Shown: positions 1 to 64,000 of the stretch, one piece after another
Layout: each line of letters opens with the position of its first letter
Position numbering within the stretch: the stretch's first letter is position 1
Assembly (NCBI GenBank): GCA_027858745.1
Contig: JAQICB010000102.1
Location: forward strand, 14,892-78,891
DNA length: 64,000 nt
Source of the DNA: Bacteroidales bacterium
Lineage (GTDB): Bacteria; Bacteroidota; Bacteroidia; Bacteroidales; UBA1715
Reading direction: 5' to 3'
Translations under genes and position numbers: made by a program
Notes under the pieces: model-generated
What the model was told of the DNA's origin: nothing
The model's input: the letters and a program-made list of their open reading frames with translations, nothing else
The model's database searches: none

Positions 1-101
1 TATGTGGTAAATGTATGTTGGTTTGTCCGCGTGGAATTAATACTCGTAACGTGATTATGCTTATTAAAAAAGGTTTAACAACTCTGGATTTATCTGATTG
101 A
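1..101 (+). CDS. C-terminal fragment of a 4Fe-4S ferredoxin-type iron-sulfur protein (continues upstream of the window)
   Basis: Frame 3 reads CGKCMLVCPRGINTRNVIMLIKKGLTTLDLSD then TGA at 99-101. CxxCxxxCP is a [4Fe-4S] ligand motif. It abuts the next Fe-S gene. Confidence 0.55.
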   Translation, partial: CGKCMLVCPRGINTRNVIMLIKKGLTTLDLSD

Positions 102-1906
102 AAATGATTGAAGAATATTTTGTACTTCCGTTTATTATTGGACTCTTTGTTTTACTGGTAACTCTTGCCATAAAATATGTCTCGTGGATTGTTCAATTAT
201 CTCATATTGATAAATTACGAGTTTTACAAGGTTTTTTTACCAGACGCACCCTTTCTGCTATCAAAAAAATATGGAAGGAGTGTTTGTTGCATACACGTAT
301 TTTTAAAACGAATCCTTTACTTGGATATATGCATATGAGTTTTGCGTTCGGCTGGTTTGTGCTCATACTTGTTGGGCATATTGAATCGTATATTCATGCC
401 GAATCTTTGTCTGTTCCTCCGTGGGAATCAATATTTTTCAGATATTTTCATCATGAGCATTTTGTTGGCGAGCGTTTTTTTGCTCACTTTATGGATTTTA
501 TTTTGTTATATATTTTAAGTGGTGTTTTTCTTGCGTATGCTAAACGCTTGTATAGTCGTGTTTTTGGTATTAAACGAAGCACAAAATTAAAACCCAAAGA
601 TAGAATTGCATTGCTTTCTTTATGGCTTATTTTTCCAGCACGCTTGTTTGCTGAAGGAGCTACTGCTTCATTGTACGGGAATGGTGGTTTTGTAACCGGA
701 ACGTTGGGTGGAGTATTCTCCTTTTTTGAAATAAACAGTTCTTTTGAATTAGCCATGTGGTGGATTTATTCATCAAGTTTGGGTGTATTTTTTATTACTT
801 TGCCATTTACTCGGTATATGCATATACCAACCGAAGTTCTGTTTATTCTGCTTCGCGAATATGGTATACAATTAAAAAAAGAATATAATTCGGTATCTAA
901 AATTCAAGTATATTCATGTTCTCGCTGTGGTATTTGTATTGATGCCTGCCAAATGCATCATGCTGAAATTTCGAATAATCAGTCGGTATATATTTTAAAG
1001 AATATGCGAGATGAAAATCTTACCGACCGAAAATTATATAATTGTTTACTGTGTGGGCGTTGCGAACAGGCGTGTCCGGTGGGAATTAATTTAAATGATT
1101 TACGTATTTCACAACGAATTCAGGCGAGCAAAGAGTTTAACTCAAGTTATGATTTTCTTACGTATAAAAATACACCGCAGACAGATGTTGCGTATTTTTC
1201 AGGCTGTATGACTCATCTTACTCCCGGTATTAAAGAATCGGTATGTGCTATATTGGAAATTGCGGGAATTAATTATTTGTTTCTCGATAAAGAAAAGGGA
1301 GCTTGTTGTGGTAGACCTCTTATGCAAGCAGGACAATATCAGGCAGCCAAAAAACTTATTGACTATAACAGGCAACAGATTCTCGATTCGGGAGCACACA
1401 CTTTGCTTGTTTCATGCCCAATTTGTTATAAGGTTTTTAAAGATGATTATGAATTAGGACAGATTAATATAAAACACCACTCTGAATATTTTTTGGAACT
1501 TATTAATGCAGGATATATTTCGCCTCGCAAGTCCGATAACATAATTGTATATCACGACCCCTGTGAGTTAGGAAGGGGAGCGAATATATATAATGAGCCC
1601 CGTGAGATTCTTAAAAAAATCGGTAAATTCAGAAAGGTGAGAATAGAAAAAAATCAGTCATTGTGTTGTAGTGGTTCTTTAGGGGATTTAAGTTTATCAA
1701 TGCCTGATAGAAATATAATAAAAGAACAGACACTTTCGGTATTGTTGAAACACAATCCGGATATTCTTGCTACAGCCTGTCCTTTGTGTAAAAAAACATT
1801 TGTTAAAGGAACATTTATTCAGGTTAAAGATATTGCCGAAATATTGGTAGACTCTATTAAGAAGAAAACGGCTCTTTTACCTGAAATGGAAAATGTTTGC
1901 GAATAA
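98..1906 (+). CDS. Membrane-anchored (Fe-S)-binding oxidoreductase: NarI/DsrM/HdrE-like membrane domain fused to an HdrD/DsrK-like domain with two [4Fe-4S] motifs and two CCG domains
   Basis: 602-aa ORF. Hydrophobic N-terminal ~250 aa with conserved His (LGYMHMSFAFGWFVLILVGH, TRYMHIPTE). Ferredoxin motifs CSRCGICIDAC and CLLCGRCEQACP. Cys-rich CCG-type modules (GACCGRP..SCPICY; SLCCSGS..CPLCKK). Start is TTG 98 or ATG 104. Confidence 0.8.
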   Translation: MKMIEEYFVLPFIIGLFVLLVTLAIKYVSWIVQLSHIDKLRVLQGFFTRRTLSAIKKIWKECLLHTRIFKTNPLLGYMHMSFAFGWFVLILVGHIESYIHAESLSVPPWESIFFRYFHHEHFVGERFFAHFMDFILLYILSGVFLAYAKRLYSRVFGIKRSTKLKPKDRIALLSLWLIFPARLFAEGATASLYGNGGFVTGTLGGVFSFFEINSSFELAMWWIYSSSLGVFFITLPFTRYMHIPTEVLFILLREYGIQLKKEYNSVSKIQVYSCSRCGICIDACQMHHAEISNNQSVYILKNMRDENLTDRKLYNCLLCGRCEQACPVGINLNDLRISQRIQASKEFNSSYDFLTYKNTPQTDVAYFSGCMTHLTPGIKESVCAILEIAGINYLFLDKEKGACCGRPLMQAGQYQAAKKLIDYNRQQILDSGAHTLLVSCPICYKVFKDDYELGQINIKHHSEYFLELINAGYISPRKSDNIIVYHDPCELGRGANIYNEPREILKKIGKFRKVRIEKNQSLCCSGSLGDLSLSMPDRNIIKEQTLSVLLKHNPDILATACPLCKKTFVKGTFIQVKDIAEILVDSIKKKTALLPEMENVCE

Positions 1907-1913
1907 ATAATAA

Positions 1914-1947
1914 ATAAAAAAAGAGCTTTATAAAGCTCTTTTTTTAT
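1914..1947. terminator. Bidirectional intrinsic terminator between convergent genes
   Basis: A-run, stem AAGAGCT / AGCTCTT (1921-1940), then T-run. Confidence 0.7.
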
Positions 1948-1965
1948 TTATTATTAATGTATATT

Positions 1966-3453
1966 TTATTCTTTATCTTCAATTCCCAATTCATGATGTA
2001 CAACATCTAAAATTGTTTCGGGAGGCAATCGTTTTGCAACAATTTTTTTGTTTTTGTCTAAAATGTAAGCAACAGGAGTACTGTAGATGTCATACAAAGT
2101 TCTGAAATTAGTATTTTGGTATGGGTCAAAAACATGAATACCCGATGAATTTAGATTTTTTTCTTTAATAAATTCTTTCCATTTATCCATATCTGTTTGA
2201 GTATAAATATAGAATGTTTCAACCCCTTTTTCGCGGAGATTATTTTCAGTATAGAGAGTGTGCCATTCAGGAATAAGTTTTTTACAATGACCACAATCAA
2301 TATCATAAAAATAAAGTATGGTAATTTCTGCTTCCACAGAATTCATTTTCACCCAGGTGTCTTTGTTTGAATATAATAGTAAGTCGGGTGCGGTAACACC
2401 AATTCTATTTTTCGACATTTTTTTGTATCTATCTTCAATTTGAGTTATATATGCTGTATCATTAATAAGACGTTCCGGGATTTTGTCTTTCAAATAGTAT
2501 TGCTCCATCAAATACACAAAAATATTATCAAATCCCATGTATTTCGGGTTTTGGTATTTCATAAATAAGTGGTGAAGAGTATTATAGTACATTTTCCCCT
2601 CGTATCCTTGTTTCTCTTGCATAATTATTCGGTCGAGTAATCGATTGACTTCAGGAATAATTGAGTCGGGGATTTGGATTAATTCTCGATCAAAATATTG
2701 GTCAATTTTCATTTCGTATACCGGTGTGCGTAACAATCGGTTGTCACTTAAATCTACTTTGTCAAAATAATGCTTACGTAAATAATTGTATTTAAATAAT
2801 GAGTCTGTTATGTTTCCTTCTTCATCGCGAGGATAATCGGGAATTTCCAACTCACTCATTGTATTGAGCACCGAAGCAAGAAGAGATTGCGGGTGTTTTT
2901 TTATTATGTTTTGCTCATAGGCTATTCGTTTTTGATTGATGTTCTCAATTTCTTCTCGCAATATGCTTATAGAATCACGACGAGTAGTGAGTTGTTTTTT
3001 AGAAAAATCAGTAGTGTCAACACTATAATAATGGCGTAATTTTTCTATTAAAGGTTTCCGTGTTTTATTGAGTTCTGCATTTTTTTCTTGATATGCATGA
3101 AAGACATCATTCTCTTCGGAGCCTTCAATTTTAATGTTACTAAATAAATCGGTAGTATCGGTTGTTACTTTAAATTCTTGATCTGAATCAATGATTATTT
3201 CGAAAAATTTCATTTCAGGTGTCAATACCAAATAGATACCCGGATTGAGTAAAGAATCTCCTTGCACTGTTCCGCGTCCCTTGCTATCTAAAAAGACGGT
3301 GTCTGCAATCATTTTTTTGCTCCCGTAATGATATCCGAGAATTAGGCTAGTGTCTTGCAAACCTTTAACTTGAATGTCAATTTTGTGTTTTTTTTGAGCA
3401 GAAAGATTAAAACTTATGATTAAGCTGAAGATAAGAATTATATATTTTTTCAT
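1966..3453 (-). CDS. Thioredoxin-fold thiol-disulfide oxidoreductase (TlpA/AhpC-TSA-like), secreted
   Basis: Signal peptide MKKYIILIFSLIISFNLSAQ. C-terminal thioredoxin fold with CGHC active site (YFYDIDCGHCKKLIPEW). The ORF extends to 3492, but the second Met gives the better signal peptide. Confidence 0.8.
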   Translation of the reverse strand: MKKYIILIFSLIISFNLSAQKKHKIDIQVKGLQDTSLILGYHYGSKKMIADTVFLDSKGRGTVQGDSLLNPGIYLVLTPEMKFFEIIIDSDQEFKVTTDTTDLFSNIKIEGSEENDVFHAYQEKNAELNKTRKPLIEKLRHYYSVDTTDFSKKQLTTRRDSISILREEIENINQKRIAYEQNIIKKHPQSLLASVLNTMSELEIPDYPRDEEGNITDSLFKYNYLRKHYFDKVDLSDNRLLRTPVYEMKIDQYFDRELIQIPDSIIPEVNRLLDRIIMQEKQGYEGKMYYNTLHHLFMKYQNPKYMGFDNIFVYLMEQYYLKDKIPERLINDTAYITQIEDRYKKMSKNRIGVTAPDLLLYSNKDTWVKMNSVEAEITILYFYDIDCGHCKKLIPEWHTLYTENNLREKGVETFYIYTQTDMDKWKEFIKEKNLNSSGIHVFDPYQNTNFRTLYDIYSTPVAYILDKNKKIVAKRLPPETILDVVHHELGIEDKE

Positions 3454-3523
3454 AGTATAAATATTTAATTGAATACTGTTAATTTTTTTCAATTATTGAG
3501 TAAACGATATACCTCGTTTATTA

Positions 3524-3988
3524 TTATCGTATTCGGTCAACAGAGCGAATAAGAGCTTCGTCTTTGCGTATGCCTCGTATTGCAAATATATCAAACAAAA
3601 ATGCCAACACAATGAATAATGATGCTTCTTTTGGTGTAAATATTAAATCAACTTCGGTCTCGGTCAAGATATACGAAAAGTATACCAACACTGCTATTAC
3701 TGCAAATTTCAAAATTATTGAGTAGCGAGTGAGTCGAATTTGCAATAGTCGTTTTGAATATAAGAATATGCTCGTGAGTGACAGTACGGCAATAATGATG
3801 ATGGTAACTCCCATAGTTAATATTGGAACCGGTCCGTCTAAGAGCCCCGAATTATTGTCATTGATTTCAAAAGCGTGAATGCTGATGGTTCCATCTATTG
3901 CTGTAAATTCTGCAAAAGGAAATAAAAGGGTAAGTCCGGTCAATAGAGCCGAAAGTAATAAAAAAAGAGATTGTTTTCGTTGTATCAT
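3524..3988 (-). CDS. DUF4293-family integral membrane protein
   Basis: 154 aa. N-terminus MIQRKQSLFLLLSALL is typical of the family. Four predicted TM helices. Confidence 0.7.
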   Translation of the reverse strand: MIQRKQSLFLLLSALLTGLTLLFPFAEFTAIDGTISIHAFEINDNNSGLLDGPVPILTMGVTIIIIAVLSLTSIFLYSKRLLQIRLTRYSIILKFAVIAVLVYFSYILTETEVDLIFTPKEASLFIVLAFLFDIFAIRGIRKDEALIRSVDRIR

Positions 3989-4002
3989 AGCTAAAAATTT
4001 TG

Positions 4003-4752
4003 TTAATCATTATTCATGAAGCCCTGTTTTTTGAGGGTTTCGAGAAGTTTTTTTGAAAATGTTTTGTTGTTTTTTGTATTGTACCGAACTTTTGTAAATA
4101 CCTGAGCTAAATTCTCAAGATTATTATCTCGTATATATCCTTGATATTCGGGAATAGCTTCTTTTTCCGCATATATATTTTCAATATCCTCGTTTGAGAA
4201 ATCGGTATATGTTTCTGAGTGAACTATTGCTTTGTGAGGCAATCGTTCGGTTTTTTTTGATTTTTCATCAGGGTAGCCCAATGCAATAGTGGTAACAGGT
4301 ACCACGTGTTTTGGTAAGTGTAAAATGTCAATAATTTCGTCTGCACAATAATTTGTAGTGCCAAAATAGCAAATTCCTAAACCTTGAGCTTCTGCTGCAA
4401 TACAGGCATTTTGAGCTGCAATTGTTGTATCGATAGTAGCAGTGTAAAAACTTAAAAAATTATCGTAACCCGGTTCTGCATTTCGCAATTCACACCATTT
4501 TGTAAATCTGTTTAAATCGGCACAAAATGTCATAACAATTGGGGCTTTTTCAATTGACGCTTGTCCGAAATGACCTCGTTTGCAGAGTTCTGTTTTGAGT
4601 GTTTGGTCGCGAGTAACAACAATAGAATAAATCTGCATATTCCCCGTGTTGGATCCTCTCGCTGCAGCTTCAATAATGTTTTCGAGCACTGGTTCTTCAA
4701 TTTTTTTCGAAGAAAATTTTCGTATAGAAGTATGTTCAAATAGAGTATTCAT
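4003..4752 (-). CDS. Nitroreductase-family NAD(P)H-dependent oxidoreductase (NfsA-like)
   Basis: MNTLFEHTSIRKFSSKKIEEPVLENIIEAAARGSNTGNMQ is a nitroreductase signature. A -7 box at 4774-4781 excludes the longer TTG start at 4776. Confidence 0.8.
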   Translation of the reverse strand: MNTLFEHTSIRKFSSKKIEEPVLENIIEAAARGSNTGNMQIYSIVVTRDQTLKTELCKRGHFGQASIEKAPIVMTFCADLNRFTKWCELRNAEPGYDNFLSFYTATIDTTIAAQNACIAAEAQGLGICYFGTTNYCADEIIDILHLPKHVVPVTTIALGYPDEKSKKTERLPHKAIVHSETYTDFSNEDIENIYAEKEAIPEYQGYIRDNNLENLAQVFTKVRYNTKNNKTFSKKLLETLKKQGFMNND

Positions 4753-4773
4753 AATATTTCTTTCTTTGTTATA

Positions 4774-4781
4774 CAAAAATA
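4774..4781 (-). promoter_or_regulatory. Bacteroidetes sigma-A -7 box (TATTTTTG) for the nitroreductase gene
   Basis: Exact TAnnTTTG match on the minus strand, 22 nt upstream of ATG 4752. Confidence 0.55.
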
Positions 4782-4907
4782 CATTTTATTTGCTGAAGAG
4801 AATGAGAATTATAAAAAAAATGAATAAAATATGGTGATGAAAAAAGGAAAAAATAAAATATTTCACAGAATAGCAAGTTTAACATTTGATTAATAAAAAA
4901 AATACTG

Positions 4908-4915
4908 TACTTTTG
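4908..4915 (+). promoter_or_regulatory. -7 box (TACTTTTG) for the small lipoprotein ORF
   Basis: Exact TAnnTTTG match 32 nt upstream of ATG 4947. Confidence 0.55.
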
Positions 4916-4946
4916 AATATCAATAAACTTTAAAAAAATAAAAAAC

Positions 4947-5078
4947 ATGAAAAAAATAGTAATTGTTTTTGCTGTCGCTGCAAGTTTAGCAGCAATCGTT
5001 AGTGCGTGTAAAGTTGCGGATCCTTGTCCTGCATATCCGGGCGAGACTAGTATTGAGCAAGTTGAATCGAATATTTAA
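4947..5078 (+). CDS. Small putative lipoprotein (43 aa), below the ORF-track size cutoff
   Basis: MKKIVIVFAVAASLAAIVSACKVADPCPAYPGETSIEQVESNI. Signal peptide plus lipobox-like VSAC. A-rich upstream region and a consensus -7 box. Confidence 0.5.
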   Translation: MKKIVIVFAVAASLAAIVSACKVADPCPAYPGETSIEQVESNI

Positions 5079-5817
5079 TAAGGATATTTTTTCTCACACA
5101 AAAATACGATGGCACCTCGGTGTTTCATTTTTATTCTGTGTATTTTCATTTCACGTACATGGTCAAGGAGATTTCCAAGATGATGTACGTGTTTTTTATG
5201 GTAATGAAATAACCGGGTCAATAGGTGCATATACCAATGGATTTAGTATTGGTGCTCGATATGCCAAAAGAAAATATGCTTTGGAAAAATATATTTTCGA
5301 ATTTCAAGCCGCAAGTATTCACCACCCTAAAGAAATTAAAATTCCTGCTGATGTCGGAAATCGTCTTGTCTACGGCAAAAGCAACAGCACGTTTACGTTT
5401 ATGTTTTCCTACGGAAAACAATTAGAGAAATACAGCAAATTAGATAAAGGGTCTGTTGCTGTACGGTATATTCCTTTTGGCGGGTTTGCTTTAGCTCTCG
5501 AAAAACCATATTATTATGTGGTTGATGTTGAGAATAATTTGTATGAACGTTTTGATGCTTCCACAACTACCAAGTTCGGTAAAGCTCCTTTTCATGTCGG
5601 ACTTGATGAGATTACCTTCGTTCCCGGTGTATTTTTGGGGGCAAGTATAAATTTTGAATTTAGTAATCAAAATATGTATATTCAAGCCTTAGAGTTTGGT
5701 GCTAATCTTCAAATATATGCTCGCCCACTCGAAATAATGCACGAGAATAAAAATCAAATGATTCTCCCTACTTTGTTTATTATTTATCGCTATGGCAAGG
5801 CACTTACCAAGAGGTAG
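5062..5817 (+). CDS. Hypothetical secreted protein, possibly an outer-membrane beta-barrel
   Basis: ORF open from GTG 5002 with no in-frame ATG near the 5' end. TTG 5062 gives MNRIFNKDIFSHTKIRWHLGVSFLFCVFSFHVHGQ, a plausible signal peptide. Alternating hydrophobic pattern and terminal aromatic-rich strand. The start is uncertain. Confidence 0.55.
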   Translation: MNRIFNKDIFSHTKIRWHLGVSFLFCVFSFHVHGQGDFQDDVRVFYGNEITGSIGAYTNGFSIGARYAKRKYALEKYIFEFQAASIHHPKEIKIPADVGNRLVYGKSNSTFTFMFSYGKQLEKYSKLDKGSVAVRYIPFGGFALALEKPYYYVVDVENNLYERFDASTTTKFGKAPFHVGLDEITFVPGVFLGASINFEFSNQNMYIQALEFGANLQIYARPLEIMHENKNQMILPTLFIIYRYGKALTKR

Positions 5818-5906
5818 AAGTTGAGGTGTGCTTTTTTTTTAATAAAAAAGTATATCTGAATTCTATTTTTTAGTACTTTTACATAAAATCATAAAATACC
5901 ATTATC

Positions 5907-7145
5907 ATGAAATTTTTTTCGACACTTGTAGTAAGTTTATATTTCAGTTTGTCATTGTGCGCCCAATCTTATCCGGAATGGGAAACGATGGAGGACAATT
6001 ATACCATTAGCATTGCTGATGATGCGGTTTTTAAAACAGGCATTTTAGCTGTTAATACCGATTTAGCAACAATTAATAGTAGTTCAAGTGATAGTATCAG
6101 TGCCCTTTTTTCTTCTTCTCAGAACAATGCAATAACAGTAACAAGTTCTAAAAAAGATACAATCTGCACCGATTATTTTAGTATAGATTTTTATGATTTT
6201 TTATATAATCAAGGGCAATATAACGGCTGGGAACTTAGCGGAACCATTATTGATTTGTCTTCGGGAAATCAAAAAGTAATTATTGAAGCTGAAACCAATA
6301 TACCGGTTGTGTTCGAAGTGCAATTAATTGATGTAAATGGTCATGTTACCAACAATGACTTTCAGATTTGTGACACCCTTTATCCCTCATCGGAAATAGA
6401 TACATTAGTGTTCGAAAATTTTTTGCTTGAAGATTGGTATTCTCAAGAATGGTGGGTTGTAAATAATGATAGGGGAGAACAATCATATTTTCCCGAAGAA
6501 GCTATTATTCCTGTGTATGACTCGAAAATAGTGTCGGTTCGTGTTTTTGTGAAACCTCTTTCACAAAGAACGCCATCGGCTCATGATATTTCTGTTACTC
6601 TTCATACGGTTCGCATTCTTGCCAACAATCCTATTGTTGAGTTACCCCCTCAGCCACATGTTTCTCCGTATTATGAAACGAGTGATACTTTATATATTAG
6701 TGATTTTTTCTTTGACGAAAACACTTCTATTGACGATATCACCTGGTCGTTTTATACGTCAGACCCTTCTGTAATTGTTGAATATAAGGCAGATGAAGAA
6801 ATTATTGTAATTTCAAATTTATCGAAACCAACTACAATTGATATTACGGCAACAAATGATTTCGACTTTTCATGTACCGAACAATATTATGTGTTTTATG
6901 TAAACAGCATTTCTACTATTGCACAGTCGGTTTTTGTATATAATGCGTATGAACAAAAACTTGTTTCAGATATTATTTCGTCAGGAATTTTATCTTGTTA
7001 TTCAATTACCGGTTCACGAATAGGAGCGTTTAATATAGAAAATGGTTCTGTTGATATTTCTCAAGTGCCAAATGGTGTGTTTATATACACCGTCGAATAT
7101 CAAGGAATAATGTATTCCGGAAAAATTTGTAAAAATCATCTATAG
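5907..7145 (+). CDS. Secreted protein with a T9SS type A C-terminal sorting domain
   Basis: Signal peptide MKFFSTLVVSLYFSLSLCAQ. The last ~70 aa (..VDISQVPNGVFIYTVEYQGIMYSGKICKN) fit the Por secretion tail pattern. Confidence 0.7.
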   Translation: MKFFSTLVVSLYFSLSLCAQSYPEWETMEDNYTISIADDAVFKTGILAVNTDLATINSSSSDSISALFSSSQNNAITVTSSKKDTICTDYFSIDFYDFLYNQGQYNGWELSGTIIDLSSGNQKVIIEAETNIPVVFEVQLIDVNGHVTNNDFQICDTLYPSSEIDTLVFENFLLEDWYSQEWWVVNNDRGEQSYFPEEAIIPVYDSKIVSVRVFVKPLSQRTPSAHDISVTLHTVRILANNPIVELPPQPHVSPYYETSDTLYISDFFFDENTSIDDITWSFYTSDPSVIVEYKADEEIIVISNLSKPTTIDITATNDFDFSCTEQYYVFYVNSISTIAQSVFVYNAYEQKLVSDIISSGILSCYSITGSRIGAFNIENGSVDISQVPNGVFIYTVEYQGIMYSGKICKNHL

Positions 7146-7238
7146 TTTTTTTTCGAAATCGAAGTGAGCATATTGTCTGAATCAACATGTGTATGTTTGG
7201 AAGATGTGCTTGATTTTTTTTAGTTATAATCATTTTTG

Positions 7239-7246
7239 TATCTTTG
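7239..7246 (+). promoter_or_regulatory. -7 box (TATCTTTG)
   Basis: Exact TAnnTTTG match 31 nt upstream of ATG 7277. Confidence 0.5.
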
Positions 7247-7276
7247 ATAATATAAAATAAAAATCAATATATAGAT

Positions 7277-7825
7277 ATGGAATCTTTTTTTTCTTTAATA
7301 CAATCACGAAGGAGTGCCCGAAAATTTAAGACTGATAAGGTTTCTTCTGAAATGCAAAAACAATTGTTACAAGCAGCTTTGTTGTCTCCCGCTTCGAAAC
7401 GGAGCAATCCATGGGAATTTATTGCAGTAGATGATTTAGAAATGCTTCGCAAATTGTCTGAGTCGAAACCGCACGGAGCGGCTTTTTTAGCGAAAGCTCC
7501 TTTTGCAATTGTGGTTGTTGCCGATCCGGAAAAAAGTGATGTCTGGGTTGAAGATACGTCAATTGCTTCTCTTTATATTCAGTTAGCAGCCGAAGATTTG
7601 GGATTGGGAAGTTGTTGGATACAAATACATAAGCGAGAACATGAATCGGGAATTATGGCTTCGGAGTATGTTAAAAAAATGCTAAACATTCCTTCTCAGT
7701 ATGAGGTTGAGTCTGTAATTGCAATTGGTCACAAAGAAGTTGAGCGTAATGGAGCTGAACTTTCTGATTTATTGTATGAACGTCTGCATACAGGAGAATT
7801 TGGGAAACCATATACTTTTAAATAA
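7277..7825 (+). CDS. Nitroreductase-family protein
   Basis: MESFFSLIQSRRSARKFKTDKV.. has the typical RRS.R.F signature. 182 aa. Confidence 0.8.
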   Translation: MESFFSLIQSRRSARKFKTDKVSSEMQKQLLQAALLSPASKRSNPWEFIAVDDLEMLRKLSESKPHGAAFLAKAPFAIVVVADPEKSDVWVEDTSIASLYIQLAAEDLGLGSCWIQIHKREHESGIMASEYVKKMLNIPSQYEVESVIAIGHKEVERNGAELSDLLYERLHTGEFGKPYTFK

Positions 7826-7841
7826 TCAATAAAATCTATAA

Positions 7842-8150
7842 ATGAATAAAATTACGTTTTATATCGTATTTCTCCTTTTTGCAGCAGCCTGTCAAGAAGA
7901 GCCGGATCATAGTCTTCGAATTGAAAATGAAAACAATTATGAAATTTTTGTTCGCTTAGATGATTCTATAGAATATACTATTGAGCCACTTGGACATACC
8001 GATTATCGTCCGATTGAAGAGGGGTATCATGAAATTGACGGAGAATATGCTGCAGGTTTTACCGCTGGTTTTACCATCGGTGGTAATGGTGTGCACAAAT
8101 GGTCTGTTATAGTCCAGCAAGATACCGTTATCCTTGTTCAAAAATTATAA
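7842..8150 (+). CDS. Small hypothetical lipoprotein
   Basis: MNKITFYIVFLLFAAACQEE has a signal peptide and lipobox Cys. 102 aa. Confidence 0.6.
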   Translation: MNKITFYIVFLLFAAACQEEPDHSLRIENENNYEIFVRLDDSIEYTIEPLGHTDYRPIEEGYHEIDGEYAAGFTAGFTIGGNGVHKWSVIVQQDTVILVQKL

Positions 8151-8181
8151 AAAAAACTCCGGCATTTACCTGAGTTTTTTT
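8151..8181. terminator. Bidirectional intrinsic terminator
   Basis: AAAAAACTC (8151-8159) pairs with GAGTTTTTT (8172-8180), between convergent genes. Confidence 0.6.
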
Positions 8182-8185
8182 ATGT

Positions 8186-9478
8186 TTATTCTACTTCAAT
8201 AATGTAATTGTTCTTTTTTCCTCGCTGAATAAGAATATAGGTGTTATTAAGTAAATATGAATCGTTTATTGCTATTTCGAATGATTCAATTTTTGATTTA
8301 TTAATACTTACACCTCCTCCTTGAATCATTTTACGAGCTTCGCCTTTGCTACTAAAAATGCTCGTTTCTAATGCAAGAAGATCGAGAATAGGGATTCCTT
8401 CTGCAAGATTTTGTCGTGATACTGAAAAACGCGGAACACCGTCGAACACTGCCAAAAATGTTTGTTTTGGCAAAGATGCTAATGATTCGGTTGTGCCTTT
8501 TCCAAAAAGAATTTGCGTAGCTTCTCGTGCTAAATTATATTCATCTTCGCCGTGAACCATACACGTAATCTCCTGTGCAAGGCGTTTTTGAAGTAGTCGA
8601 AGATGAGGTGCTTCTGCGTGTTCTGTAACAAGAGAATTGACTTCTTCCTGACCGAGCATGGTGAAAATCTTAATATATTTTGCTGCATCTTCATCAGATA
8701 CATTTACCCAAAACTGATAAAATGTGTATGGAGAAGTTCTTTCGGGGTCGAGCCACACATTTCCCGACTCGGTTTTCCCAAACTTACTGCCGTCAGCTTT
8801 TGTAATAAGCGGACAGGTTAACGCAAATGCTTCACCTGCTTCTTTTCGTCTCACAAGTTCGGTTCCGGTAGTTATATTTCCCCACTGGTCGGAACCACCC
8901 ATTTGCAGTTTGCAATTGTGATTTTTATACAAATATAAAAAATCGTATCCTTGTACTAATTGATAGGTAAATTCAGTAAACGATAAACCTTGTTTTGTGT
9001 TTTCTCCAAGTCGTTTTTTTACTGAATCTTTACTCATCATATAGTTTACCGTGATGTGTTTTCCAACATCTCTAATAAATTCGAGAAATGAAAAAGATTT
9101 CATCCAATCGTAGTTGTTAACTAGAATAGCTTTGTTCGGTTTATCAGATTCAAAATCAAGAAATTTTGCTAACTGTTTTTGCAAAGAATTTTGATTATGG
9201 CGGAGTGTTTGTTCATCAAGCAAATTGCGTTCTTGTGATTTGCCGCTTGGGTCACCTATCATTCCGGTAGCTCCGCCAATAAGAGCTATGGGTTTATGTC
9301 CCGCTTTCTGAAAATGTTTTAACATCATGACACCAACTAGGTGCCCAATGTGTAAAGAATCTGCTGTAGGGTCTATACCAACATATGCTGCGGTCAATTC
9401 TTTTTCAATCTGTTTTTCTGTTCCCGGCATAATATCGTGTATCATGCCTCTCCATTGTAATTCTTGAATGAAATTCAT
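8186..9478 (-). CDS. tyrS: Tyrosine--tRNA ligase
   Basis: HIGH motif (SLHIGHLVG), KMSKS-type motif (SKFGKTESG) and a C-terminal S4-like domain. 430 aa. Confidence 0.95.
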
Positions 9479-9487
9479 AGTAAATTT

Positions 9488-10849
9488 TTATAAAGCTTTT
9501 GTATTATACCAATCAATTTTTCGTGAAAGATACATAACCACTCCGAGTACAATAAACAATCCGATGCTTCCCATTAATAATGCATAATCTTCGAGTTGAA
9601 TGATAATGAAAATAAACCCATACAGAATGGTAAGTAATAGTAAAAAAAGAGCTGTTATGCGCGCATTATTAAACATAAAATAGGTATACATGCCAATTAA
9701 ACCTATAATACTTGTTGAGGCTATTAAGTAACTCCAAATAAAAGGAATATGTTCGGAGAGTGCAATTAATAAAGTATAAAAAATACATAATGCTAAGCCG
9801 ACAATAATATATTGTATAGGATGTATTTTAATAGATTTGAGAACCTGAATAAGAAAGAATATTAGAAAGGTAAGGGTAATAAATAATGCAGCATATTTTG
9901 CAGAACGCATACTTTTTTGATAATGGTCAACCGGGATTTTCAAGGTAATACCAAATTCGGAATCGTTCATTGAACTCGTATGGTACGAGCCGGTAATTTG
10001 TTGTGGGTAGGCACGATTTACGTGAAGCACCTGCCAATCAGCATACACAGAATCTTGTGTAATGATGCGTGAGTCGGGTAAAAATGCACCATCGAATTTA
10101 GGCGTTCCCCATTTTGCTTTAAGTGATACTTTTGATGTTTTTCCAATAGGAATAAATGAAAGTCGAGAACTGCCATTGCAATTGATACTAAGTGAGTATG
10201 AGTATGATAGGTCTTGTGCGTCTTTTTTGGTAAGTGCAATATCCGAACTGATTCCGGTTGAATATAAGTCGGTGTTTTCGAGTCCGGGATTAAAGACAAG
10301 TGTGTCATCTTCCCATTTCATGGAAATTTGTTCTTGAATTCCACGAACATCCGATATGCCAACAGAAATATATGCTTTGTCCCATAAAACATTTTTCTCC
10401 TCAATGTCAAGTTTACTGAAATCGGGATGTGAAAATTCCCCTGTAATATGTAATTTCGAATTGTATACAATAACAGTGTAAATGCCACGGTATCGTTCTT
10501 TCGGAGAAATATCCGATTCTATAAGAAGTGTTTCGGGAAAGAAATGTGCATAATCAATTGTTTCAATTAATTGATATGTTTTTTTGTTGCTATTTTGTAC
10601 TTTTTCGAATCGTTTGTATGGAATAGTAATAACCGGACCCGTCATTTTTTGTTCTCCGGCCCAAGATGAACTAATTTCTCGAAAAGCATCATCTTGGCGG
10701 TATTTGCGTTCGCGAATCAAATCCTGAACCATAGTTACCGGAATAAGTAAGAGGAGAATTAATACTATAATTGTAATAATCCGAAATGTTACTGACGAAC
10801 GAACTGATTTATTTATTCGTTCCGAAAAATTTGAGTCTGGTTTATTCAT
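9488..10849 (-). CDS. creD: Cell envelope integrity / inner membrane protein CreD
   Basis: N-terminal TM followed by ..VQDLIRERKYRQD.., a large periplasmic part and a C-terminal cluster of TM helices, as in the CreD family. Confidence 0.8.
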   Translation of the reverse strand: MNKPDSNFSERINKSVRSSVTFRIITIIVLILLLLIPVTMVQDLIRERKYRQDDAFREISSSWAGEQKMTGPVITIPYKRFEKVQNSNKKTYQLIETIDYAHFFPETLLIESDISPKERYRGIYTVIVYNSKLHITGEFSHPDFSKLDIEEKNVLWDKAYISVGISDVRGIQEQISMKWEDDTLVFNPGLENTDLYSTGISSDIALTKKDAQDLSYSYSLSINCNGSSRLSFIPIGKTSKVSLKAKWGTPKFDGAFLPDSRIITQDSVYADWQVLHVNRAYPQQITGSYHTSSMNDSEFGITLKIPVDHYQKSMRSAKYAALFITLTFLIFFLIQVLKSIKIHPIQYIIVGLALCIFYTLLIALSEHIPFIWSYLIASTSIIGLIGMYTYFMFNNARITALFLLLLTILYGFIFIIIQLEDYALLMGSIGLFIVLGVVMYLSRKIDWYNTKAL

Positions 10850-10856
10850 GTGGCAG

Positions 10857-13013
10857 TTATTTGATTATATTCATTTCGTCTAATAAATAAGAAGCACCCG
10901 CAAATTTGTCAATAATAAAGAGTACATAGCGAATGTCGACAGAAATACAACGCTGGTATTTCGGTTCAAATATTATGTCGCCACTCATCGATTCCCAGTT
11001 TCCGTCGAATGCAATGCCAATAAGTTCTCCCATAGCATTCATTACTGGACTGCCGGAGTTCCCACCCGTAATATCGTTTGTGGATATAAAACAAAGAGGT
11101 AATTCACCGTCTGCATTTGCATAATCACCATAATCTTTGGAATTATACAGTTTGGTAAGTTCTCCCGGAACTTGAAATTCTCTGTTGTTTGGATCTTCTT
11201 TTTCAAACACACCTTCGAGAGTGGTGAAATAATTGTACGTAACAGCATCTTTCGGATTATACGGTTCGATATACCCATACGTGTATCGTAATGTGGAATT
11301 TGCATCGGGATATAATAATGAATCTTTATGAAATGAAATAATTGATTCCATGTATGTTTTATAATTTTCGTCGTGAAATTCTGTATATAATACATCTTTC
11401 AGTGCGAAATATATTTCCAAAGTTTGTTGGGTAATTTCAATTGCCGGATCTTTTCTAAAATCTTTTATACTTGGATTTTCGAGAAATTCGAGCATTTTTT
11501 CTTTATCGACAAACATCGATTTGTCAAATGTTTTGTGAGCAAATTTCGTAAATCCGGGTTTAAAAAGCCCGCTTGTTGCATCTTTTATATACTGCGGGTG
11601 AAGTGATGGATGAATATTTTGATAATATAATTGCATCATTGCAATAAACATTGATCGGTCGACCCGTGCGTCGTATGACTTAAAGAACTCATCTATTCTT
11701 CTTTTCATTTTTTGTTTCATCAATGCGGTTTCTACCGGATCGTTCATTTGAGTAACTTGTATAAATTCGAACCATTCATATGCAAAAATGATAAATTCCA
11801 CATTGTTAAGAAAACCTATGTTTACAAAATTCCAGGTATATGAAACCGTGCCTGTTTTTTCATAATATGCTTGAAGATTCGTGAGAGCTTCACTGTAATC
11901 TTTTTTTCGTGCAGAATCTTCGAGCATCCATTCTATGAGTTCTTTTTCGCTATTCATTTTTTGTGTAATAACATTCAAGTCCTGAATACCTTTGTTTTGA
12001 CCAATTGCATATTTCCAGTAATTACTCATGCGGTCGTGTTTTGCAGCATATTTAATGCGTAATGAGTCATTTTGGTTCATGTAAAAATTATGAACATCAA
12101 GAATTGTATTTCCAAGGCTAATTACCGACGTGTTGTTATATTGCATCATATTTTCAATGCCAAACGATGTTTTGTACCGTTCGGTTGAACCGGGAAAACC
12201 CATTACTATCGAAAAATCACCCTCTTCATATCCTTGTGTCGAAATAGGTAAGGAATGGCGTGGGCTATATGGTATATTTTCTTGCGAGTAGGGGGACGGG
12301 TTATTTTCGGCATCTGCATACACACGTAACACACAAAAATCACCGGTGTGTCGTGGCCACATCCAGTTGTCTGTGTCGCCACCGAATTTTCCAATATCAC
12401 GTGGTGGTGCTCCAACAATTCGAACATCCTGAAATGTTGTGTACAAAAACATGAGATATTGGTTGTCGCCAAAAAACGAATATATTTTTACACCAAATGA
12501 AGATGTGTCTGTTACCGATTCTCTTAATAATTTTTGTGTTTGAGCAATCGTATCTTGAATTTCTTTCCAGGATAAATCAGGAATATCGTAGAGAGGCAAA
12601 ATTTTATCACTCACATCAATAATTTGAGAAACAATTGTCGCGGTAATATTATCTGCGTATAATTCCTCGGCATTATTTTGAGCCCAAAATCCATTGTCTA
12701 TATAATTATTATCAATTGAAGATTGTTGTTGAATCATATCAAATCCGCAGTGATAATTTGTGAGCATAAGCCCTTTATCGGATACTAATTCTGCAGTGCA
12801 AAAAAAACGAAACGGTGAATCACCTTCACCGAGACCAATAATAGCATCTTTTACAGAACTTTGATTAATACTATATATTTGTTCGGGAGTTAATGAACTC
12901 CCTTTTTGTTCAATGTTTAATTGGTCTAACATTGTAAGTAACCACATGCCTTCGTCTGCATGTATTGTGTGTACTGAAAAAAAGAATAAAAATACTGCTA
13001 ATAGTTTTCGCAT
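10857..13013 (-). CDS. S46-family dipeptidyl-peptidase (DPP7/DPP11-like)
   Basis: Signal peptide followed by the hallmark DEGMWL motif. Catalytic Ser motif TGGNSGSPV near the C-terminus. 718 aa. Confidence 0.9.
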   Translation of the reverse strand: MRKLLAVFLFFFSVHTIHADEGMWLLTMLDQLNIEQKGSSLTPEQIYSINQSSVKDAIIGLGEGDSPFRFFCTAELVSDKGLMLTNYHCGFDMIQQQSSIDNNYIDNGFWAQNNAEELYADNITATIVSQIIDVSDKILPLYDIPDLSWKEIQDTIAQTQKLLRESVTDTSSFGVKIYSFFGDNQYLMFLYTTFQDVRIVGAPPRDIGKFGGDTDNWMWPRHTGDFCVLRVYADAENNPSPYSQENIPYSPRHSLPISTQGYEEGDFSIVMGFPGSTERYKTSFGIENMMQYNNTSVISLGNTILDVHNFYMNQNDSLRIKYAAKHDRMSNYWKYAIGQNKGIQDLNVITQKMNSEKELIEWMLEDSARKKDYSEALTNLQAYYEKTGTVSYTWNFVNIGFLNNVEFIIFAYEWFEFIQVTQMNDPVETALMKQKMKRRIDEFFKSYDARVDRSMFIAMMQLYYQNIHPSLHPQYIKDATSGLFKPGFTKFAHKTFDKSMFVDKEKMLEFLENPSIKDFRKDPAIEITQQTLEIYFALKDVLYTEFHDENYKTYMESIISFHKDSLLYPDANSTLRYTYGYIEPYNPKDAVTYNYFTTLEGVFEKEDPNNREFQVPGELTKLYNSKDYGDYANADGELPLCFISTNDITGGNSGSPVMNAMGELIGIAFDGNWESMSGDIIFEPKYQRCISVDIRYVLFIIDKFAGASYLLDEMNIIK

Positions 13014-13030
13014 AGTTTGTGTTTTTTTTA

Positions 13031-13038
13031 CAAAAATA
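13031..13038 (-). promoter_or_regulatory. -7 box (TATTTTTG) for the S46 peptidase gene
   Basis: Exact TAnnTTTG match 18 nt upstream of ATG 13013. Confidence 0.55.
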
Positions 13039-13112
13039 CTAAAAAAGTGTTATCAATTTTTTTAAGTAAGAATATTTTTTTTCTAAATGTTGTGTTGAAT
13101 AATTTTTTTTTA

Positions 13113-13120
13113 TATATTTG
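13113..13120 (+). promoter_or_regulatory. Orphan plus-strand -7 box (TATATTTG)
   Basis: Exact TAnnTTTG match with no plus-strand CDS downstream. A GC-rich terminator follows about 45 nt later. Confidence 0.4.
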
Positions 13121-13126
13121 TCTTAC

Positions 13127-13204
13127 TGTTACGCTTTATTATTATTTCCTTAAATGAATGGCGCGGACAAGAGAGCTTCCACCCTCTTTCCCGCCTTTTT
13201 TTTA
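13127..13204 (+). ncRNA. Candidate small RNA of ~75 nt (orphan promoter plus intrinsic terminator)
   Basis: GC-rich hairpin at 13160-13195 (GGCG.GG..AAGAG / CTCTT..CC.CGCC, about 11 bp) followed by T8 (13196-13203). This is striking in an AT-rich genome. Only a 22-codon ORF lies here. Confidence 0.3.
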
Positions 13205-13377
13205 TGTCTTTTATTTACATGAATCTTCCCGTAGTGTCTGTGAATTAGTGCTTTAAATATCAATTCCGAAGCACATGAAAAATAAACCGCAGCATACTCA
13301 TGTATTTGAGGATTTTCATTTTTTCAGTAAGGCAGAACCGATGACTAAGGAGGCGTTCGGTGAAGCCAACTTGGAAT

Positions 13378-14427
13378 TTAGAGACGAACACTAAATGAAT
13401 CTATTTTCTCAACGATTGAAGTCAGTAGCTGTACTGCATATTCAACATCTTTTTTGTGGCTCGATTCTATAACCTGATGTAAGTGTCGCGTTGGTATAGA
13501 AACCGCTCCGGCAATTGCACCACCGGCAACCATTTTCTGAAGCATAGCAGTGTCGGTGCCTCCGGCTTGTAAAATTTCCGGTTGCCACGGAATGTCTGCT
13601 GCATCAGCTGTTTGTTTCATAAAAGCTACAAGTCGCGGGTTTGTCACGACAGAGGCATCCATTATTTTTATAGCAGGTCCCTTACCTAATTTTGTTACGT
13701 AATCTGAAGAGGTGCTGCCCGGCAAATCGAATGCTATTGTGGTATCAATTGCAAAAGCAATATCGGGTTGAATTTGTATTGTAGCAACTTGAGCACCGCG
13801 TAAGCCGACTTCTTCTTGAGTTGTAAAAACTGCATAGGTGTCGAATGGTATTTCCTTTTTTTGTAATAATTTGAGTGTTTCAATTAATACATACACAGAA
13901 ATACGGTTGTCTAAAGATTTACCGTTTACACATTCTCCCATTTCAATTAATTCTCGTTGCCGCGTTATAGGAGTGCCAATTTCTACCAAATTCTCAACCT
14001 CTTCTTTACTTCTTCCCAAATCGATAAAATAATCGGTAAGTTTTACCTTTTTCTCGCGCTCTTCGGGTGTCATAACGTGGATAGGTTTAGAGCCCATTAC
14101 CCCAACAATATCTTCTTTGCCGTGAACAATAACTCGCTGAGCAGTTAAGGTTTTTGGGTCAAAACCACCTAATGGTGCAAATTTCAGGAAACCGTTATCA
14201 TCAATATGGGTAACAATAAATCCAATTTCATCCATATGTGCGGCAAGCATTACCTTTTTATTCGTTTTGCCTTTTTTGAATGCATGAATATTACCCATAT
14301 TGTCAATTGAGATTGAATCAACCAAGGGAGTGATTTCAGATATAATTAGTTCACTGATTTTATCTTCAAATCCGGGAGCACCCGGTGTTTCTGAAAGTTT
14401 TTTAAGCAAAGGGAAATTGAGGGACAT
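13378..14427 (-). CDS. M42-family metallo-aminopeptidase (FrvX / glutamyl aminopeptidase-like)
   Basis: MSLNFPLLKKLSETPGAPGFEDKI.. and ..AAHMDEIGF.. are typical of M42. 349 aa. Confidence 0.85.
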   Translation of the reverse strand: MSLNFPLLKKLSETPGAPGFEDKISELIISEITPLVDSISIDNMGNIHAFKKGKTNKKVMLAAHMDEIGFIVTHIDDNGFLKFAPLGGFDPKTLTAQRVIVHGKEDIVGVMGSKPIHVMTPEEREKKVKLTDYFIDLGRSKEEVENLVEIGTPITRQRELIEMGECVNGKSLDNRISVYVLIETLKLLQKKEIPFDTYAVFTTQEEVGLRGAQVATIQIQPDIAFAIDTTIAFDLPGSTSSDYVTKLGKGPAIKIMDASVVTNPRLVAFMKQTADAADIPWQPEILQAGGTDTAMLQKMVAGGAIAGAVSIPTRHLHQVIESSHKKDVEYAVQLLTSIVEKIDSFSVRL

Positions 14428-14438
14428 AGTATTTTTTT

Positions 14439-15665
14439 TTATGATACAGAACGCATTATTAATTGTGCTTTATTGAATTTTTCTTCGGCAAGCTTACGTG
14501 TTACATGAAGTTTCTTTATCTTTTTAGACGGGAATTCAAACATTGCGTCAACCATGATTGTTTCACAAATCGAACGAAGACCGCGAGCACCTAATTTATA
14601 TTCGATAGCTTTATCAATAATAAAATCGTAGGTATCTTCGTCGAAGGATAATTCTATGCCATCCATTTTAAACAGAGCTGCGTATTGTTTTGTTAAGGCA
14701 TTTTTTGGCTCGGTTAATATTTTGCGAAGCGTTTCTTTGTCAAGCGGATCCAGATTTGTAACAATTGGAATACGACCGATTATTTCAGGAATAAGTCCGA
14801 ACGAACGTAAATCTTGAGGAGCAACGTATTGTAAAAAATTATTTTTGTCAACATTGCCGGTTTTTTCACGTGTGCCAAAGCCAACAGCTTTTGTGTTTAA
14901 TCGTCGAGCAATTGCCTTATCAATTCCGTCGAAGGCACCACCGCAAATAAATAAAATATTTTTAGTGTCAACTTGTATCATTTTTTGATCGGGGTGTTTT
15001 CGCCCACCTTGTGGCGGAACATTTACCACGGCACCTTCGAGCAGTTTTAATAATCCTTGCTGAACGCCTTCGCCCGAAACATCTCGAGTAATTGAAGGAT
15101 TATCGCCTTTGCGTGCAATTTTATCAATTTCATCAATGAACACAATGCCTTGCTCTGCCTCGGCAACATTATAATCCGCAGCTTGAAGTAATCGTACAAG
15201 CAAACTTTCAATATCTTCTCCAACATATCCGGCTTCGGTTAGTACAGTTGCATCTACAATAGCAAAGGGAACCTTGAGCATTCGTGCAATAGTTTTTGCA
15301 AGTAAGGTTTTTCCGGTTCCGGTTTCACCAACCAAAATTATATTTGATTTTTCTATTTCAACATCATCTTCGATTACTTGCGATAATCGTTTGTAGTGAT
15401 TATACACCGCAACAGATAATATTTTTTTTGCAGTATCTTGACCAATTACGTAATCGTCGAGATACTTTTTAATAGTATGCGGTTTTTCGAGGATAAAAGC
15501 AGATTTTTTCTGCGTCTTTTTGAGCGAAACATCATCATTAATAATTCGATATGCCTGCTCAACACAGTCGTTACAAACCTGAGCATCAATACCTGATATA
15601 AGAATTCCAACCTCTTCTTTGGGACGTCCGCAAAACGAACATGTATCTTTTTTCGTAGTTTTCAT
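14439..15665 (-). CDS. clpX: ATP-dependent Clp protease ATP-binding subunit ClpX
   Basis: N-terminal zinc finger (CSFCGR..CNDC), Walker A GETGTGKT and full-length ClpX-like sequence. 408 aa. Confidence 0.95.
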
Positions 15666-15708
15666 AAATGATAATTTTTTTTGAGCGTCAAAGATATAAA
15701 AACATATA

Positions 15709-16125
15709 TTAAAAATCGACCGTCATACTATAATCTTTATAATTAATAATAGCATTGTACTTGTCGAAAAAATCACCACCAAGTAGACCTGATATTTTTT
15801 TATCTATAAATGGTTTATAAAGATTATTTATATGTTCTAATGACATTGATAGTGCTTGGAATTGTAAACAGATATGAGTATCGATGGGGAAATTTTCCAG
15901 TTCAATAATTTGCCCGTCAATCATTCCCGAAATGTGGGAAGATTTAATTTCATCCGAATCAATTATTATGTGTGGTATATTCTCAATGAGAGAAAGGTCT
16001 ATTACCGATTTTGATGCTCCGGTGTCAATAATAAAGTAAGCACCTTCTTCAATGATAGAACTTTCAACGAGGAGATGCACTCCGTCGGAATCTAAGTCGA
16101 TTTTTTGTAATGGAATAGTTTTCAT
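15709..16125 (-). CDS. Retropepsin-like aspartic protease
   Basis: IIDTGAS contains the DTG catalytic motif. 138 aa single-domain protein. Confidence 0.65.
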   Translation of the reverse strand: MKTIPLQKIDLDSDGVHLLVESSIIEEGAYFIIDTGASKSVIDLSLIENIPHIIIDSDEIKSSHISGMIDGQIIELENFPIDTHICLQFQALSMSLEHINNLYKPFIDKKISGLLGGDFFDKYNAIINYKDYSMTVDF

Positions 16126-16247
16126 CTGTTTCTGTTAATTGATTGTACCATGAATAGTATATGTAAAAATTTATTTTGATAAGGTGAGTGATAATTTTTT
16201 TAAGAATAGTAATCGGAATTTTAGAAAAAAAAAGGATATGTGAGAGT

Positions 16248-16286
16248 AAAAAAAGCATAAAGAATTATTCTTTATGCTTTTTTTTA
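16248..16286. terminator. Intrinsic terminator downstream of mdh
   Basis: Perfect 13-bp stem AAAGCATAAAGAA (16252-16264) / TTCTTTATGCTTT (16268-16280), flanked by A- and T-runs. Confidence 0.8.
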
Positions 16287-16309
16287 TTTTTGAAAAAAGG
16301 ACGTGTATC

Positions 16310-17248
16310 TTAGATAATATTTTGCTCTTTAAGCACTGCATTCATATTTTTCACAGCGTCTGCACTTTTATTAAATTTCGATTGTTCGTCGGCGTTAAGA
16401 TTATAGTCTACAATTTTTTCAACACCATTTTTTCCAACAATGATAGGTACACCAATGCAAAGATCATTTTGTTGGTATTCACCTTCTAAAAGCACACTGC
16501 AAGGGAATATTTTTTTCTCGTCGCGCACAATAGCTTGCACAAGAGCAGCACCTGCCGCACCTGGAGCAATCCATGCCGATGTTCCAAGTAATTTTGTTAA
16601 TGTAGCACCACCAACCATTGTAGCAGAAGCTATTTCGTCAACTTTAGCTGAGTCAAGAATTGATTCAACCGGCACACCATTATATGTTGCTAAGCGAGTT
16701 AATGGAATCATTGTTGTGTCACCATGACCTCCAATAACAGCACCTTCAATATCACTTGCCGGTGCATTTAATCCCGTACTTAAATTATATTTAAATCGTG
16801 AACTGTCAAGGATTCCACCCATACCAATAACTTTGTTTTTTGGTAATCCTGAAGATTTTAATGCAAGATATGTCATTGTATCCATCGGATTACTAATAAT
16901 CACAAGAATAGCATTTGGAGAATATTTAAGAATGTTATCTGTTACTTCTTTTACAATATCTGCATTTGTGCCGATAAGTTCTTCACGTGTCATACCGGGT
17001 TTTCTTGGAAGTCCTGAAGTTACAACAACTACATCAGATCCTGCTGTTTTACTATAATCATTTGTAACACCCGATACGCGAGAGTTGAAGTTTAATAATG
17101 CCGCAGTTTGCATTATATCCATAGCTTTGCCTTCTGCAAAACCTTCTTTAATGTCTAAGAGAACGATATCGCTTGCTAATTCTTTTTGAGCCATGAATTT
17201 TGCACATGTTGCTCCTACATTACCTGCACCAATAACTGAAATTTTCAT
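16310..17248 (-). CDS. mdh: Malate dehydrogenase (LDH-like family)
   Basis: MKISVIGAGNVGATCA Rossmann motif, ..VIGGHGDTMIP.. 312 aa. Confidence 0.92.
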   Translation of the reverse strand: MKISVIGAGNVGATCAKFMAQKELASDIVLLDIKEGFAEGKAMDIMQTAALLNFNSRVSGVTNDYSKTAGSDVVVVTSGLPRKPGMTREELIGTNADIVKEVTDNILKYSPNAILVIISNPMDTMTYLALKSSGLPKNKVIGMGGILDSSRFKYNLSTGLNAPASDIEGAVIGGHGDTTMIPLTRLATYNGVPVESILDSAKVDEIASATMVGGATLTKLLGTSAWIAPGAAGAALVQAIVRDEKKIFPCSVLLEGEYQQNDLCIGVPIIVGKNGVEKIVDYNLNADEQSKFNKSADAVKNMNAVLKEQNII

Positions 17249-17290
17249 GTTTTTTCTTTTTTTTGAGATTTCGTAAAAATATTATTGCTC

Positions 17291-17298
17291 CAAATATA
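17291..17298 (-). promoter_or_regulatory. -7 box (TATATTTG) for mdh
   Basis: Exact TAnnTTTG match about 43 nt upstream of ATG 17248. Confidence 0.5.
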
Positions 17299-17469
17299 AT
17301 TCATTTTCTCACATTTTTGATAATCTAAAGCATAATTGATATCATACTTTTTCATGAATTATCTTGTTTTGAGGGCTTTGTTCAAAATATATTATTTATT
17401 GCTGCAATTCTTACAAGCTATATTTTTTTAACGGCGGTCTTCTTAATTTTTTGATAATTAAGAAAATAA

Positions 17470-17477
17470 TATTTTTG
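17470..17477 (+). promoter_or_regulatory. Plus-strand -7 box (TATTTTTG), distal candidate promoter
   Basis: Exact TAnnTTTG match about 300 nt upstream of the 17775 start. Confidence 0.35.
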
Positions 17478-17566
17478 CGAGCCTTAAAAATACCTGTGGG
17501 GGGAGGATGCAACTTTTTTCGCAGAATTTATGTCATTATGTTAAGTATTAAATTAAAATATTATAA

Positions 17567-17574
17567 TACTTTTG
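17567..17574 (+). promoter_or_regulatory. Plus-strand -7 box (TACTTTTG), proximal candidate promoter
   Basis: Exact TAnnTTTG match about 200 nt upstream of the 17775 start. Confidence 0.35.
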
Positions 17575-17774
17575 TTTTTGAAAAGCAAACAACACTTTGG
17601 CTTACTGTTTTTAGGGATGATTTGACCAAAGATATAGTGAAAATTGATGAGGTATAATTAAGGAAACACTTTTCTGTATTAGAATAACAGACTTTGTGGC
17701 TTGCTCCTTATATTCTCTGATATTGACTGAAATTTGTTGATTTTTATTGTGTAAATTGAAAACTGATAGAGAAT

Positions 17775-18359
17775 ATGAACCGATTGATTTTATTGAGTTT
17801 TATTGTATGTTTTGCCGGGTTTGGTTATGGGCAAGTTGATAATTATACGATTGTTGCATCAAAGACATACGATAATAATACCAAAACTGTTTACCTTGAA
17901 CTGAATGGCACTTTGGATTCCGAAATTGCCGGTATAATTAAAAAGACTCTCGAAGAACAGCCCGATATTCATACATTTTCATTTTATGCAGAACCAAATT
18001 ACAATAAGTGTATGTATACTGCCAATGTATCTGTGCATGAAGATGCAATTATTGCTTTGATTAACGAAGTTGTGTCTGAGATGCAATCTGCACCTGTGTC
18101 TGAGATACAATTTGTAGATCAGGAACGAAAAGGATATTATTATAAAGTCAATTTTAAACTTGATTATTTGCCAAAAGATGATGTTGTTAAAGCAATTTAT
18201 CATTCTTTGAAACAAAGTGATTTTATTATCAATGTTAATTATCTCGAAAATGCTCATTTTGAAATATTTTCTTTCAGAAATTTGTATCCTAAGGAGATAA
18301 ACCAATTGATAAAACAATACGATATAAAAATTAGTGAAGCCGGTATCACCCAAAAATAA
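17775..18359 (+). CDS. Hypothetical secreted protein
   Basis: Signal peptide MNRLILLSFIVCFAGFGYGQ. 194 aa with no recognisable motif. Ends 8 nt before the giant adhesin-like gene. Confidence 0.6.
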   Translation: MNRLILLSFIVCFAGFGYGQVDNYTIVASKTYDNNTKTVYLELNGTLDSEIAGIIKKTLEEQPDIHTFSFYAEPNYNKCMYTANVSVHEDAIIALINEVVSEMQSAPVSEIQFVDQERKGYYYKVNFKLDYLPKDDVVKAIYHSLKQSDFIINVNYLENAHFEIFSFRNLYPKEINQLIKQYDIKISEAGITQK

Positions 18360-18367
18360 TAATACTT

Positions 18368-21300
18368 ATGAAATACGGTTATAAATATTGTCTGCTTTTC
18401 GTTGTCATATTTGGTGCTTTGTTTACAAACGGACAGAATATAGATATCATTGACGGAACGATTCAAACAGGATGCAATTTTACTATTTATGATAGTGGTG
18501 GTTCCGGAGGAGTATATAATAATAGTGAGGATTATACTGTAACCATTTGTTCAGGTAGTACAGACTATGTAAAAATTGATTTCGCTTCTTTTATTATAGA
18601 ATCCGGCTATGATAATCTATATATATATGATGGTAACAGTATAGCTGCTCCGGAAGTGCTCGGAAGTCCCTTTTCAGGATCAAGTAGTCCCGGAACAATA
18701 TCTGCTACAGGAACTTGTATAACTATTCGATTTGTAACAGATGGTTCGTATACAAAGACGGGGTTTGAAATCAACACTTCCTGCATTCCTTCACCAACCA
18801 TTTATCCTATGACCGATGGTATGGCTATAATGGATTGTTACGGTATTTTTATGGATCCGCAAGGAGACGGTGCTTATGTGGACTATAATGAAACGCAAAC
18901 CATGACTTTTTGCTCAGGAACAGAAGAGGCACTTCAATTTGATTTTACCACATTCAGCACTAATGAAGCCGGTGATAATCTTGCTATTTATGATGGTAGT
19001 TCTACAGTCGATCCACTGATTGGCACATACAGTGGGAATTTAAGCCCGGGGCTTGTTACCTCAACAGGAACATGCCTTACATTTGAGTGGACAACCAACA
19101 ACAGTCTGGATGGTGCTCTGGGATGGTCTGCAGGTATTTCTTGTGTTGAAATACCTCCAATAAATTTTTCTTGTGCAAATGCTGAACCGCTTCCCTGTGG
19201 AACAAGCAGCCTAGAAGGTAGCACAGTATCTACATTGAATATTGAGCATCAAACCGGCTGCTCATTGTCCAACTATGGTGCATGGTACACCTTTATCGGC
19301 GATGGGGATTATACAACAATATCATTAACCGCAGACTTTGATGCTGAAATGGCTATTGTAACCGGCAGTTGTGGCAGTTTTTCATCGATAGCTTGTGTTG
19401 ACAATGCAGGTTCTTCCGGTATAGAATCTCATTCTTTTATTGCTAATGTTGGTCAAACGTATTATGTCTATATTGCATACTATTCTTCGGGTTCCTCAAT
19501 GACGGGTAATTTTACAATATCAAGATCGTGTACTGATTCCGAAGAATGTTCGTATTGTGGCAGTGCGGTTCAAATAAGTTCTATTCCGTATGCTTACACA
19601 GGAACAACATGTGGAGCTTGTAATAATTATAATAGTGAAAATGCCTGTAATTCATCATATCTTGAAGGAGAAGATTTTGTATTTGAATATACTCCGCTTG
19701 AAAATGAATATGTGGATGTTGATTTGATGGCAGATACTTATTATGTTGGGGTTAATATTACAAAAGATTGTCCGGATGTGGGAACTTGTATTTGGAGTGT
19801 TTCAAGTTCCGGCACTAATGCGATTGGTCAGTCGATACCTTTGTACGGCGGTACAACGTATTATTTCATTGTTTCTACAAATACATCATCTGCTTGTATA
19901 CCAAATTTCACTTTAGACTTGACTATAGCTTCACCACCACCTCCCGGTAAGGATTGTAGTACAAGTATTGCCTTTTGTACAGAAGATAATTATCTTTTCC
20001 CCGCTGCTACTGATGTTGACGGGTATGGCAAGGTTGGTTGCTTAGGGACTACTCCAAACCCTGCTTGGTACTTTATGGAGGTTAGCGAATCCGGTGATTT
20101 AATAATTGATATTACCAGTGGCGATGATGTCGATTTTATTGCGTGGGGACCGTATTCTTCGATTACAAATTATTGTGAAGAAATTTCGATGGAAGACTGT
20201 TCGACTTGTCCTGATAATACGAGTACGACTAATTTTTATCCGTACGGTAAAATCGTTGATTGTAGTTACGATCCGGCTGATAATGAAACAGTACATATTC
20301 TTGGTGCACAAACTGGTGAAATTTATGTTTTGCTTATAACAAATTACTCAAATACAGAAACTAATATTGAGTTTGAACAGACCGGTGGAGACGGAGTTGC
20401 TAATTGTGATATAGTGGCACCTCCTATTAGTAGTAATTCAATTGTATGTGAAGGCGATGATTTGGAGCTTTATGTTACATATACTCAGTCTGGAGCAACT
20501 TATTTTTGGACAGGGCCCAATGGGTGGACATCAACAGATATGAACCCTACGAGACCAAATGCTACTCTGGCAATGTCCGGCACATATTCTATGAATGTGA
20601 CTGTTAGTGGTAATACAACAGCTCCTGTAACAACAGATGTCGTTATTAATTCTTGGATAAGCCCAACATTTAGTGCAGTTGGTCCTTATTCTACGGGAGA
20701 TATTATTCCCGATTTGCCTACAACATCTCTCGAAGGCATTACGGGAAGCTGGTCACCTGCTATTGATAATACAACAACTACGACATATACATTTACCCCG
20801 GATGTCGGACAATGTGCTTCCTCAATAACGCTAACAATTGATGTTGACGCAATCATAACGCCAACATTTAGTGTAGTTGGTTCATATTGTGTGGGCGATG
20901 TTATTCCTGCTTTGCCTACAACATCACTTGAAGGTATTACAGGAACGTGGTCGCCTGCTATTGATAATATAACAACCACAACATACACATTTACCCCGGA
21001 TGCCGGAGAATCTGCATCTACAACAACGCTTACTATTGATGTTGACGCAATCATAACGCCAACATTTAGTGCAGTTGGTCCTTATTCTACGGGAGATATT
21101 ATTCCCGATTTACCTACAACATCTCTCGAAGACATTACGGGAAGCTGGTCACCGGCTATTGATAATACAACAACCACAACATACATATTCACCCCGGATG
21201 TCGGACAATGTGCTTCCTCAACAACGCTTACAATTGCTGTTGGTACAATCATAACGCCAACATTTAATGCAGTTGGTCCTTATTGCGTAGGCGATGTTAT

Positions 21301-23389
21301 TCCTGCTTTGCCTACAACATCACTTGAAGGTATTACAGGAACGTGGTCTCCTGCCATTGATAATACAACAACTACAACATACACATTTACTCCTGATGCC
21401 GGAAAATGTGCTTCCTCAACAACGCTTACAATTGATGTTGACGCAATCATAACGCCAACATTTACCCAATTGGGTCCCTATCGTGTTGGCGATATTCCGG
21501 ATGTTTTACCTGTAACTTCAAATAATGGAGTGAATGGTATATGGACTCCCGTATCAATCAATACCGCAACTGAGGATACAAGAACCTATACTTTTTTGTC
21601 AAGTGCAGGGGGGTGTGTGGCGAATACAACAATGGAGGTAACAGTAACTATGTTTAATTGTCAGTTTGATGCTCCGGAAGTTTTTGGTGTAGAAGAGTGT
21701 AAGGGTAATGACTTGTCAGACATTCTTGCAAATAAACCGATGTCTACTACAGAATCGGTAGATACATGGAAAATTTACGATGAAGATAATAATCCTATTT
21801 TAATAAGCGGAGCAATAACCGATGATAGCTATAGTTTTGCACACGGTGTTGATAATATGACCGTAGGTACAACAAAATTTTATGTGAGTTATATCGCAAC
21901 AGAATCTAGTAGCGGGAACCAGTGTGAGAGTGCAAAAACAGAAGTTTCGGTTGTGGTGAACCAACTTCCGGATATTACGATAACAGCACCAACAACACCA
22001 ATTTGTTTCGATGCGGGCGTTCAGGTCTTTGATAAAACTGTTGATTATGCCTCAAATGGATTAGGAACAGGTTCTTGGGCCGTAGATGGTGCGACACGTG
22101 GTATAAATTCTTCCGGTGAATTTGACCCAACATTTAATGGCGAGACTACAGATACGCATGAGATATCATATAGTTATGTTGATGGTAAAGGCTGTACAGA
22201 TATTGCACGGCAAGATGTGATGGTGTACTTTACGCCGGCACCACAAGTAGATTCTTTTGTTATTTGTAAAAACGAAAATATTGAGCTCATGTATGGAGAC
22301 GGAACTCCCCAGATGATTTGGATTAGCCACGATGCATATCCATCTGTGAGTGAGGGTAATGTATATGAGTTTGAAAATGAAAAGGATTTAGATGTTGGAA
22401 TATATCAATTTACGGTATATGATTATGATTCTATAATCGGCTGTAAAAGTCCAGAGGTTCCGGTTAGTTTAAGATTGGTTCCACCGTCTGTTCCAGAAAT
22501 ATTGGGAGCAAAAAAAGTCTGTGAAAATCAGATTGAGGAGAGATATGCTACAAAATATAATGGAGGAAGCATATATGATTGGAAGGTAAGTGCTGATAAG
22601 GTAAGTTATGTTAAGGATGATGCAAGCAAAAATGTGCTCTATGTTGATTGGGGTGTGCCTGGATATGATACTCTGATGGTAATGGAGCAAACTATTGATG
22701 GCTGTGTTGGATATGATACAATAGTTGTTGAAACAGCACCGTATCCAATCCCATCGTTTGACTGGTCATTACCGGGAGCTTCTAATATTGTGTTATATAC
22801 AAATCAAACAATTCAAGATTCTATATGGAATTATAATTCATCTGGCTTGCAAAATAATAAAGAGATTCCGTATGATTTGTATTGGGATTTTGGTGCCAAT
22901 CGCAGAAATCCGGATAGTACTGAGACGTTAGTTAGATATAAAGATGTAAATAAACCTTTAGAGGTAGAACGATATTTATATGGGTATTCCAATCCCGTAT
23001 TACGAGCCGTAAATAGTTATGGATGTGAAAGTAGTTATTCGGAAAAAATATTTATTGATTTATGTGCAAATTTATATGTGCCAAATGCATTTTCACCAAT
23101 GAATCCAGCACAAGGAGTACGCTATTTTCAACCGAAAGGATTTAACATTTATACAATGGAAATATGGGTGTATGACCTGTGGGGAAATCTAGTATGGTAT
23201 TCGAATGAGGTAGACGACGAAGGTGATTTTATGGGACGGTGGGATGGAAGATACAAGGGAAAAGTATTGAAATCAGATACCTATATTTGGAAAATTGAAG
23301 CTGTGTTTAAAGATGGTCAAGACTGGAAAGGTATTCCTAATGGGAGAGGTGGATTTGACAAAATTGGTCCGGTTATCTTGTTGCGATAG
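18368..23389 (+). CDS. Giant secreted adhesin-like protein with CUB-like modules, tandem Ig-like repeats and a T9SS type B (gliding motility-associated) C-terminal domain
   Basis: 1673 aa. Two CUB-like modules (..YDNLYIYDGNS.., ..GDNLAIYDGSS..). Four-plus tandem 66-aa repeats. The C-terminus LYVPNAFSP..GRWDGRYKGK..YIWKIEA..ILLR fits the type B sorting domain. Confidence 0.85.
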   Translation: MKYGYKYCLLFVVIFGALFTNGQNIDIIDGTIQTGCNFTIYDSGGSGGVYNNSEDYTVTICSGSTDYVKIDFASFIIESGYDNLYIYDGNSIAAPEVLGSPFSGSSSPGTISATGTCITIRFVTDGSYTKTGFEINTSCIPSPTIYPMTDGMAIMDCYGIFMDPQGDGAYVDYNETQTMTFCSGTEEALQFDFTTFSTNEAGDNLAIYDGSSTVDPLIGTYSGNLSPGLVTSTGTCLTFEWTTNNSLDGALGWSAGISCVEIPPINFSCANAEPLPCGTSSLEGSTVSTLNIEHQTGCSLSNYGAWYTFIGDGDYTTISLTADFDAEMAIVTGSCGSFSSIACVDNAGSSGIESHSFIANVGQTYYVYIAYYSSGSSMTGNFTISRSCTDSEECSYCGSAVQISSIPYAYTGTTCGACNNYNSENACNSSYLEGEDFVFEYTPLENEYVDVDLMADTYYVGVNITKDCPDVGTCIWSVSSSGTNAIGQSIPLYGGTTYYFIVSTNTSSACIPNFTLDLTIASPPPPGKDCSTSIAFCTEDNYLFPAATDVDGYGKVGCLGTTPNPAWYFMEVSESGDLIIDITSGDDVDFIAWGPYSSITNYCEEISMEDCSTCPDNTSTTNFYPYGKIVDCSYDPADNETVHILGAQTGEIYVLLITNYSNTETNIEFEQTGGDGVANCDIVAPPISSNSIVCEGDDLELYVTYTQSGATYFWTGPNGWTSTDMNPTRPNATLAMSGTYSMNVTVSGNTTAPVTTDVVINSWISPTFSAVGPYSTGDIIPDLPTTSLEGITGSWSPAIDNTTTTTYTFTPDVGQCASSITLTIDVDAIITPTFSVVGSYCVGDVIPALPTTSLEGITGTWSPAIDNITTTTYTFTPDAGESASTTTLTIDVDAIITPTFSAVGPYSTGDIIPDLPTTSLEDITGSWSPAIDNTTTTTYIFTPDVGQCASSTTLTIAVGTIITPTFNAVGPYCVGDVIPALPTTSLEGITGTWSPAIDNTTTTTYTFTPDAGKCASSTTLTIDVDAIITPTFTQLGPYRVGDIPDVLPVTSNNGVNGIWTPVSINTATEDTRTYTFLSSAGGCVANTTMEVTVTMFNCQFDAPEVFGVEECKGNDLSDILANKPMSTTESVDTWKIYDEDNNPILISGAITDDSYSFAHGVDNMTVGTTKFYVSYIATESSSGNQCESAKTEVSVVVNQLPDITITAPTTPICFDAGVQVFDKTVDYASNGLGTGSWAVDGATRGINSSGEFDPTFNGETTDTHEISYSYVDGKGCTDIARQDVMVYFTPAPQVDSFVICKNENIELMYGDGTPQMIWISHDAYPSVSEGNVYEFENEKDLDVGIYQFTVYDYDSIIGCKSPEVPVSLRLVPPSVPEILGAKKVCENQIEERYATKYNGGSIYDWKVSADKVSYVKDDASKNVLYVDWGVPGYDTLMVMEQTIDGCVGYDTIVVETAPYPIPSFDWSLPGASNIVLYTNQTIQDSIWNYNSSGLQNNKEIPYDLYWDFGANRRNPDSTETLVRYKDVNKPLEVERYLYGYSNPVLRAVNSYGCESSYSEKIFIDLCANLYVPNAFSPMNPAQGVRYFQPKGFNIYTMEIWVYDLWGNLVWYSNEVDDEGDFMGRWDGRYKGKVLKSDTYIWKIEAVFKDGQDWKGIPNGRGGFDKIGPVILLR
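20663..21454 (+). repeat. Four in-frame 198-bp tandem repeats in an A-B-A'-B' pattern, plus a diverged fifth unit to about 21650
   Basis: CCAACATTTA recurs at 20663, 20861, 21059, 21257 and 21455, an exact 198-bp period. I count about 13 mismatches in 198 between units 1 and 3. Units 2 and 4 are similarly close. Confidence 0.9.
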
Positions 23390-23397
23390 AATTAAAA

Positions 23398-23439
23398 AAT
23401 CTACATTCAACACAAAATTCTTTGTACTGAATGTAGATT
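23398..23439. terminator. Hairpin between convergent genes (adhesin-like gene and thrA)
   Basis: 12-bp stem AATCTACATTCA (23398-23409) / TGAATGTAGATT (23428-23439) with an 18-nt loop. Confidence 0.55.
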
Positions 23440-23449
23440 CAATTTATCG

Positions 23450-25900
23450 TTAAAAATTTACTATTCGAATAATATCTGCAAATACTCCGGCTGCAGTTAC
23501 TTCTGCACCTGCACCGGGGCCGATAACGATTAAGGGTTGTGTGCGGTATCGTGCCGTTGTAAATGAAATAATGTTATCACTTCCTGTTATATTATAAAAA
23601 GGATGTGTTGGGTCTATCGCTTTTATTTCAGTTTTTGCTTTACCGTTTTCGTATGTTGCAATGTATTTTAATCGTTTGTTATTTGAAGATGCTTCTTTTA
23701 TTTTCTTTTCATATACAGAATTGTCAAATTTTTCGAGAGTTTCCCATAGTTCATCTACTGTTTTTGTTTTTTGACTTTCGGGACTTAAGCAATTTTCAAT
23801 CTGAATATCATCAAGATTGAATTCACATCCAATTTCACGAGAAAGAATTAATATTTTTCTCGCAACGTCCAATCCTGAAAGATCTAATTTTGGATCAGGT
23901 TCGGTAAATCCTTTATCACGAGCTTCTTTGACCACAGATGCAAAATCATGCGATTCGTTACAATTACTGAAAATGTAGTTTAATGAACCGGACAGGATAG
24001 CTTCAATTTTGAGAATTTCATCACCGCTTTTAATTAAATCTTTGAGTGTGTTTATTACGGGCAATCCTGCTCCTACATTGGTTTCGTAATAAAAACGAGC
24101 GCCTGTTTCAGCTGCAATTTTATGAATGTTTTCGTATCGTTTATAATCGCTCGCATTTGCAATTTTATTTGGTGTAACAATTGAAACACTTTTTTCTAAA
24201 AGTTCTTCATATTTTGAAGCAACATCGTAACTTCCGGTATTGTCAACAAATACACTGTTTCGTAAGTTGAGTTCTTTTATTGTGTTTACAAAAATATCTA
24301 AATCAGGTTTTGCTCCTTGTGTAGTCATAATTTCTGACCAATTTGAAATATCCAAGCCGTCTTCGTCAATTATGTACCCATCTATATTTGAGATGCCGAT
24401 AACTTTAACATCAATATTACTTTTTGCAATTAATGTGGTATGTTGAGCTGCAATTTGGTTTATTAACTCATTACCAATTACGCCTGTTCCAACAATAAAC
24501 ACGTTAAGTGTTTGGTCGTTCGATAAGAAAAATGCTTCGTGAAGTGCATTAAGAGCTTTGTTTGTGTTTGTGTTGCAAACAACTACAGAAATGTTTAATT
24601 CGCTTGCTCCTTGTGCAATTGCATGAACATTTATACCATTTAGACCCAAAGCATTAAAAAATCTTCCCGATACGCCGGGTATATTTTTCATATTTTCACC
24701 AACTGCTGCAATTACCGATAAATTATCTTTTATCCGAATAGTTTCTATTAACTTTGTTTCGAGTTCTCCTTCAAATTCGTCTTCTAATAATTTTTTTGCA
24801 TTGTGTGCTTCTTGAGGAGAAACAGCAAAGGTAATTGAGTGTTCTGAAGACCCTTGCGTAATAAGTATAACATTTATATTTCCTTTAGCAATAGCTTTAA
24901 ACAATCGCATTGAAATACCTGCTTCGCCAATCATTCCACTTCCTTGTACGGTAATTAAACTTACATCGTCAATAGATGAAATTCCCTGAACTCGGTGTTC
25001 CGGATTTTGATTGGTGTTTGAAATATATGTTCCCGGAGCTGTTGGATTAAAGGTGTTTTTTATAATTACCGGAATATTTTCTGCCATGGCAGGGATAACT
25101 GTTCTTGGTTCAAGTACTTTTGCTCCAAAATGAGACAGTTCCATTGCTTCGGCATAGGTTACTTGTGCCAGTGGATATGCTTTTTTTACTTTTCTCGGAT
25201 CGGCAGTCATCATACCGTCAACATCGGTCCATATTTCGAGTATTTCTGCTTTGAGTGCTTGTGCGAAAACTGCTGCTGAATAATCAGACCCGCCTCTTCC
25301 TAGTGTTATTGTTTCATTGTCGGCTGTACTTGCAATAAATCCGGTAACAATATATGTTGTAGATCCATCTCCAATAGCTTTTCGAATATTTTTTTGCGTA
25401 ACATCAAAATTAATTTTTGCTGCCCCAAAGGTTTTGTCTGTTTTTATTACTTCTTGTGCATCAAGATAATCGGCTTTTATTTGTTTTTCTTGTAAAGCTT
25501 GTGCTATAATGAATGCTGATAACCGTTCGCCGTAACTTGAAATAAGATCGAGAGACCGCGGAGATAATTCTCTAATCAGATACAATCCGTGAAGAATGTT
25601 GTGTAAGTTTTTTATTAAATCATCTACGTATTCAAGACTTTTTGATTTTCGTTCTCCACTCAATAAGGTTTGTATAACGTTTTGATGAATTGTCGAAATT
25701 TCTGTTATCGTTTCTTTATATGAAATGTTCGATTCTGCAGCTAAATTCCCTGCTTCTATTAATTTATTTGTAATGCCGCCAAATGCCGAAACAACAACTG
25801 CAATAGTATCATCTTGAAGTTTTTCCGAAATTATAGAAATTGTTTTTGAAATGTTTACTGCATTTTGAACTGATGTGCCACCGAATTTTAAAATTTTCAT
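23450..25900 (-). CDS. thrA: Bifunctional aspartate kinase / homoserine dehydrogenase I
   Basis: N-terminal aspartokinase (MKILKFGGTSV), ACT region and a C-terminal homoserine dehydrogenase Rossmann motif (FIVGTGVIGNE). 816 aa. Confidence 0.93.
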   Translation of the reverse strand: MKILKFGGTSVQNAVNISKTISIISEKLQDDTIAVVVSAFGGITNKLIEAGNLAAESNISYKETITEISTIHQNVIQTLLSGERKSKSLEYVDDLIKNLHNILHGLYLIRELSPRSLDLISSYGERLSAFIIAQALQEKQIKADYLDAQEVIKTDKTFGAAKINFDVTQKNIRKAIGDGSTTYIVTGFIASTADNETITLGRGGSDYSAAVFAQALKAEILEIWTDVDGMMTADPRKVKKAYPLAQVTYAEAMELSHFGAKVLEPRTVIPAMAENIPVIIKNTFNPTAPGTYISNTNQNPEHRVQGISSIDDVSLITVQGSGMIGEAGISMRLFKAIAKGNINVILITQGSSEHSITFAVSPQEAHNAKKLLEDEFEGELETKLIETIRIKDNLSVIAAVGENMKNIPGVSGRFFNALGLNGINVHAIAQGASELNISVVVCNTNTNKALNALHEAFFLSNDQTLNVFIVGTGVIGNELINQIAAQHTTLIAKSNIDVKVIGISNIDGYIIDEDGLDISNWSEIMTTQGAKPDLDIFVNTIKELNLRNSVFVDNTGSYDVASKYEELLEKSVSIVTPNKIANASDYKRYENIHKIAAETGARFYYETNVGAGLPVINTLKDLIKSGDEILKIEAILSGSLNYIFSNCNESHDFASVVKEARDKGFTEPDPKLDLSGLDVARKILILSREIGCEFNLDDIQIENCLSPESQKTKTVDELWETLEKFDNSVYEKKIKEASSNNKRLKYIATYENGKAKTEIKAIDPTHPFYNITGSDNIISFTTARYRTQPLIVIGPGAGAEVTAAGVFADIIRIVNF

Positions 25901-26012
25901 ATGTATATTTTATTGATTTTTATTTGTTATACCCGCCTAATTGGGGGGCTTGTGAAACTGCCATGAGATAATTGTTTAAGTTTTTCTAAAATTTTTATCA
26001 TGGATGTTTCAT
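25901..26012 (-). promoter_or_regulatory. Conserved structured leader motif, copy A (5' of thrA)
   Basis: Stem 1: 25961-25971 pairs with 25995-26003. Stem 2: CCCGCC 25932-25937 / TAATT loop / GGGGGG 25943-25948. Homologous to 29166-29276 and 57427-57535, with compensatory substitutions. Confidence 0.5.
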
Positions 26013-26106
26013 TATTTTTTTATTTATGTTCTGTTTATATAATTATTTTCAGATGCGGTAAAATTAATACAAGGCTTTATTATATCAAAATAAAACAAAT
26101 CAAATC

Positions 26107-26121
26107 CGCATTAATAATGCG
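26107..26121 (-). terminator. Weak intrinsic terminator after the S41 peptidase gene
   Basis: CGCATT / AATGCG 6-bp stem with a 3-nt loop, followed on the minus strand by GATTTGATTTGTTTTATTTT. Confidence 0.35.
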
Positions 26122-26131
26122 TGAATTTTGC

Positions 26132-27808
26132 TTATTTTTTGTGAGTTCCTTCAACACCCGATACAATACGTTTGTATTTTGTCGCATTCAGATATGTTTG
26201 CGCTGCCTCAATGTATGTGTCGTGTGGTAAAAAATATTGAACAGAGCCTTCTGCCGAGAAGAAATATTTTGTTATTTCTTTACCAAGTATTTGAGAAAGA
26301 GCATCTTTTTCTACAATAAGTTGTTTCTTTTCTTGTTCGTGTATCGTTTCTTGTAATTCTTTAATTGCGAAATCTATATTGAGTGAATCTTTTTGAGATT
26401 CTGCTTTAAGTTGTGCTATTAATGTCTGCTTTTTTGTATGTTTTAATTGGGCACTTGTATCTACAAATGTTACAAATGATTGATACAGTTCTTCAGAAAC
26501 GGTAAAAGTTTCGGGGCTATATTTTGTGCTGTCTTTCGGTGAAAAATATGTTGATGCAAAGTGTAAAAAAGATGATTGTTCCAGTAAATTTTTTTGCATG
26601 TGCGATTGATTTCCAATATCAGAAATAAGCACATCAGGTATTATGCCACCACCGTCTTTTACCGGTCTTCCATTTTTTGTGTAGAATGTGCTGAGTAATG
26701 AATCGGGGATTGATTGTGATTTTCCGTCTGAATCTTTATGGGAATAATCTATTTTTTGAATACATCGACCGCTCGGAATGTAATATTTGGAAATTGTAAC
26801 TTTAAGCATCGAATTGTGGGCAATTTTTCTTTGAGCTTGCACAAGACCCTTACCGAAACTTTGTTCGCCGATTATTATTCCTCGATCAAAATCTTGAATG
26901 CTTCCTGCAACAATTTCAGATGCTGATGCCGATTTTTCATTAATTAATATAATGAGTTTTGAACTGGTGTCTAGAGCTTCTTTTTGGGTGAAATAATCAT
27001 GAGATGCAAGTGAGTTTTTGCCGCGGGTGTACACAATTTTATTGTTTTTGGGAATAAAAATGTTTACAACTTGAATCGCTTCAAATAGTAATCCGCCGGG
27101 ATTGTTTCGTAAATCAATAATAAATGATTCTGCACCTTTGTTTTTAAGTTCTCGATGAGCTTCTATTATATCTTGTGAACAGTTTTGAGTAAAACTGCGT
27201 AGCTTTATGTATCCGATGTTTGATGAAATCATTCCATGATAGGGGATGCTAGAAATTTGAATTTTTTCCCGTTGTATTGAAAAATGAATAAGACTGTCTA
27301 CACCGAATCGTTTAATGTCAATATTCATGTATGTTCCGGGTTCTCCTTGCAGTATTTCGTGAATTTCTTCGTCAGTTTTATCGTCAATAGAATGATTGTC
27401 TATTTTCATAATAATGTCTCCCGGCATAATGCCTGATTTTTGTGCAGGAGAGTTTTTATATACTTCGGAAATGAAGTTTTGTGATTTTTGAGATGAGAGA
27501 ATCGCTCCAATTCCTCCATATTCGCCATGAGTCATGATGCGATATTCTTCAATTTTTGATTGAGGAATATATTTGGTATAGGGGTCTAATGAGGAGAGCA
27601 TGCTGTCAATTGCTATTGTTATAAGCTCTTCGGGGTCTGTTTCGTTTACATATTGTTCATTCAATTCGCTAAACAGTGAATAGAAAATATCAAGACTTTT
27701 TGCTGTTTTAAATGTTTTCGTGTCATCAAAAAATGCAAATAAACTAATGATGATACTTGCAAAAACAAGTATGAATAATGATAATATGACTGAAGATTTT
27801 TTTTTCAT
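26132..27808 (-). CDS. S41-family C-terminal processing peptidase with PDZ domain
   Basis: N-terminal anchor MKKKSSVILSLFILVFASIII, PDZ region (..GIMPGDIIMKID..), catalytic motifs NEKSASASEI and GEQSFGKG. The ORF extends to 27847, but the Met at 27808 gives the signal anchor. Confidence 0.85.
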   Translation of the reverse strand: MKKKSSVILSLFILVFASIIISLFAFFDDTKTFKTAKSLDIFYSLFSELNEQYVNETDPEELITIAIDSMLSSLDPYTKYIPQSKIEEYRIMTHGEYGGIGAILSSQKSQNFISEVYKNSPAQKSGIMPGDIIMKIDNHSIDDKTDEEIHEILQGEPGTYMNIDIKRFGVDSLIHFSIQREKIQISSIPYHGMISSNIGYIKLRSFTQNCSQDIIEAHRELKNKGAESFIIDLRNNPGGLLFEAIQVVNIFIPKNNKIVYTRGKNSLASHDYFTQKEALDTSSKLIILINEKSASASEIVAGSIQDFDRGIIIGEQSFGKGLVQAQRKIAHNSMLKVTISKYYIPSGRCIQKIDYSHKDSDGKSQSIPDSLLSTFYTKNGRPVKDGGGIIPDVLISDIGNQSHMQKNLLEQSSFLHFASTYFSPKDSTKYSPETFTVSEELYQSFVTFVDTSAQLKHTKKQTLIAQLKAESQKDSLNIDFAIKELQETIHEQEKKQLIVEKDALSQILGKEITKYFFSAEGSVQYFLPHDTYIEAAQTYLNATKYKRIVSGVEGTHKK

Positions 27809-27818
27809 ACAAATCTGA

Positions 27819-28037
27819 TTAAGGTACGGGGTCATGCCCGTGACCACCCCATGGATGACATCGCAGGAGTCTTTTTATGAGTAATGAACCGCCTTTGAAA
27901 ACACCATGTGTTTTTATGGCTTCAATTCCATATTCTGAGCATGTAGGAGTATACCGACATGAGCTCGGAAAAAATGGAGAAATAAGCCATTGATATATTT
28001 TTATGGGCAAAATAAAAATATATTTAATGATATTCAT
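27819..28037 (-). CDS. yidD: Membrane protein insertion efficiency factor YidD
   Basis: [27 protein letters not shown] matches the YidD signature. 72 aa. Overlaps rnpA by 14 nt. Confidence 0.9.
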
Positions 28038-28410
28038 GGTTTTCTACTATTTTTTTTATCCCGCTTCTTATTTTTTTTACAATTTCTGGAGAGGGAATTA
28101 TTGTTGTGTCTGAATATACAATCAAACAATATACTGTTCGTTTTTCATTCTGTAAGCTTACAAAAAAATCGGAGCATTCTGTACGAAGTGCTTCTCGGAT
28201 GTGTCGTCGGATATTATTTCGGGTTACCGCTTTTTTATGAAAACGTTTGGGAATGCTTATGCCGATTTTTATTGGGCAATCGGTTGCGGAACCGCTGGTC
28301 CATATAAATTTAAAGGGAAAAACAACCTGTGTTCTTCCCTTTGAAAGTACCGTTTCAAATTCTTTTTTTGAACATAATTTGTAGGCTTTTGGAAAGCCGT
28401 ATTGTTTCAT
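28024..28410 (-). CDS. rnpA: Ribonuclease P protein component
   Basis: 128 aa basic protein. N-terminus ..[17 protein letters not shown].. and the RNR-type motif [13 protein letters not shown]. rnpA-yidD synteny. Confidence 0.88.
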
Positions 28411-28418
28411 TCGTGTTT

Positions 28419-29165
28419 TTATTTTTTATTTTTGTCTTTAATAAACTGTTCCAAAGCCATTGTCATTGAAGGTGCTTTTGAATTTGGTGCAGGAATGTCT
28501 AAACGTAATCCTGCATCTTTCACAGCTTTAGCTGTTGTTGTGCCAAATGCTCCAATATACTTGTTTTCTTGTTTGAAATCGGGGAAATTTTGTTTTAATG
28601 ACGCAATTCCAGATGGACTGAAAAACACTAAAACATCATAATCAATATCTTTTAAATCAGATAAATCGCTACTTATTGTTTTGTATAAAATTGCTTTAGT
28701 ATAGGTAAGTTTTGCGGCATTTAATTTCTCCGGTATTTCTTGTTTGTGAATATCAGAAAGGGGAATAAGAAATTTTTCGTTAGAATGTTTTTTGAGAATA
28801 TCTACTAAGTTGTCAAATTTGCCATTTGCAGTAAATATTTTACGCTTTCTGTACACTATATATTTTTGAATATAAAAAGCGGTAGCTTCCGAAATGCAAT
28901 AATATTTCATAGTGTCAGGAACGGTTAATCGAAGTTCTTTGCTGATTCTGAAAAAATGATCGATTGCCGTTCGGCTTGTTAAAATAATGGCAGTATGTTC
29001 TAAAATGTTTATTTTTTGGTTTCGAAATTCTCGAGCCGGTATGCCTTCAACATGTATAAACGGACGAAAATCTATTTGTAAATTATTCTTCTTTGCTAGG
29101 TCAAAGTAAGGTGATTTTTCTGTCGCAGGTTTGGGTTGAGATACTAGAATTTTTTTGATTTTCAT
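28419..29165 (-). CDS. hemD: Uroporphyrinogen-III synthase (HemD) family protein
   Basis: MKIKKILVSQPKPATEKSPYFDLAKKNNLQIDFRPFI.. is typical of the Bacteroidetes HemD-like family. Conserved DUF4271-hemD-rnpA neighbourhood. Confidence 0.8.
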   Translation of the reverse strand: MKIKKILVSQPKPATEKSPYFDLAKKNNLQIDFRPFIHVEGIPAREFRNQKINILEHTAIILTSRTAIDHFFRISKELRLTVPDTMKYYCISEATAFYIQKYIVYRKRKIFTANGKFDNLVDILKKHSNEKFLIPLSDIHKQEIPEKLNAAKLTYTKAILYKTISSDLSDLKDIDYDVLVFFSPSGIASLKQNFPDFKQENKYIGAFGTTTAKAVKDAGLRLDIPAPNSKAPSMTMALEQFIKDKNKK

Positions 29166-29276
29166 AGGTTTATATTAAGTGATTTTCAATAGTCATACTC
29201 GCCTAATTGGGGAGGTATGTGTAATATCCATAAGATAATTCAAGTGTATTTAATAATTATTTTTATGGATGATTCA
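29166..29276 (-). promoter_or_regulatory. Conserved structured leader motif, copy B (intercistronic, 5' of the hemD-like gene)
   Basis: Stem 1: 29227-29239 pairs with 29254-29267. Stem 2: CTCGCC 29197-29202 / TAATT / GGGGAG 29208-29213. Same block order as copies A and C. Confidence 0.5.
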
Positions 29277-29301
29277 TAGCTTATTTTTGTTATGTACGTT
29301 T

Positions 29302-30348
29302 TTATAAAAATGTTTTACTCATAAGTATTCCAATTTTTGCAAGTAAAATTATTGGTAATAATTCGAGAGTGCAAAAATACAAAAACATATAAAATATGGA
29401 AACATTTGTACGTATACTTATTTGAATTCCTCGAATAAATCGAAAGAAATAGAAAATAGAAATTACAGACAGACCTATATAAATAAGAGTTTGGTTTGAG
29501 ATAATTTCGGGATCGACAAAACCAATTGAAAGAATTACAGGAAATAAAAAAAGACCTAAGGCATGATTAAATAAATACACATTTTCAATGTATTCTTCTG
29601 CATATTGCCGTGCTTGAAAGATAAATCCTAGAATTATAAAGAGTATTTTTTTGAGCCAGTATAATACAGTTATAGCGGCAGCAATAGCAAGTGTTATTAC
29701 AATGGCGTTTATGCCTGATTGGTATTCATAAAAGCCCGCGTTTGATATTTGTAAACAAAAGAGCCCCATATTTACTGCAAAAATTATTGAAAGGATTGAA
29801 GAAAATCGGTTCGAAAACTCATTGTGTTGTTGAATCGATTTGAGTGCAAAGTTGTAATTGAAAAGGGCACGAAATAAGAATTGCAATTTCTTTTTGTAAA
29901 AAATGCGAGTCCAACTAAATAAAATAAAGGTGCTTAATATAAGCCAAAACATCCAACTGTTGGAGGCCGTTCCAATCGAGTCGTAACGAATTTGAATAAC
30001 TTCTTCTTTTGCTTCTTTTTTGTGGGTTGTAGATGTTGTTGTTTGTTTCGGAGATTCAAACGTCGTAACAGAATCGAATAATGCTATTTCGCTTCCTAGT
30101 TCAATATTCTTGTCTTCCACTATGAGGGGAGCATCTGTTTTTTGTGCTGTATCTGCCGTTTTTGTATTTTTTTTTGTTTCGCTATCAATATGTTCTTTTT
30201 TTATATGTATAGCGGACTTGTCGTAAATGTAGGGTTCTTGTAATGTGCCTGAAATAGCAGGTGGCTCAGGCATAATACTGACAGGAATAATCTCAGTACT
30301 CGTATCTGTTTCTGATATAAAAGGATATGGTTGTAGTTCTTGCTTCAC
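29302..30348 (-). CDS. DUF4271-family integral membrane protein
   Basis: Variable N-terminus and about six C-terminal TM helices. Usual neighbour of hemD-like genes in Bacteroidetes. GTG start 22 nt downstream of a -7 box. Confidence 0.7.
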   Translation of the reverse strand: MKQELQPYPFISETDTSTEIIPVSIMPEPPAISGTLQEPYIYDKSAIHIKKEHIDSETKKNTKTADTAQKTDAPLIVEDKNIELGSEIALFDSVTTFESPKQTTTSTTHKKEAKEEVIQIRYDSIGTASNSWMFWLILSTFILFSWTRIFYKKKLQFLFRALFNYNFALKSIQQHNEFSNRFSSILSIIFAVNMGLFCLQISNAGFYEYQSGINAIVITLAIAAAITVLYWLKKILFIILGFIFQARQYAEEYIENVYLFNHALGLFLFPVILSIGFVDPEIISNQTLIYIGLSVISIFYFFRFIRGIQISIRTNVSIFYMFLYFCTLELLPIILLAKIGILMSKTFL

Positions 30349-30369
30349 GCCCTGTTCGTTTTATTTGTG

Positions 30370-30377
30370 CAAAAATA
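30370..30377 (-). promoter_or_regulatory. -7 box (TATTTTTG) for the DUF4271-hemD-rnpA-yidD-S41 peptidase operon
   Basis: Exact TAnnTTTG match 22 nt upstream of the GTG start at 30348. Confidence 0.5.
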
Positions 30378-30455
30378 CAATACAAAATGTTCTTCTAATC
30401 GCTTTTTACCTTTTTTTATTAAATAGTTTTTAACTTAAACGGGAGATTTCTTCTT

Positions 30456-30590
30456 TAAACCAGAGTTCGATATAATTGTTTAGGTTCAGAACGCTTATAA
30501 ATAATGAGGTCCAATCAAAAATAATGAAATAATAACGGCTTATTTTAAATTATTTTTGAGCTGAAGATGACTGTTTATAAGCGGAAAAAT
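30456..30590 (-). mobile_element. MITE-like repeat, half-copy (right module only), inverted relative to copies 1 and 2
   Basis: TAAACCAGAGTTCGATATAATT..GAACGCTTATAAATAATGAGG..TTTGAGCTGAAG..TTTATAAGCGG aligns with the reverse complement of 36825-36956. The similarity runs about 40 nt into the 3' end of the 30550-32082 CDS. Confidence 0.55.
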
Positions 30591-32082
30591 CTTTCCATAT
30601 ATAAATATCATATCGGTTGCGAGGACGAATGGTTTTATGCCATGAAAAACCCGGTAAAATCGTTTCTTCTTGTGCAATCTCTCCGGGAGGATATAATATT
30701 CCGTTTGGTTTCGATTTGAAAATTATTTGTTGAGCTTTTCCGTCTACTATGAGAATGGTAATAGAATCACTCACGGCTTTGTTGATTCCAATTAATTCAG
30801 TTTTATCTTTAATGTAATACAGCGTTTCGCCACTTTTTGAAATTGTAATTTTGTGTAGTTTATTATCTTGTATGTACCCTCTTAGAGCCACACCCTTCAT
30901 TTGATTGTATTGATTTTGTGAATCTTCTGATACAATAAAGGAATCTGAATTTATTTGTATGTCGGTCAGTTCGTTATCTTTTAAGTGGAGAATTATAGCT
31001 GTTCCGGTTATTTGGTGTTGTTCTGACCACAGTATCGGTTCGGAAAATAATGTGATGGCGGAGTCACGGGAATTGTATACGAGAGAATCACATACGCCCT
31101 GAATGTCGTGACTGTAAAAACGTACTTTATAGTATGTTTTTATGGTGAAATATTCGCTAGAATCTGCTAAGGTGTGTCTTGAATAAAGTATAGAATCTGC
31201 ATTGAGAAAGAGAGAGTCATTATTGAATTCTTTTATAAGAAGCACGCTGTCGGTAATGTACATGTTTTTTGTGTTACCGTTTTGATAGGCATATTCTCCT
31301 CTAATTTCTATCTGTTCGGAGGTGTCTTGTACGCGTACGTTTTTGCGTGCAATACCAATATTTGTGTTTCTATCGTAAGTAAGATGGTCGCCGTAAATAA
31401 ATTGAGAACCGGATTGTAAATATGAACCTTCAAAAAATTCAGAAATGTTTGTCTCGGTATCATACCATCCGTTTTCGGTGTAAAGTAAATCGCCGCTACT
31501 TGTAATATGTGTGGGGCCCAAAAAGTATGAAATTTTGCTGTTAGTATTGTATTGCAGGGTGTCGGTAAAAATGTTATAGTCTTTGTTGAGTAGTTCCACA
31601 TTTTTTTTGAAAAAAACATCCTGACTTTGAGAAAAATAGATACCTCGTTCGCTCAAAAGCGTATTTTCATCATTGGTTAATGTCCCGTTATTATAATAAT
31701 AGCCAATTTTTTCTTGGGTGTTGTAATCTAAATATTGTGTTGTCAACTTCATGTCTTTATCGGTAAACACAACATTTCCTCGTAATTGAGCCATATTCGT
31801 ATTACTGTTATAATCTAAGGAATCGGCGGTAATTGTTACGGAATTATCTTTAATTGTAATATTATTGTATGCTTTAAATATGTTTTCTTGTGCATATAAG
31901 TATGCACTGTCGCACTTCATGGTAATGTCTTTATGCGAGAGCACAACAGAACCGTAGAGTTTACGGAGTTGCTTGTTTCCTTTCATTTTTTCTGCATTTA
32001 CAATTTTTATTTGATGAGTCTGAGCTTGTGTCGAAAAAGCAAAAGAAATGCAAGAGAATAGTATAATGAGTAGGTGCTTCAT
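30550..32082 (-). CDS. OstA-like (LptA/LptD N-terminal domain) repeat protein, secreted
   Basis: Signal peptide MKHLLIILFSCISFAFSTQAQ. Repeated OstA-like beta-jellyroll segments (..ADSLDYNSNTNMAQLRGNVVFTDKD..). 510 aa. Confidence 0.7.
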   Translation of the reverse strand: MKHLLIILFSCISFAFSTQAQTHQIKIVNAEKMKGNKQLRKLYGSVVLSHKDITMKCDSAYLYAQENIFKAYNNITIKDNSVTITADSLDYNSNTNMAQLRGNVVFTDKDMKLTTQYLDYNTQEKIGYYYNNGTLTNDENTLLSERGIYFSQSQDVFFKKNVELLNKDYNIFTDTLQYNTNSKISYFLGPTHITSSGDLLYTENGWYDTETNISEFFEGSYLQSGSQFIYGDHLTYDRNTNIGIARKNVRVQDTSEQIEIRGEYAYQNGNTKNMYITDSVLLIKEFNNDSLFLNADSILYSRHTLADSSEYFTIKTYYKVRFYSHDIQGVCDSLVYNSRDSAITLFSEPILWSEQHQITGTAIILHLKDNELTDIQINSDSFIVSEDSQNQYNQMKGVALRGYIQDNKLHKITISKSGETLYYIKDKTELIGINKAVSDSITILIVDGKAQQIIFKSKPNGILYPPGEIAQEETILPGFSWHKTIRPRNRYDIYIWKDFSAYKQSSSAQK

Positions 32083-32086
32083 ATGT

Positions 32087-33055
32087 TTATGACATCAGAT
32101 TGCTGATAATTTCGTCAATAGTTAATCCTTCTGCGTCGGCTTTGTAATTTTTTACAATTCTGTGTCTGAGTATAGAGTGTGCAATTGCTTGCACATCTTC
32201 AATGTCGGGCGAATATTTTCCGTTAAGTGCAGCATGTGTTTTTGCTCCAATTATGAGGTATTGTGATGCGCGCGGACCTGCTCCCCACGAAATGTATTCT
32301 TGTGCCATTTTGGTAGCAAGTGGACTGCTTTTTCTTGTTTTTGCTACTAGTTCTACGGCATAACTTATAACATTGTCCGGTACCGGTATTTTTCGAATGA
32401 GTTTTTGATATTCAATGATTTCTTGTGAACTTAATTTTTTCGAAATTACCTGTTCATTTCCCGAGGTCGTTGATTTTACTATAGTAATTTCCTCTTCAAT
32501 ATTTGGGTAATCCAACCAAATATTTGACATAAATCGGTCGAGTTGTGCTTCGGGTAAAGGATATGTCCCTTCTTGTTCTATTGGGTTTTGTGTTGCAAGC
32601 ACAAAAAAGGGTTCTGTTAATTTATAGCGTTTTCCACCGGTCGTTATGGCATGTTCTTGCATTGCTTCCAATAAGGCTGCCTGTGTTTTTGGGGGTGTTC
32701 TGTTTATTTCATCGGCAAGGAGGAAGTTTGTAAACAGTGGACCTTTGTTGAATACAAATTCTCGGTTCGAGTTGAGGATTTCGGTGCCGATAATATCACT
32801 TGGCATAAGGTCGGGCGTGAACTGAACACGATTATAATCTATACCCAATGTCTTTGCTATAGTCGTTACTAGTAATGTTTTTGCCAAACCCGGAACGCCA
32901 ATAAGTAAAGAGTGTCCACCACTAAATATAGAAAGCAATACATTGTCAATAATGTCTTCCTGACCAATTATAATTTTTTGAATTTCTTGTTTGAGTTCTG
33001 TATATGACTTTTTTAAGTTATCAATGGCTTCAACATCGTTTGTATTGTGTGTCAT
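32087..33055 (-). CDS. MoxR-family AAA+ ATPase
   Basis: Walker A GVPGLAKT, Walker B LLADEINR and MoxR-like length. The -7 box at 33089-33096 favours the Met at 33055 over 33091. Confidence 0.88.
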   Translation of the reverse strand: MTHNTNDVEAIDNLKKSYTELKQEIQKIIIGQEDIIDNVLLSIFSGGHSLLIGVPGLAKTLLVTTIAKTLGIDYNRVQFTPDLMPSDIIGTEILNSNREFVFNKGPLFTNFLLADEINRTPPKTQAALLEAMQEHAITTGGKRYKLTEPFFVLATQNPIEQEGTYPLPEAQLDRFMSNIWLDYPNIEEEITIVKSTTSGNEQVISKKLSSQEIIEYQKLIRKIPVPDNVISYAVELVAKTRKSSPLATKMAQEYISWGAGPRASQYLIIGAKTHAALNGKYSPDIEDVQAIAHSILRHRIVKNYKADAEGLTIDEIISNLMS

Positions 33056-33088
33056 AATTGTATACTTTTTATGAAAAATTTGAATACT

Positions 33089-33096
33089 CAAAAATA
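33089..33096 (-). promoter_or_regulatory. -7 box (TATTTTTG) for the MoxR gene
   Basis: Exact TAnnTTTG match 34 nt upstream of ATG 33055. Confidence 0.5.
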
Positions 33097-33129
33097 GTTT
33101 TTTTTATCTGTTTTTTTTTGGCTTTATGC

Positions 33130-33786
33130 TTATTTTTTCATTTTTCGCTTTTTAAATTCTTTCATGTGCATAAGTCCATTTTTAACGTATTCGGGATTAT
33201 GAGTGTGTGGAACTCCTTTTTTTGGATAGAGCCTTCCTGTATTGTGCATGTGAAACGCATCTTTGTATCTGCCTTGGCGTAGTAAATCTCCATAATTCGT
33301 GTCGATCCACTGCATTCCCCATTTTATTGATTCTTTACCTCGTAAGTCCGATATGTATATTCCTAATTGATAGCATTTGTATCCCATAATCTGAAATGGA
33401 CCCCATGATGAGGCAAGATTTCGTATTGCAGCATCACTTAAGTTTTTTAGGGTTTTGCCGGTTATTTGTTCGTAGTGCTTTCGCCTCCCTGCTTGCACCT
33501 TTTTGAGTTGGGCATAGACGTGTGGTTCAAATCTTTTCGGAATATGTTTGTGTCCCGAACTTTCTAATAATATGAGTGCTTTAAAATATTCTTCGGGCAC
33601 ATCATATTTTTTCGCTTCTCTTTCGATATCTTCTTCATATAATTTTTCGATTCTTTGATAGGTTAATGATAATACCGGGTCGATATTTGTTGTTTTAAAT
33701 ATGCTGTACATAATTACAATGAGACCAATAATTCCGAGAATTATTATATTAAATCGAGGGATTGTATGTCTTTTTTTTCGAGGCAT
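33130..33786 (-). CDS. Membrane-anchored lytic transglycosylase (SLT-like) domain protein
   Basis: N-terminal TM anchor. The ..LILLESSG.. catalytic Glu-Ser context and ..GPFQIMGY.. resemble SLT motifs. 218 aa. Confidence 0.55.
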   Translation of the reverse strand: MPRKKRHTIPRFNIIILGIIGLIVIMYSIFKTTNIDPVLSLTYQRIEKLYEEDIEREAKKYDVPEEYFKALILLESSGHKHIPKRFEPHVYAQLKKVQAGRRKHYEQITGKTLKNLSDAAIRNLASSWGPFQIMGYKCYQLGIYISDLRGKESIKWGMQWIDTNYGDLLRQGRYKDAFHMHNTGRLYPKKGVPHTHNPEYVKNGLMHMKEFKKRKMKK

Positions 33787-33792
33787 GTATCC

Positions 33793-34704
33793 TTATTTTT
33801 TATGAGAACGAGGATGATACATCATAATTGTGTTATACAAATGCTCTTTGTCGAGGTGGGTATATATTTCGGTTGTGGTGATTGATTCATGTCCGAGCAT
33901 GTCTTGTATCGAACGTAAGTCGGCACCGCCGTCAACCATGTGTGTGGCAAATGAGTGTCGAAAGGTGTGTGGGCTAATATTTTTGGTAATTCCGGCTTTT
34001 TCGGCTAATCTTTTTATAATTGTAAAAATCATTACTCGGGTTAGAATTGCTCCGCGCCGATTTAAAAATACAATATCTTCACTTCCTTTTTTCGGCGTCA
34101 TATGATTGCGAGTTTCTTCTTTGTAATAGCGAATTTCTTGCTGTGCTTTAGCACTAATGGGAACAAGTCTTTCTTTATTTCCTTTGCCAATTATGCGAAT
34201 AAATCCTTCGGAGAAATAAAGATTACTTAATTTGAGATTCGTTAATTCACTTACTCGTAAGCCGCAACTGTAAAGAGTTTCTATAATTGCCTTGTTTCGT
34301 TGCCCTTCTGCTGTGCTTAAATCTATTGAACCAATCAGGAGATCAATCTCTTCGAGAGAAAGTACTTCAGGTAATTTTTTTCCGATTCGTGGTGTTTCTA
34401 TTAAATCTGTCGGGTCATTTGATATAATGCTTTCTATCCATAAATATGAAAAAAAAGATTTAATGCCTGATATAATTCGTGCTTGTGAGCGTTCACCAAT
34501 TCCCATCATGTTGAGCCAATACAAAAAATCACGTATAAGTTCGGTTGTTATGTTTTGGGGTAGAGCATCTAATTCATGCATTTCTAAAAATGAAAGTAAT
34601 TTTTTTATGTCGTGAGAATATGCTTCAATGCTGTTTCGAGACAATGATTTTTCAAGTTTGAGATAATTTTCGAAATCTCGAATGCTGTGTTCCCATTGTT
34701 TCAT
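33793..34704 (-). CDS. xerD: Site-specific tyrosine recombinase XerD
   Basis: N-terminal SAM-like domain (..FENYLKLEKSLSRNSIEAYSHDI..). Catalytic HTFRHSFATH..LGHESITTTEIYTH. 303 aa. Confidence 0.88.
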   Translation of the reverse strand: MKQWEHSIRDFENYLKLEKSLSRNSIEAYSHDIKKLLSFLEMHELDALPQNITTELIRDFLYWLNMMGIGERSQARIISGIKSFFSYLWIESIISNDPTDLIETPRIGKKLPEVLSLEEIDLLIGSIDLSTAEGQRNKAIIETLYSCGLRVSELTNLKLSNLYFSEGFIRIIGKGNKERLVPISAKAQQEIRYYKEETRNHMTPKKGSEDIVFLNRRGAILTRVMIFTIIKRLAEKAGITKNISPHTFRHSFATHMVDGGADLRSIQDMLGHESITTTEIYTHLDKEHLYNTIMMYHPRSHKK

Positions 34705-34706
34705 TT

Positions 34707-36524
34707 TTACATTTTTAAACCAATAATTAATATATCATCTATTTGCTCGGTGTCTCCTCTCCATTCTGTAATTGTTGAGTCTAAAATGCTTTTTTGCTCT
34801 TCCATTTCTTTTTCGTGAATGGACAGGAGTAATTTTTTGAATGAACGTGCCATGAATTTTTTATTATCCGGTCCGCCAAATTGGTCGGCATACCCGTCTG
34901 AAAATATATAAAATGCGTCACCGGGATTAATTGTTTTTTTGTGAACCTGAAATGAACTGTCCATTTTCTCGGATAAACCTACCGGCATGCGGTCTGCTTT
35001 TATTTCTTCTAATTCGCCATTGCGAATAATATATAAAGGATTGTGCGCACCAGAGTAGGAGAGGGTATTTTGCTTTTTGTCTATTAAGCAAATTGCCATA
35101 TCCATGCCATCTTTATATTCTTCTTCTGAATGTTGTTTGTTTAGAGAATTTATTATACGTAGTCGTAATTCATTAAGAATCAGATGGGGTTCTAAAATAT
35201 TTTTTTCGTGAACAATTTCGTTTAAGAATGTTATACCCAACAAACTCATAAATGCACCAGGAACTCCATGTCCGGTGCAGTCAGCCGCTGTAATAACAAT
35301 GAGATCATCAATTTGTGTCATCCAATAATAGTCGCCACTAACAATGTCACGTGGTTTAAACAGAATAAAATGATTGGGAATGTTCTGTGCAATAATATTT
35401 TCTGGGGGTAATATAGCATGTTGAATTCTTCGGGCATACACAATACTATCGGTTATGTGTTTGTGTTGTTCCGTAATCATGTCTCTTTTTTTGCTTACTT
35501 CGGTGTTTTTTATTGCAAGCTCTTTATTTATCTTTTGGGTTAGTTTGTATTGACGATAGATAATGTATCCTAAAATGAGAATGATAATAAAAAAGAGAAT
35601 AAAGGCTATAATAACCGAATGTTGTTGTTCTATGGTGTTGAATTGAGATACAATTTTTTTGTCTTGGGTGTGAAGTTTGTCTGATTGTGAGCGAAGAACC
35701 TGCTGTTGTTTTGTGATATTTTCGTTAAGTTTATCAAGTTGCAATTTTTGAATATTTATTTCTTCCTGTCTGTTTGCAATGTTTAAAAGGGTTGTGTTTA
35801 ACTGTTCTTGTTTTTTTGTAATATCAGTATTTAATTGAGCTAGTGCCTTTTTTTGTCGAAGTATTGATTGTTGCAATTCACTAATTTCCTGTTCCTTTTT
35901 TTTAATGTCTTCTACTTGAATGCTAATTAGTTTTGTTTGCTTTTTTGTTTTTAACTGTTCTTCGTGTAATTTTTGCTCTGTTTTTTTATACAATTCTTCC
36001 CAGTCTTCTTTCGTTTTCACTGCATGTTCAACCAAAAGAGGGTTAATGGTAAGCCCTGCGTTTGCAAGACGTTCTACGTTAATTTCATATTTTCGATTTC
36101 CGTCCAATACAATGAAGTTAATCATTGATTTGTGAAAGGGAAAATTTTCGGTTAAAAGTAATGTGGCTTGTGAATCAATTTTTTCGTGTACATCTTCTAT
36201 TGAAAAATGTTTTGAGTTTTTTAAAAAAATAACCTGAGTTGGGCTTATTGATTCGATGCTCGAAAAAAGTTTGATGTCTATTGGTTTGTTGTGAATGTTT
36301 TGTTTTTGAGCCGCTTCTTGTTTTAGCATATAGTAAAGAAGCGAATCTTGAGAAAGAATACCAATGGAGAATTCATTTGTTTCACTATTTTTCCAGCTTA
36401 CGTATTCGGAAAAACTGAATATGTATTGAGCTCGTTTTTTATCAGTAAATGTTTCTTGAGCTGAAATTGACTTGAAAGTTGTAAAAATGATAAGAACAAG
36501 CACCCAAAAGCTTGAATATTTCAT
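34707..36524 (-). CDS. PP2C/SpoIIE-family serine phosphatase with a periplasmic YfiR-like (DUF4154) domain, coiled coil and TM helix
   Basis: Signal peptide. YfiR-like ..KRAQYIFSFSEYVSWKN... Long coiled coil, TM (IIAFILFFIIILILGYII). SpoIIE motifs GDYYWM..DCTGHGVPGAFMS. 605 aa. Confidence 0.8.
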   Translation of the reverse strand: MKYSSFWVLVLIIFTTFKSISAQETFTDKKRAQYIFSFSEYVSWKNSETNEFSIGILSQDSLLYYMLKQEAAQKQNIHNKPIDIKLFSSIESISPTQVIFLKNSKHFSIEDVHEKIDSQATLLLTENFPFHKSMINFIVLDGNRKYEINVERLANAGLTINPLLVEHAVKTKEDWEELYKKTEQKLHEEQLKTKKQTKLISIQVEDIKKKEQEISELQQSILRQKKALAQLNTDITKKQEQLNTTLLNIANRQEEINIQKLQLDKLNENITKQQQVLRSQSDKLHTQDKKIVSQFNTIEQQHSVIIAFILFFIIILILGYIIYRQYKLTQKINKELAIKNTEVSKKRDMITEQHKHITDSIVYARRIQHAILPPENIIAQNIPNHFILFKPRDIVSGDYYWMTQIDDLIVITAADCTGHGVPGAFMSLLGITFLNEIVHEKNILEPHLILNELRLRIINSLNKQHSEEEYKDGMDMAICLIDKKQNTLSYSGAHNPLYIIRNGELEEIKADRMPVGLSEKMDSSFQVHKKTINPGDAFYIFSDGYADQFGGPDNKKFMARSFKKLLLSIHEKEMEEQKSILDSTITEWRGDTEQIDDILIIGLKM

Positions 36525-36553
36525 ATTAAATTAGGTATTAATTAATTTCTTAT

Positions 36554-36561
36554 CAAAAATA
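36554..36561 (-). promoter_or_regulatory. -7 box (TATTTTTG) for the PP2C phosphatase gene
   Basis: Exact TAnnTTTG match 30 nt upstream of ATG 36524. Confidence 0.5.
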
Positions 36562-36660
36562 CAAATTATATTGAAATTACTGGTACTTAAAAATTATTTA
36601 GTGCGTGTACAAAAACTACTTGTCTTTGAAGTTTTCGCGCAGAAACTATTGAGAATGTAT

Positions 36661-36956
36661 TAACCTGAGTTTGACGTAATTTTTCGAGTTCAGATTTCTG
36701 CTGAGCTCGTTTTTTGTCCTCGGTTGATATAAAAAGCTGTTTATCAAGGCAAATTATTGAATAATATCTCGTTATTATTCAATAATTTAACGCAGAAAAA
36801 CTGTTTTTTTATGCAAAGCATACTTTTTTCGCTTATAAACAGCAATCTTCAGCTCAAAAATAATTTAAAATAACCCGTTATTATTTCATTCTTTTTGATT
36901 GAATCTCACTATTTATAAGCGTTCTGAATCTAAAAAATTATATCGAACTCAGGTTA
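36661..36956 (+). mobile_element. MITE-like repeat, full copy 1 (296 bp) with ~33-bp imperfect terminal inverted repeats (TIRs)
   Basis: Left end TAACCTGAGTTTGACGTAATTTTTCGAGTTCAG. Right end CTGAATCTAAAAAATTATATCGAACTCAGGTTA. No ORF. Several internal hairpins, including a perfect 16-bp stem at 36751-36788. About 85-90% similar to 63262-63550 by eye. Confidence 0.65.
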
Positions 36957-37422
36957 TTAAGGCAACGGCGTATGCAGAAATCCCCTCTTCTCGCCCAACA
37001 AATCCCAATGATTCGGTTGTTGTTGCTTTTACAGAAATATTCTGAATATCTATATCAAGATCTTCTGCTATGTTCTGTTGCATAAATGGAATGTATGGTA
37101 AGAGTTTGGGTTTTTGTAAACAAACAGTTGAATCAATGTTTCCAATTGTATAATTGTTCTCTGCAAGAATTTTTTTTGTATGTTGTAATAATTTACGGCT
37201 ATCAATATTTTTGTAGCTCATGTTTGAGTCCGGAAAATGAAATCCAATATCTCGTAAAGCTGCGGCACCAAGTAGTGCATCGCAAATAGCATGAATGAGA
37301 ACATCTCCGTCTGAATGTGCAACCATTCCTTTTGAATGCTCTATTGTCACACCTCCTAAAATAAAAGGGATGTTTGTAGCTAATGCATGCACATCATAAC
37401 CATGACCGATTCGTATATTCAT
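36949..37422 (-). CDS. ispF: 2-C-methyl-D-erythritol 2,4-cyclodiphosphate synthase
   Basis: MNIRIGHGYDVHAL..AHSDGDVLIHAICDALLGA.. are the IspF signatures. 157 aa. Confidence 0.93.
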   Translation of the reverse strand: MNIRIGHGYDVHALATNIPFILGGVTIEHSKGMVAHSDGDVLIHAICDALLGAAALRDIGFHFPDSNMSYKNIDSRKLLQHTKKILAENNYTIGNIDSTVCLQKPKLLPYIPFMQQNIAEDLDIDIQNISVKATTTESLGFVGREEGISAYAVALIT

Positions 37423-37437
37423 GTTCGAACGGAATAA

Positions 37438-38664
37438 TTAATTTGTTGATTGTAAATCTTTATTTTCTTCAGCAATTCCTTCAAAATCAAATGTGAGAGA
37501 GAATCTAAATGTGTTTGCAAGAGGAGAATTTGTGCCTTGTGTTGGTATGAGGTATGAAAAATCTAATCCAAAAACATTTAATCGTAATCCGGCTCCAATC
37601 GTGAAATATTTTCTGTTTCCTTTTGTTTCTGATTCATGGAAATATCCGCCACGAATAGCAAATTCTTGATTATACCAATATTCAAGACCGGTACCGATAG
37701 TTATTTCTTTTAATTCTTCTTCGGCACCCGCAGGAGCATCATAAAATGATTGAAACACACCGGCAATAGTACCAATATTGTCGTCGTATCCAATTATTTC
37801 TGTTTGTTTGTTACCTAAGGTATCTTCATATGATATCTGTAATGGAGGTGTTGGGACAAGTAATTTGTTGAAATCAACATAGAACTTAAGGGAGTTGTAT
37901 TGATCTATATCACCGCTTATTCCTGCACCAATTCGTAAATTAGTCGGAATAAAATCTTTTTGATTCATTGAATAAGTAACTTTGTTTCCTAAATTACTAA
38001 TGCTTGCACCAATTTGTAAATCAAGATCATTGCCCGAAATTGTTATGGGTTTGAAAAATGTACCCGAAATGTCTGCCGCAACAGCTTTCCCCGGCTCATA
38101 ATCTTCACTGGTAACACCTAGGTTTGAGTAAATAAATCGTCCGGTCATACCCATAACGAAAAAGTCTGATAAATACCGAGAGTACGATAAATCTATAGCA
38201 TATTCTTTTGGTGTAAGTGAGTAACCGGCTGAGATCCCTTGTTCGTTGTATGCGGGTATTTCTCCCATAGAAAAATACCGAAGAGAGGCTCCAACTGCTT
38301 GTTGGTCATCTAATTTTTTGTAGCCGGCTAAGTATAAAAGGTTAATGTCTTTTATGCCAAGATTTTCGAGCCATGGCGTGTACGATACACCAATAGACAT
38401 GTCTTCTTCTGCTAATGCATATTTTGAAGCATTCCAATGTTGTGACCACACATCCGTTGATGTTGCAACACCAACATCACCCATGGCACCCGAACGTGAA
38501 TCCGGGGTGATTGTCATAAAAGGAACAGCTGTTGTTATTACATTGTATACATCAGATGATACTTGCCCTGTACTTATAGCACCATCATCATTAACTTGTT
38601 GAGCAAAAACAATTGTTGAGAGGCATAAAAAGCTCAAAAGAGGAATAATTTTTTTTGTGTTCAT
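37438..38664 (-). CDS. porV: T9SS outer-membrane shuttle protein PorV (LptO)
   Basis: ..TTAVPFMTITPDSRSGAMGDVGVATS.. is the PorV signature. Beta-barrel pattern. Immediately downstream of porU. The -7 box at 38687-38694 favours the Met at 38664. Confidence 0.88.
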   Translation of the reverse strand: MNTKKIIPLLSFLCLSTIVFAQQVNDDGAISTGQVSSDVYNVITTAVPFMTITPDSRSGAMGDVGVATSTDVWSQHWNASKYALAEEDMSIGVSYTPWLENLGIKDINLLYLAGYKKLDDQQAVGASLRYFSMGEIPAYNEQGISAGYSLTPKEYAIDLSYSRYLSDFFVMGMTGRFIYSNLGVTSEDYEPGKAVAADISGTFFKPITISGNDLDLQIGASISNLGNKVTYSMNQKDFIPTNLRIGAGISGDIDQYNSLKFYVDFNKLLVPTPPLQISYEDTLGNKQTEIIGYDDNIGTIAGVFQSFYDAPAGAEEELKEITIGTGLEYWYNQEFAIRGGYFHESETKGNRKYFTIGAGLRLNVFGLDFSYLIPTQGTNSPLANTFRFSLTFDFEGIAEENKDLQSTN

Positions 38665-38686
38665 TTGACGATTTTTTTTTGTAATG

Positions 38687-38694
38687 CAAATATA
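38687..38694 (-). promoter_or_regulatory. -7 box (TATATTTG) for porV
   Basis: Exact TAnnTTTG match 23 nt upstream of ATG 38664. Confidence 0.5.
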
Positions 38695-38745
38695 CATTTT
38701 TTATTTAAACTCAAATAGTATTCAATTATTATATGGTTTTATCTT

Positions 38746-41700
38746 TTATTTATTGTAGACAAGTATTTTTTGACTGGTAATTGTTTGTAATCCATCTTCT
38801 GTTTTTAGTATAAGAGTGTAAGGATAGATGCCTTTTTCAATTATATTGCCTGCATTTGTTTTTCCGTCCCAGTATATTGATTCTTCCGTAAAACTATCTG
38901 CAAAACCGGAATGAGTAAGTGTTTTTACAAGTTGTCCTCGAATGTTATATATATGAATGGTAATGTGTATCTCTTTGTCTGCCTGATTGTGTGAAAAACG
39001 AAAAGTTGTTTCATTAATTAATGGGTTGGGGTAATTGTAGAGAGAAGAAATTTTAATTTTTTCTTGTGACGTGACAATAAAATCCATTGTTTCTATTGAA
39101 CTATTATTATAGGTGTCCCATACTTCGATTGTTAAAGTATAGTTTCCCGGTTCTAAATCCGTAAACGGGTATTCGAGCGTTCCCGAAGCAAATGTGTTAT
39201 TGTCGGCAATATAAAAATCATTGAGCATGAGCGTTGTGCTTGTGTGTATGTTTTCGAGAGTCACGGTAATGTCATGTCCAATAGAAGCTTGTGATATATT
39301 AATGCCTGACGGATCATATATTTTCACAAACAATCGTGGATTTTCATGTGTTTTTTGATTTTCTTTAAACAAGGTGTCATTCATGTAAATATTAATTTCC
39401 GGACCCTCTGTATCTGTTTTAGCATACAGGTCTGTGCCAAAAATAGGTAAATTAGAATAGACTCCGTTTGCTTGAATTGAACCGTTTGTTGCATATAAAC
39501 TTAATTTTCCTTTTCCATAGTAGTAAAAAATATCTTGTGGTATGATAAACGGAGTTTTAAAATCCCCATTTATAATATTAGCTTTTCCGTGAAATAAAAT
39601 ATTGGTAAAAGCTGAAAATTCGAAGCTATTATTACCATCGTTTCCAAGAGTTTTAATTGTTTGTTCTTTATCAAATAATTGGAGATACACTTCTCCATTG
39701 TATGAGTCAACTTTGTTGCCAAAAAAATCTTGAATATGTCCGCTGATTGTATGGATAGATTTTGCTTTCAGAGTATCATTAAATTCATCGAAAACAATGT
39801 TGTTTATAGAATCAACAACTATTGTGTATTGTGGTACTGCTAATGTTAATGCCGGGTCTCCGAGAAGGGTAAAGCTCCGTTTGTTTTGGTTAAAATCATT
39901 TGGTGTAATGTGTTTTGCACGAACAAAAGATTCTCCTATTGTTAATGGTTTTCCAGTTATTGAGTCGTGTAAAAAAAGTGTTTTGTAAATGTTTTTATTA
40001 AGTATGTAATTTGAAAATGCAAACACAACCCGCGTGGTTGAAAAAAGGGCAATTGCACCACCTTTTCTTTCGAGCAGTAAATGTTCTCCCAAGGTTGTTT
40101 GCGTTTCATCGTCAAACCGTGAAACTTCACACGATGCGGTAATGAATAGCGGTAATTTGCTTGTATTGTTCCACGAACTTACGATACTTTTGTTTAAAGC
40201 ATTTTCTGCAGACAATTGCGTTTCGCTCCCGTGCCCGGTATAATTAAATACTAAACAGCCCTTTTTTACTGCATTGTCAATGGCTAAATTGGCATCGGGA
40301 TAACGTTGTCCAACAGATTGTTTTTCTTGCTTGTATGCATCAAGATAAATTTTCGTTGAGTTGAATTGTGGATAGGATGCATGAATGCTTTTTGAAATAT
40401 TATCAGCATCACTCATGTGAAAAGTTTGATTTTCATCGGCATCATCGGCAATAAAACACAGATTGTTTTGCCATTCGCCCCGATATTCTTTATTGGTACT
40501 GTATTGAATTGTTTTATGGACTACGTTTTTTGCTTCTTCTTTTGAGTTTACGGGAAACCGACCAACCGCAATATCTAAATCACCAATAAAATCATCATTC
40601 TCATCAACACCTTCATTTTCTTCTAAAATTCCAAAAAAATCGTCAGAAACAAAAGAACTGTATTGCGATAAACTCTCTTGTGATTGATATGTTGGAATAT
40701 AATAACTTGACTCTTCAAAATTCCTATTATCATACGAGCCGTCTCCAAACAGAAGGAGATATTTTAATGTGTTACTTGTGGTGTATACATATCGAACGAA
40801 ATTACGTAAAGCTCCAATGTCCGGCTTACCAGATGAAAATTCATTGAAGATTTCTTGGGGGGTAATAATTATTGTGCGAATATTATCCTGCTGGAGGTGC
40901 ATTTTAGCTAGTGTGTCTGCATATTCGTGAAATATTTCGGGAGTTATAATAATCATTTCTACATTGGTTCGAGATAAGATGTCCTGATTTTGAATATTTT
41001 TTACAAAATGCACATTCAAAAAATCAGTATTAAATGCAATAAATTCTTTGAGATAATTTGTCTCACTTTTAAATGATGTGATGTTATTCGCAAACGAGGT
41101 CTGTATGTTTTTCGGTTCAAGAGGATTGCTTATATCCCAGACAGATATTTTCGAATTGCTTGCAATATTAAACTGAGAAACAGCAAGAGTGTTGATGTTT
41201 GTGAGAGAACGAAATGAAAATTGGGTGTTTGTAAATTCAAGTTTTCTGGGATATTGAAATGCAACAAAGTCTAGGTAAGCACGGGAATTAGTCCCACTTT
41301 TGAGTGAATTTATAGATAATGAAGTAGAATTTTTGCTTGGATAAAATGAGTGAATTATTGTTTTTGAGTGTGCATATGGATTATAAGAAGATGTGCCACT
41401 CAATTCAACATTGTCTAATAACGAGTCGTTTATTATTACCCGAAATTCCGATTGTATCGGGTCTCGTCCGGCTAGTTTAATGTAAAAATGAGCCTTTTTG
41501 TTTGCAATATGTTGTGGAGATGGGAATGATAGTGTTTTGCTCGAAAAATATTCAAACCACTCTCTTCCGCTTTTTATCGGATTGACCTCGTCTTTTTCAT
41601 GGTATAATCGTTCAATAAAATCTGTGTGGGTATAGTTTGCCGGATTAGAGACTTGATTTTCTGTTACTATTCTTTTTGTTTGCCCCTGATTAATCGTGAT

Positions 41701-42099
41701 AAAATAATAATTAAAATTTGAGTAGGAGTGTGTGTGTGGGATGAATATTTGTGTATTCGTATCCAACTCCCATGAGTGTGCTGACTGTCCATAAAATAAA
41801 ATATAGTCGCCACTCGAAAATGTGTTAGGATTTGATTGAGAGATATACACCGGTATTTCTGTAAGAGTAGTCGGAAGAGTGTTTGTGTTAATTAGAGACA
41901 ATTCATGAGGAGTATTAGCATATATCGAAACGGTTTCGATATTCGAGAACCCCATGTTTATAAGATCATCGTAGCTTATTTTATACACACCTGACTTTTC
42001 AACTCTCACTTGAGCCCATGTGCCTGAACCCAAAACAGATTGTGCAAAGATGTTTGGTATTGAAACTATAAAAATAAATATGTATGTTAATAATCGCAT
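38746..42099 (-). CDS. porU: T9SS C-terminal signal peptidase/sortase PorU (C25 gingipain-like)
   Basis: Signal peptide MRLLTYIFIFIVSIPNIFAQ. Large C25-like protein with its own Por tail (..LYNYPNPLINETTF..GIYPYTLILKTEDG..). porU-porV synteny. The ORF extension to 42234 is unlikely. Confidence 0.85.
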   Translation of the reverse strand: MRLLTYIFIFIVSIPNIFAQSVLGSGTWAQVRVEKSGVYKISYDDLINMGFSNIETVSIYANTPHELSLINTNTLPTTLTEIPVYISQSNPNTFSSGDYILFYGQSAHSWELDTNTQIFIPHTHSYSNFNYYFITINQGQTKRIVTENQVSNPANYTHTDFIERLYHEKDEVNPIKSGREWFEYFSSKTLSFPSPQHIANKKAHFYIKLAGRDPIQSEFRVIINDSLLDNVELSGTSSYNPYAHSKTIIHSFYPSKNSTSLSINSLKSGTNSRAYLDFVAFQYPRKLEFTNTQFSFRSLTNINTLAVSQFNIASNSKISVWDISNPLEPKNIQTSFANNITSFKSETNYLKEFIAFNTDFLNVHFVKNIQNQDILSRTNVEMIIITPEIFHEYADTLAKMHLQQDNIRTIIITPQEIFNEFSSGKPDIGALRNFVRYVYTTSNTLKYLLLFGDGSYDNRNFEESSYYIPTYQSQESLSQYSSFVSDDFFGILEENEGVDENDDFIGDLDIAVGRFPVNSKEEAKNVVHKTIQYSTNKEYRGEWQNNLCFIADDADENQTFHMSDADNISKSIHASYPQFNSTKIYLDAYKQEKQSVGQRYPDANLAIDNAVKKGCLVFNYTGHGSETQLSAENALNKSIVSSWNNTSKLPLFITASCEVSRFDDETQTTLGEHLLLERKGGAIALFSTTRVVFAFSNYILNKNIYKTLFLHDSITGKPLTIGESFVRAKHITPNDFNQNKRSFTLLGDPALTLAVPQYTIVVDSINNIVFDEFNDTLKAKSIHTISGHIQDFFGNKVDSYNGEVYLQLFDKEQTIKTLGNDGNNSFEFSAFTNILFHGKANIINGDFKTPFIIPQDIFYYYGKGKLSLYATNGSIQANGVYSNLPIFGTDLYAKTDTEGPEINIYMNDTLFKENQKTHENPRLFVKIYDPSGINISQASIGHDITVTLENIHTSTTLMLNDFYIADNNTFASGTLEYPFTDLEPGNYTLTIEVWDTYNNSSIETMDFIVTSQEKIKISSLYNYPNPLINETTFRFSHNQADKEIHITIHIYNIRGQLVKTLTHSGFADSFTEESIYWDGKTNAGNIIEKGIYPYTLILKTEDGLQTITSQKILVYNK

Positions 42100-42143
42100 G
42101 GGAAATAAATATAATATAAATACGTATTTATCAATTGAAATAG

Positions 42144-42151
42144 TATTTTTG
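42144..42151 (+). promoter_or_regulatory. -7 box (TATTTTTG) for the porP/sprF-like-gldJ operon
   Basis: Exact TAnnTTTG match 21 nt upstream of TTG 42172. Confidence 0.5.
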
Positions 42152-42171
42152 AGGCATAAAAATAATATATA

Positions 42172-43152
42172 TTGGTAACATATTTTTATAAAATAGTAAT
42201 TCTTCTTGTTTTTTCGAGTATATTTTTTCTGCAAACATATGCTCAGAATGTTGATTTCTCACAAACAAATTCCAATTTTGTGTATTTAAACCCTGCATTT
42301 GCCGGAATGGAAGATTGTCCGCGATTGTATACTTCATATAGAATTAAGGAGCTCACATTCGATGGTGGATATATGACTTATTATGTTTCGGCAGATACTT
42401 ATATGTCATCTTTAGATGGCGATGTTTCAATATCTTTTATTCACGATATTCAGCAAGATGTTCTGTTTACATCTTCAGCAATGTTTGCGTATGCAAAAGA
42501 ATTTCAGGTTCATCGCTTTCTCCATTTAAAAACATCTTTGGGAGCCGGTTTTTCTAAACAAAAATTACTTGAAAAAAAACAAGTGTTTTCAAACATGTTG
42601 CACCCTTTGTATGGGGAAGTAGAAAATCAAAGCGAAATTGTTGGTTTTGAGAAAAACTATTTTGATTCCGAAGTCGGAATATTATTGTATAACGATTGGT
42701 TCTATTCAGGAATTTCGATTAAACATATTAATCACTTTTTTTCGTATAAACGGAATAGTCATATTCCTTTTGTTCCTCAGGTTTCTTTGCATGGAGGAGG
42801 ACATTTTTCTAATTCAAAAGGTTTTCAGCAAAGCAATTCAATATGGTTTTATCCGCATACAAATGTAACTATCTCACGTATTAGTTCGTATGCTATATTT
42901 AGTATGATAGCCAAAATAGATAAGTTACAATTAGGGGTTGGATATAGACAAAATTTACCGATAAGTAATGAATCTTTTGTGTTTTTTGTTGGATTTGTAG
43001 AAAAAAAGTATAAATTTGCATATAATTGTGATGTTGTAATTAAACCTAAACTTGGTGATAATTTTAATTCACATGAATTTTCTCTTACATATCAATTTGA
43101 GTGTATTGGAAAAAGAAAAAAGCACGGAGCGATAAAAGCTCCAGGATTTTAA
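42172..43152 (+). CDS. PorP/SprF-family T9SS membrane protein
   Basis: Signal peptide then ..FSQTNSNFVYLNPAFAG.., the PorP/SprF N-terminal signature. 326 aa beta-barrel-like. TTG start, with no in-frame ATG near the 5' end. Confidence 0.8.
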   Translation: MVTYFYKIVILLVFSSIFFLQTYAQNVDFSQTNSNFVYLNPAFAGMEDCPRLYTSYRIKELTFDGGYMTYYVSADTYMSSLDGDVSISFIHDIQQDVLFTSSAMFAYAKEFQVHRFLHLKTSLGAGFSKQKLLEKKQVFSNMLHPLYGEVENQSEIVGFEKNYFDSEVGILLYNDWFYSGISIKHINHFFSYKRNSHIPFVPQVSLHGGGHFSNSKGFQQSNSIWFYPHTNVTISRISSYAIFSMIAKIDKLQLGVGYRQNLPISNESFVFFVGFVEKKYKFAYNCDVVIKPKLGDNFNSHEFSLTYQFECIGKRKKHGAIKAPGF

Positions 43153-43188
43153 AATGAGCGTGTAGTGTTAACTAAAATAATAAATGTT

Positions 43189-44766
43189 ATGAAAATTCAA
43201 AATCTACTGGTGTACTCTCTCATAGTAGGAATGTTTGTGATAACTGGATGTGCGGATGAGGTTTCACCTACAACAGGTTGGAATTATAATGATTCCGACA
43301 ATGGAGGATTTGAGAAGTATGATGATTTTTACGAACAAGAAACAGGTCCCGGACTTGTTTTGGTTGAAGGTGGTTCATTTATGATGGGCGGCGTTCAAGA
43401 AGATTTCATGTATGATTGGAATAATCTAGCTCGAAAAGTTACGGTTTCTTCATTTTATATGGATGAAACGGAAGTCAGAAATATAGATTACCGCGAGTAT
43501 TTATATTGGATTAAACGAGTGTTTCCTTTAAGTGAAAATCCGTATGTGTACTGGAAGGCCTTGCCGGATACACTTGTGTGGAGGAAGAAATTAGCATACA
43601 ACGAACCGTATGTTCAACATTACCTTCGTCACCCGGCGTATCAAAATTATCCGGTAGTAGGTGTTGATTGGTTGCAAGCAAGTGACTATTGTATTTGGAG
43701 AACCGATCGTGTGAACGAACAAATTTTGATTCGCGAAGGTGTATTAAATCAAAATCCGGATCAAGCAGGTCAAGAAAACTTTAATGTTGAATCTTATATG
43801 CAAGGATTGTATGAGGGTAGTGTGAAACAAAATCTTAACGATTATAATCCAAATAGCGAAGAACGTATTGTGCGTGAGGAAGATGGAATTCTTCTTCCAA
43901 AATATCGTCTTCCAACCGAAGCTGAGTGGGAATTTGCAGCATTGGCTTTAATTGGAAACTCTGTTGATGAGCGTATTTATGAACGAAAAATATATCCATG
44001 GAACGGTCACCAATTACGTAATCCTGAAGTTAACAATCGTGGTAAAATGATGGCGAACTTTACTCGTGGAAGAGGTGATCAAATGGGAGTTGCAGGTAGA
44101 TTAAATGATGGTGCAGACGTTACTGCTCCTGTTTTATCGTATTGGCCAAATGACTATGGATTATATTGTATGGCAGGAAATGTAAACGAATGGGTATTAG
44201 ATGTGTATCGTGAATTATCTTTTACTGATGTTGATGAATTCCGTCCTTTTCGTGGTACTGTATTTGAAAAATATCAATTAGGTCCTGAAGGTCAAGGTTC
44301 TTTCGCAGAGCGTGACAGTCTTGGTAGAATGCAAAAAGAATCGGTTACTCCGCAGGATGCATTCGGACGTATGAATTATCGTAAAGCTGATAATATTAAC
44401 TATAAAGATGGTGATAAAGTTTCGAGTGTCGCTTTTTCAGAGAATATTGATACAACAACAGAGCAAGGAAAAATGAAAATGAATCAATCTAATTTGATGT
44501 ATCAACAACAAAATCTTGATTGGGAAAATGATTATGTTACATATGAAGAGGATGGTCGTGATGAAAAGCAGGATCAATTATATGCAGCAGAAGGGTGGTA
44601 TACTCTTGTTAATGACCATAGTCGTGTGTACAAAGGTGGTAGTTGGAGAGATCGCGCATATTATTTATCTCCTGGTTCTCGACGATTTTTAGACGAGAAA
44701 AAAGCTAAGGATGATTTAGGATTCCGATGTGCTATGACACGTGTAGGTAGTCCGTCGTCTTTTTGA
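43189..44766 (+). CDS. gldJ: Gliding motility / T9SS lipoprotein GldJ (SUMF1/FGE fold)
   Basis: MKIQNLLVYSLIVGMFVITGC lipobox. ..TTGWNYNDSDNGGFE.. and an FGE-sulfatase-like core. gldJ-murF synteny as in flavobacteria. Confidence 0.88.
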   Translation: MKIQNLLVYSLIVGMFVITGCADEVSPTTGWNYNDSDNGGFEKYDDFYEQETGPGLVLVEGGSFMMGGVQEDFMYDWNNLARKVTVSSFYMDETEVRNIDYREYLYWIKRVFPLSENPYVYWKALPDTLVWRKKLAYNEPYVQHYLRHPAYQNYPVVGVDWLQASDYCIWRTDRVNEQILIREGVLNQNPDQAGQENFNVESYMQGLYEGSVKQNLNDYNPNSEERIVREEDGILLPKYRLPTEAEWEFAALALIGNSVDERIYERKIYPWNGHQLRNPEVNNRGKMMANFTRGRGDQMGVAGRLNDGADVTAPVLSYWPNDYGLYCMAGNVNEWVLDVYRELSFTDVDEFRPFRGTVFEKYQLGPEGQGSFAERDSLGRMQKESVTPQDAFGRMNYRKADNINYKDGDKVSSVAFSENIDTTTEQGKMKMNQSNLMYQQQNLDWENDYVTYEEDGRDEKQDQLYAAEGWYTLVNDHSRVYKGGSWRDRAYYLSPGSRRFLDEKKAKDDLGFRCAMTRVGSPSSF

Positions 44767-44805
44767 TAATTTTTTTATGAAATAATTAAATTTTTTATAT
44801 AAAAA

Positions 44806-44834
44806 AGCTCCGTTTTTAATGGGGCTTTTTTTTT
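44806..44834 (+). terminator. Intrinsic terminator after gldJ
   Basis: Stem AGCTCCG / TGGGGCT (7 bp, two G-U pairs valid only in plus sense) followed by T8. It lies inside the long-ORF N-terminus of murF, which favours the murF start at 44849. Confidence 0.6.
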
Positions 44835-44848
44835 ATGCGGTTTTTATT

Positions 44849-46141
44849 ATGTCGGTTCAAGATTTTTATAATAATATATTTTGTGATTACCCACTCGTAA
44901 CTACTGATACTCGTTCTATTCCTGAAAATTCTGTTTTTTTTGCATTGAAAGGCGAGCGGTTTAATGGTAATAATTTTGCTTTGCAGGCTCTCAACAATGG
45001 TGCTGCTTTTGCTGTTGTTGATGATTGCTCATTAAAACATTCTCAACTTATATGTGTGGACGATGTTCTCATTTTTTTGCAAAAATTAGCTCTGCATCAT
45101 CGTAGACAATTGCAGATACCAATAATCGGGATTACCGGTAGTAACGGTAAAACAACTATGAAAGAATTAATTGCAGCTGTGTTATTACAAAAATATGAGG
45201 TTTCGTTTACTCAAGGTAATTTAAATAATCATATTGGCGTTCCTCTTACCCTTCTAGCTATTCCTAAATCTACGGAAATTGCGATTGTCGAAATGGGAGC
45301 GAATCATCCCGGGGAAATTGCTTTTTTATGTTCTTTAGTAGAACCAAATTATGGAATTATAACGAATATTGGTCGTGCTCATATGGAAGGATTTGGGGCT
45401 TTTGAAAATATTATTAATACAAAAGTTGCTTTATATGATTCTGTTAGAAACAATAGTGGTATTGTCTTTGTCGACGCTGATAATGAACTTTTATGTTCTC
45501 ATATTGGTAATATGACAACTGTAAAATATTCTCTTTCAGAAGATACTAATTCTCTCGTAACCGCTGTTCCTGATAGTCATAATGTGTGTGCAAGCTTTAG
45601 GCTTCAAACATCAACAAGTACCACGGAAATATCATCGCAATTATTTGGTGAGTATAATATGAAAAACATGCTTGCCGCTGCTACTATTGGGTATCATTTT
45701 GATGTAGATATTGCTGATATTAAAAAAGGACTCGAAGGGTACATTCCATCGAATAATCGTTCTCAAATTGTAGAGACAGAAACTAATACAATTATTTTAG
45801 ATGCCTATAACGCAAATCCTTCAAGTGTAAAAAGTGCAGTAGAATATTTTTTGCAGGTAGATAATGAGATGAGTAAAGTGCTTATTTTAGGCGAAATGTA
45901 TGAACTTGGCGAGTTTGCGGTTGAGGAGCATCAAGCAATTCAGCGTATGGTACTTGAAAGTTCTATTACTCAATTTTTTTGTGTCGGTAATTGGCCATTT
46001 ATAGATGACAGTCGGTATAAAATATTCGCTAATACTGGTGGTTTGTATGAATATCTTGAGAAGTATCCATTGCGGAATTGTTTTGTTCTAGTAAAAGGGT
46101 CTCGAGCAGTTGCTTTAGAAAAAATAGTTCCTGTTTTATAA
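44849..46141 (+). CDS. murF: UDP-N-acetylmuramoyl-tripeptide--D-alanyl-D-alanine ligase
   Basis: P-loop GITGSNGKTT and Mur ligase middle and C-terminal domains. About 430 aa. Confidence 0.9.
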   Translation: MSVQDFYNNIFCDYPLVTTDTRSIPENSVFFALKGERFNGNNFALQALNNGAAFAVVDDCSLKHSQLICVDDVLIFLQKLALHHRRQLQIPIIGITGSNGKTTMKELIAAVLLQKYEVSFTQGNLNNHIGVPLTLLAIPKSTEIAIVEMGANHPGEIAFLCSLVEPNYGIITNIGRAHMEGFGAFENIINTKVALYDSVRNNSGIVFVDADNELLCSHIGNMTTVKYSLSEDTNSLVTAVPDSHNVCASFRLQTSTSTTEISSQLFGEYNMKNMLAAATIGYHFDVDIADIKKGLEGYIPSNNRSQIVETETNTIILDAYNANPSSVKSAVEYFLQVDNEMSKVLILGEMYELGEFAVEEHQAIQRMVLESSITQFFCVGNWPFIDDSRYKIFANTGGLYEYLEKYPLRNCFVLVKGSRAVALEKIVPVL

Positions 46142-46231
46142 TAACGTGATTTCGATGCAATTATGCTTTACATCAATTCGTCTACTTCGAACAAGATTTG
46201 GAGCTTTAAAAATCACCTCGAAATCAGGTTA
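46142..46231 (+). mobile_element. Mini MITE-like element (90 bp) of the same TIR family, filling the gap between convergent murF and GT2 genes
   Basis: Left TAACGTGATTTCGA. The reverse complement of the right end is TAACCTGATTTCGA (13/14 match). The right end TTAAAAATCACCTCGAAATCAGGTTA resembles the right ends of copies 1 and 2. Confidence 0.45.
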
Positions 46232-47239
46232 ATACAATTTTTTCTTTCTACAAATAAATGCTTGTATGATAATACTTTTTGAATAAACCTCAGGATGATT
46301 TGATACCTTTCGGTTTTGTTCTAATTCTATCCTTTTTTGTTTGAGTGTAGGGATTGCTTTTGTGAAATCACGGTGTGCTGATATAATAGCGTGTGCATTT
46401 TTAAAATCTAATTTTGCCACAAACGAAAGATAGGCAATTATATCGAGAGTGCGTCTTATGAATAATGTTGTACGTAATTTTTCGTGAGTAAGGTTTTTAT
46501 AGAGTAAAAAGAGGTTGTTTCGAAAATTTAAATATGTTTTAAATGGATTTTCTTTTGGTAATGTTCCACCACCTATATGGTAAATAGTTGAGGAGGGGAT
46601 GTATTGTATGGAATAACCTCTGTTTTTTAATCTCCAACAGACATCTATTTCTTCCATATGTGCGAAGAAATCTTCGTCAAAACCATGTATTTCTTTAAAC
46701 GCTTTACTGCGAATGCACATAGCGGCACCGCTTGCCCAAAAAATGTTTGTTTGACTTTCATACTGTCCCATATCTTTTTCTCTATGATTGAATAGTCTAC
46801 CATGACAAAAGGGGTAGCCAAATTTGTCTATAAAGCCTCCGGCTGCACCTGCATATTCGAAATACTCTTTTTCATAATACGATTTAATTTTTGGCATACA
46901 TGCTGCAATTGTAGAGTCGTTTTTGAGTGCTTTGGTAAGCGGTTTTGTCCAGTTTTCGGTAACCTCAATATCTGAATTTAAAAGAATATAAAATTCAGCT
47001 TCTATGTTTTCTAAGCCTCTATTGTATCCACCGGCAAATCCGTAATTTTTATTAAGTTGTATAATAGGAATATGAGGATATGTTTCGTTTATATATGAAA
47101 TGCTCGAGTCTGTAGATGAATTGTCGATTATGTATACGGCAGTATTTTTATCTTCAGTTTTTTCAATAATATTTTTGAGAAATTTTTGAAGAAACGAAAG
47201 TCCATTCCAATTTAATATTACAACTGCGGTTTCAATCAT
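46229..47239 (-). CDS. Family 2 glycosyltransferase
   Basis: MIETAVVILNWNG.. and ..LLNSDIEV.. are GT2 (rhamnosyltransferase-like) signatures. 336 aa. Confidence 0.85.
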   Translation of the reverse strand: MIETAVVILNWNGLSFLQKFLKNIIEKTEDKNTAVYIIDNSSTDSSISYINETYPHIPIIQLNKNYGFAGGYNRGLENIEAEFYILLNSDIEVTENWTKPLTKALKNDSTIAACMPKIKSYYEKEYFEYAGAAGGFIDKFGYPFCHGRLFNHREKDMGQYESQTNIFWASGAAMCIRSKAFKEIHGFDEDFFAHMEEIDVCWRLKNRGYSIQYIPSSTIYHIGGGTLPKENPFKTYLNFRNNLFLLYKNLTHEKLRTTLFIRRTLDIIAYLSFVAKLDFKNAHAIISAHRDFTKAIPTLKQKRIELEQNRKVSNHPEVYSKSIIIQAFICRKKKLY

Positions 47240-48039
47240 GAATGTAATGTTGAAGATATTATTTTGTGAAATTCTGAATATACTAATTTGTTTGCTGCAA
47301 TAATTTCAGCACCATAAAGATAATTATTTTTTCCGGAAAAGTCAGAAACAATTCCACCTGCTTGTTGAACAAGAAATGCTCCGGCTGCAACATCCCATGC
47401 TTTTAAACTATACTCGTAAAATGCATCGAATCGTCCGCAGGCTACATATGCTAAATCTGTTGCAGCAGAACCTAACCTCCGTATACCTTGTGAGTTTCTC
47501 ATAAAATGTTCGAGTGTTTGTTGAAAACCGTTCATTTTGCTGTAATCATAATATGGAAAGCCGGTTGCAATAAGCGATTCTTCAACTGTTTTGTTGTTGG
47601 AAACATGTATTATTTCACCATTGCAATATGCCGGAGCTTTATCCCATGTATAGAAACATTCGTCGAGTCCTATTTCATAAACAATACCAATTACAGGAAA
47701 ATCATCTTTTACTAATGCAACACTTATAGCGTGTGGGTATAAATTATGAATGAAATTTGTTGTACCATCTATAGGATCAATTATCCAATTATATGTTTGA
47801 TTTGTTTGTTGGGTTGTTTGTTCTTCTGCAATAAATCCCGCTTTAGGAAATATTTTTGAAAGAATAGCAACAAGTTTTTTTTCCGAATTTTTATCTATAT
47901 CTGTTACAAAATCATTTTTCCCTTTAAAATTATATGAAATGTTTGATTGTGTATTGCGTGTTTGTGTACGAATGTATTTTCCAACTTCTCGTATTGCTGA
48001 GCAGGCATCTTTGCAGATTTGTTCATATTGAGTAGACAT
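47236..48039 (-). CDS. Inositol monophosphatase-family protein (SuhB-like)
   Basis: ..WIIDPIDGTTNF.. and ..WDVAAG.. IMPase motifs. 267 aa. 4-nt overlap with the downstream GT2 gene. Confidence 0.88.
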   Translation of the reverse strand: MSTQYEQICKDACSAIREVGKYIRTQTRNTQSNISYNFKGKNDFVTDIDKNSEKKLVAILSKIFPKAGFIAEEQTTQQTNQTYNWIIDPIDGTTNFIHNLYPHAISVALVKDDFPVIGIVYEIGLDECFYTWDKAPAYCNGEIIHVSNNKTVEESLIATGFPYYDYSKMNGFQQTLEHFMRNSQGIRRLGSAATDLAYVACGRFDAFYEYSLKAWDVAAGAFLVQQAGGIVSDFSGKNNYLYGAEIIAANKLVYSEFHKIISSTLHS

Positions 48040-48087
48040 AAAAAATGTAATTAACTGTTAATTCAAAAATAGACTAATTTTCTAATA

Positions 48088-48120
48088 AAAAAAAAGAGCT
48101 CATAATTGAGCTCTTTTTTT
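48088..48120 (-). terminator. Intrinsic terminator after the ArsC-family gene
   Basis: Stem AGAGCTCA (48095-48102) / TGAGCTCT (48107-48114) flanked by A- and T-runs, directly after the stop codon. Confidence 0.75.
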
Positions 48121-48461
48121 TATATAATTTTTGTCATCACATTTGCCGGGCGAGCGATTATTGCACTTTTTTCGGTTACAATAATAGGTCGTTGCAGTAA
48201 TTTTGGATGATTAACTATAGCTTGAATCCATTCCTCTTCAGATAATTTTTTTCCTTTGTAAAAATCTTTAAAATCTGGTTCTTGTCTGCGAATAATTTCT
48301 TCTGCAGAACAATTCATTTTTGAGGTGATTTCCTGTATATTTTTTGTGGAAATACCATTTTTAAGATATTCTGCAATTTCAAAATCTTGGGTCGTTTCAG
48401 ATAAAAAAGAAAGGCCTTCTCTGCTTTTACTACACCGAGGATTGTGATAAATTTTTATCAT
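48120..48461 (-). CDS. ArsC/Spx-family (arsenate reductase-like) protein
   Basis: MIKIYHNPRCSKSREGLSFL carries the conserved N-terminal Cys motif of the ArsC family. 113 aa. Confidence 0.8.
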   Translation of the reverse strand: MIKIYHNPRCSKSREGLSFLSETTQDFEIAEYLKNGISTKNIQEITSKMNCSAEEIIRRQEPDFKDFYKGKKLSEEEWIQAIVNHPKLLQRPIIVTEKSAIIARPANVMTKII

Positions 48462-48467
48462 GAATAC

Positions 48468-50513
48468 TTATTTTATTAGTGTGAGACTTCGTTTTACAAA
48501 TTCATTTAAATCTTCACCTTGTAACATATTATTTGAAATAAGAGCTAAATCAATAACTTGTTTAACTAAGTCGTTCTTTTTGCCATATTCTTTTAAAATT
48601 GATTTTTTTTCTTCGTTTAATACTTCAATTTCTTTTGATAAGTCTGCTTTTGTGTCTTTTTCCTCGGTCGGGATTTCTTCCTCTTTCTTATCTTTGTGTT
48701 CGTTTTCGAGAGTTTCTTTCTTTTTCGAAAGAGGTTCAATTTTTGAGTCTAAGTCTTGAATTTTTTTACCAAGTTTTTTTGTGCAATCTTCATTAATCTG
48801 TGTTATCAGTTCATGATTGGTATTAACAACCAAATTGTAACTATCAGGCAGTTCGCCATAAAAACCCATACCCGGATTCATTTTTGCCATATCTTTCATT
48901 CGACGCATAAATTCTGATTGGGTAATAATTACTGGCATATCCGAATCTTGTAAGGATTCAAATTGTACAATGTAATGTTCAGAAGGAGCTTGAACAGAAA
49001 AAACAGGAGTTAGAGAGTCTTTTTCTTGTTGTGTTAATCTTGTTTCGTTAACGTCTTCTTTCTGAATCAGCTTTTCAACAATATCGGAGTCAACTCGTGT
49101 GAATTGTGTTTTTTCGAATTTTTGTTCCAGCTGATTAATGAAATGTGCATCTAAATGACCATCCATTATTAAAACATCATAGCCCTTTTCTTTAGCAGCT
49201 TTGATGTATGAATATTGTTTTTTCTCATCAGTTGCATACAAATATACGAGTGTATCGTTTTTGTCCGTTTGATTTTCTTTGATGAGTGTTTTGTATTCCT
49301 CGAATGTATAATATGAATTGTCAACATTTTTAAGTAATGCGAATTTTTCTGCCCGTTCATAGAATTTTTCATCACTCAACATTCCGTATGTGATAAATAA
49401 TTTAAGGTCATCCCATTTTTTCTCAAAATCATCTCTGTTGTTTTTGAAGATTTCATGTAATCTGTCGGCAACTTTTTTAGTAATGTGGTTCGATATTTTC
49501 TTCACATTTTGGTCGCTTTGTAAATAACTTCTCGACACATTCAGAGGTATATCGGGAGAGTCTAACACACCATGAAGAAGAGTCAAAAATTCCGGAACAA
49601 TTCCTTCAACAGAATCGGTTACAAAAACTTGATTGCAATAGAGTTGAATTTTATTTTTTTGAACTTCAATGTTATTTCTAATTTTCGGGAAATAAAGAAT
49701 ACCGGTTAAATTGAATGGAAAATCGACATTAAGATGAATATGGAATAAAGGATCTTCGCTAGCAGGATACAGTTCTTTGTAAAAGTTAACATAATCGGCA
49801 TCTTCTAAATCAGTTGGTTTTTTCGTCCATGCCGGAGTTGTGTTGTTTATAATTTTATCTTTGTCTGTATCAATATTTTTCTCGTCTTTGTATTCTTGTT
49901 CTTTTCCAAAAGCTATCGGTATAGGTAAAAATTTACAGTATTTATCAAGGATTTCAGTGATTTTTGATGATTGTAAAAATTCTTCAGACTCTTTGTCAAT
50001 ATGAAGAATTATGTCTGTTCCAACTGTTTTTTTCTTAATTGGTTTTATCGAATATTCGGGACTTCCATCACATTCCCATTTAATTGCTTCAGCATCTTTT
50101 TGGTGCGATTTTGTGAGAATTTCAACCTTTTCAGCCACCATAAACGATGAATAGAATCCAAGTCCGAAATGACCGATAATTGCATCAACTTTATCTTTGT
50201 ATTTTTCGAGAAATTCTTCGGCTCCTGAAAATGCTATTTGATTAATATATTTTTCAATTTCATCTTCTGTCATTCCAATTCCTTCATCCGAAATTGTAAT
50301 AGTTTTTTTCGACTCATCTACTGATATTTTAATTTTTGCTTCAGACATATCTTTGTCATATTGTCCGAGCTGTGCTAAAGTTTTTAGCTTTTGTGTTGCA
50401 TCAACAGCATTTGATATAAGTTCTCGTAAGAATATTTCTTGATCTGAATACAGAAATTTTTTAATGATAGGAAAGATGTTTTCCGTATTGATTCCAATTT
50501 GACCTTTTTGCAT
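48468..50513 (-). CDS. htpG: Molecular chaperone HtpG (Hsp90)
   Basis: ..FLRELISNAVDA.. and ..IGHFGLGFYSSFMV.. GHKL ATPase motifs. 681 aa. Confidence 0.95.
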   Translation of the reverse strand: MQKGQIGINTENIFPIIKKFLYSDQEIFLRELISNAVDATQKLKTLAQLGQYDKDMSEAKIKISVDESKKTITISDEGIGMTEDEIEKYINQIAFSGAEEFLEKYKDKVDAIIGHFGLGFYSSFMVAEKVEILTKSHQKDAEAIKWECDGSPEYSIKPIKKKTVGTDIILHIDKESEEFLQSSKITEILDKYCKFLPIPIAFGKEQEYKDEKNIDTDKDKIINNTTPAWTKKPTDLEDADYVNFYKELYPASEDPLFHIHLNVDFPFNLTGILYFPKIRNNIEVQKNKIQLYCNQVFVTDSVEGIVPEFLTLLHGVLDSPDIPLNVSRSYLQSDQNVKKISNHITKKVADRLHEIFKNNRDDFEKKWDDLKLFITYGMLSDEKFYERAEKFALLKNVDNSYYTFEEYKTLIKENQTDKNDTLVYLYATDEKKQYSYIKAAKEKGYDVLIMDGHLDAHFINQLEQKFEKTQFTRVDSDIVEKLIQKEDVNETRLTQQEKDSLTPVFSVQAPSEHYIVQFESLQDSDMPVIITQSEFMRRMKDMAKMNPGMGFYGELPDSYNLVVNTNHELITQINEDCTKKLGKKIQDLDSKIEPLSKKKETLENEHKDKKEEEIPTEEKDTKADLSKEIEVLNEEKKSILKEYGKKNDLVKQVIDLALISNNMLQGEDLNEFVKRSLTLIK

Positions 50514-50525
50514 ATTATAAAAAAT

Positions 50526-50555
50526 TAGGGTTACACATAAATCTGTGTAACCCTA
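50526..50555 (-). promoter_or_regulatory. 12-bp hairpin plus U-run 13-42 nt upstream of the htpG start (terminator of the upstream gene and/or htpG leader structure)
   Basis: TAGGGTTACACA (50526-50537) / TGTGTAACCCTA (50544-50555). In minus sense it is followed by AAUUUUUUAUAAU-AUG. Confidence 0.55.
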
Positions 50556-50623
50556 GTCAAATCATATGCCATCCAATAGTTGTGTGTCATATCGTCATAT
50601 TTAATAGAAAACATGACATGTGA

Positions 50624-51862
50624 CTACTCTGGAGGAGCAACTGTTGTGGGAGCAACCTCCTCTAAAAACCACGGCCAATCGTATAAGTGTAATGCATTTG
50701 TGGCAGCATCAATTACTATTAAAATTAATAGAAATGAAATAAATACAATTAAGCCAATTTTGATAACTCTTTTTGTTTCAGCCTTTTTGCGAATTTTTTC
50801 TTGTTGATGAATAGCCCAAATTAAATTATTAATAATTTTCTTGAAAGCGTCTTGTCCTTTTTGTATAAAAGTAACGGCACCAAAATACGAGGATGAAGTT
50901 GCAATATCAACATCACTATGGCTCGATAGCATTATTACTTCAATATTTGGGTCGTATTCTTTAAGCTGATTCAAAATAGCTATACCGTTTTGAGATTCTT
51001 CGTCATCAGAATCTTCGAGGAAGTAATCCATTATAACGAGAAGAATTGAGTGTCTCGGGAACTTTTTGTCTTTTATATATGAAAGCAAATCAGCTCCATT
51101 TGTAAAACCTTTTGTCTTTTTGAAGCTTTTAGTGTTTTTGAATTGCTCTTGGAGAACTTTTAATTGAAGTTCATTATCATCCACAACAAATATAAACACC
51201 TCAGCAGGTGTATGTTTTATGCCCTTATTTCCGGGTTCTGCAGGATTTTTTCCTTTCAGTCTGTTGCTCGTAGAAACATTATAATTTTGTATCTGACTTT
51301 TTTCAAGTTCGACCTTTTTGTTAATTTTTGAAGAAGCCTTACTTTTGCTTTTATCTTCAGGAGTTGCTTTTATCTTTTCCGGTTTCTTTGCAATAGGATT
51401 TTTTGTTTCCTTACTTGCCGATTCTGTCTTTTCAGGTTCCGGTGAAATTGTCTCTTTTTTAGTTTCTTCTGTATTTTTTTCGTTTTCTGAAACCGGTTCC
51501 GGTTGAGTTTCTGAAATTGTTGGTTCTGTTGAAACGGTTTGATTTATAGCTTGTTCTTCTTGTTCTTTAGAAGGAGTCGGTTCCGCCTGTGTTTCAACTT
51601 TTTGTTGCTCAGTATTAGGATCCTGAACTATTTGCTCTCCCGGTTTTTCTTTATTTGGAATTGGAGTTTCCTGCGTTGGGGGTGTTTGTGCCGGTTCTTG
51701 TGTGGGAGATGGTGCAGCAGAATCCTGCATTTGTTCAGAATCCTCCTTGGGTTCTATTTGTTTTTTTACAGTATCTTCAAGCTTTTCAAGTTCTTTTAAT
51801 TTATGTAATAACTCTTGTTTAGCTTTTTCTAAATCTTGTAAAGAATCTTCAATTTTATCCAT
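50624..51862 (-). CDS. Tail-anchored response-regulator receiver (REC) domain protein with a long disordered P/E/T/Q/K-rich N-terminal region
   Basis: Coiled-coil N-terminus, about 200 aa of low complexity, REC motifs (VFIFVVDDNE.., LLVIMDYFLE, IMLSSHSD, FIQKG) and one C-terminal TM (IGLIVFISFLLILIVI). No output domain. Confidence 0.75.
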   Translation of the reverse strand: MDKIEDSLQDLEKAKQELLHKLKELEKLEDTVKKQIEPKEDSEQMQDSAAPSPTQEPAQTPPTQETPIPNKEKPGEQIVQDPNTEQQKVETQAEPTPSKEQEEQAINQTVSTEPTISETQPEPVSENEKNTEETKKETISPEPEKTESASKETKNPIAKKPEKIKATPEDKSKSKASSKINKKVELEKSQIQNYNVSTSNRLKGKNPAEPGNKGIKHTPAEVFIFVVDDNELQLKVLQEQFKNTKSFKKTKGFTNGADLLSYIKDKKFPRHSILLVIMDYFLEDSDDEESQNGIAILNQLKEYDPNIEVIMLSSHSDVDIATSSSYFGAVTFIQKGQDAFKKIINNLIWAIHQQEKIRKKAETKRVIKIGLIVFISFLLILIVIDAATNALHLYDWPWFLEEVAPTTVAPPE

Positions 51863-51975
51863 GTTATTAGGTTTTGAGTTAAGATATAGTTTTAGATTTA
51901 TAAAAGTAATAAAAAAAATGACTAAATAAAATTATTTAAATATATTTTATTGCTGAATGCTAATTATTTATGTGT

Positions 51976-52527
51976 TCATAATAATAAAAACATCATATAT
52001 GTTACAATGAATATACTGATAAGTCCTAAGATTGAAAACAGATATATATTGAGTCGTTTTTGAGTAATAATGTTTTGCTTATTGTATATTGATAAAATAG
52101 TATTTTTAATGCGAGTATGACTATTTGTGTTTTTTACAATACTAATAATTGGTTTTGGTATTGATGCTGATTCAATTTCTGATTTTTCTGCAAGCAAAAC
52201 ATATGTTGTTTCCGGAAATGTGTGGCGAATAATGTCATATATATCTAGTCCATTAAGCGGGAAGAATATATCGTTATTGTTGTTAGAGAATGAGTATTCC
52301 GAAATTATTACATGTATCTCTTTAGGATTTGATTTTTGAATAAAGGTATCTTCTAAAAATGTTTCTCCATTTTTGTATATTTTTATAGCATGGGGAATGC
52401 TCAGTTTAAAATTTTGCAGAAATGGAGACATGAAAATTTTATCGTTACTTATTATATATATAAATACGTGAGGAGATATATAATTGGTAATACGTTTTAT
52501 ATATGTTTGTAATGAAAAAATCCTCAT
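51976..52527 (-). CDS. Hypothetical tail-anchored protein with a degenerate receiver-like domain
   Basis: VFIYIISNDK.., IHVIISEYSF (Glu at the phospho-acceptor position), TYVLLAEKSE, and a C-terminal TM (IYLFSILGLISIFIVTYMMFLLL). The Met at 52527 avoids overlap with the upstream gene. Confidence 0.5.
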   Translation of the reverse strand: MRIFSLQTYIKRITNYISPHVFIYIISNDKIFMSPFLQNFKLSIPHAIKIYKNGETFLEDTFIQKSNPKEIHVIISEYSFSNNNNDIFFPLNGLDIYDIIRHTFPETTYVLLAEKSEIESASIPKPIISIVKNTNSHTRIKNTILSIYNKQNIITQKRLNIYLFSILGLISIFIVTYMMFLLL

Positions 52528-52537
52528 GAAATCATAC

Positions 52538-53773
52538 TTAATTAAATAAAAGATAACTAATCCAAATTGCGGCAATTATTCCCGCAAAATCTGCAATCAA
52601 TCCTGCCGTTACGGCATATCGTGTTTTTTTTATGCCAACTAAACCAAAGTACAATGCGATAATATAAAATGTCGTGTCTGCTGCACCTTGAAATACACAA
52701 GATAATTTTCCGGCGAATGAGTCGGCTCCAAAAGTATTCATGGTTTCAACCATCATTGCTTTTGCACCGCTACCACTCAGGGGTTTCATAAATGCGGTGG
52801 GAAGTGCGTCCACAAATTGGGTGTCGAGAGAAAAATAGATGGCTATTTCTTTAATGCCATTGGTGATAATTCCCATTGCTCCCGATTCTCTAAATATACC
52901 TATAGCAACAAGCATACCTACCATAAATGGAATTATTTTGAGCGTAACAGAAAAACCGTCTTTTGCTCCGTCAATAAACGCTTCATAAACATTTACTCGT
53001 TTATATACGGCACCAGCCATAAAACCGATAATAATTATAAGTAATAAAAGATTGCTTATTAGTGTGGTAACGTACTCCATTTGTTCTTTTTCTAACAGGC
53101 TCATTGAATATACAAAAGCTGCAAGAAAAATGATAATACCTCCAATCCAACCGATAACGGTTTTGTTTAATAAATTAAGTTTTTGACGAATACCAACATA
53201 TAATATTGCAGTAATTGTAGAAATTGCTGTTGCAATTAATAATGGAATAAAAATGTCTGTTGGATTTGCGGCACCCGAAGCTGCTCGTAATGCGAGAACA
53301 GATACGGGAATGATTGTGAGCCCCGATGTGTTGAGTGCCAAAAACATTATTTGAGCATTTGATGCGGTATCTTTTTTCTGATTAATATCTTGTAAACTTT
53401 GCATTGCTTTTAAGCCAATAGGAGTTGCGGCGTTATCTAAACCAAGCATGTTTGCCGAGAAATTCATGACTAATTGTCCGTTTGCCGGGTGGTTTTTAGG
53501 AATTTCGGGGAATAATTTCGAAAAGAAAGGGCCAACTATTCGAGATAAAAATGAAATTGCTCCGGCTTTTTCTCCGATATTCATAAATCCTAACCACAGT
53601 GTCATGACCCCTGCAAGTGGTAATGCAATATTCATGACTGCCAATTCTGCCATATCAAAGGTGCTTTGAATCATTCTTCTGAAGATATCAACATCACCTG
53701 TTATAATAAACTGAATGACAGCTACTACAAATCCAATAATAAAAAAACCTGTCCAAATATAATTAAGAGCCAT
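52538..53773 (-). CDS. Nucleoside-recognition-domain membrane protein (fused SpmA/SpmB-like)
   Basis: 411 aa polytopic protein. N-terminus MALNYIWTGFFIIGFVVAVIQ and two Gate-type halves, typical of SpmA/SpmB fusions. Confidence 0.75.
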   Translation of the reverse strand: MALNYIWTGFFIIGFVVAVIQFIITGDVDIFRRMIQSTFDMAELAVMNIALPLAGVMTLWLGFMNIGEKAGAISFLSRIVGPFFSKLFPEIPKNHPANGQLVMNFSANMLGLDNAATPIGLKAMQSLQDINQKKDTASNAQIMFLALNTSGLTIIPVSVLALRAASGAANPTDIFIPLLIATAISTITAILYVGIRQKLNLLNKTVIGWIGGIIIFLAAFVYSMSLLEKEQMEYVTTLISNLLLLIIIIGFMAGAVYKRVNVYEAFIDGAKDGFSVTLKIIPFMVGMLVAIGIFRESGAMGIITNGIKEIAIYFSLDTQFVDALPTAFMKPLSGSGAKAMMVETMNTFGADSFAGKLSCVFQGAADTTFYIIALYFGLVGIKKTRYAVTAGLIADFAGIIAAIWISYLLFN

Positions 53774-53776
53774 ATG

Positions 53777-54880
53777 TTAAGATATTCGTCTTCCTTTCCA
53801 ATGCAAGGGATATATTATTGCAAAAATAGGGATTAATGTAATATAAATAAAATAAAACAATTGAAAAGGTATAGATAAAATTGTAAGTTTTTGTTTTCCG
53901 AAAAAAGGTAAAATATGTATAAAAAAATAGGTGTCAATTATTATTTTTATGGATAACAACATAAGTAAAATAGGCAGAAATTGAATGTAAAAAATACTTA
54001 GTATGGCAGACCAAAAAATTGAGGCATTTTCTATGTATATTATATTTGAAATGATAATTGCGTCTCGGTCTTTGTACCCCGCACTTTTTCCTGCCCAGCG
54101 CAATCGTTGATTTATAAACGTATGAATATTTTTTGGTGGATGTGTATACACCATTGCATTTCGACTGTGAATGAAAGATATTTTTGTATGGGGATTTTTC
54201 TTTGCACTATGGAGTAAAAAAACATCATCTCCCGAGGCATACTTATTATTATTGTCACTCTGTGCAATATCTGTTGAAATGCACATATTTGCCGCATTGC
54301 AACTAAATGCTCGGTCTTGTTTTGCAAAGCCGCTTTGCATTCCAATCATGGCAAGAAAATCTAAGGTGAAAATTTTTTGTAGAACGGTCTTTTCTTCTGT
54401 ATGACTTACCGGACCGAATATAAATTGACTCTGTTTGGAAAGGTAATTATTCGCATAAGCTTCAATCCATTTTTCGTTCATCGTACAGTCTGCATCGGTG
54501 AAAAGCAACAAATTTCCTTGTGCATGATTAATTGCATATTGAAGAGCTTGTTTCTTCCCATTGTGTGATGGTGGACTGTTGTAGAGGTGAAAATGGAGAT
54601 GTTTTTCGCACTCTTTTTTCAATATAGTATATGTTGAATCGCTTGAGTGGTCATTTACAAAAATAACTTCATGTAGAGTTTTATCATATGATTGTAAAGA
54701 AAGGTAGCGTATGATTGTTGGTATATTTATCTCTTCATTTCGTACGGCTACAATCACAGAAATGAAAGGACGGATATGTGAATGAGATTTTGTTTTTTCG
54801 TGTTTATCCCATCCGATGCTTGCGTATAGTATTACAATACAATAAAACACACTTATGCTGCCAAAAAGTATATAAAGCAT
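53777..54880 (-). CDS. Membrane-bound family 2 glycosyltransferase
   Basis: N-terminal TM, GT2 core (..SVIVAVRNEE.., ..LLFTDADC.., ..QRLRWAGK..) and C-terminal TM cluster. The Met at 54880 is preferred over 54958. Confidence 0.8.
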   Translation of the reverse strand: MLYILFGSISVFYCIVILYASIGWDKHEKTKSHSHIRPFISVIVAVRNEEINIPTIIRYLSLQSYDKTLHEVIFVNDHSSDSTYTILKKECEKHLHFHLYNSPPSHNGKKQALQYAINHAQGNLLLFTDADCTMNEKWIEAYANNYLSKQSQFIFGPVSHTEEKTVLQKIFTLDFLAMIGMQSGFAKQDRAFSCNAANMCISTDIAQSDNNNKYASGDDVFLLHSAKKNPHTKISFIHSRNAMVYTHPPKNIHTFINQRLRWAGKSAGYKDRDAIIISNIIYIENASIFWSAILSIFYIQFLPILLMLLSIKIIIDTYFFIHILPFFGKQKLTILSIPFQLFYFIYITLIPIFAIIYPLHWKGRRIS

Positions 54881-54990
54881 TTTTCTTTTTTTTTTATAAA
54901 AATACAAGAAAAAATGACAACTCTCTTCTTTTTTTTTGAAGAGAGTCAAAAAAAACATTAATTTAGCCCTCTATTATATATATAAGGTTT

Positions 54991-57420
54991 ATGTGGACAA
55001 AATTAGCAGGGTTTATTTTACGATACCGAACTGTTTTGTTAATAACAGTTTGTGTTATAACACTCGGTATGTTATATCAAGCGAAAGATGTGCATCTTTC
55101 TTATGAATACGCATCATTACTTCCGGAAAAAGATAGTGCTTTTATTGAATATGAAAAGTTTAAAGAGCATTTTGGAGAAGATGCTAATATTATGTTTATC
55201 GCCATTAAAGATAAAAATTTCTTTGAACTCGATAAATTTAATTGTTTCATGGATTTGTCTGATTCGCTATCTAAAATTGAAGGGATTGAGGGCGTTTTTT
55301 CGGTAGCCAATGCTTTTCGGCTCAAAGGTTCACGTTTAACAAAGTTTTTTGAGGAGAAACCTCAATCACAGTATGAGTTAGATTCTATTTCGTCTGCTTT
55401 GTTACAACAAGAATTGTATAAAGGGTTTTTGTTTAATGACACCTCTCATGTTTATATGACGGCTTTGACAATTAATAAGCCTCTATTAGATAGTCCGGCA
55501 CGAGAACAATTGCTCGACTCTATAATTTCTATGTATGATGAATATACTGCTTCAAATAATCAAGAGGTATTTTATTCCGGCTTACCATATATTAGAACTA
55601 AAACATCTTTGAAAATTCAAGGTGAACTGATGTTGTTTGTGATTTTGGCCGCCTTAATATGTTCTCTGATTTTATATATGTTTTTCCGCTCGATCAAAAT
55701 AGTGTTTTTTGCAATGTTAATTGTTGCGTTTGGTGTCGTGTGGGTTATGGGCTGGATGGGCATATTTAATTACGATATTACCATACTGAATGCTTTATTG
55801 CCACCATTGATAATTGTTATTGGTGTTCCCAATAGTGTGTTTTTTTTGAATAAATATCATCATGAGTATGTCTTGCATGGGAATAAAATCAAGGCTCTTC
55901 AGCGGGTAATACGTAAAATTGGTAATGCTACCTTTTTAACGAATCTAACAACAGCTTCCGGTTTCGCAACTTTTATTATTACAGAAAGTAGAATTCTTCA
56001 AGAATTTGGACTTGTTGCTTTTTTAGGTATTTTGAGTGTTTTTGTTTTGTCGCTTTTGCTTATTCCAATTGTATTTAGCTATTTGGATCCACCAAATAAA
56101 AAACAAGTGCGGCATTTAGATAATAAATTTTTTCAGCAAATAATTAAATTATTAACGAAAACGGTGTTGAATTATCGTCCGTTTGTGTATGTGGGGTTTT
56201 TTATTTTATTTGCCGTGGGTATTTGGGGAGTTACCAAAATGGAAAGTACCGGATATATGGTAGACGATTTGCCTCATAATGACCCAATCCTGACAAACCT
56301 GAAATTCATTGAACGTGAGTTTAATGGAGCTTTGCCACTAGAGATATTAGTGCATTCAGATTCAAAAATTAATGTCCTGCAAAATAGAAGTTTTTTACTT
56401 AAAATGGAAAGACTTTCTGATTCGCTTAAAAAATATCCTGAAATATCTAAACCATTATCTATTTTAGAATTAATCAAATTTTCGTGGCAAGCACATAATG
56501 GAGGCGACCCTGATTATTATACCCTACACAACAGTATTGATTTTGGCTTTCAAAACAAAATGAACAGATTTGTGCGTTCGCAAAATAACAAGATGCAATA
56601 TTCTATAGTAGATAGCACAAATACAAGTTTTCGTGTGAAATGTAATGTGAAGGATGTGGGAACAGAACGAATGGAATTTTTAACGCAAGAATTACAAACC
56701 GATTTAGATTCAATTTTTGTTAATGAAAAATATTCAACAACAGTTACAGGTTCAAGTATTGTCTTTTTTAAAGGAACAAAATATTTGATTCGAAATTTAT
56801 TTATTAGTCTCTTTTTAGCTATAATTATTATTGCGGTGTTTATGGCGTGGATGTTTCGTTCGAAACGAATGGTCGTCGTTGCATTGTTACCTAATATTTT
56901 GCCACTTATTTTAACGGCCGCTTTAATGGGATTTTTTAATATTCCTATAAAACCGTCTACAATTCTTGTATTTAGTATTGCATTTGGTATTTCGGTTGAT
57001 GATACTATACACTTTTTGGCGAAATATAGACAAGAACTCAGAATTACAAATTGGAATATTGGAAAATCTGTTGTGCTTGCATTAAAGGAAACGGGAACAA
57101 GTATGATTTATACTTCAATTATTTTGTTTTTTGGTTTTGGAATTTTTATTGCTTCTCAATTTGGTGGAACAGAGGCCTTGGGTTCCTTAGTTGCAATAAC
57201 TCTATTAATAGCAATGCTTTCTAATCTAATAGTATTGCCGAGTTTATTGCTTACGCTCGAAAAGCAGATTTCTAATCAATCGTTTAAGGAACCTTTATTA
57301 CATATTTACAATGAAGAAGATGATATTGAGATAGATGATTTGAAAATTATTTCTCAAAATGAAGATGATGATGATGACGAAACCACCATGCAAAATAATT
57401 CACATGAGAATGATAAATAA
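54991..57420 (+). CDS. RND-superfamily / MMPL-type transporter (sterol-sensing-domain-like, HpnN-like architecture)
   Basis: 809 aa with two repeats of TM1, large loop and a 5-TM bundle. Acidic C-terminal tail. Confidence 0.8.
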   Translation: MWTKLAGFILRYRTVLLITVCVITLGMLYQAKDVHLSYEYASLLPEKDSAFIEYEKFKEHFGEDANIMFIAIKDKNFFELDKFNCFMDLSDSLSKIEGIEGVFSVANAFRLKGSRLTKFFEEKPQSQYELDSISSALLQQELYKGFLFNDTSHVYMTALTINKPLLDSPAREQLLDSIISMYDEYTASNNQEVFYSGLPYIRTKTSLKIQGELMLFVILAALICSLILYMFFRSIKIVFFAMLIVAFGVVWVMGWMGIFNYDITILNALLPPLIIVIGVPNSVFFLNKYHHEYVLHGNKIKALQRVIRKIGNATFLTNLTTASGFATFIITESRILQEFGLVAFLGILSVFVLSLLLIPIVFSYLDPPNKKQVRHLDNKFFQQIIKLLTKTVLNYRPFVYVGFFILFAVGIWGVTKMESTGYMVDDLPHNDPILTNLKFIEREFNGALPLEILVHSDSKINVLQNRSFLLKMERLSDSLKKYPEISKPLSILELIKFSWQAHNGGDPDYYTLHNSIDFGFQNKMNRFVRSQNNKMQYSIVDSTNTSFRVKCNVKDVGTERMEFLTQELQTDLDSIFVNEKYSTTVTGSSIVFFKGTKYLIRNLFISLFLAIIIIAVFMAWMFRSKRMVVVALLPNILPLILTAALMGFFNIPIKPSTILVFSIAFGISVDDTIHFLAKYRQELRITNWNIGKSVVLALKETGTSMIYTSIILFFGFGIFIASQFGGTEALGSLVAITLLIAMLSNLIVLPSLLLTLEKQISNQSFKEPLLHIYNEEDDIEIDDLKIISQNEDDDDDETTMQNNSHENDK

Positions 57421-57426
57421 TCAATT

Positions 57427-57535
57427 ATGAAACTATCCATTATAAAAATCAGTAATATATATTGGGTTATGTCTGAATGTTATACGTGTCTGCCGATTGA
57501 GGTGAGTATGACAGATAAAAGTCAAAATTAAACAT
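57427..57535 (+). promoter_or_regulatory. Conserved structured leader motif, copy C (intercistronic, 5' of the epimerase gene)
   Basis: ATGAAACTATCCAT.. Stem 1: 57437-57444 / 57458-57465. Stem 2: CTGCC 57490-57494 / GGTGAG 57501-57506. GTATGAC, then 26 nt, then ATG. Aligns block-for-block with copies A and B. Confidence 0.45.
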
Positions 57536-58483
57536 ATGAAAACAAAAATATTAGTAACGGGAGGAGCAGGATTTATTGGGAGTGCACTTGTTGATAGGTT
57601 GTTGCAAAATCCTAATTATTGTGTTGTTGTAGCCGATGATCTTTCTACTGGTAATAGACAAAAACTACCAAGCGAACAAAGTGCTTGTTTTAAATTTGTA
57701 CATTGCGATGTAAATGACTATCAAAGCATTGCGGCGGTTATGCATTCAAATTCATTCGACTATGTGTTTCATTATGCAGCTCTTGTGGGTGTGTTGCGTA
57801 CACAAGCTCATCCTTTAAAGGTACTTCAGGATATTGATGGTTTTAGGCATATTTGTAGTTTATCTAAGAATACCGGAGTGAAGCGGGTCTTTTTTGCATC
57901 TTCATCTGAAATTTATGGTGAACCATTCGAAATACCACAACATGTTCATACTACGCCATTGAATTCGCGGGTTCCGTATGCAATTGTAAAAAATGTAGGT
58001 GAAGCGTATTTAAAATCCTATTATCAAGAATATGGATTGGATTATACCATTTTTCGCTTTTTTAATACATATGGTCCAAAACAAAGTGTTGATTTCGTGA
58101 TGAGCAAGTTTATTTCGAAGGCTTTGAGAAATGAAGATATTCATATATATGGTGACGGAACGCAAACGCGAACTTTTTGTTATATTGAAGATAATATTGA
58201 GGCATGTGTGAATGCTTTTGAGAAAAATCTTATGATAAATGATATTGTTAATATTGGTGGAAATACTGAAATTACAATAGAAGAATTAGCACAAATAATT
58301 ATTGATAAAACAAAATCTTCTTCAAAAATTATTTTTATTGACCCTCTTAAAGATGGTGATATGACGCGTCGTTGTCCCGATAATACTCGAATGCGTGAAA
58401 TTCTTCTCAATCGTGAGCTGATATCTCTCGAAGATGGAATTGAAAAATTATTGAAAACGGGATTATTTGATTACTCAGAATGA
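57536..58483 (+). CDS. NAD-dependent epimerase/dehydratase (UDP-glucuronate decarboxylase-like SDR)
   Basis: MKTKILVTGGAGFIGS Rossmann motif. YxxxK (YAIVK). 315 aa. Confidence 0.88.
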   Translation: MKTKILVTGGAGFIGSALVDRLLQNPNYCVVVADDLSTGNRQKLPSEQSACFKFVHCDVNDYQSIAAVMHSNSFDYVFHYAALVGVLRTQAHPLKVLQDIDGFRHICSLSKNTGVKRVFFASSSEIYGEPFEIPQHVHTTPLNSRVPYAIVKNVGEAYLKSYYQEYGLDYTIFRFFNTYGPKQSVDFVMSKFISKALRNEDIHIYGDGTQTRTFCYIEDNIEACVNAFEKNLMINDIVNIGGNTEITIEELAQIIIDKTKSSSKIIFIDPLKDGDMTRRCPDNTRMREILLNRELISLEDGIEKLLKTGLFDYSE

Positions 58484-58484
58484 T

Positions 58485-59477
58485 ATGGAAAGTCTTAAAA
58501 AATATCAGTCTTATATAAACAAAGAATTGTTAGCCCGGATTAATAGTCCTCAATACCAAAATCCTAAAGGCTTGTACGAACCCTGTGCGTATATACTCAA
58601 AAATGGTGGTAAAAGGGTACGGGCATCTTTGGTTTTAATGGCGTCTAAGATGTTTTCCGGTAATTATAATAATGCTATTTCTGTAGCTCTTGCGTTTGAA
58701 ACCTTTCATAATTTTACCCTTATTCATGATGATATTATGGACGGTGCATTAATCCGTCGCGGACAAGATACCGTTCATGTTAAGTGGGATGTGAATACTG
58801 CAATTTTATCCGGAGATGCGGTGATGATTTTAGCATATCAATTTTTTCAAGAGTCTGAATTGCATGTTCCACAGTTGTTTAATTTGTTAAATACGACAGC
58901 TTTGGAAGTGTGTGAGGGGCAGCAGTATGATATTGATCTTGAGCATATGTCTCTTTCTGATTCAATTGTTACTCAGGAGCAACACATTACAATGATTGAG
59001 TTGAAAACATCGGTGTTAATAGCTGCATGTTTAAAGGCTGGTGCTATTATTGGTGGAGCTTCCGAAGAAGATTCAGATTTGTTGTACGAATTTGGGCGAC
59101 ATGTGGGGATAGCATTTCAATTACAGGACGATTTGTTAGATTCATTTGGTAATGTCCACACGTTCGGAAAAAAAATTGGTGGTGATATTTTAGAAAATAA
59201 AAAAACGTTTTTAGTTATAAAAGCATTGCAAAACCTGTCATCTTCAGATGCTCAATTATTAGTTGATTTATATAGTAAAAAGGATATTTCTTCTAAAGAA
59301 AAAATTTCTTCTGTTCTGCATTTGTTTACTAAAGCGGGGGTGAAAGAAGAAACTGAAAAGATTGTTGAAGAGTACTTTGCCAAAGCAGAAAAACATCTTG
59401 AAAAACTTTCTCTTTCTTTTGAGCAAAAAAAGGAATTATATGCATTTCAAAGCGATTTGAAAATGCGGGCATTTTAA
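58485..59477 (+). CDS. Polyprenyl diphosphate synthase family protein
   Basis: First Asp-rich motif LIHDDIMDG and second FQLQDDLLD. ATG 58485 follows the upstream stop directly; the track start at 58467 is TTG. Confidence 0.88.
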   Translation: MESLKKYQSYINKELLARINSPQYQNPKGLYEPCAYILKNGGKRVRASLVLMASKMFSGNYNNAISVALAFETFHNFTLIHDDIMDGALIRRGQDTVHVKWDVNTAILSGDAVMILAYQFFQESELHVPQLFNLLNTTALEVCEGQQYDIDLEHMSLSDSIVTQEQHITMIELKTSVLIAACLKAGAIIGGASEEDSDLLYEFGRHVGIAFQLQDDLLDSFGNVHTFGKKIGGDILENKKTFLVIKALQNLSSSDAQLLVDLYSKKDISSKEKISSVLHLFTKAGVKEETEKIVEEYFAKAEKHLEKLSLSFEQKKELYAFQSDLKMRAF

Positions 59478-59553
59478 ATTTCTTGAGTTGTTTGTATAGT
59501 TTTTGTTTGTGCAAAAAAAACAAGAAATACAATTCTCAAAATATGCTTGATTG

Positions 59554-60078
59554 TTATGGAAGTAGTTCGGCTTTTACTGTGTAATTTGATTGTATGTCAA
59601 GTAGTTGTTCTTCCAAGATGGTCGAATCGCACTCAATACTTATACGGAGTGAAAAGTATTCTGAATTTAAATAATCTTTTAAATTAGTATTTCCTGTTTC
59701 TAAATCGAGATTTTTTCCAATTGTTTCCGGAATATCATATTTCCACGCAATTTTCTCTTCTGATAAATTTTCCGCATTAATAAAAATTTCGAGAGACGAT
59801 AAAAAATTCAAATCGCCTTCATTTGGTAATTTGTGAGAAATTGACATCTCTGAAAGTAGTATCGTGCTAATTAGATTTTTTGATGTGTTATTAAGTTGAT
59901 ATATTGATTCTGTTTTGGTCGGGATGTCAGGTGTTGTAACAACTATAGGTGTGTCTGTTGATACAATTACGGGAACAGTTATTTGTTCAGAATATTGAAT
60001 ATCGAATTGAGTTAATTTATTAATTTCTTCACAACCAAATGCTAGAATTATAAGTGTAAAAAGATAAAATTTTTTCAT
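59554..60078 (-). CDS. Hypothetical lipoprotein
   Basis: MKKFYLFTLIILAFGCEE signal peptide with lipobox. 174 aa, no recognisable domain. Confidence 0.6.
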   Translation of the reverse strand: MKKFYLFTLIILAFGCEEINKLTQFDIQYSEQITVPVIVSTDTPIVVTTPDIPTKTESIYQLNNTSKNLISTILLSEMSISHKLPNEGDLNFLSSLEIFINAENLSEEKIAWKYDIPETIGKNLDLETGNTNLKDYLNSEYFSLRISIECDSTILEEQLLDIQSNYTVKAELLP

Positions 60079-60155
60079 TTTTTTTTGTAAATATATATAT
60101 AATATGTGATGTTTTTGTATATTAGCACATATTTTAAACCAAAAATTTTATAAGT

Positions 60156-60440
60156 ATGAAAAAATTAACGTATGTATTAGGTCTTATTTTAAGTGTAGCA
60201 TTAGTTTCTTGCACATCTTCGGAAACAAAAGATTCTAAAGATGAAACTGTAAAAGAAAAAACAGAACAAGTTGTTAATGATGCAGTTGATCAAGTAAAAG
60301 AAGTTGCTGATTCTGTTGAGCAAAAAACTGATGATGCAATCGACGCAACTGACGAAGCAATTGATGATGCAATGGAAGCAACTGACGAAGCACTTGATGA
60401 TGCAGGGAAAGAAGAAGTTGATGTTAAATTAGAAGAATAA
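60156..60440 (+). CDS. Small acidic lipoprotein with D/E-A-x-D repeats
   Basis: MKKLTYVLGLILSVALVSC lipobox. Repetitive ..DDAIDATDEAIDDAMEATDEALDDAG... 94 aa. Confidence 0.6.
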   Translation: MKKLTYVLGLILSVALVSCTSSETKDSKDETVKEKTEQVVNDAVDQVKEVADSVEQKTDDAIDATDEAIDDAMEATDEALDDAGKEEVDVKLEE

Positions 60441-60459
60441 TTAGCACAAAAATTATTTT

Positions 60460-60499
60460 AAAAAAAACCTATATGTTTTAACGTATAGGTTTTTTTTTA
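60460..60499. terminator. Bidirectional intrinsic terminator
   Basis: A8, stem AACCTATA (60466-60473) / TATAGGTT (60484-60491), T9. Between convergent genes. Confidence 0.75.
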
Positions 60500-60501
60500 T
60501 G

Positions 60502-61083
60502 CTATAATGTGATAAAGTTTTTTAGAATTTGAGCTCCGACAGTTCCACTTTTTTCAGGATGAAACTGAAAGGCAAAATAATTGTCTTTTTCAATTCCGGC
60601 ACTAAAGGGGAGAATGTAATTGCATTCACAACTTGTATTTTTATTTATTTCTGCATAAAAACTATGTACAAAGTACATATAATTTCCCGGTTCAATGTTT
60701 TTTAACAATGTGCCTTGAGTTGTTTCAAGAGTGTTCCAGCCCATGTGTGGAATTTTGTCTTGAGCAGGAAAACGTTTAACTTTTGTGTCAAAAATATCGA
60801 GACAGTCAACATTACCTTCTTCAGAATGCGAGCACATTAATTGCATACCCAAACAAATTCCAAGAACAGGTTTTTGTATTGTTTGTAATACTTCATGAAG
60901 GTTGTATTTCTTGAGATAAGCCATTGCACTTGATGCTTCCCCAACCCCCGGAAAAATAATTTTATCTGCGGCATATAATGTGTCCGCATCGTTGGTTATA
61001 ATTGGTTCAATATCTAGTCTATTGAGAGCATAACTCACTGATTGAATATTTCCGGCATTATATTTTACTATGGCTATTTTCAT
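60502..61083 (-). CDS. hisH: Imidazole glycerol phosphate synthase, glutamine amidotransferase subunit HisH
   Basis: ..YNAGNIQSV.., PGVGEASSAM, nucleophile GICLGMQ, HMGWN and FQFHPEKS fit the HisH pattern. 193 aa. Confidence 0.88.
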   Translation of the reverse strand: MKIAIVKYNAGNIQSVSYALNRLDIEPIITNDADTLYAADKIIFPGVGEASSAMAYLKKYNLHEVLQTIQKPVLGICLGMQLMCSHSEEGNVDCLDIFDTKVKRFPAQDKIPHMGWNTLETTQGTLLKNIEPGNYMYFVHSFYAEINKNTSCECNYILPFSAGIEKDNYFAFQFHPEKSGTVGAQILKNFITL

Positions 61084-61086
61084 TAG

Positions 61087-61872
61087 TTATTTTTTTTGTT
61101 CTCGAATTCCTTGAATAAAAGTATGAATGATTTTTTCTATACTTGTTTGACTCGTTTGTAATGCTTTGATAAAAGCACTTCCGATAATAACACCATGACA
61201 ATATTTGCATGCGGTGGTGTATGATTTATTATCTGATATTCCAAAACCAATTAATTGAGGGGTCGAAAGTTTCATGTTTTGAATCGAGCTGAAGTATGAA
61301 ATCTGTTCTTCACTTATATCTGATGTTTTACCTGTTGTGGCAGCTGATGATACGATATAAATAAATCCATTTGAAATGGAGTCTATTTCTTTGATGCGAG
61401 ACGATGAGGTTTGAGGACTTACTAAGAAAATATTATGTAAGTTGTTTTTTTCGAACAGTTCTTTATAATGTTCAGTGTATTCCCATACAGGCAAATCAGG
61501 AATTATTAAGCCATCAATACCTATAGCATTACACTTTTCGCAAAAAGCTTCAAAACCATATTGATAAATGGGGTTAATATATCCCATAAGAATAAGGGGA
61601 ATAGAAACTGTTTTGCGAATTGTTTCAAGTTGTTCAAAAAGAATAGAAATACTCATGCCGTTTTGTAGGGCTTGTGAGCTGCTATCTTGAATAGTTTTAC
61701 CGTCAGCCAATGGGTCGCTAAAAGGAATACCTATTTCAATCATATCGGCACCGCTTTTTTCGATTTCCGAAATTATTGTTGCTGTATCATCTATATTGGG
61801 AAAGCCGGCAGTAATATATATTGACAGAATGTTTTGTTGTTTCTTTTCAAATAATTGATTGATTCTGTTCAT
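61087..61872 (-). CDS. trpA: Tryptophan synthase alpha chain
   Basis: ..YITAGFP.., ..IEIGIPFSDPLADG.., ..GFGIS.. TrpA motifs. 261 aa. Confidence 0.93.
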   Translation of the reverse strand: MNRINQLFEKKQQNILSIYITAGFPNIDDTATIISEIEKSGADMIEIGIPFSDPLADGKTIQDSSSQALQNGMSISILFEQLETIRKTVSIPLILMGYINPIYQYGFEAFCEKCNAIGIDGLIIPDLPVWEYTEHYKELFEKNNLHNIFLVSPQTSSSRIKEIDSISNGFIYIVSSAATTGKTSDISEEQISYFSSIQNMKLSTPQLIGFGISDNKSYTTACKYCHGVIIGSAFIKALQTSQTSIEKIIHTFIQGIREQKK

Positions 61873-61878
61873 TTCTGT

Positions 61879-63066
61879 TTATTTTAAGTATACATCTTTA
61901 TATTTGAGATATGTTCCCATATCTTTATCGCCTCTTCCGGAAAGATTTACTACAACAATATCATCTTTTTTGAATGTGTTTTTTTCCAGAGCAGCTAAAG
62001 CGTGAGCTGATTCAATTGCCGGAATGATGCCCTCTAATCGTGTTAAAAGAAATCCTGCTTGCAATGCTTCATCATCTGTTGCGTTTTGTGCAATTGCCCG
62101 ACCGGTTTCGAATAAGTGGGCGTGCACCGGACCAATACCGGGATAATCTAATCCCGCAGATATTGAGTAGGGTTCAGTTACTTGTCCGTCTTTGGTTTGC
62201 ATTAATAAGGTTTTGCTTGCATGTAATATACCCGGACTTCCTAAAATACTGGTTGCAGCCGATTTGCCCGAATCAATTCCTTTTCCGGCAGCTTCAACTG
62301 AAATGAGCTTTACTCGCGTGTCATTCAAAAAATGGTAGTATGCACCTATGGCATTACTTCCGCCACCAATACATGCAATAATGTAGTCAGGATAATTTCT
62401 GCCGATTTTTTCTGCTAATTGCCAAGTTATTTCTTCACTAATAATTGATTGTAAGCGAGCAACCATGTCTGGATAAGGGTGTGCGCCAACAACACTTCCA
62501 ATTATATAAAACGAATCAGGATTGTTTATCCAAAAACGGAAAGCTTCATTTGTTGCATCTTTGAGCGTTTTGCTTCCGCTTTTTACAGGAATAACTTGTG
62601 CTCCAAGCATTTCCATTCTTTTAACATTGGGTTGCTGACGTTCAACGTCAACTTCACCCATAAAAACTATGCACTCTAAACCCATTAAAGCACACACTGT
62701 TGCTGTTGCAACACCGTGTTGACCTGCACCTGTTTCTGCAATAATTTTCTTTTTGTTCAGATGTTGTGCAACGAGAACTTGTCCGACGCAATTGTTTATT
62801 TTATGTGCTCCGGTATGATTTAAATCTTCTCGTTTCAGATAAATATTGGTATTGTATTTTTCGGATAATCGTTTTGCAAAATATAGTGGAGACGGACGTC
62901 CAACATATTCGGTAAGTAATTCACGATATTGCTTCTGAAATGATTCTGATTCGAGAATTTGAAGATAATTATCTTGTAATTCTTGAATGTTTGCGTAAAG
63001 CATCTCGGGTATAAACGAGCCACCGTAATTCCCGTAATATCCTTTTGTATCAACAAAGTAGTTCAT
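61879..63066 (-). CDS. trpB: Tryptophan synthase beta chain
   Basis: PLP-lysine motif LNHTGAHKINN, ..GGGSNAIG.. 395 aa. Confidence 0.95.
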   Translation of the reverse strand: MNYFVDTKGYYGNYGGSFIPEMLYANIQELQDNYLQILESESFQKQYRELLTEYVGRPSPLYFAKRLSEKYNTNIYLKREDLNHTGAHKINNCVGQVLVAQHLNKKKIIAETGAGQHGVATATVCALMGLECIVFMGEVDVERQQPNVKRMEMLGAQVIPVKSGSKTLKDATNEAFRFWINNPDSFYIIGSVVGAHPYPDMVARLQSIISEEITWQLAEKIGRNYPDYIIACIGGGSNAIGAYYHFLNDTRVKLISVEAAGKGIDSGKSAATSILGSPGILHASKTLLMQTKDGQVTEPYSISAGLDYPGIGPVHAHLFETGRAIAQNATDDEALQAGFLLTRLEGIIPAIESAHALAALEKNTFKKDDIVVVNLSGRGDKDMGTYLKYKDVYLK

Positions 63067-63083
63067 TGTTATAATCTTTTATA

Positions 63084-63091
63084 CAAAAGTA
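63084..63091 (-). promoter_or_regulatory. -7 box (TACTTTTG) for trpB-trpA-hisH
   Basis: Exact TAnnTTTG match 18 nt upstream of ATG 63066. Confidence 0.55.
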
Positions 63092-63261
63092 GAATTTTTT
63101 TAGTATTAAACGATAGTTCACGGTAATTTTTAGCGTTCATATTTTTAAATAAAGCCTATCAATTTCTCGGAATGATTTGTTCGTTTCAATAATATACAAT
63201 GTTGTAATAATACTTTCCTAAATTCAACTAATAAATGCAACTTTTTCAGAGGAGATAAAGA

Positions 63262-63550
63262 TTAAATTTTTCGAGTTCAGATTAGCTTCGCTGAGCTCGT
63301 CCTTTGTCCTCGGTTGATATAAAAAGCTGTTTATAAAAGCAAATTATTGAATAATAGCGACTTATTATGAAATAATTTAGCGCAGAAAAACTGTTTTTTT
63401 TATGCAAGCATACTTTTTCCGATGATTTAAGGGGCTAATACATCAGTTCAGAAATAATGTAAAATAAACCCTTATTATTTCATTTTTTTTGATTGAACCT
63501 CACTATTTATAAGCGTTCTGAACCTAAAAAATCATATTGAACTCAGGTTA
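63262..63550 (+). mobile_element. MITE-like repeat, copy 2 (left TIR tip missing)
   Basis: Collinear with 36676-36956 (..TTTTTCGAGTTCAGATT..CTGAGCTCG..CGGTTGATATAAAAAGCTGTTTAT..CACTATTTATAAGCGTTCTGAA..). Right end AACTCAGGTTA at 63540-63550. Confidence 0.6.
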
Positions 63551-63684
63551 ATATTATCGAGTACCTTAAGTACTTCAATTTCGAAGGTTTAATTATTTTA
63601 GATATTCAATCAATTCTTAATTACGTATAATTACGTAATTATAATTTTTTTTCTCCTTTCATTTTAGCTTTCAATAATAATATG

Positions 63685-63692
63685 TACTTTTG
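63685..63692 (+). promoter_or_regulatory. -7 box (TACTTTTG) for the DUF1573 gene
   Basis: Exact TAnnTTTG match 26 nt upstream of ATG 63718. Confidence 0.55.
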
Positions 63693-63717
63693 ATTATAAT
63701 TGAAAAACATATACAAT

Positions 63718-64000
63718 ATGAAAGCACATACTATATTGACATCAATCTTAGTGGGGATCACCACAATAATGTCAGCTCAAGAAATTTCTTTTACATCAAA
63801 AACACATGATTTTGATACAATTTATTCGGAGAATGGAAAGGTGACACATTCGTTTACTTTTACAAATACCGGAAAGAAACCCTTAGTGTTAACGAGAGTG
63901 AAACCAGGATGCGGATGCACTACAACGGCGTATACAAAAGATTCTGTTGCACCGGGGCAGACGGGGTTTATTACCGCTCAGTTTAATCCGCGTGGGTACA
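63718..64000 (+). CDS. DUF1573-domain protein (N-terminal part; runs off the window)
   Basis: MKAHTILTSILVGITTIMSAQ signal peptide. ..HDFDTIYSENGKVTHSFTFTNTGKKPLVLTRVKPGCGCTT..APGQTGFI.. is the DUF1573 signature. Open to the window end. Confidence 0.8.
   Translation, partial: MKAHTILTSILVGITTIMSAQEISFTSKTHDFDTIYSENGKVTHSFTFTNTGKKPLVLTRVKPGCGCTTTAYTKDSVAPGQTGFITAQFNPRGY

Follow-up and report, generated by a model that had tools for sequence, protein, structure and literature searches.

A structured sequence motif recurs directly upstream of three genes in a 64-kb stretch of DNA (the window). Is it a regulatory leader RNA, as the first-pass annotation proposed, or did it reach these genes by another route? 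We consider it likely, with a probability of about three in four, that the motif is a non-coding, non-autonomous mobile DNA of ~90 nt that lands in A-rich translation leaders. As far as seen, the element is confined to a genus-level clade of uncultured Marinilabiliales-like Bacteroidales. The host of the window is itself an uncultured Bacteroidales bacterium from a salt spring. The mobile-element reading rests on three paralogous copies and their orthologues.

Layout and structure of the repeat

All three copies that had been described were recovered, each located directly 5' of a start codon and between co-directional genes. Copy A (25926..26016, minus strand; 91 nt, AATAATGAAAC ... GGCGGGTATAAC) lies between genes for an S41 protease and thrA, which encodes aspartokinase / homoserine dehydrogenase (23450..25900, minus strand; Pfam AA_kinase, ACT, Homoserine_dh). 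Copy B (29192..29280, minus strand; ~89 nt, GCTATGAATC ... GGCGAGTATGAC, boundaries uncertain) lies between a DUF4271 gene and a HemD-like gene (28419..29165, minus strand; Pfam HEM4). Copy C (57421..57512, plus strand; 92 nt, TCAATTATGAAAC ... GGTGAGTATGAC) lies between an MMPL gene and a gene for an NAD-dependent epimerase/dehydratase (57536..58483, plus strand; Pfam Epimerase). By their Pfam domains the three downstream genes are functionally unrelated, in agreement with the earlier remark that they have no obvious pathway in common.

A degenerate 20-nt core pattern has exactly three matches in the window, the three copies, where 0.01 would be expected by chance. A covariance model built from the copies scores 107-123 bits on them, and the runner-up in the 64 kb reaches 17 bits. 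The element core (89-92 nt) is bounded 5' by ATGAAAC-ATCCAT and 3' by GTATRAC / GGCGRGTATRAC, and the spacing from ATCCAT to GTATRAC is 78-80 nt in all three copies. No other match to either element end and no autonomous partner were identified in the window, and the element shares no sequence with the MITE copies that the window contains (36700-36959 and 63290-63553).

The motif had been described as folding into two stems. This description is correct for copies A and B, and stem 1 is weak in copy C (fold z-scores of -4.2 for A, -2.7 for B and 0.0 for C). Stem 1 of copy A (25953..26011, minus strand) is a foldback with 24-nt arms (25953-25976 / 25988-26011, 75% complementary) and an AT-rich loop, and forms part of the minimum-free-energy structure. 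Stem 2 of copy A (25931..25949, minus strand) has the form GCCC-C-CC AAUUA GG-C-GGGU, as obtained from folding. The AAUUA loop and the C-C mismatch, reported to be invariant, are found in A and B; in copy C the loop reads GAUUGA, and there is a G-U pair accompanied by a bulge. The two hairpins differ from each other in sequence, length and loop. Both of the compensatory pairs noted earlier are real (G-C in A and A-U in B for stem 1, C-G in A and U-A in B for stem 2), and pairing has been kept through double changes among the paralogous copies, although covariation from three sequences has zero statistical weight. Terminal inverted repeats are absent, as the two element ends do not pair with one another in any copy. 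The only inverted repeats are internal (stem 1 in A and B, none in C).

Inspection of the element by eye identified no TAnnTTTG/TTTG pair and no T-run after stem 2. Nor was sigma-54 spacing (TGGCA-N-GC) seen: copy A misses it by one, and B and C lack the sequence altogether. No Rfam family was matched when the whole window was scanned at gathering thresholds, and copy A with its flanks, searched against Rfam at E up to 10, gave snoRNA and rRNA noise only.

Empty sites in relatives

Around copy A, the window and relative L074 differ by one 100-nt gap and are otherwise identical at 176/180 positions. The gap has 10 co-optimal placements, which correspond to a 9-bp duplication of AAATAAAAA. This sequence is present once in the relatives and twice in the window, where it flanks the insert as left (26017..26025, minus strand) and right (25917..25925, minus strand) target-site duplications. 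The empty site is found in L072, L073, L074 and L075. Copy A is also missing in L058 and L061-63, and is known only from the window's own strain or species. The native thrA leader, TCAATAAAATATACAT (25901..25916, minus strand), is outside the element and is identical in the element-less L072, L073, L074 and L075.

Comparison of copy C with L068 gives a similar picture, a single 98-nt gap within flanks that are ~91% identical over 10 kb. The site is empty in L068, L069 and L071, and an orthologous, decayed copy with the left junction unchanged is present in L086-L089. In the window, AAATAA on the left (57415..57420, plus strand), which overlaps the MMPL stop codon, is matched at 5/6 positions by AGATAA on the right (57513..57518, plus strand). 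There is one AAATAA in L068, and L088 has AAATAA on both sides (6/6). The native epimerase leader, AAGTCAAAATTAAACAT (57519..57535, plus strand), aligns base for base with the L068 spacer, AATTGAAAAGTAAACGT. A target duplication of ~40 nt at this site was considered and rejected: the empty site of L068 is significantly similar to the C "tail" (32 vs 14.2 +/- 2.7), but mostly because the right flanks are orthologous.

The 22 A-rich nt that had been counted as part of the motif are, by these empty-site alignments, the gene's own leader at A and C. The closer relatives also rule out, for A and C, insertion at the start codon with duplication of ATGAA(A), since they show ATGAAAC to be part of the element and the tail to be native. 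For copy B this type of insertion is possible.

The DUF4271-to-HemD gap, where copy B resides, is 136 nt long in the window and in L072-L076 and 22, 15 and 3 nt long in L058, L059 and L061, respectively. Copy B is common to three lineages (the window, L072/73 and L074-76) and is missing in L058, L059 and L061-63. Aligned to L058 with one gap, the window has an insert of 115 nt that carries CTATGAA at both ends, and the duplication is either this 7-bp CTATGAA or a decayed AAATAA/TATTGA. The 26 nt from the GTATGAC of copy B to the HemD ATG (29166..29191, minus strand) resemble the native thrA leader. They may be either the native leader of this gene or a leader carried in with the element.

There have been at least three insertions at different dates. 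Their ages are nested, with the oldest (B) shared by the three lineages, the intermediate one (C) by the window and L086-89, and the youngest (A) limited to the window. The first-pass annotation had set selected structure against recent duplication. This contrast breaks down, since the three copies are insertions that differ in age.

Decay of resident copies

Orthologous copies of the element differ in their cores by 0.16-0.31, compared with 0.19-0.31 at four-fold sites. For copy B, 14-18 of 89 core positions differ (0.16-0.20 vs 0.19-0.24 at four-fold sites) and for copy C, 26 of 83 (0.31 vs 0.31), with 4/27 in the tail. The 31 nt preceding the HemD ATG show 0 differences among the three lineages vs ~20% neutral divergence. 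Stem 1 of copy B no longer folds in L072 (z = -1.2) or L074 (z = -1.0), compared with -2.7 in the window, and the copy of C in L088 has lost the inner part of stem 2 together with the 5' arm of stem 1. Overall, the shared copies lose stem 1, inner stem 2 and the start of a mini-ORF, and the 27-31 nt of native sequence in front of the ATG have remained conserved. The element thus evolves neutrally and decays once inserted. The mini-ORF was rejected as a functional leader peptide, as its product is not conserved (MKHP in A, MNHP in B, 34 aa in C, MKRQ in L074) and its ATG has become ATA in L072, which leaves no ATG.

The motif is probably co-transcribed with the downstream gene, as judged from the gene arrangement, because thrA has a single conserved promoter-like block, which precedes copy A, and copy B is inside the DUF4271-HemD operon. 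The block (TTTTGATATAATAAAGCCTTGTATTAATTTTACC, 26057..26090, minus strand) is near-invariant from the window to L058 and L061, and the rest of the spacer diverges. It may correspond to the TTTG / TAnnTTT(G) form of Bacteroidota promoters. Metatranscriptome contigs from the same study cover parts of hemD and thrA, and the elements are outside this coverage.

A structured RNA (or cruciform DNA) acting in cis within the 5' leader could control translation, processing or stability, perhaps with the help of a four-codon mini-ORF. Like riboswitches, attenuators and ribosomal-protein leaders, the element is in a 5' leader in sense orientation, always just 5' of a start codon, with two hairpins and, in two copies, an upstream mini-ORF. 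The compensatory pairs between A and B and the strong fold of copy A are consistent with such a role, and secondary structure close to the start codon is known to tune initiation in Bacteroidota (PMC6847099). Unlike such leader RNAs, the element is not conserved at orthologous sites; the claim of a selected leader RNA does not survive the finding that the nearest relatives lack the motif at the same genes. Nor does that of a selected structure, given neutral divergence of the shared cores and loss of stem 1 and the mini-ORF from orthologues. In addition, copy C barely folds, the downstream genes belong to unrelated pathways and no Rfam family was matched. We therefore regard regulation in cis as highly improbable and, as an account of what the motif primarily is, largely refuted. 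Some constraint at the RNA level is possible because every copy retains the outer part of stem 2, and the three stem-2 changes in the L072 copy of B all yield G-U pairs in the sense strand.

Target sites, orientation and distribution

The reconstructed target sites resemble one another. They score 35 (A vs B) and 28 (A vs C), whereas none of the 903 pairs formed by the other gene leaders in the window exceeds 26. The host target is approximately ...ATAAATAA^AAATCA..., 16-20 nt 5' of the start codon. In all three copies AAATAA closes the left flank, and on one reading the insert, too, terminates in A(A/G)ATAA. On insertion a short segment of the target is repeated directly, AAATAAAAA (9 bp) at copy A and AAATAA (6 bp) at copy C. 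The duplication appears to vary in length (9 at A, ~6 at C, 7 or none at B), and the stretch between the duplication and ATGAAAC varies from 4 to 7 nt.

In all three copies the orientation is that of the downstream gene. GC skew is single-signed (positive) throughout the window, yet A and B are on the minus strand and C is on the plus strand. Thus, orientation follows the gene rather than replication, although with n=3 copies this is a weak test of strand bias.

Pattern scans with ATCCAT-gap-ATT-GGYGRGTATRAC and a variant returned stem-less single matches in unrelated taxa (42 in genome_contigs, 15 in metagenome_contigs and 7 in viral_contigs), and none of the viral and Bacteroidota genome-contig hit loci tested matched the covariance model. 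Such scans say little about distribution, because the patterns are too strict for decayed orthologues and the window's genome is outside the collections. Distant-mode BLAST searches of plasmids and phages with copies A and B as queries yielded AT-rich chance matches only. Among the source-metagenome contigs, mapping at 80% likeness returned the copies' own loci and one 38-nt partial match, with no further copies. This result is weak because the same mapping missed a perfect contig when given a 156-nt stretch and found it when given a 1.2-kb stretch. A second source-metagenome contig, of equal depth, has 35/38 nt of TATAAC+AAATAAAAATCAATAAAATATACATATGAAAA before a different gene. Contigs retrieved by way of the flanks, to reach past the window, were all short.

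Mode of spread

The hairpins probably serve mobility rather than gene control. In the mechanism that we propose, the element would be mobilised in trans by an enzyme encoded elsewhere that requires both hairpins. Such a requirement would explain why pairing is kept in independent inserts and lost in resident copies. Bacteroidota do not use Shine-Dalgarno sequences, and the insertions would spare the final ~16 nt of the translation leader, which is A-rich and has no such sequence. We infer that they are tolerated because this part of the leader is left intact. The element would then be transcribed with the gene as additional 5' UTR or intercistronic RNA.

Several observations do not sit easily with mobility. 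The boundaries of copy B are ambiguous, and its 115-nt insert, with CTATGAA at the start codon, is unlike a fixed-length duplication. The variation of 4-7 nt between duplication and ATGAAAC is untidy for a precise recombinase, and the two hairpins are dissimilar. Copy B of the window still folds well despite being the oldest insertion, and no copy of B or C has lost the outer helix of stem 2.

Spread could instead have occurred by homology, through gene conversion or illegitimate recombination among similar leaders, with no dedicated transposase. A donor copy and its similar flanks would be pasted into another leader of the AAATAAAAATCA type. The flanks of A and reconstructed B are alike over ~31 nt (35 vs the null maximum of 26), as such copying would predict, and the sequence to the left of the duplication resembles the 3' end of the element (GAGTACGAT or GAGAATGAT at C vs GAGTATGAC in the element). 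Copy B seems to carry 24 nt of foreign, thrA-like leader joined at the CTATGAA microhomology. The absence of terminal inverted repeats and the metagenome contig with TATAAC+AAATAAAAATCAATAAAATATACATATGAAAA before a different gene also fit. However, the flanks share 9-30 nt of homology, which is little for RecA-dependent exchange, and staggered cleavage classically leaves a clean duplication of the kind seen at A (9 bp). Homology also leaves unexplained the origin of the first copy and the retention of hairpins through compensatory changes among paralogues. We consider copying of this kind unlikely.

The perfect 9-bp duplication at A could also indicate a classical MITE, descended from a DDE insertion sequence, whose terminal inverted repeats are so short or degenerate that they escape notice. 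Small size, lack of coding capacity and variable presence among relatives are typical of such elements, and stem 1 of copy A is a 59-nt foldback whose 24-nt inverted arms begin at the 5' end of the element. However, in no copy does an inverted repeat link the ends, the duplication length appears inconstant, and all three copies have one orientation relative to similar targets. A DDE-derived MITE is thus very unlikely. A tyrosine or serine recombinase or an HUH enzyme is a likelier agent of the proposed mobility than a DDE transposase, because there are no terminal inverted repeats, one orientation and one type of site.

Site-specific recombination modules were also compared with the junctions, by eye. 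An integron attC site is rejected, as the end-to-end pairing of RYYYAAC ... GTTRRRY fails and the ATGAAAC ... GTATRAC ends are not complementary. A Xer/dif-like module is rejected too, as there is no 11-6-11 layout and no inverted arms flank AAATAA; TTATGAAAC resembles a XerD arm in part. A resemblance to IS10 ends did not hold.

Comparison with known elements

Correia elements (CREE) of Neisseria, ERIC, RUP and BOX are dispersed non-coding repeats of ~100-150 bp, found mostly just 5' of genes (PMC10969869). The element described here shares with Correia-like MITEs its small size, lack of coding capacity, position upstream of genes and variable presence between strains, and probably also co-transcription and mRNA hairpins (PMC10969869). 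Unlike it, Correia elements have 26-bp terminal inverted repeats, a TA duplication, both orientations and >100 copies; the present element has one orientation, one kind of A-rich target and a duplication of 6-9 bp. Correia elements also carry promoters, IHF sites and RNase III sites, whereas no promoter consensus was found here. Closer in phylogenetic terms are the MITE239 and BrickBuilt elements of Porphyromonas gingivalis (PMC4596501), which are in the same phylum and are likewise non-autonomous intergenic insertions that touch gene ends. These MITEs differ in having clear terminal inverted repeats of known IS families, lengths of ~120-300 bp and more, and many near-identical copies.

Palindrome-associated elements of the IS200/IS605 family (PATEs) and REP/RAYT systems (PMC2817692) resemble the element in lacking terminal inverted repeats and having hairpins near the ends. 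In them, as apparently here, pairing is kept more than sequence, and insertion is oriented and occurs beside a short conserved sequence. The AAATAA flank and the fixed orientation would suit HUH-type insertion 3' of a 4-6 nt target and, equally, a 6-9 bp duplication. In IS608-type ends, however, the left and right hairpins are near-identical, whereas those of this element are unlike each other. A lagging-strand bias is expected for HUH substrates, and none relative to replication was found among the three copies (n = 3). The clean duplication at A is also unexpected for the IS200/IS605 family, unless the element end mimics the target.

A bolder version of mobility would make this a new kind of mobile DNA that has no inverted repeats and homes in fixed orientation to the A-rich leader 16-20 nt before start codons, adding a decoy start and hairpins as a portable module for retuning translation. 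Homing would be guided by sequence or homology, by way of a recombinase, an HUH enzyme or even an RNA intermediate, the last giving a junction that is precise on the 3' side and ragged on the 5' side. We consider this proposal decidedly unlikely.

Implications

These results remove a false lead for a new riboswitch-like class of RNA. They also provide a worked example in which compensatory changes among paralogues, together with neutral decay of orthologues, point to structure for mobility rather than for control of host genes. The element lacks terminal inverted repeats, the defining trait of a MITE. The comparison of sites indicates that it was active repeatedly while a genus-level clade split. 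If homing close to start codons is confirmed genome-wide, it would point to an undescribed mechanism of target selection. The insertions would then also be a natural experiment on how much extra structure the translation leader of Bacteroidota tolerates.

Three copies of a hairpin motif

We confirmed the repeated motif reported in the first-pass annotation at all three of its locations. Copy A (25901-26012, minus strand) lies between the S41 protease gene and thrA, copy B (29166-29276, minus strand) between the DUF4271 gene and the HemD-like gene, and copy C (57427-57535, plus strand) between the MMPL transporter gene and the NAD-dependent epimerase gene. In a scan of the window, a degenerate 20-nt core matched only these copies (0.01 matches expected by chance). 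The spacing from ATCCAT to GTATRAC is 78, 79 and 80 nt across the three, and the conserved unit spans ATGAA(A/T)C to GTATRAC. When the three copies were used to build a covariance model, they scored 107-123 bits against it, and no other window sequence exceeded 17 bits with filters off.

Stem 1 (the upstream hairpin with an AT-rich loop) and stem 2 (the downstream CC...GG hairpin) both fold in A and B as originally drawn, and the two compensatory pairs quoted for them are correct. The motif has no Rfam match. Fold z-scores relative to shuffled sequence are -4.2 for A, -2.7 for B and 0.0 for C. Copy C is the weak member; it folds no better than shuffled sequence, its loop is GAUUGA, and stem 1 has 4+4 bp with an intervening bulge. 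An inverted-repeat search of the three copies identified no terminal inverted repeats. Inverted repeats are internal only, and correspond to stem 1 (arms of 24 nt in A and 8-9 nt in B; none in C). A co-occurring strain from a second saline-spring sample differs from the window at 26000 and 26030, in or adjoining copy A, and its 26000 A>T change (plus strand) breaks one stem 1 pair.

Occupied and empty sites in relatives

Related genomes were reached via protein homologues and then their contigs, with closer relatives taken from 90% clusters. Three relatives of the HemD-like protein (91%, 84% and 82% identity) are encoded on contigs that keep the gene order DUF4271-HemD-rnpA-(yidD)-S41-thrA. 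The window has 136 nt between DUF4271 and HemD, vs 22, 15 and 3 nt in these relatives, and 231 nt between S41 and thrA, vs 107 and 87 nt. Closer contigs L072-L076 share 91-97% nucleotide identity with the window (L072 and L073 are from two NCBI assemblies and have identical sequence at the locus; L074-L076 are from other metagenomes). Synteny ends directly downstream of thrA (L074 11220-13181 vs window 18368-23389), where L074 has a 653-aa acetyltransferase/ATP-grasp (RimK-like) gene and the window strain has large opposite-strand genes without Pfam domains. The 1673-aa ORF at 18368-23389 encodes a repeat-domain protein; within it, a 198-nt unit is repeated four times in tandem (20657-21550, 79-92% identical).

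At copy A, the window is the L074 sequence (176/180 identical) plus one 100-nt block. The site reads ...CATAAATAAAAATCAATAAAATATACATATG in relatives; in the window, ...CATAAATAAAAA is followed by the block AATAATGAAAC...GGCGGGTATAAC AAATAAAAA and then by TCAATAAAATATACATATG. From this junction comparison, the insert is 91 nt (26016-25926), with a perfect 9-bp duplication on both sides. The final 16 nt ahead of the thrA ATG, previously counted within the motif, are the gene's own leader and are present in element-less relatives.

Copy C is a single 98-nt alignment gap relative to L068, a contig ~91% identical to the window across 10 kb, in which the MMPL stop is 17 nt from the epimerase ATG (115 nt in the window). 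The insert occupies 57421-57512, with AAATAA on the left, overlapping the MMPL stop codon, and AGATAA on the right. The 17 nt that follow it match the L068 spacer base for base. The unusual left junction, TAA-TCAATT-ATGAAA, recurs in an orthologous copy C of a third lineage (L086-L089), where the AAATAA is perfect at either end. At its 5' end (57421-57450), the window's copy C contains a near tandem repeat, ATCAATTATGAAA / ATCCATTATAAAA, of which L086-L089 have a single unit; this indicates loss or gain of sequence within the element by a slippage-type event.

The window, L072/73 and L074-76 all carry copy B; L058, L059 and L061-63 lack it. In the simplest alignment with L058, copy B is a 115-nt insert with CTATGAA at both ends, in which case it would have carried in 24 nt of thrA-like leader. 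The distribution is nested, with B oldest, C intermediate, and A found in the window only. This pattern fits three separate insertions while one genus-level clade split.

Orientation and target

All three copies point in the same direction as the downstream gene. Because GC skew has one sign across the window while A and B are opposite to C relative to replication, orientation follows the target rather than the fork. Pre-insertion targets were observed for A (in L074) and C (in L068) and reconstructed for B; they share approximately (C/G)A(T/A)AAATAA^AAA(T)CA. Target likeness scores were 35 and 28, vs a maximum of 26 among 903 null comparisons between the window's other gene leaders. Across the window, the target motif shows no enrichment (41 matches vs 34 expected). 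Insertion was 16-17 nt upstream of the ATG at A and C; at B the point is ambiguous and could be the ATG itself or a position about 20 nt upstream.

A recurrent A-rich leader, approximately AAATAAAAATCAAT...ATA..ATG, precedes thrA (25901-25925) and the gene starting at 7277 (7253-7276), and a related form precedes the HemD-like (29166-29191) and epimerase (57513-57535) genes. In a further source-metagenome contig, 35/38 nt of the thrA leader version occur before a gene beginning MKNLLFIVLSIF. This leader may itself act as a signal, common to these genes, for translation initiation or regulation. Farther upstream of thrA, the block TTTTGATATAATAAAGCCTTGTATTAATTTTACC (26057-26090, minus strand) is almost unchanged in L058 and L061, which have only 70-80% nucleotide identity and a diverged spacer around it. 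We take this block to be, probably, the thrA promoter (TTTG ... TAATTTTA).

The spread of the element could also be explained by homology-driven copying between leaders that were already alike, in place of a dedicated enzyme. Both flanks are alike, the left flank at C (GAGTACGAT) resembles the element's own 3' end (GAGTATGAC), and the further metagenome contig mentioned above, of equal depth, has its 35/38 nt of the A right junction before another gene. We consider such copying unlikely.

Fate after insertion

The 89-nt core of copy B has 14-18 differences across three lineages (0.16-0.20), compared with 0.19-0.24 at four-fold degenerate sites of hemD and thrA. The 24 nt to its left have 4-6 differences, and the 31 nt before the HemD ATG have none, where divergence of these lineages at neutral sites is about 20%. 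Between the window and L088, the copy C core differs at 26/83 positions (0.31), as do four-fold sites of the epimerase gene (0.31), and the native tail differs at 4/27.

The stem 1 pair block CCAT/ATGG became CGAT/ATGA and CAAT/ATGA in the L072 and L074 copies of B, and stem 1 is gone from their folds (z = -1.2 and -1.0). In the L088 copy C, a 15-nt deletion removed the 5' arm of stem 1, and the CC...GG hairpin was lost. The short ORF starting inside the element encodes MKHP in A, MNHP in B, 34 aa in C and MKRQ in L074, and lacks its start codon in L072. The structure of resident copies is unprotected, and the conserved part is the host's own leader. This is consistent with initiation in Bacteroidota, which proceeds without Shine-Dalgarno pairing and needs an unstructured region and specific upstream nucleotides (PMC6847099).

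In all B and C copies, stem 2 keeps its outer helix (CAUAC/GUAUG type). Each of the three stem 2 changes in L072 creates a sense-strand G-U pair. Such a set of wobble-giving transitions has a chance probability of ~1 in 8 and is weak evidence; even so, there may be some RNA-level effect. In metatranscriptomes from the same study hemD and thrA are expressed, and the transcript contigs do not span the elements. As a regulatory leader RNA, the motif failed the tests of presence at orthologous sites, of selection on its structure, and of functionally related downstream genes or a curated family. Its position fits, and lies downstream of the promoter-like block of thrA, which suggests co-transcription.

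Comparison with known elements and possible mechanism

The element works most like co-transcribed MITE-type repeats, of which Correia elements are the best studied (PMC10969869); these, too, are small inserts that form hairpins and sit directly ahead of genes. However, without terminal inverted repeats the element falls outside this class by definition, and the random orientation typical of Correia elements is not seen. Like IS200/IS605-type PATEs and REP elements, it combines hairpins with oriented insertion beside a short motif (which can equally be read as a 6-9 bp duplication) and has no inverted ends. In other respects its fit to that family is poor or doubtful: the two hairpins are unlike each other, its three copies show no replication-strand bias, and no transposase was seen. 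An inverted-repeat MITE family also occurs in the window (36700-36959 and 63290-63553, 86-90% identical, with a short relative of its end at 46201-46234); the element shares no sequence with these two copies.

The element probably moved in trans. Its hairpins may be the substrate of the moving enzyme, which would explain why pairing persists between copies that inserted independently but disappears from those already resident. An enzyme that is site-specific or recognises hairpins would fit better than a DDE transposase.

Distribution and significance

Searches with a strict pattern across 185,579 species genomes, 241 million metagenome records and IMG/VR returned chance matches only. Restriction to this clade is provisional, because these collections exclude the window's own genome and the strict pattern would miss decayed orthologues of the kind found by synteny. 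Contig mapping on a 156-nt stretch (57405-57560) returned none from either run, while the enclosing 1.2 kb gave perfect contigs from both; thus, short-stretch negatives are untrustworthy.

The proposal of a selected leader RNA is not supported, given neutral-rate divergence of the core, loss of structure in orthologues and empty sites in relatives. We conclude that the motif is probably a young, non-autonomous mobile insert of unusual type, provisionally lineage-restricted, which enters translation leaders and afterwards decays at the neutral rate. Its interest would rise if start-codon-proximal, oriented homing without inverted repeats proves true.

Follow-up and report, generated by a model that had tools for sequence, protein, structure and literature searches.

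The 109-nt spacer between the transporter and epimerase genes of one operon in the window, by which we mean the whole analyzed stretch of 64,000 nucleotides, consists of one copy of a dispersed repeat, here called copy C. In the reading that we favor, with a probability of about 0.8, this repeat is a small non-coding mobile element of Bacteroidota that inserts at ATGAA start codons, copy C is an old decayed copy of it, and copies A, B and C of the window are not a regulon. Such a start-codon-targeting hairpin repeat appears to be undescribed in print. A literature search with sequence strings returned only unrelated primers, and key-word searches returned P. gingivalis MITEs, REP surveys and Bacteroides sRNA families, none of which, as judged from the listings, describes the repeat.

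Anatomy of the epimerase leader

Copy C lies on the plus strand, downstream of an 809-codon ORF for an MMPL/RND-type transporter (54991–57420, plus strand; Pfam PF03176). It runs into a gene for an NAD-dependent epimerase/dehydratase (57536–58483, plus strand; Pfam PF01370, E = 1e-57), and the start codon of this gene forms the end of the element. Together, the covariance model and a leave-one-out profile place the full element at positions 57427–57540, with the terminal ATGAA of the epimerase gene counted in. It starts at 57427, six bases past the end of the transporter ORF at 57420, and reads ATGAAACTATCC... from there; the coordinates and letters given for copy C in the preliminary description are correct.

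The first seven bases, ATGAAAC (57427–57433, plus strand), occupy the place of a former start codon and form the foot of a hairpin, P1, as seen from the alignments and from the comparison of filled and empty sites at thrA and in the G012/G007 pair described below. In translation, the old ATG opens an upstream ORF of 34 codons (57427–57531, plus strand) that stops with TAA at 57529–57531, leaving 4 nt to the epimerase ATG. In most other copies the upstream frame has 4 codons, ATG AAA CAT CCA TGA (MKHP, then stop). A conserved peptide read from this upstream ATG was considered and rejected, as frames and lengths vary among the copies.

P1 itself is decayed in copy C (57434–57485, plus strand). 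The family alignment puts its 5' arm at about 57434–57444 and the homologue of its 3' arm at about 57464–57485, with 8 of the 14 family pairs kept. The arms previously assigned to a stem 1, CCAUUAUA (57437–57444) and UAUAUUGG (approximately 57458–57465), do exist in copy C; the pairing that they form is a different, local one and is not homologous to the stem of copies A and B with which it had been equated.

Hairpin P2 (57490–57506, plus strand; CUGCC / GAUUGA / GGUGAG) corresponds to the former stem 2. All of its proposed pairs were confirmed (57494C:57501G, 57493C:57502G, 57492G.57503U, 57491U:57505A and 57490C:57506G), with G57504 bulged and GAUUGA as the loop. Its purine-rich 3' arm had been likened to a Shine-Dalgarno sequence. 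Bacteroidota rarely use Shine-Dalgarno pairing and the arm is 29 nt away from the AUG, so the resemblance carries no weight.

P2 is followed by a 3' module that is conserved in all copies (57507–57535, plus strand). It consists of TATGAC, an A-rich spacer containing AAAAGTCA, and AAACAT, reaching up to the start codon, and is the counterpart of CTGAC...AAACAG in the canonical form of the element. The distance from TATGAC (57507–57512) to the AUG is 23 nt and not 26 nt as stated earlier, while the AAAA(U/G)UCA block reported for copies A, B and C was found in all three. CATATG (57533–57538, plus strand) represents the 3' strand of an anti-start helix, P3, which was recognized with RNAalifold on canonical copies and by a covariation test. 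Copy C retains a remnant of this helix, in which only UAUG at 57507–57510 can pair with CAUA at 57533–57536.

The covariance model R1 scores copy C with 81 bits (E = 3.9e-11), and an nhmmer profile built from the 12 other full copies matches 57427–57540 with E = 3.9e-12 and 41.8 bits, bearing out the proposed homology of copies A, B and C. Judged by these matches, copy C is a true member of the repeat family, with homology beyond chance. Nevertheless, it is the third weakest of the 13 full copies under the covariance model (81 bits, compared with 111 for the best), and as a whole it folds no better than shuffled sequence (z = +0.17 and +0.13 in two runs). The core of its stem 2 reaches -3.0 kcal/mol with z = -0.94, and 32 of 200 shuffles fold equally well. 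Copy C is an old, degenerate and partly decayed member of the family.

It had further been proposed that the G-U wobble fixes the functional strand as the mRNA sense. For stem 2 this stands, as the hairpin of copy C folds with -3.0 kcal/mol in the sense strand and -0.4 kcal/mol in the complement, and over the 13 full copies G.U cells outnumber A.C cells 14 to 2. In the long stem 1 (P1) the two kinds are nearly balanced, 17 G.U against 15 A.C cells, so the wobble argument holds for stem 2 only. Two further comparisons are less telling: the per-copy strand test of P2, in which the sense strand is better in 11 of 13 copies, is biased because its window was the best sense fold and P2 is mislocated in some copies; the whole canonical elements fold, if anything, better as the complement (74 vs 41 and 68 vs 37 copies), a test that is confounded by the A-rich sense strand and was not used either way. 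Context settles the orientation in any case, as the gene starts at the last ATG of the element, and copies A, B and C do lie in the sense orientation of their downstream genes.

A repeat family in front of unrelated genes

Copy A (25896–26014, minus strand) ends on the ATG of thrA, which encodes aspartokinase / homoserine dehydrogenase (23450–25900), and copy B (29161–29282, minus strand) ends on the ATG of a hemD-like gene (28419–29165). Aligned up to ATGAAA, the three copies of the window share a mean column identity of 78%. Using copy B as a BLAST query we obtained two further copies in the genome of the window (G000), and an iterated nhmmer search of this genome converged on 16. Of these 16, 13 end exactly on the ATG of a long ORF; the other three comprise a copy at a contig end, a 5' half, and a copy with a 3-codon frame behind it. 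The genes downstream of the repeat are not related to one another and include lpxB, tig (trigger factor), thrA, the hemD-like gene, the epimerase gene and others. For comparison, 622 of the 1671 long ORFs in G000 (37%) begin with ATGAA.

A covariance-model search had been suggested as a check on the relationship of the three leaders. Built from the 13 full copies, the model supports that A, B and C are related, and it also reveals that the motif is not private to them, with 24 matches at E <= 0.01 and 31 at E <= 1 in this genome. Within G000 the copies have diverged from one another to 60–78% column identity, and nothing shows recent activity of the repeat there.

In the copies of G000, P1 is a long inverted repeat, ATGAAACATCCATGATA ... 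TTATCTCATGGATGTTTCA, with a variable loop, into which additional hairpins are inserted in four copies. Next come P2, which is short and GC-rich, and the conserved tail GTATGAC-AAATAAAAATCAATTAAAATAAACAT-ATGAA. RNAalifold predicted no structure for the 13 copies from G000 and the family structure was therefore set by hand. With this structure 71.6% of the cells pair, compared with 67.6% for shuffled partners (the observed value was reached in 1 of 500 shuffles) and 30–46% in slid registers. Individual copies may fold considerably better than shuffled sequence, with z = -3.8 for copy A and z = -3.0 and -4.4 for copies C110 and C129.

Empty sites in related genomes

G000 has 115 nt between the transporter and epimerase genes. 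The corresponding gap is 17 nt for G003 (97% protein identity), 23 nt for G002 and 13 nt for G001, and the two genes overlap in G004. The absence from the epimerase site in G003 could represent a loss, though four genomes are without an element there.

The lpxB site is likewise empty in G003, G002 and G001. The gene starts with TTTTAA ATC ATG TAT TAT TAT CTG in G003 and with TAA TAT ATG AAC TAT TAT CTA in G002, while G000 reads TAA GTC ATAAAATATCC...AAACAT ATG AAA TAT TAT CTG. At thrA the site is empty in G002 and G001, and in G000 the conserved native leader region is kept 5' of the ATGAAAC of the element. By the Bacteroidota promoter consensus, this conserved region would hold the native promoter of thrA, which would place the element inside the transcribed leader.

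A young copy was found in another genus. In G012 the locus reads ...AAATTAG AAAAT ATGAAACCCACATG...AAACAG ATGAAAACGAAATAT... and can be written as ATGAAA, 95 nt, ATGAAAACG, whereas the empty counterpart in G007 reads ...AAAAATAA AACGT ATGAAAAGGAAATAT..., or in short AACGT ATGAAAAGG. Compared with G007, this is a clean insertion with about 95 nt between the two ATGAAA. The two ends of a copy often disagree at the sixth base, for example ATGAAT and ATGAAA in copy B; the shared repeat is therefore ATGAA, and the A-C at the left end belongs to the element.

These data suggest the following course of insertion. The repeat would insert in the orientation of the gene at ATGAA, which is the start codon together with the beginning of a lysine or asparagine codon. 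With ATGAAAC at its front and a second ATGAA at, or immediately beyond, its other end, the element would leave an invaded gene with a start codon and give it a new leader. Movement is deduced here from presence and absence between species and was not observed.

Could the repeat instead be a portable promoter or operator cassette, a module that acts at the DNA level, spreads by recombination and supplies transcription signals? Its occurrence upstream of unrelated genes recalls the putative mobile promoters (PMC3575422, in part), and the inverted repeat could bind a dimeric protein. However, copy C is situated inside an operon, where the gap of the relatives is 13–23 nt, and the distance between the repeat arms differs by tens of bases from copy to copy, as would not be expected of an operator. 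The conserved region upstream of thrA, our presumed native promoter, is moreover retained 5' of the element, and by eye no match to the Bacteroidota promoter consensus (TTTG / TAnnTTTG) was detected inside the element on either strand. We consider a cassette of this type very improbable.

Returning to the favored mobile repeat, some insertions are shared between species. The ortholog of copy B is present in G003; for a copy found only in G003 (G003e), the downstream gene was not found in G000 with the query used. The five copies common to G000 and G003 are 82% identical, compared with 72% at four-fold sites of their downstream genes by a rough ungapped estimate, suggesting that selection on the repeat sequence is weak at most. 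The orthologous copies are thus slightly better kept than four-fold sites, and some function is possible.

Distribution across Bacteroidota

Model R1 matches 6 of 41 related genomes, G000 included. G012, G005 and G035 carry a shorter form without P2, a hairpin that was seen only in the lineage of G000 and G003. Accordingly, the element is about 110–125 nt long in the G000 lineage and about 90–105 nt in its canonical form.

For a wider search we used the canonical pattern GTTCCATCTGAC, a gap, and AAACAKATGAA, in which both blocks are fixed by the pattern, so that their invariance is uninformative. The pattern retrieved at least 123 stretches and, among the matches listed, all but one chance match are titled as Bacteroidota of several classes, the carriers including Paludibacter, Flavobacteriaceae, Saprospiraceae, Olivibacter, Chitinophagaceae and Prolixibacteraceae. 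Isolates of Olivibacter, Bizionia, Labilibacter and Marinifilum are among the carriers in culture. One viral contig matched the canonical pattern, and plasmids gave no match to it.

Copy numbers are patchy. The 3.1-Mb genome G041 contains 61 exact 12-mer matches and 107 matches to the 5' block, compared with 0 and 2 for the reversed controls. In an even sample of 401 Bacteroidota genomes, at least one exact match was obtained in 112 (a level at which the reversed control also matches many genomes once or twice), at least three in only seven, and the maximum was 13. The element is always in the orientation of the gene. The reading frame of its terminal ATG runs through the whole stored flank without a stop in 84 of 115 and in 90 of 108 copies, as opposed to 0 to 4 copies for the other two frames.

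The canonical form often stands in head-to-tail arrays. Their units have a period of 89 nt with one ATGAA common at each joint, and there are three units in L092 and two in L123. The two units of L123 belong to different P1 subfamilies, which by their sequence suggests repeated insertion and not local duplication.

The repeat has no counterpart in Rfam. The Rfam scan of the window at gathering scores gave 0 matches, a permissive scan around copy C returned only chance-level snoRNA and lncRNA matches, and 16 canonical loci gave 0 matches to Rfam at E <= 0.1.

The preliminary description had interpreted copies A, B and C as a leader motif shared by three genes. Such a motif would be a structured cis-regulatory mRNA leader, like a riboswitch or an attenuator, under which its carrier genes are co-regulated. 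The sense orientation, an element reaching up to the AUG, stems that covary, the folding of copies A, C110 and C129, and the slightly better conservation of orthologous copies relative to four-fold sites are all in line with such a leader. Against it, the element precedes at least 13 unrelated genes, without common function, and is missing from the orthologous epimerase, lpxB and thrA genes of the close relatives G001–G004. Arrays of two to three units before single genes, more than 100 copies in one genome and none in most, the lack of an Rfam match, and a copy C that folds like shuffled sequence are also difficult to reconcile with it. The thrA, hemD and epimerase genes that carry A, B and C are not a regulon, and we give a regulatory leader of this type hardly any credence.

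Covarying helices around the start codon

The canonical arms of P1, which adjoin ATGAAAC and GTTCCAT, are specific to subfamilies yet complementary to each other (ATCCA/TGGAT, ATTCA/TGAAT, CCACA/TGTGG, GCCCA/AGGGC). In one group, P1 has tandem G.A pairs and then GCC/GGC, ACA/TGT, GCA/TGC or CCA/TGG. The loop blocks ACACACA..ATGATTA are conserved across classes. A hammerhead-like core, considered by eye, was rejected, because CUGA is not followed by the core purines and Rfam gave no match.

RNAalifold on 59 canonical copies revealed a second helix of 6 bp, P3, formed by CAUCUG, right after P1, with CAGAUG, whose AUG is the gene start. Both strands of P3 are fixed by the first pattern, so we performed a second scan in which the fourth base of the first strand was forced to be non-C and its partner was left free. 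An exactly complementary partner was found in 80 of the 122 variant copies. CATGTG is partnered by CACATG in 65 of 80 copies, CATATG by CATATG in 12 of 27 and CATTTG by CAAATG in 3 of 15, with another 9 of these 15 showing the U.G wobble CATTTG/CAGATG. These counts are inflated by shared descent, and many of the 65 CATGTG/CACATG copies may go back to one change; four different pairs occur at the one position.

The CAU of the internal tract that forms P3 pairs with the upstream AUG as well, in the foot of P1, and the two pairings are mutually exclusive. Within the canonical element GTTCCATCTG is antisense, at 9 of 10 bases, to CAG/ATGAAAC, the joint of the arrays (slash), whose halves are the two ends of the element. 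In the G000 lineage P2 is inserted into the CAU tract and P3 is cut to 3–4 bp.

Covariation of P3 is compatible with a role in RNA as well as with that of a DNA guide. Tentatively, we propose that the repeat may be a new type of site-specific mobile element, one that finds start codons through base pairing. On single-stranded DNA, GTTCCATCTG might then read the element's own joint and target, CAG/ATGAAAC, for a putative enzyme, thereby selecting the cut sites and the ATGAA target much as the guide sequences of IS200/IS605 and REP elements do, and such a guided cutting enzyme would act in trans. In the mRNA the same tract could pair with the old or the new AUG and so decide which of them is exposed, probably hiding the old AUG and tuning translation. 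In a genome with more than 100 copies, it would set the translation of a sizeable share of the genes.

An alternative accepts the mobile origin and holds that the host has adopted the element. P3 and P1 would then be a translation-setting module that masks the old AUG and partly the new one, and the carriers would share a post-transcriptional property, such as dependence on an RNA-binding protein, on temperature or on ribosome state. Several features point in this direction: the covariation of P3 preserves the pairing of the start codon, the CAU tract can pair with either AUG, the loop blocks are kept across classes, and some P1 subfamilies retain the tandem G.A pairs. An A-rich spacer before the AUG also suits initiation without a Shine-Dalgarno sequence. 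On the other hand, the copies common to G000 and G003 are under weak constraint, little of P3 survives in the G000 lineage, and the arrays and patchy copy numbers look selfish. We regard adoption by the host as rather unlikely.

Candidate mobilizing enzymes

Genes for Y1 (HUH) transposases exist in G000, G003, G012 and G041, and the flanks of these genes have other hairpins and in all four genomes gave no match to the family profiles. An IS200-like gene on contig C18 of G000 was rejected as the source of the repeat, having GC-rich hairpin ends that are unrelated to it. The same holds for the IS200-type genes of G012 and G041, whose ends are unrelated to the repeat. A RAYT-like gene of G041, located between trpF and trpB, is flanked by palindromes of the GACCTCACAGG type, a different palindrome. 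A search of the draft genome G000 for P1 arm pairs lying far apart, as expected for a long element with the same arms, found none. No transposase could be linked to the element and none of the tested candidates explains its movement.

Discussion

Insertion sequences of the IS200/IS605 group and their gene-less derivatives, the PATEs, are among the closest systems described so far. They insert in a strand- and sequence-specific manner, fold into hairpins and use an internal tract complementary to their cut sites and target (PMC6006769, in part). Similar to IS200/IS605 and to PATEs, the repeat lies next to a fixed short motif, ATGAA at both joints, in one orientation and without a variable duplication. 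With IS200/IS605 it also shares the lack of a terminal inverted repeat pair and an internal tract complementary to cut sites and target. In contrast to a hairpin at each end, however, the canonical repeat has one hairpin and a 6-bp helix. Its putative guide comprises 7–10 bases in Watson-Crick pairing 3' of the hairpin foot, as opposed to 4 bases 5' of the foot in IS200/IS605, and its target is a start codon, which the element rebuilds. Unlike in PATEs, the ends are not shared with the resident Y1 insertion sequences of G000, G003, G012 and G041.

REPs and REPINs are likewise high-copy, gene-less intergenic hairpin repeats, patchy between species and found singly or in clusters, and they are presumably mobilized in trans by an enzyme present in single copy (RAYT, TnpA-REP). 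In the parts of PMC6006769 concerned with Bacteroidetes, one enzyme subclass is described as flanked by "atypical secondary structures", for which the supplementary table gives short GC-rich hairpins. The REP table of the same work contains neither GTTCCAT nor ATGAAAC nor GTTTCAT, and ATGGAAC occurs in it once, in the unrelated REP consensus of cyanobacterial subclass 2.4 (PMC6006769). The present repeat differs from REPs and REPINs in that it has no GT[AG]G foot, is much longer (90–125 nt) and is fixed to the start codon in both orientation and position. In G041, its copies also do not flank the RAYT-like gene.

Correia/NEMIS elements and other bacterial MITEs are non-autonomous repeats of about 100–150 bp that are often co-transcribed and can fold in the mRNA. 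Unlike MITEs, the repeat has no terminal inverted repeats at both ends; its inverted repeat consists of the 5' end and an internal arm, leaving the 3' third outside. There is no target-site duplication of the TA type or of a sequence that varies between copies, only the ATGAA common to both ends. In further contrast to Correia elements and MITEs, all copies of the repeat share a single orientation, and insertion at ATGAA is exact to the base. This comparison draws also on parts of PMC3184786 and PMC4596501.

The reuse of the same upstream sequence before unrelated genes, sometimes across taxa, is shared with the putative mobile promoters of Nijveen, Matus-Garcia and van Passel (2012; PMC3575422, in part). 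None of the words Bacteroid-, hairpin and start codon appears in the main text of that paper (PMC3575422). Unlike those sequences, the repeat is without an evident promoter, includes the start codon and carries covarying helices.

In start-codon-masking leaders, for example RNA thermometers, the AUG is paired with an upstream complementary tract. The repeat resembles such thermometers in the A-rich, otherwise open leader between the two helix strands; it differs from them in that the masking tract sits on a mobile repeat, that a second, upstream AUG can be paired, and that 6 bp enclose a loop of about 30 nt. A resemblance also exists to the attC sites of integrons, which are imperfect palindromes with AAC / GTT outer boxes in arrays next to an integron integrase; it lies in the AAC...GTT feet of P1 and in the arrays. 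Unlike attC arrays, copies of the repeat are dispersed before housekeeping genes.

For the biology of Bacteroidota, selfish DNA that lands on start codons and rebuilds the start would be an unusual form of harm avoidance, and one that may work only because these bacteria initiate translation without a Shine-Dalgarno sequence. The repeat would explain many "conserved leaders" in Bacteroidota, and it warns against calling riboswitches or regulons from such sequences. If the internal tract truly guides targeting, this points to a nucleic-acid-guided insertion system of a new kind. In genomes with high copy numbers, the start-codon helix may alter the expression of many genes at once.

Variation within the long hairpin of the repeat

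Several subfamilies of P1, the long hairpin of the start-codon repeat, keep a tandem G.A/A.G mismatch immediately above the ATGAAAC:GTTCCAT foot, as seen in canonical copies such as L107, L098 and L145. The loop blocks ACACACA..ATGATTA of the canonical copies are likewise conserved across classes. Four copies in G000, the genome carrying the window, contain an extra insert of 17-30 nt (C129, C124, C147 and C166b; loci L026, L029, L023 and L021). The insert position is identical in all four, in the P1 loop after ACAACTTG, and several of the inserts fold as small hairpins themselves.

Y1 transposase genes and other repeats

In G041, a 3.1-Mb Bacteroidota genome with more than 100 canonical copies, a RAYT-like Y1 gene of 183 codons lies between trpF and trpB (L333, contig C36, 1260-2160). 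Several GACCTCACAGGTTTTGAAAACCTGTGAGGTC palindromes occur on both of its flanks, which is the classical REP-with-nuclease arrangement, here in a Bacteroidota genome. In G000, an IS200-like transposase gene (L079, contig C18, 4050-4620) is enclosed by hairpins that are GC-rich and of the CCCCGAGGCTTGCCTCG type, similar to the 'atypical' structures given for Bacteroidetes subclass 2.6 in PMC6006769. A weak Y1-transposase-like match on G000 contig C103 (L081, 14389-14649; E = 4.9e-8, above the Pfam cut-off) falls within an ORF given as 881 codons, an architecture that would be unusual if the match is real.

The window also holds two copies of a repeat of ~270 bp (36690-36970 and 63290-63553), which is a family distinct from the start-codon hairpin repeat. 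In G000 this ~270-bp family is present in well over 100 copies, some complete and some partial, and many of these lie at contig ends. Four tandem units with a period of 198 nt and 79-92% identity span window positions 20657-21550; as they lie inside a 1673-codon ORF (18368-23389), they correspond to repeated domains in the protein.

An upstream reading frame in copy C

In copy C, the decayed repeat copy ahead of the epimerase gene, a one-base insertion has removed the early stop usual in other copies. The old ATG consequently opens a frame of 34 codons (window 57427-57531) that ends 4 nt before the epimerase start. Translation of the short frame and of the epimerase gene could thereby be coupled.
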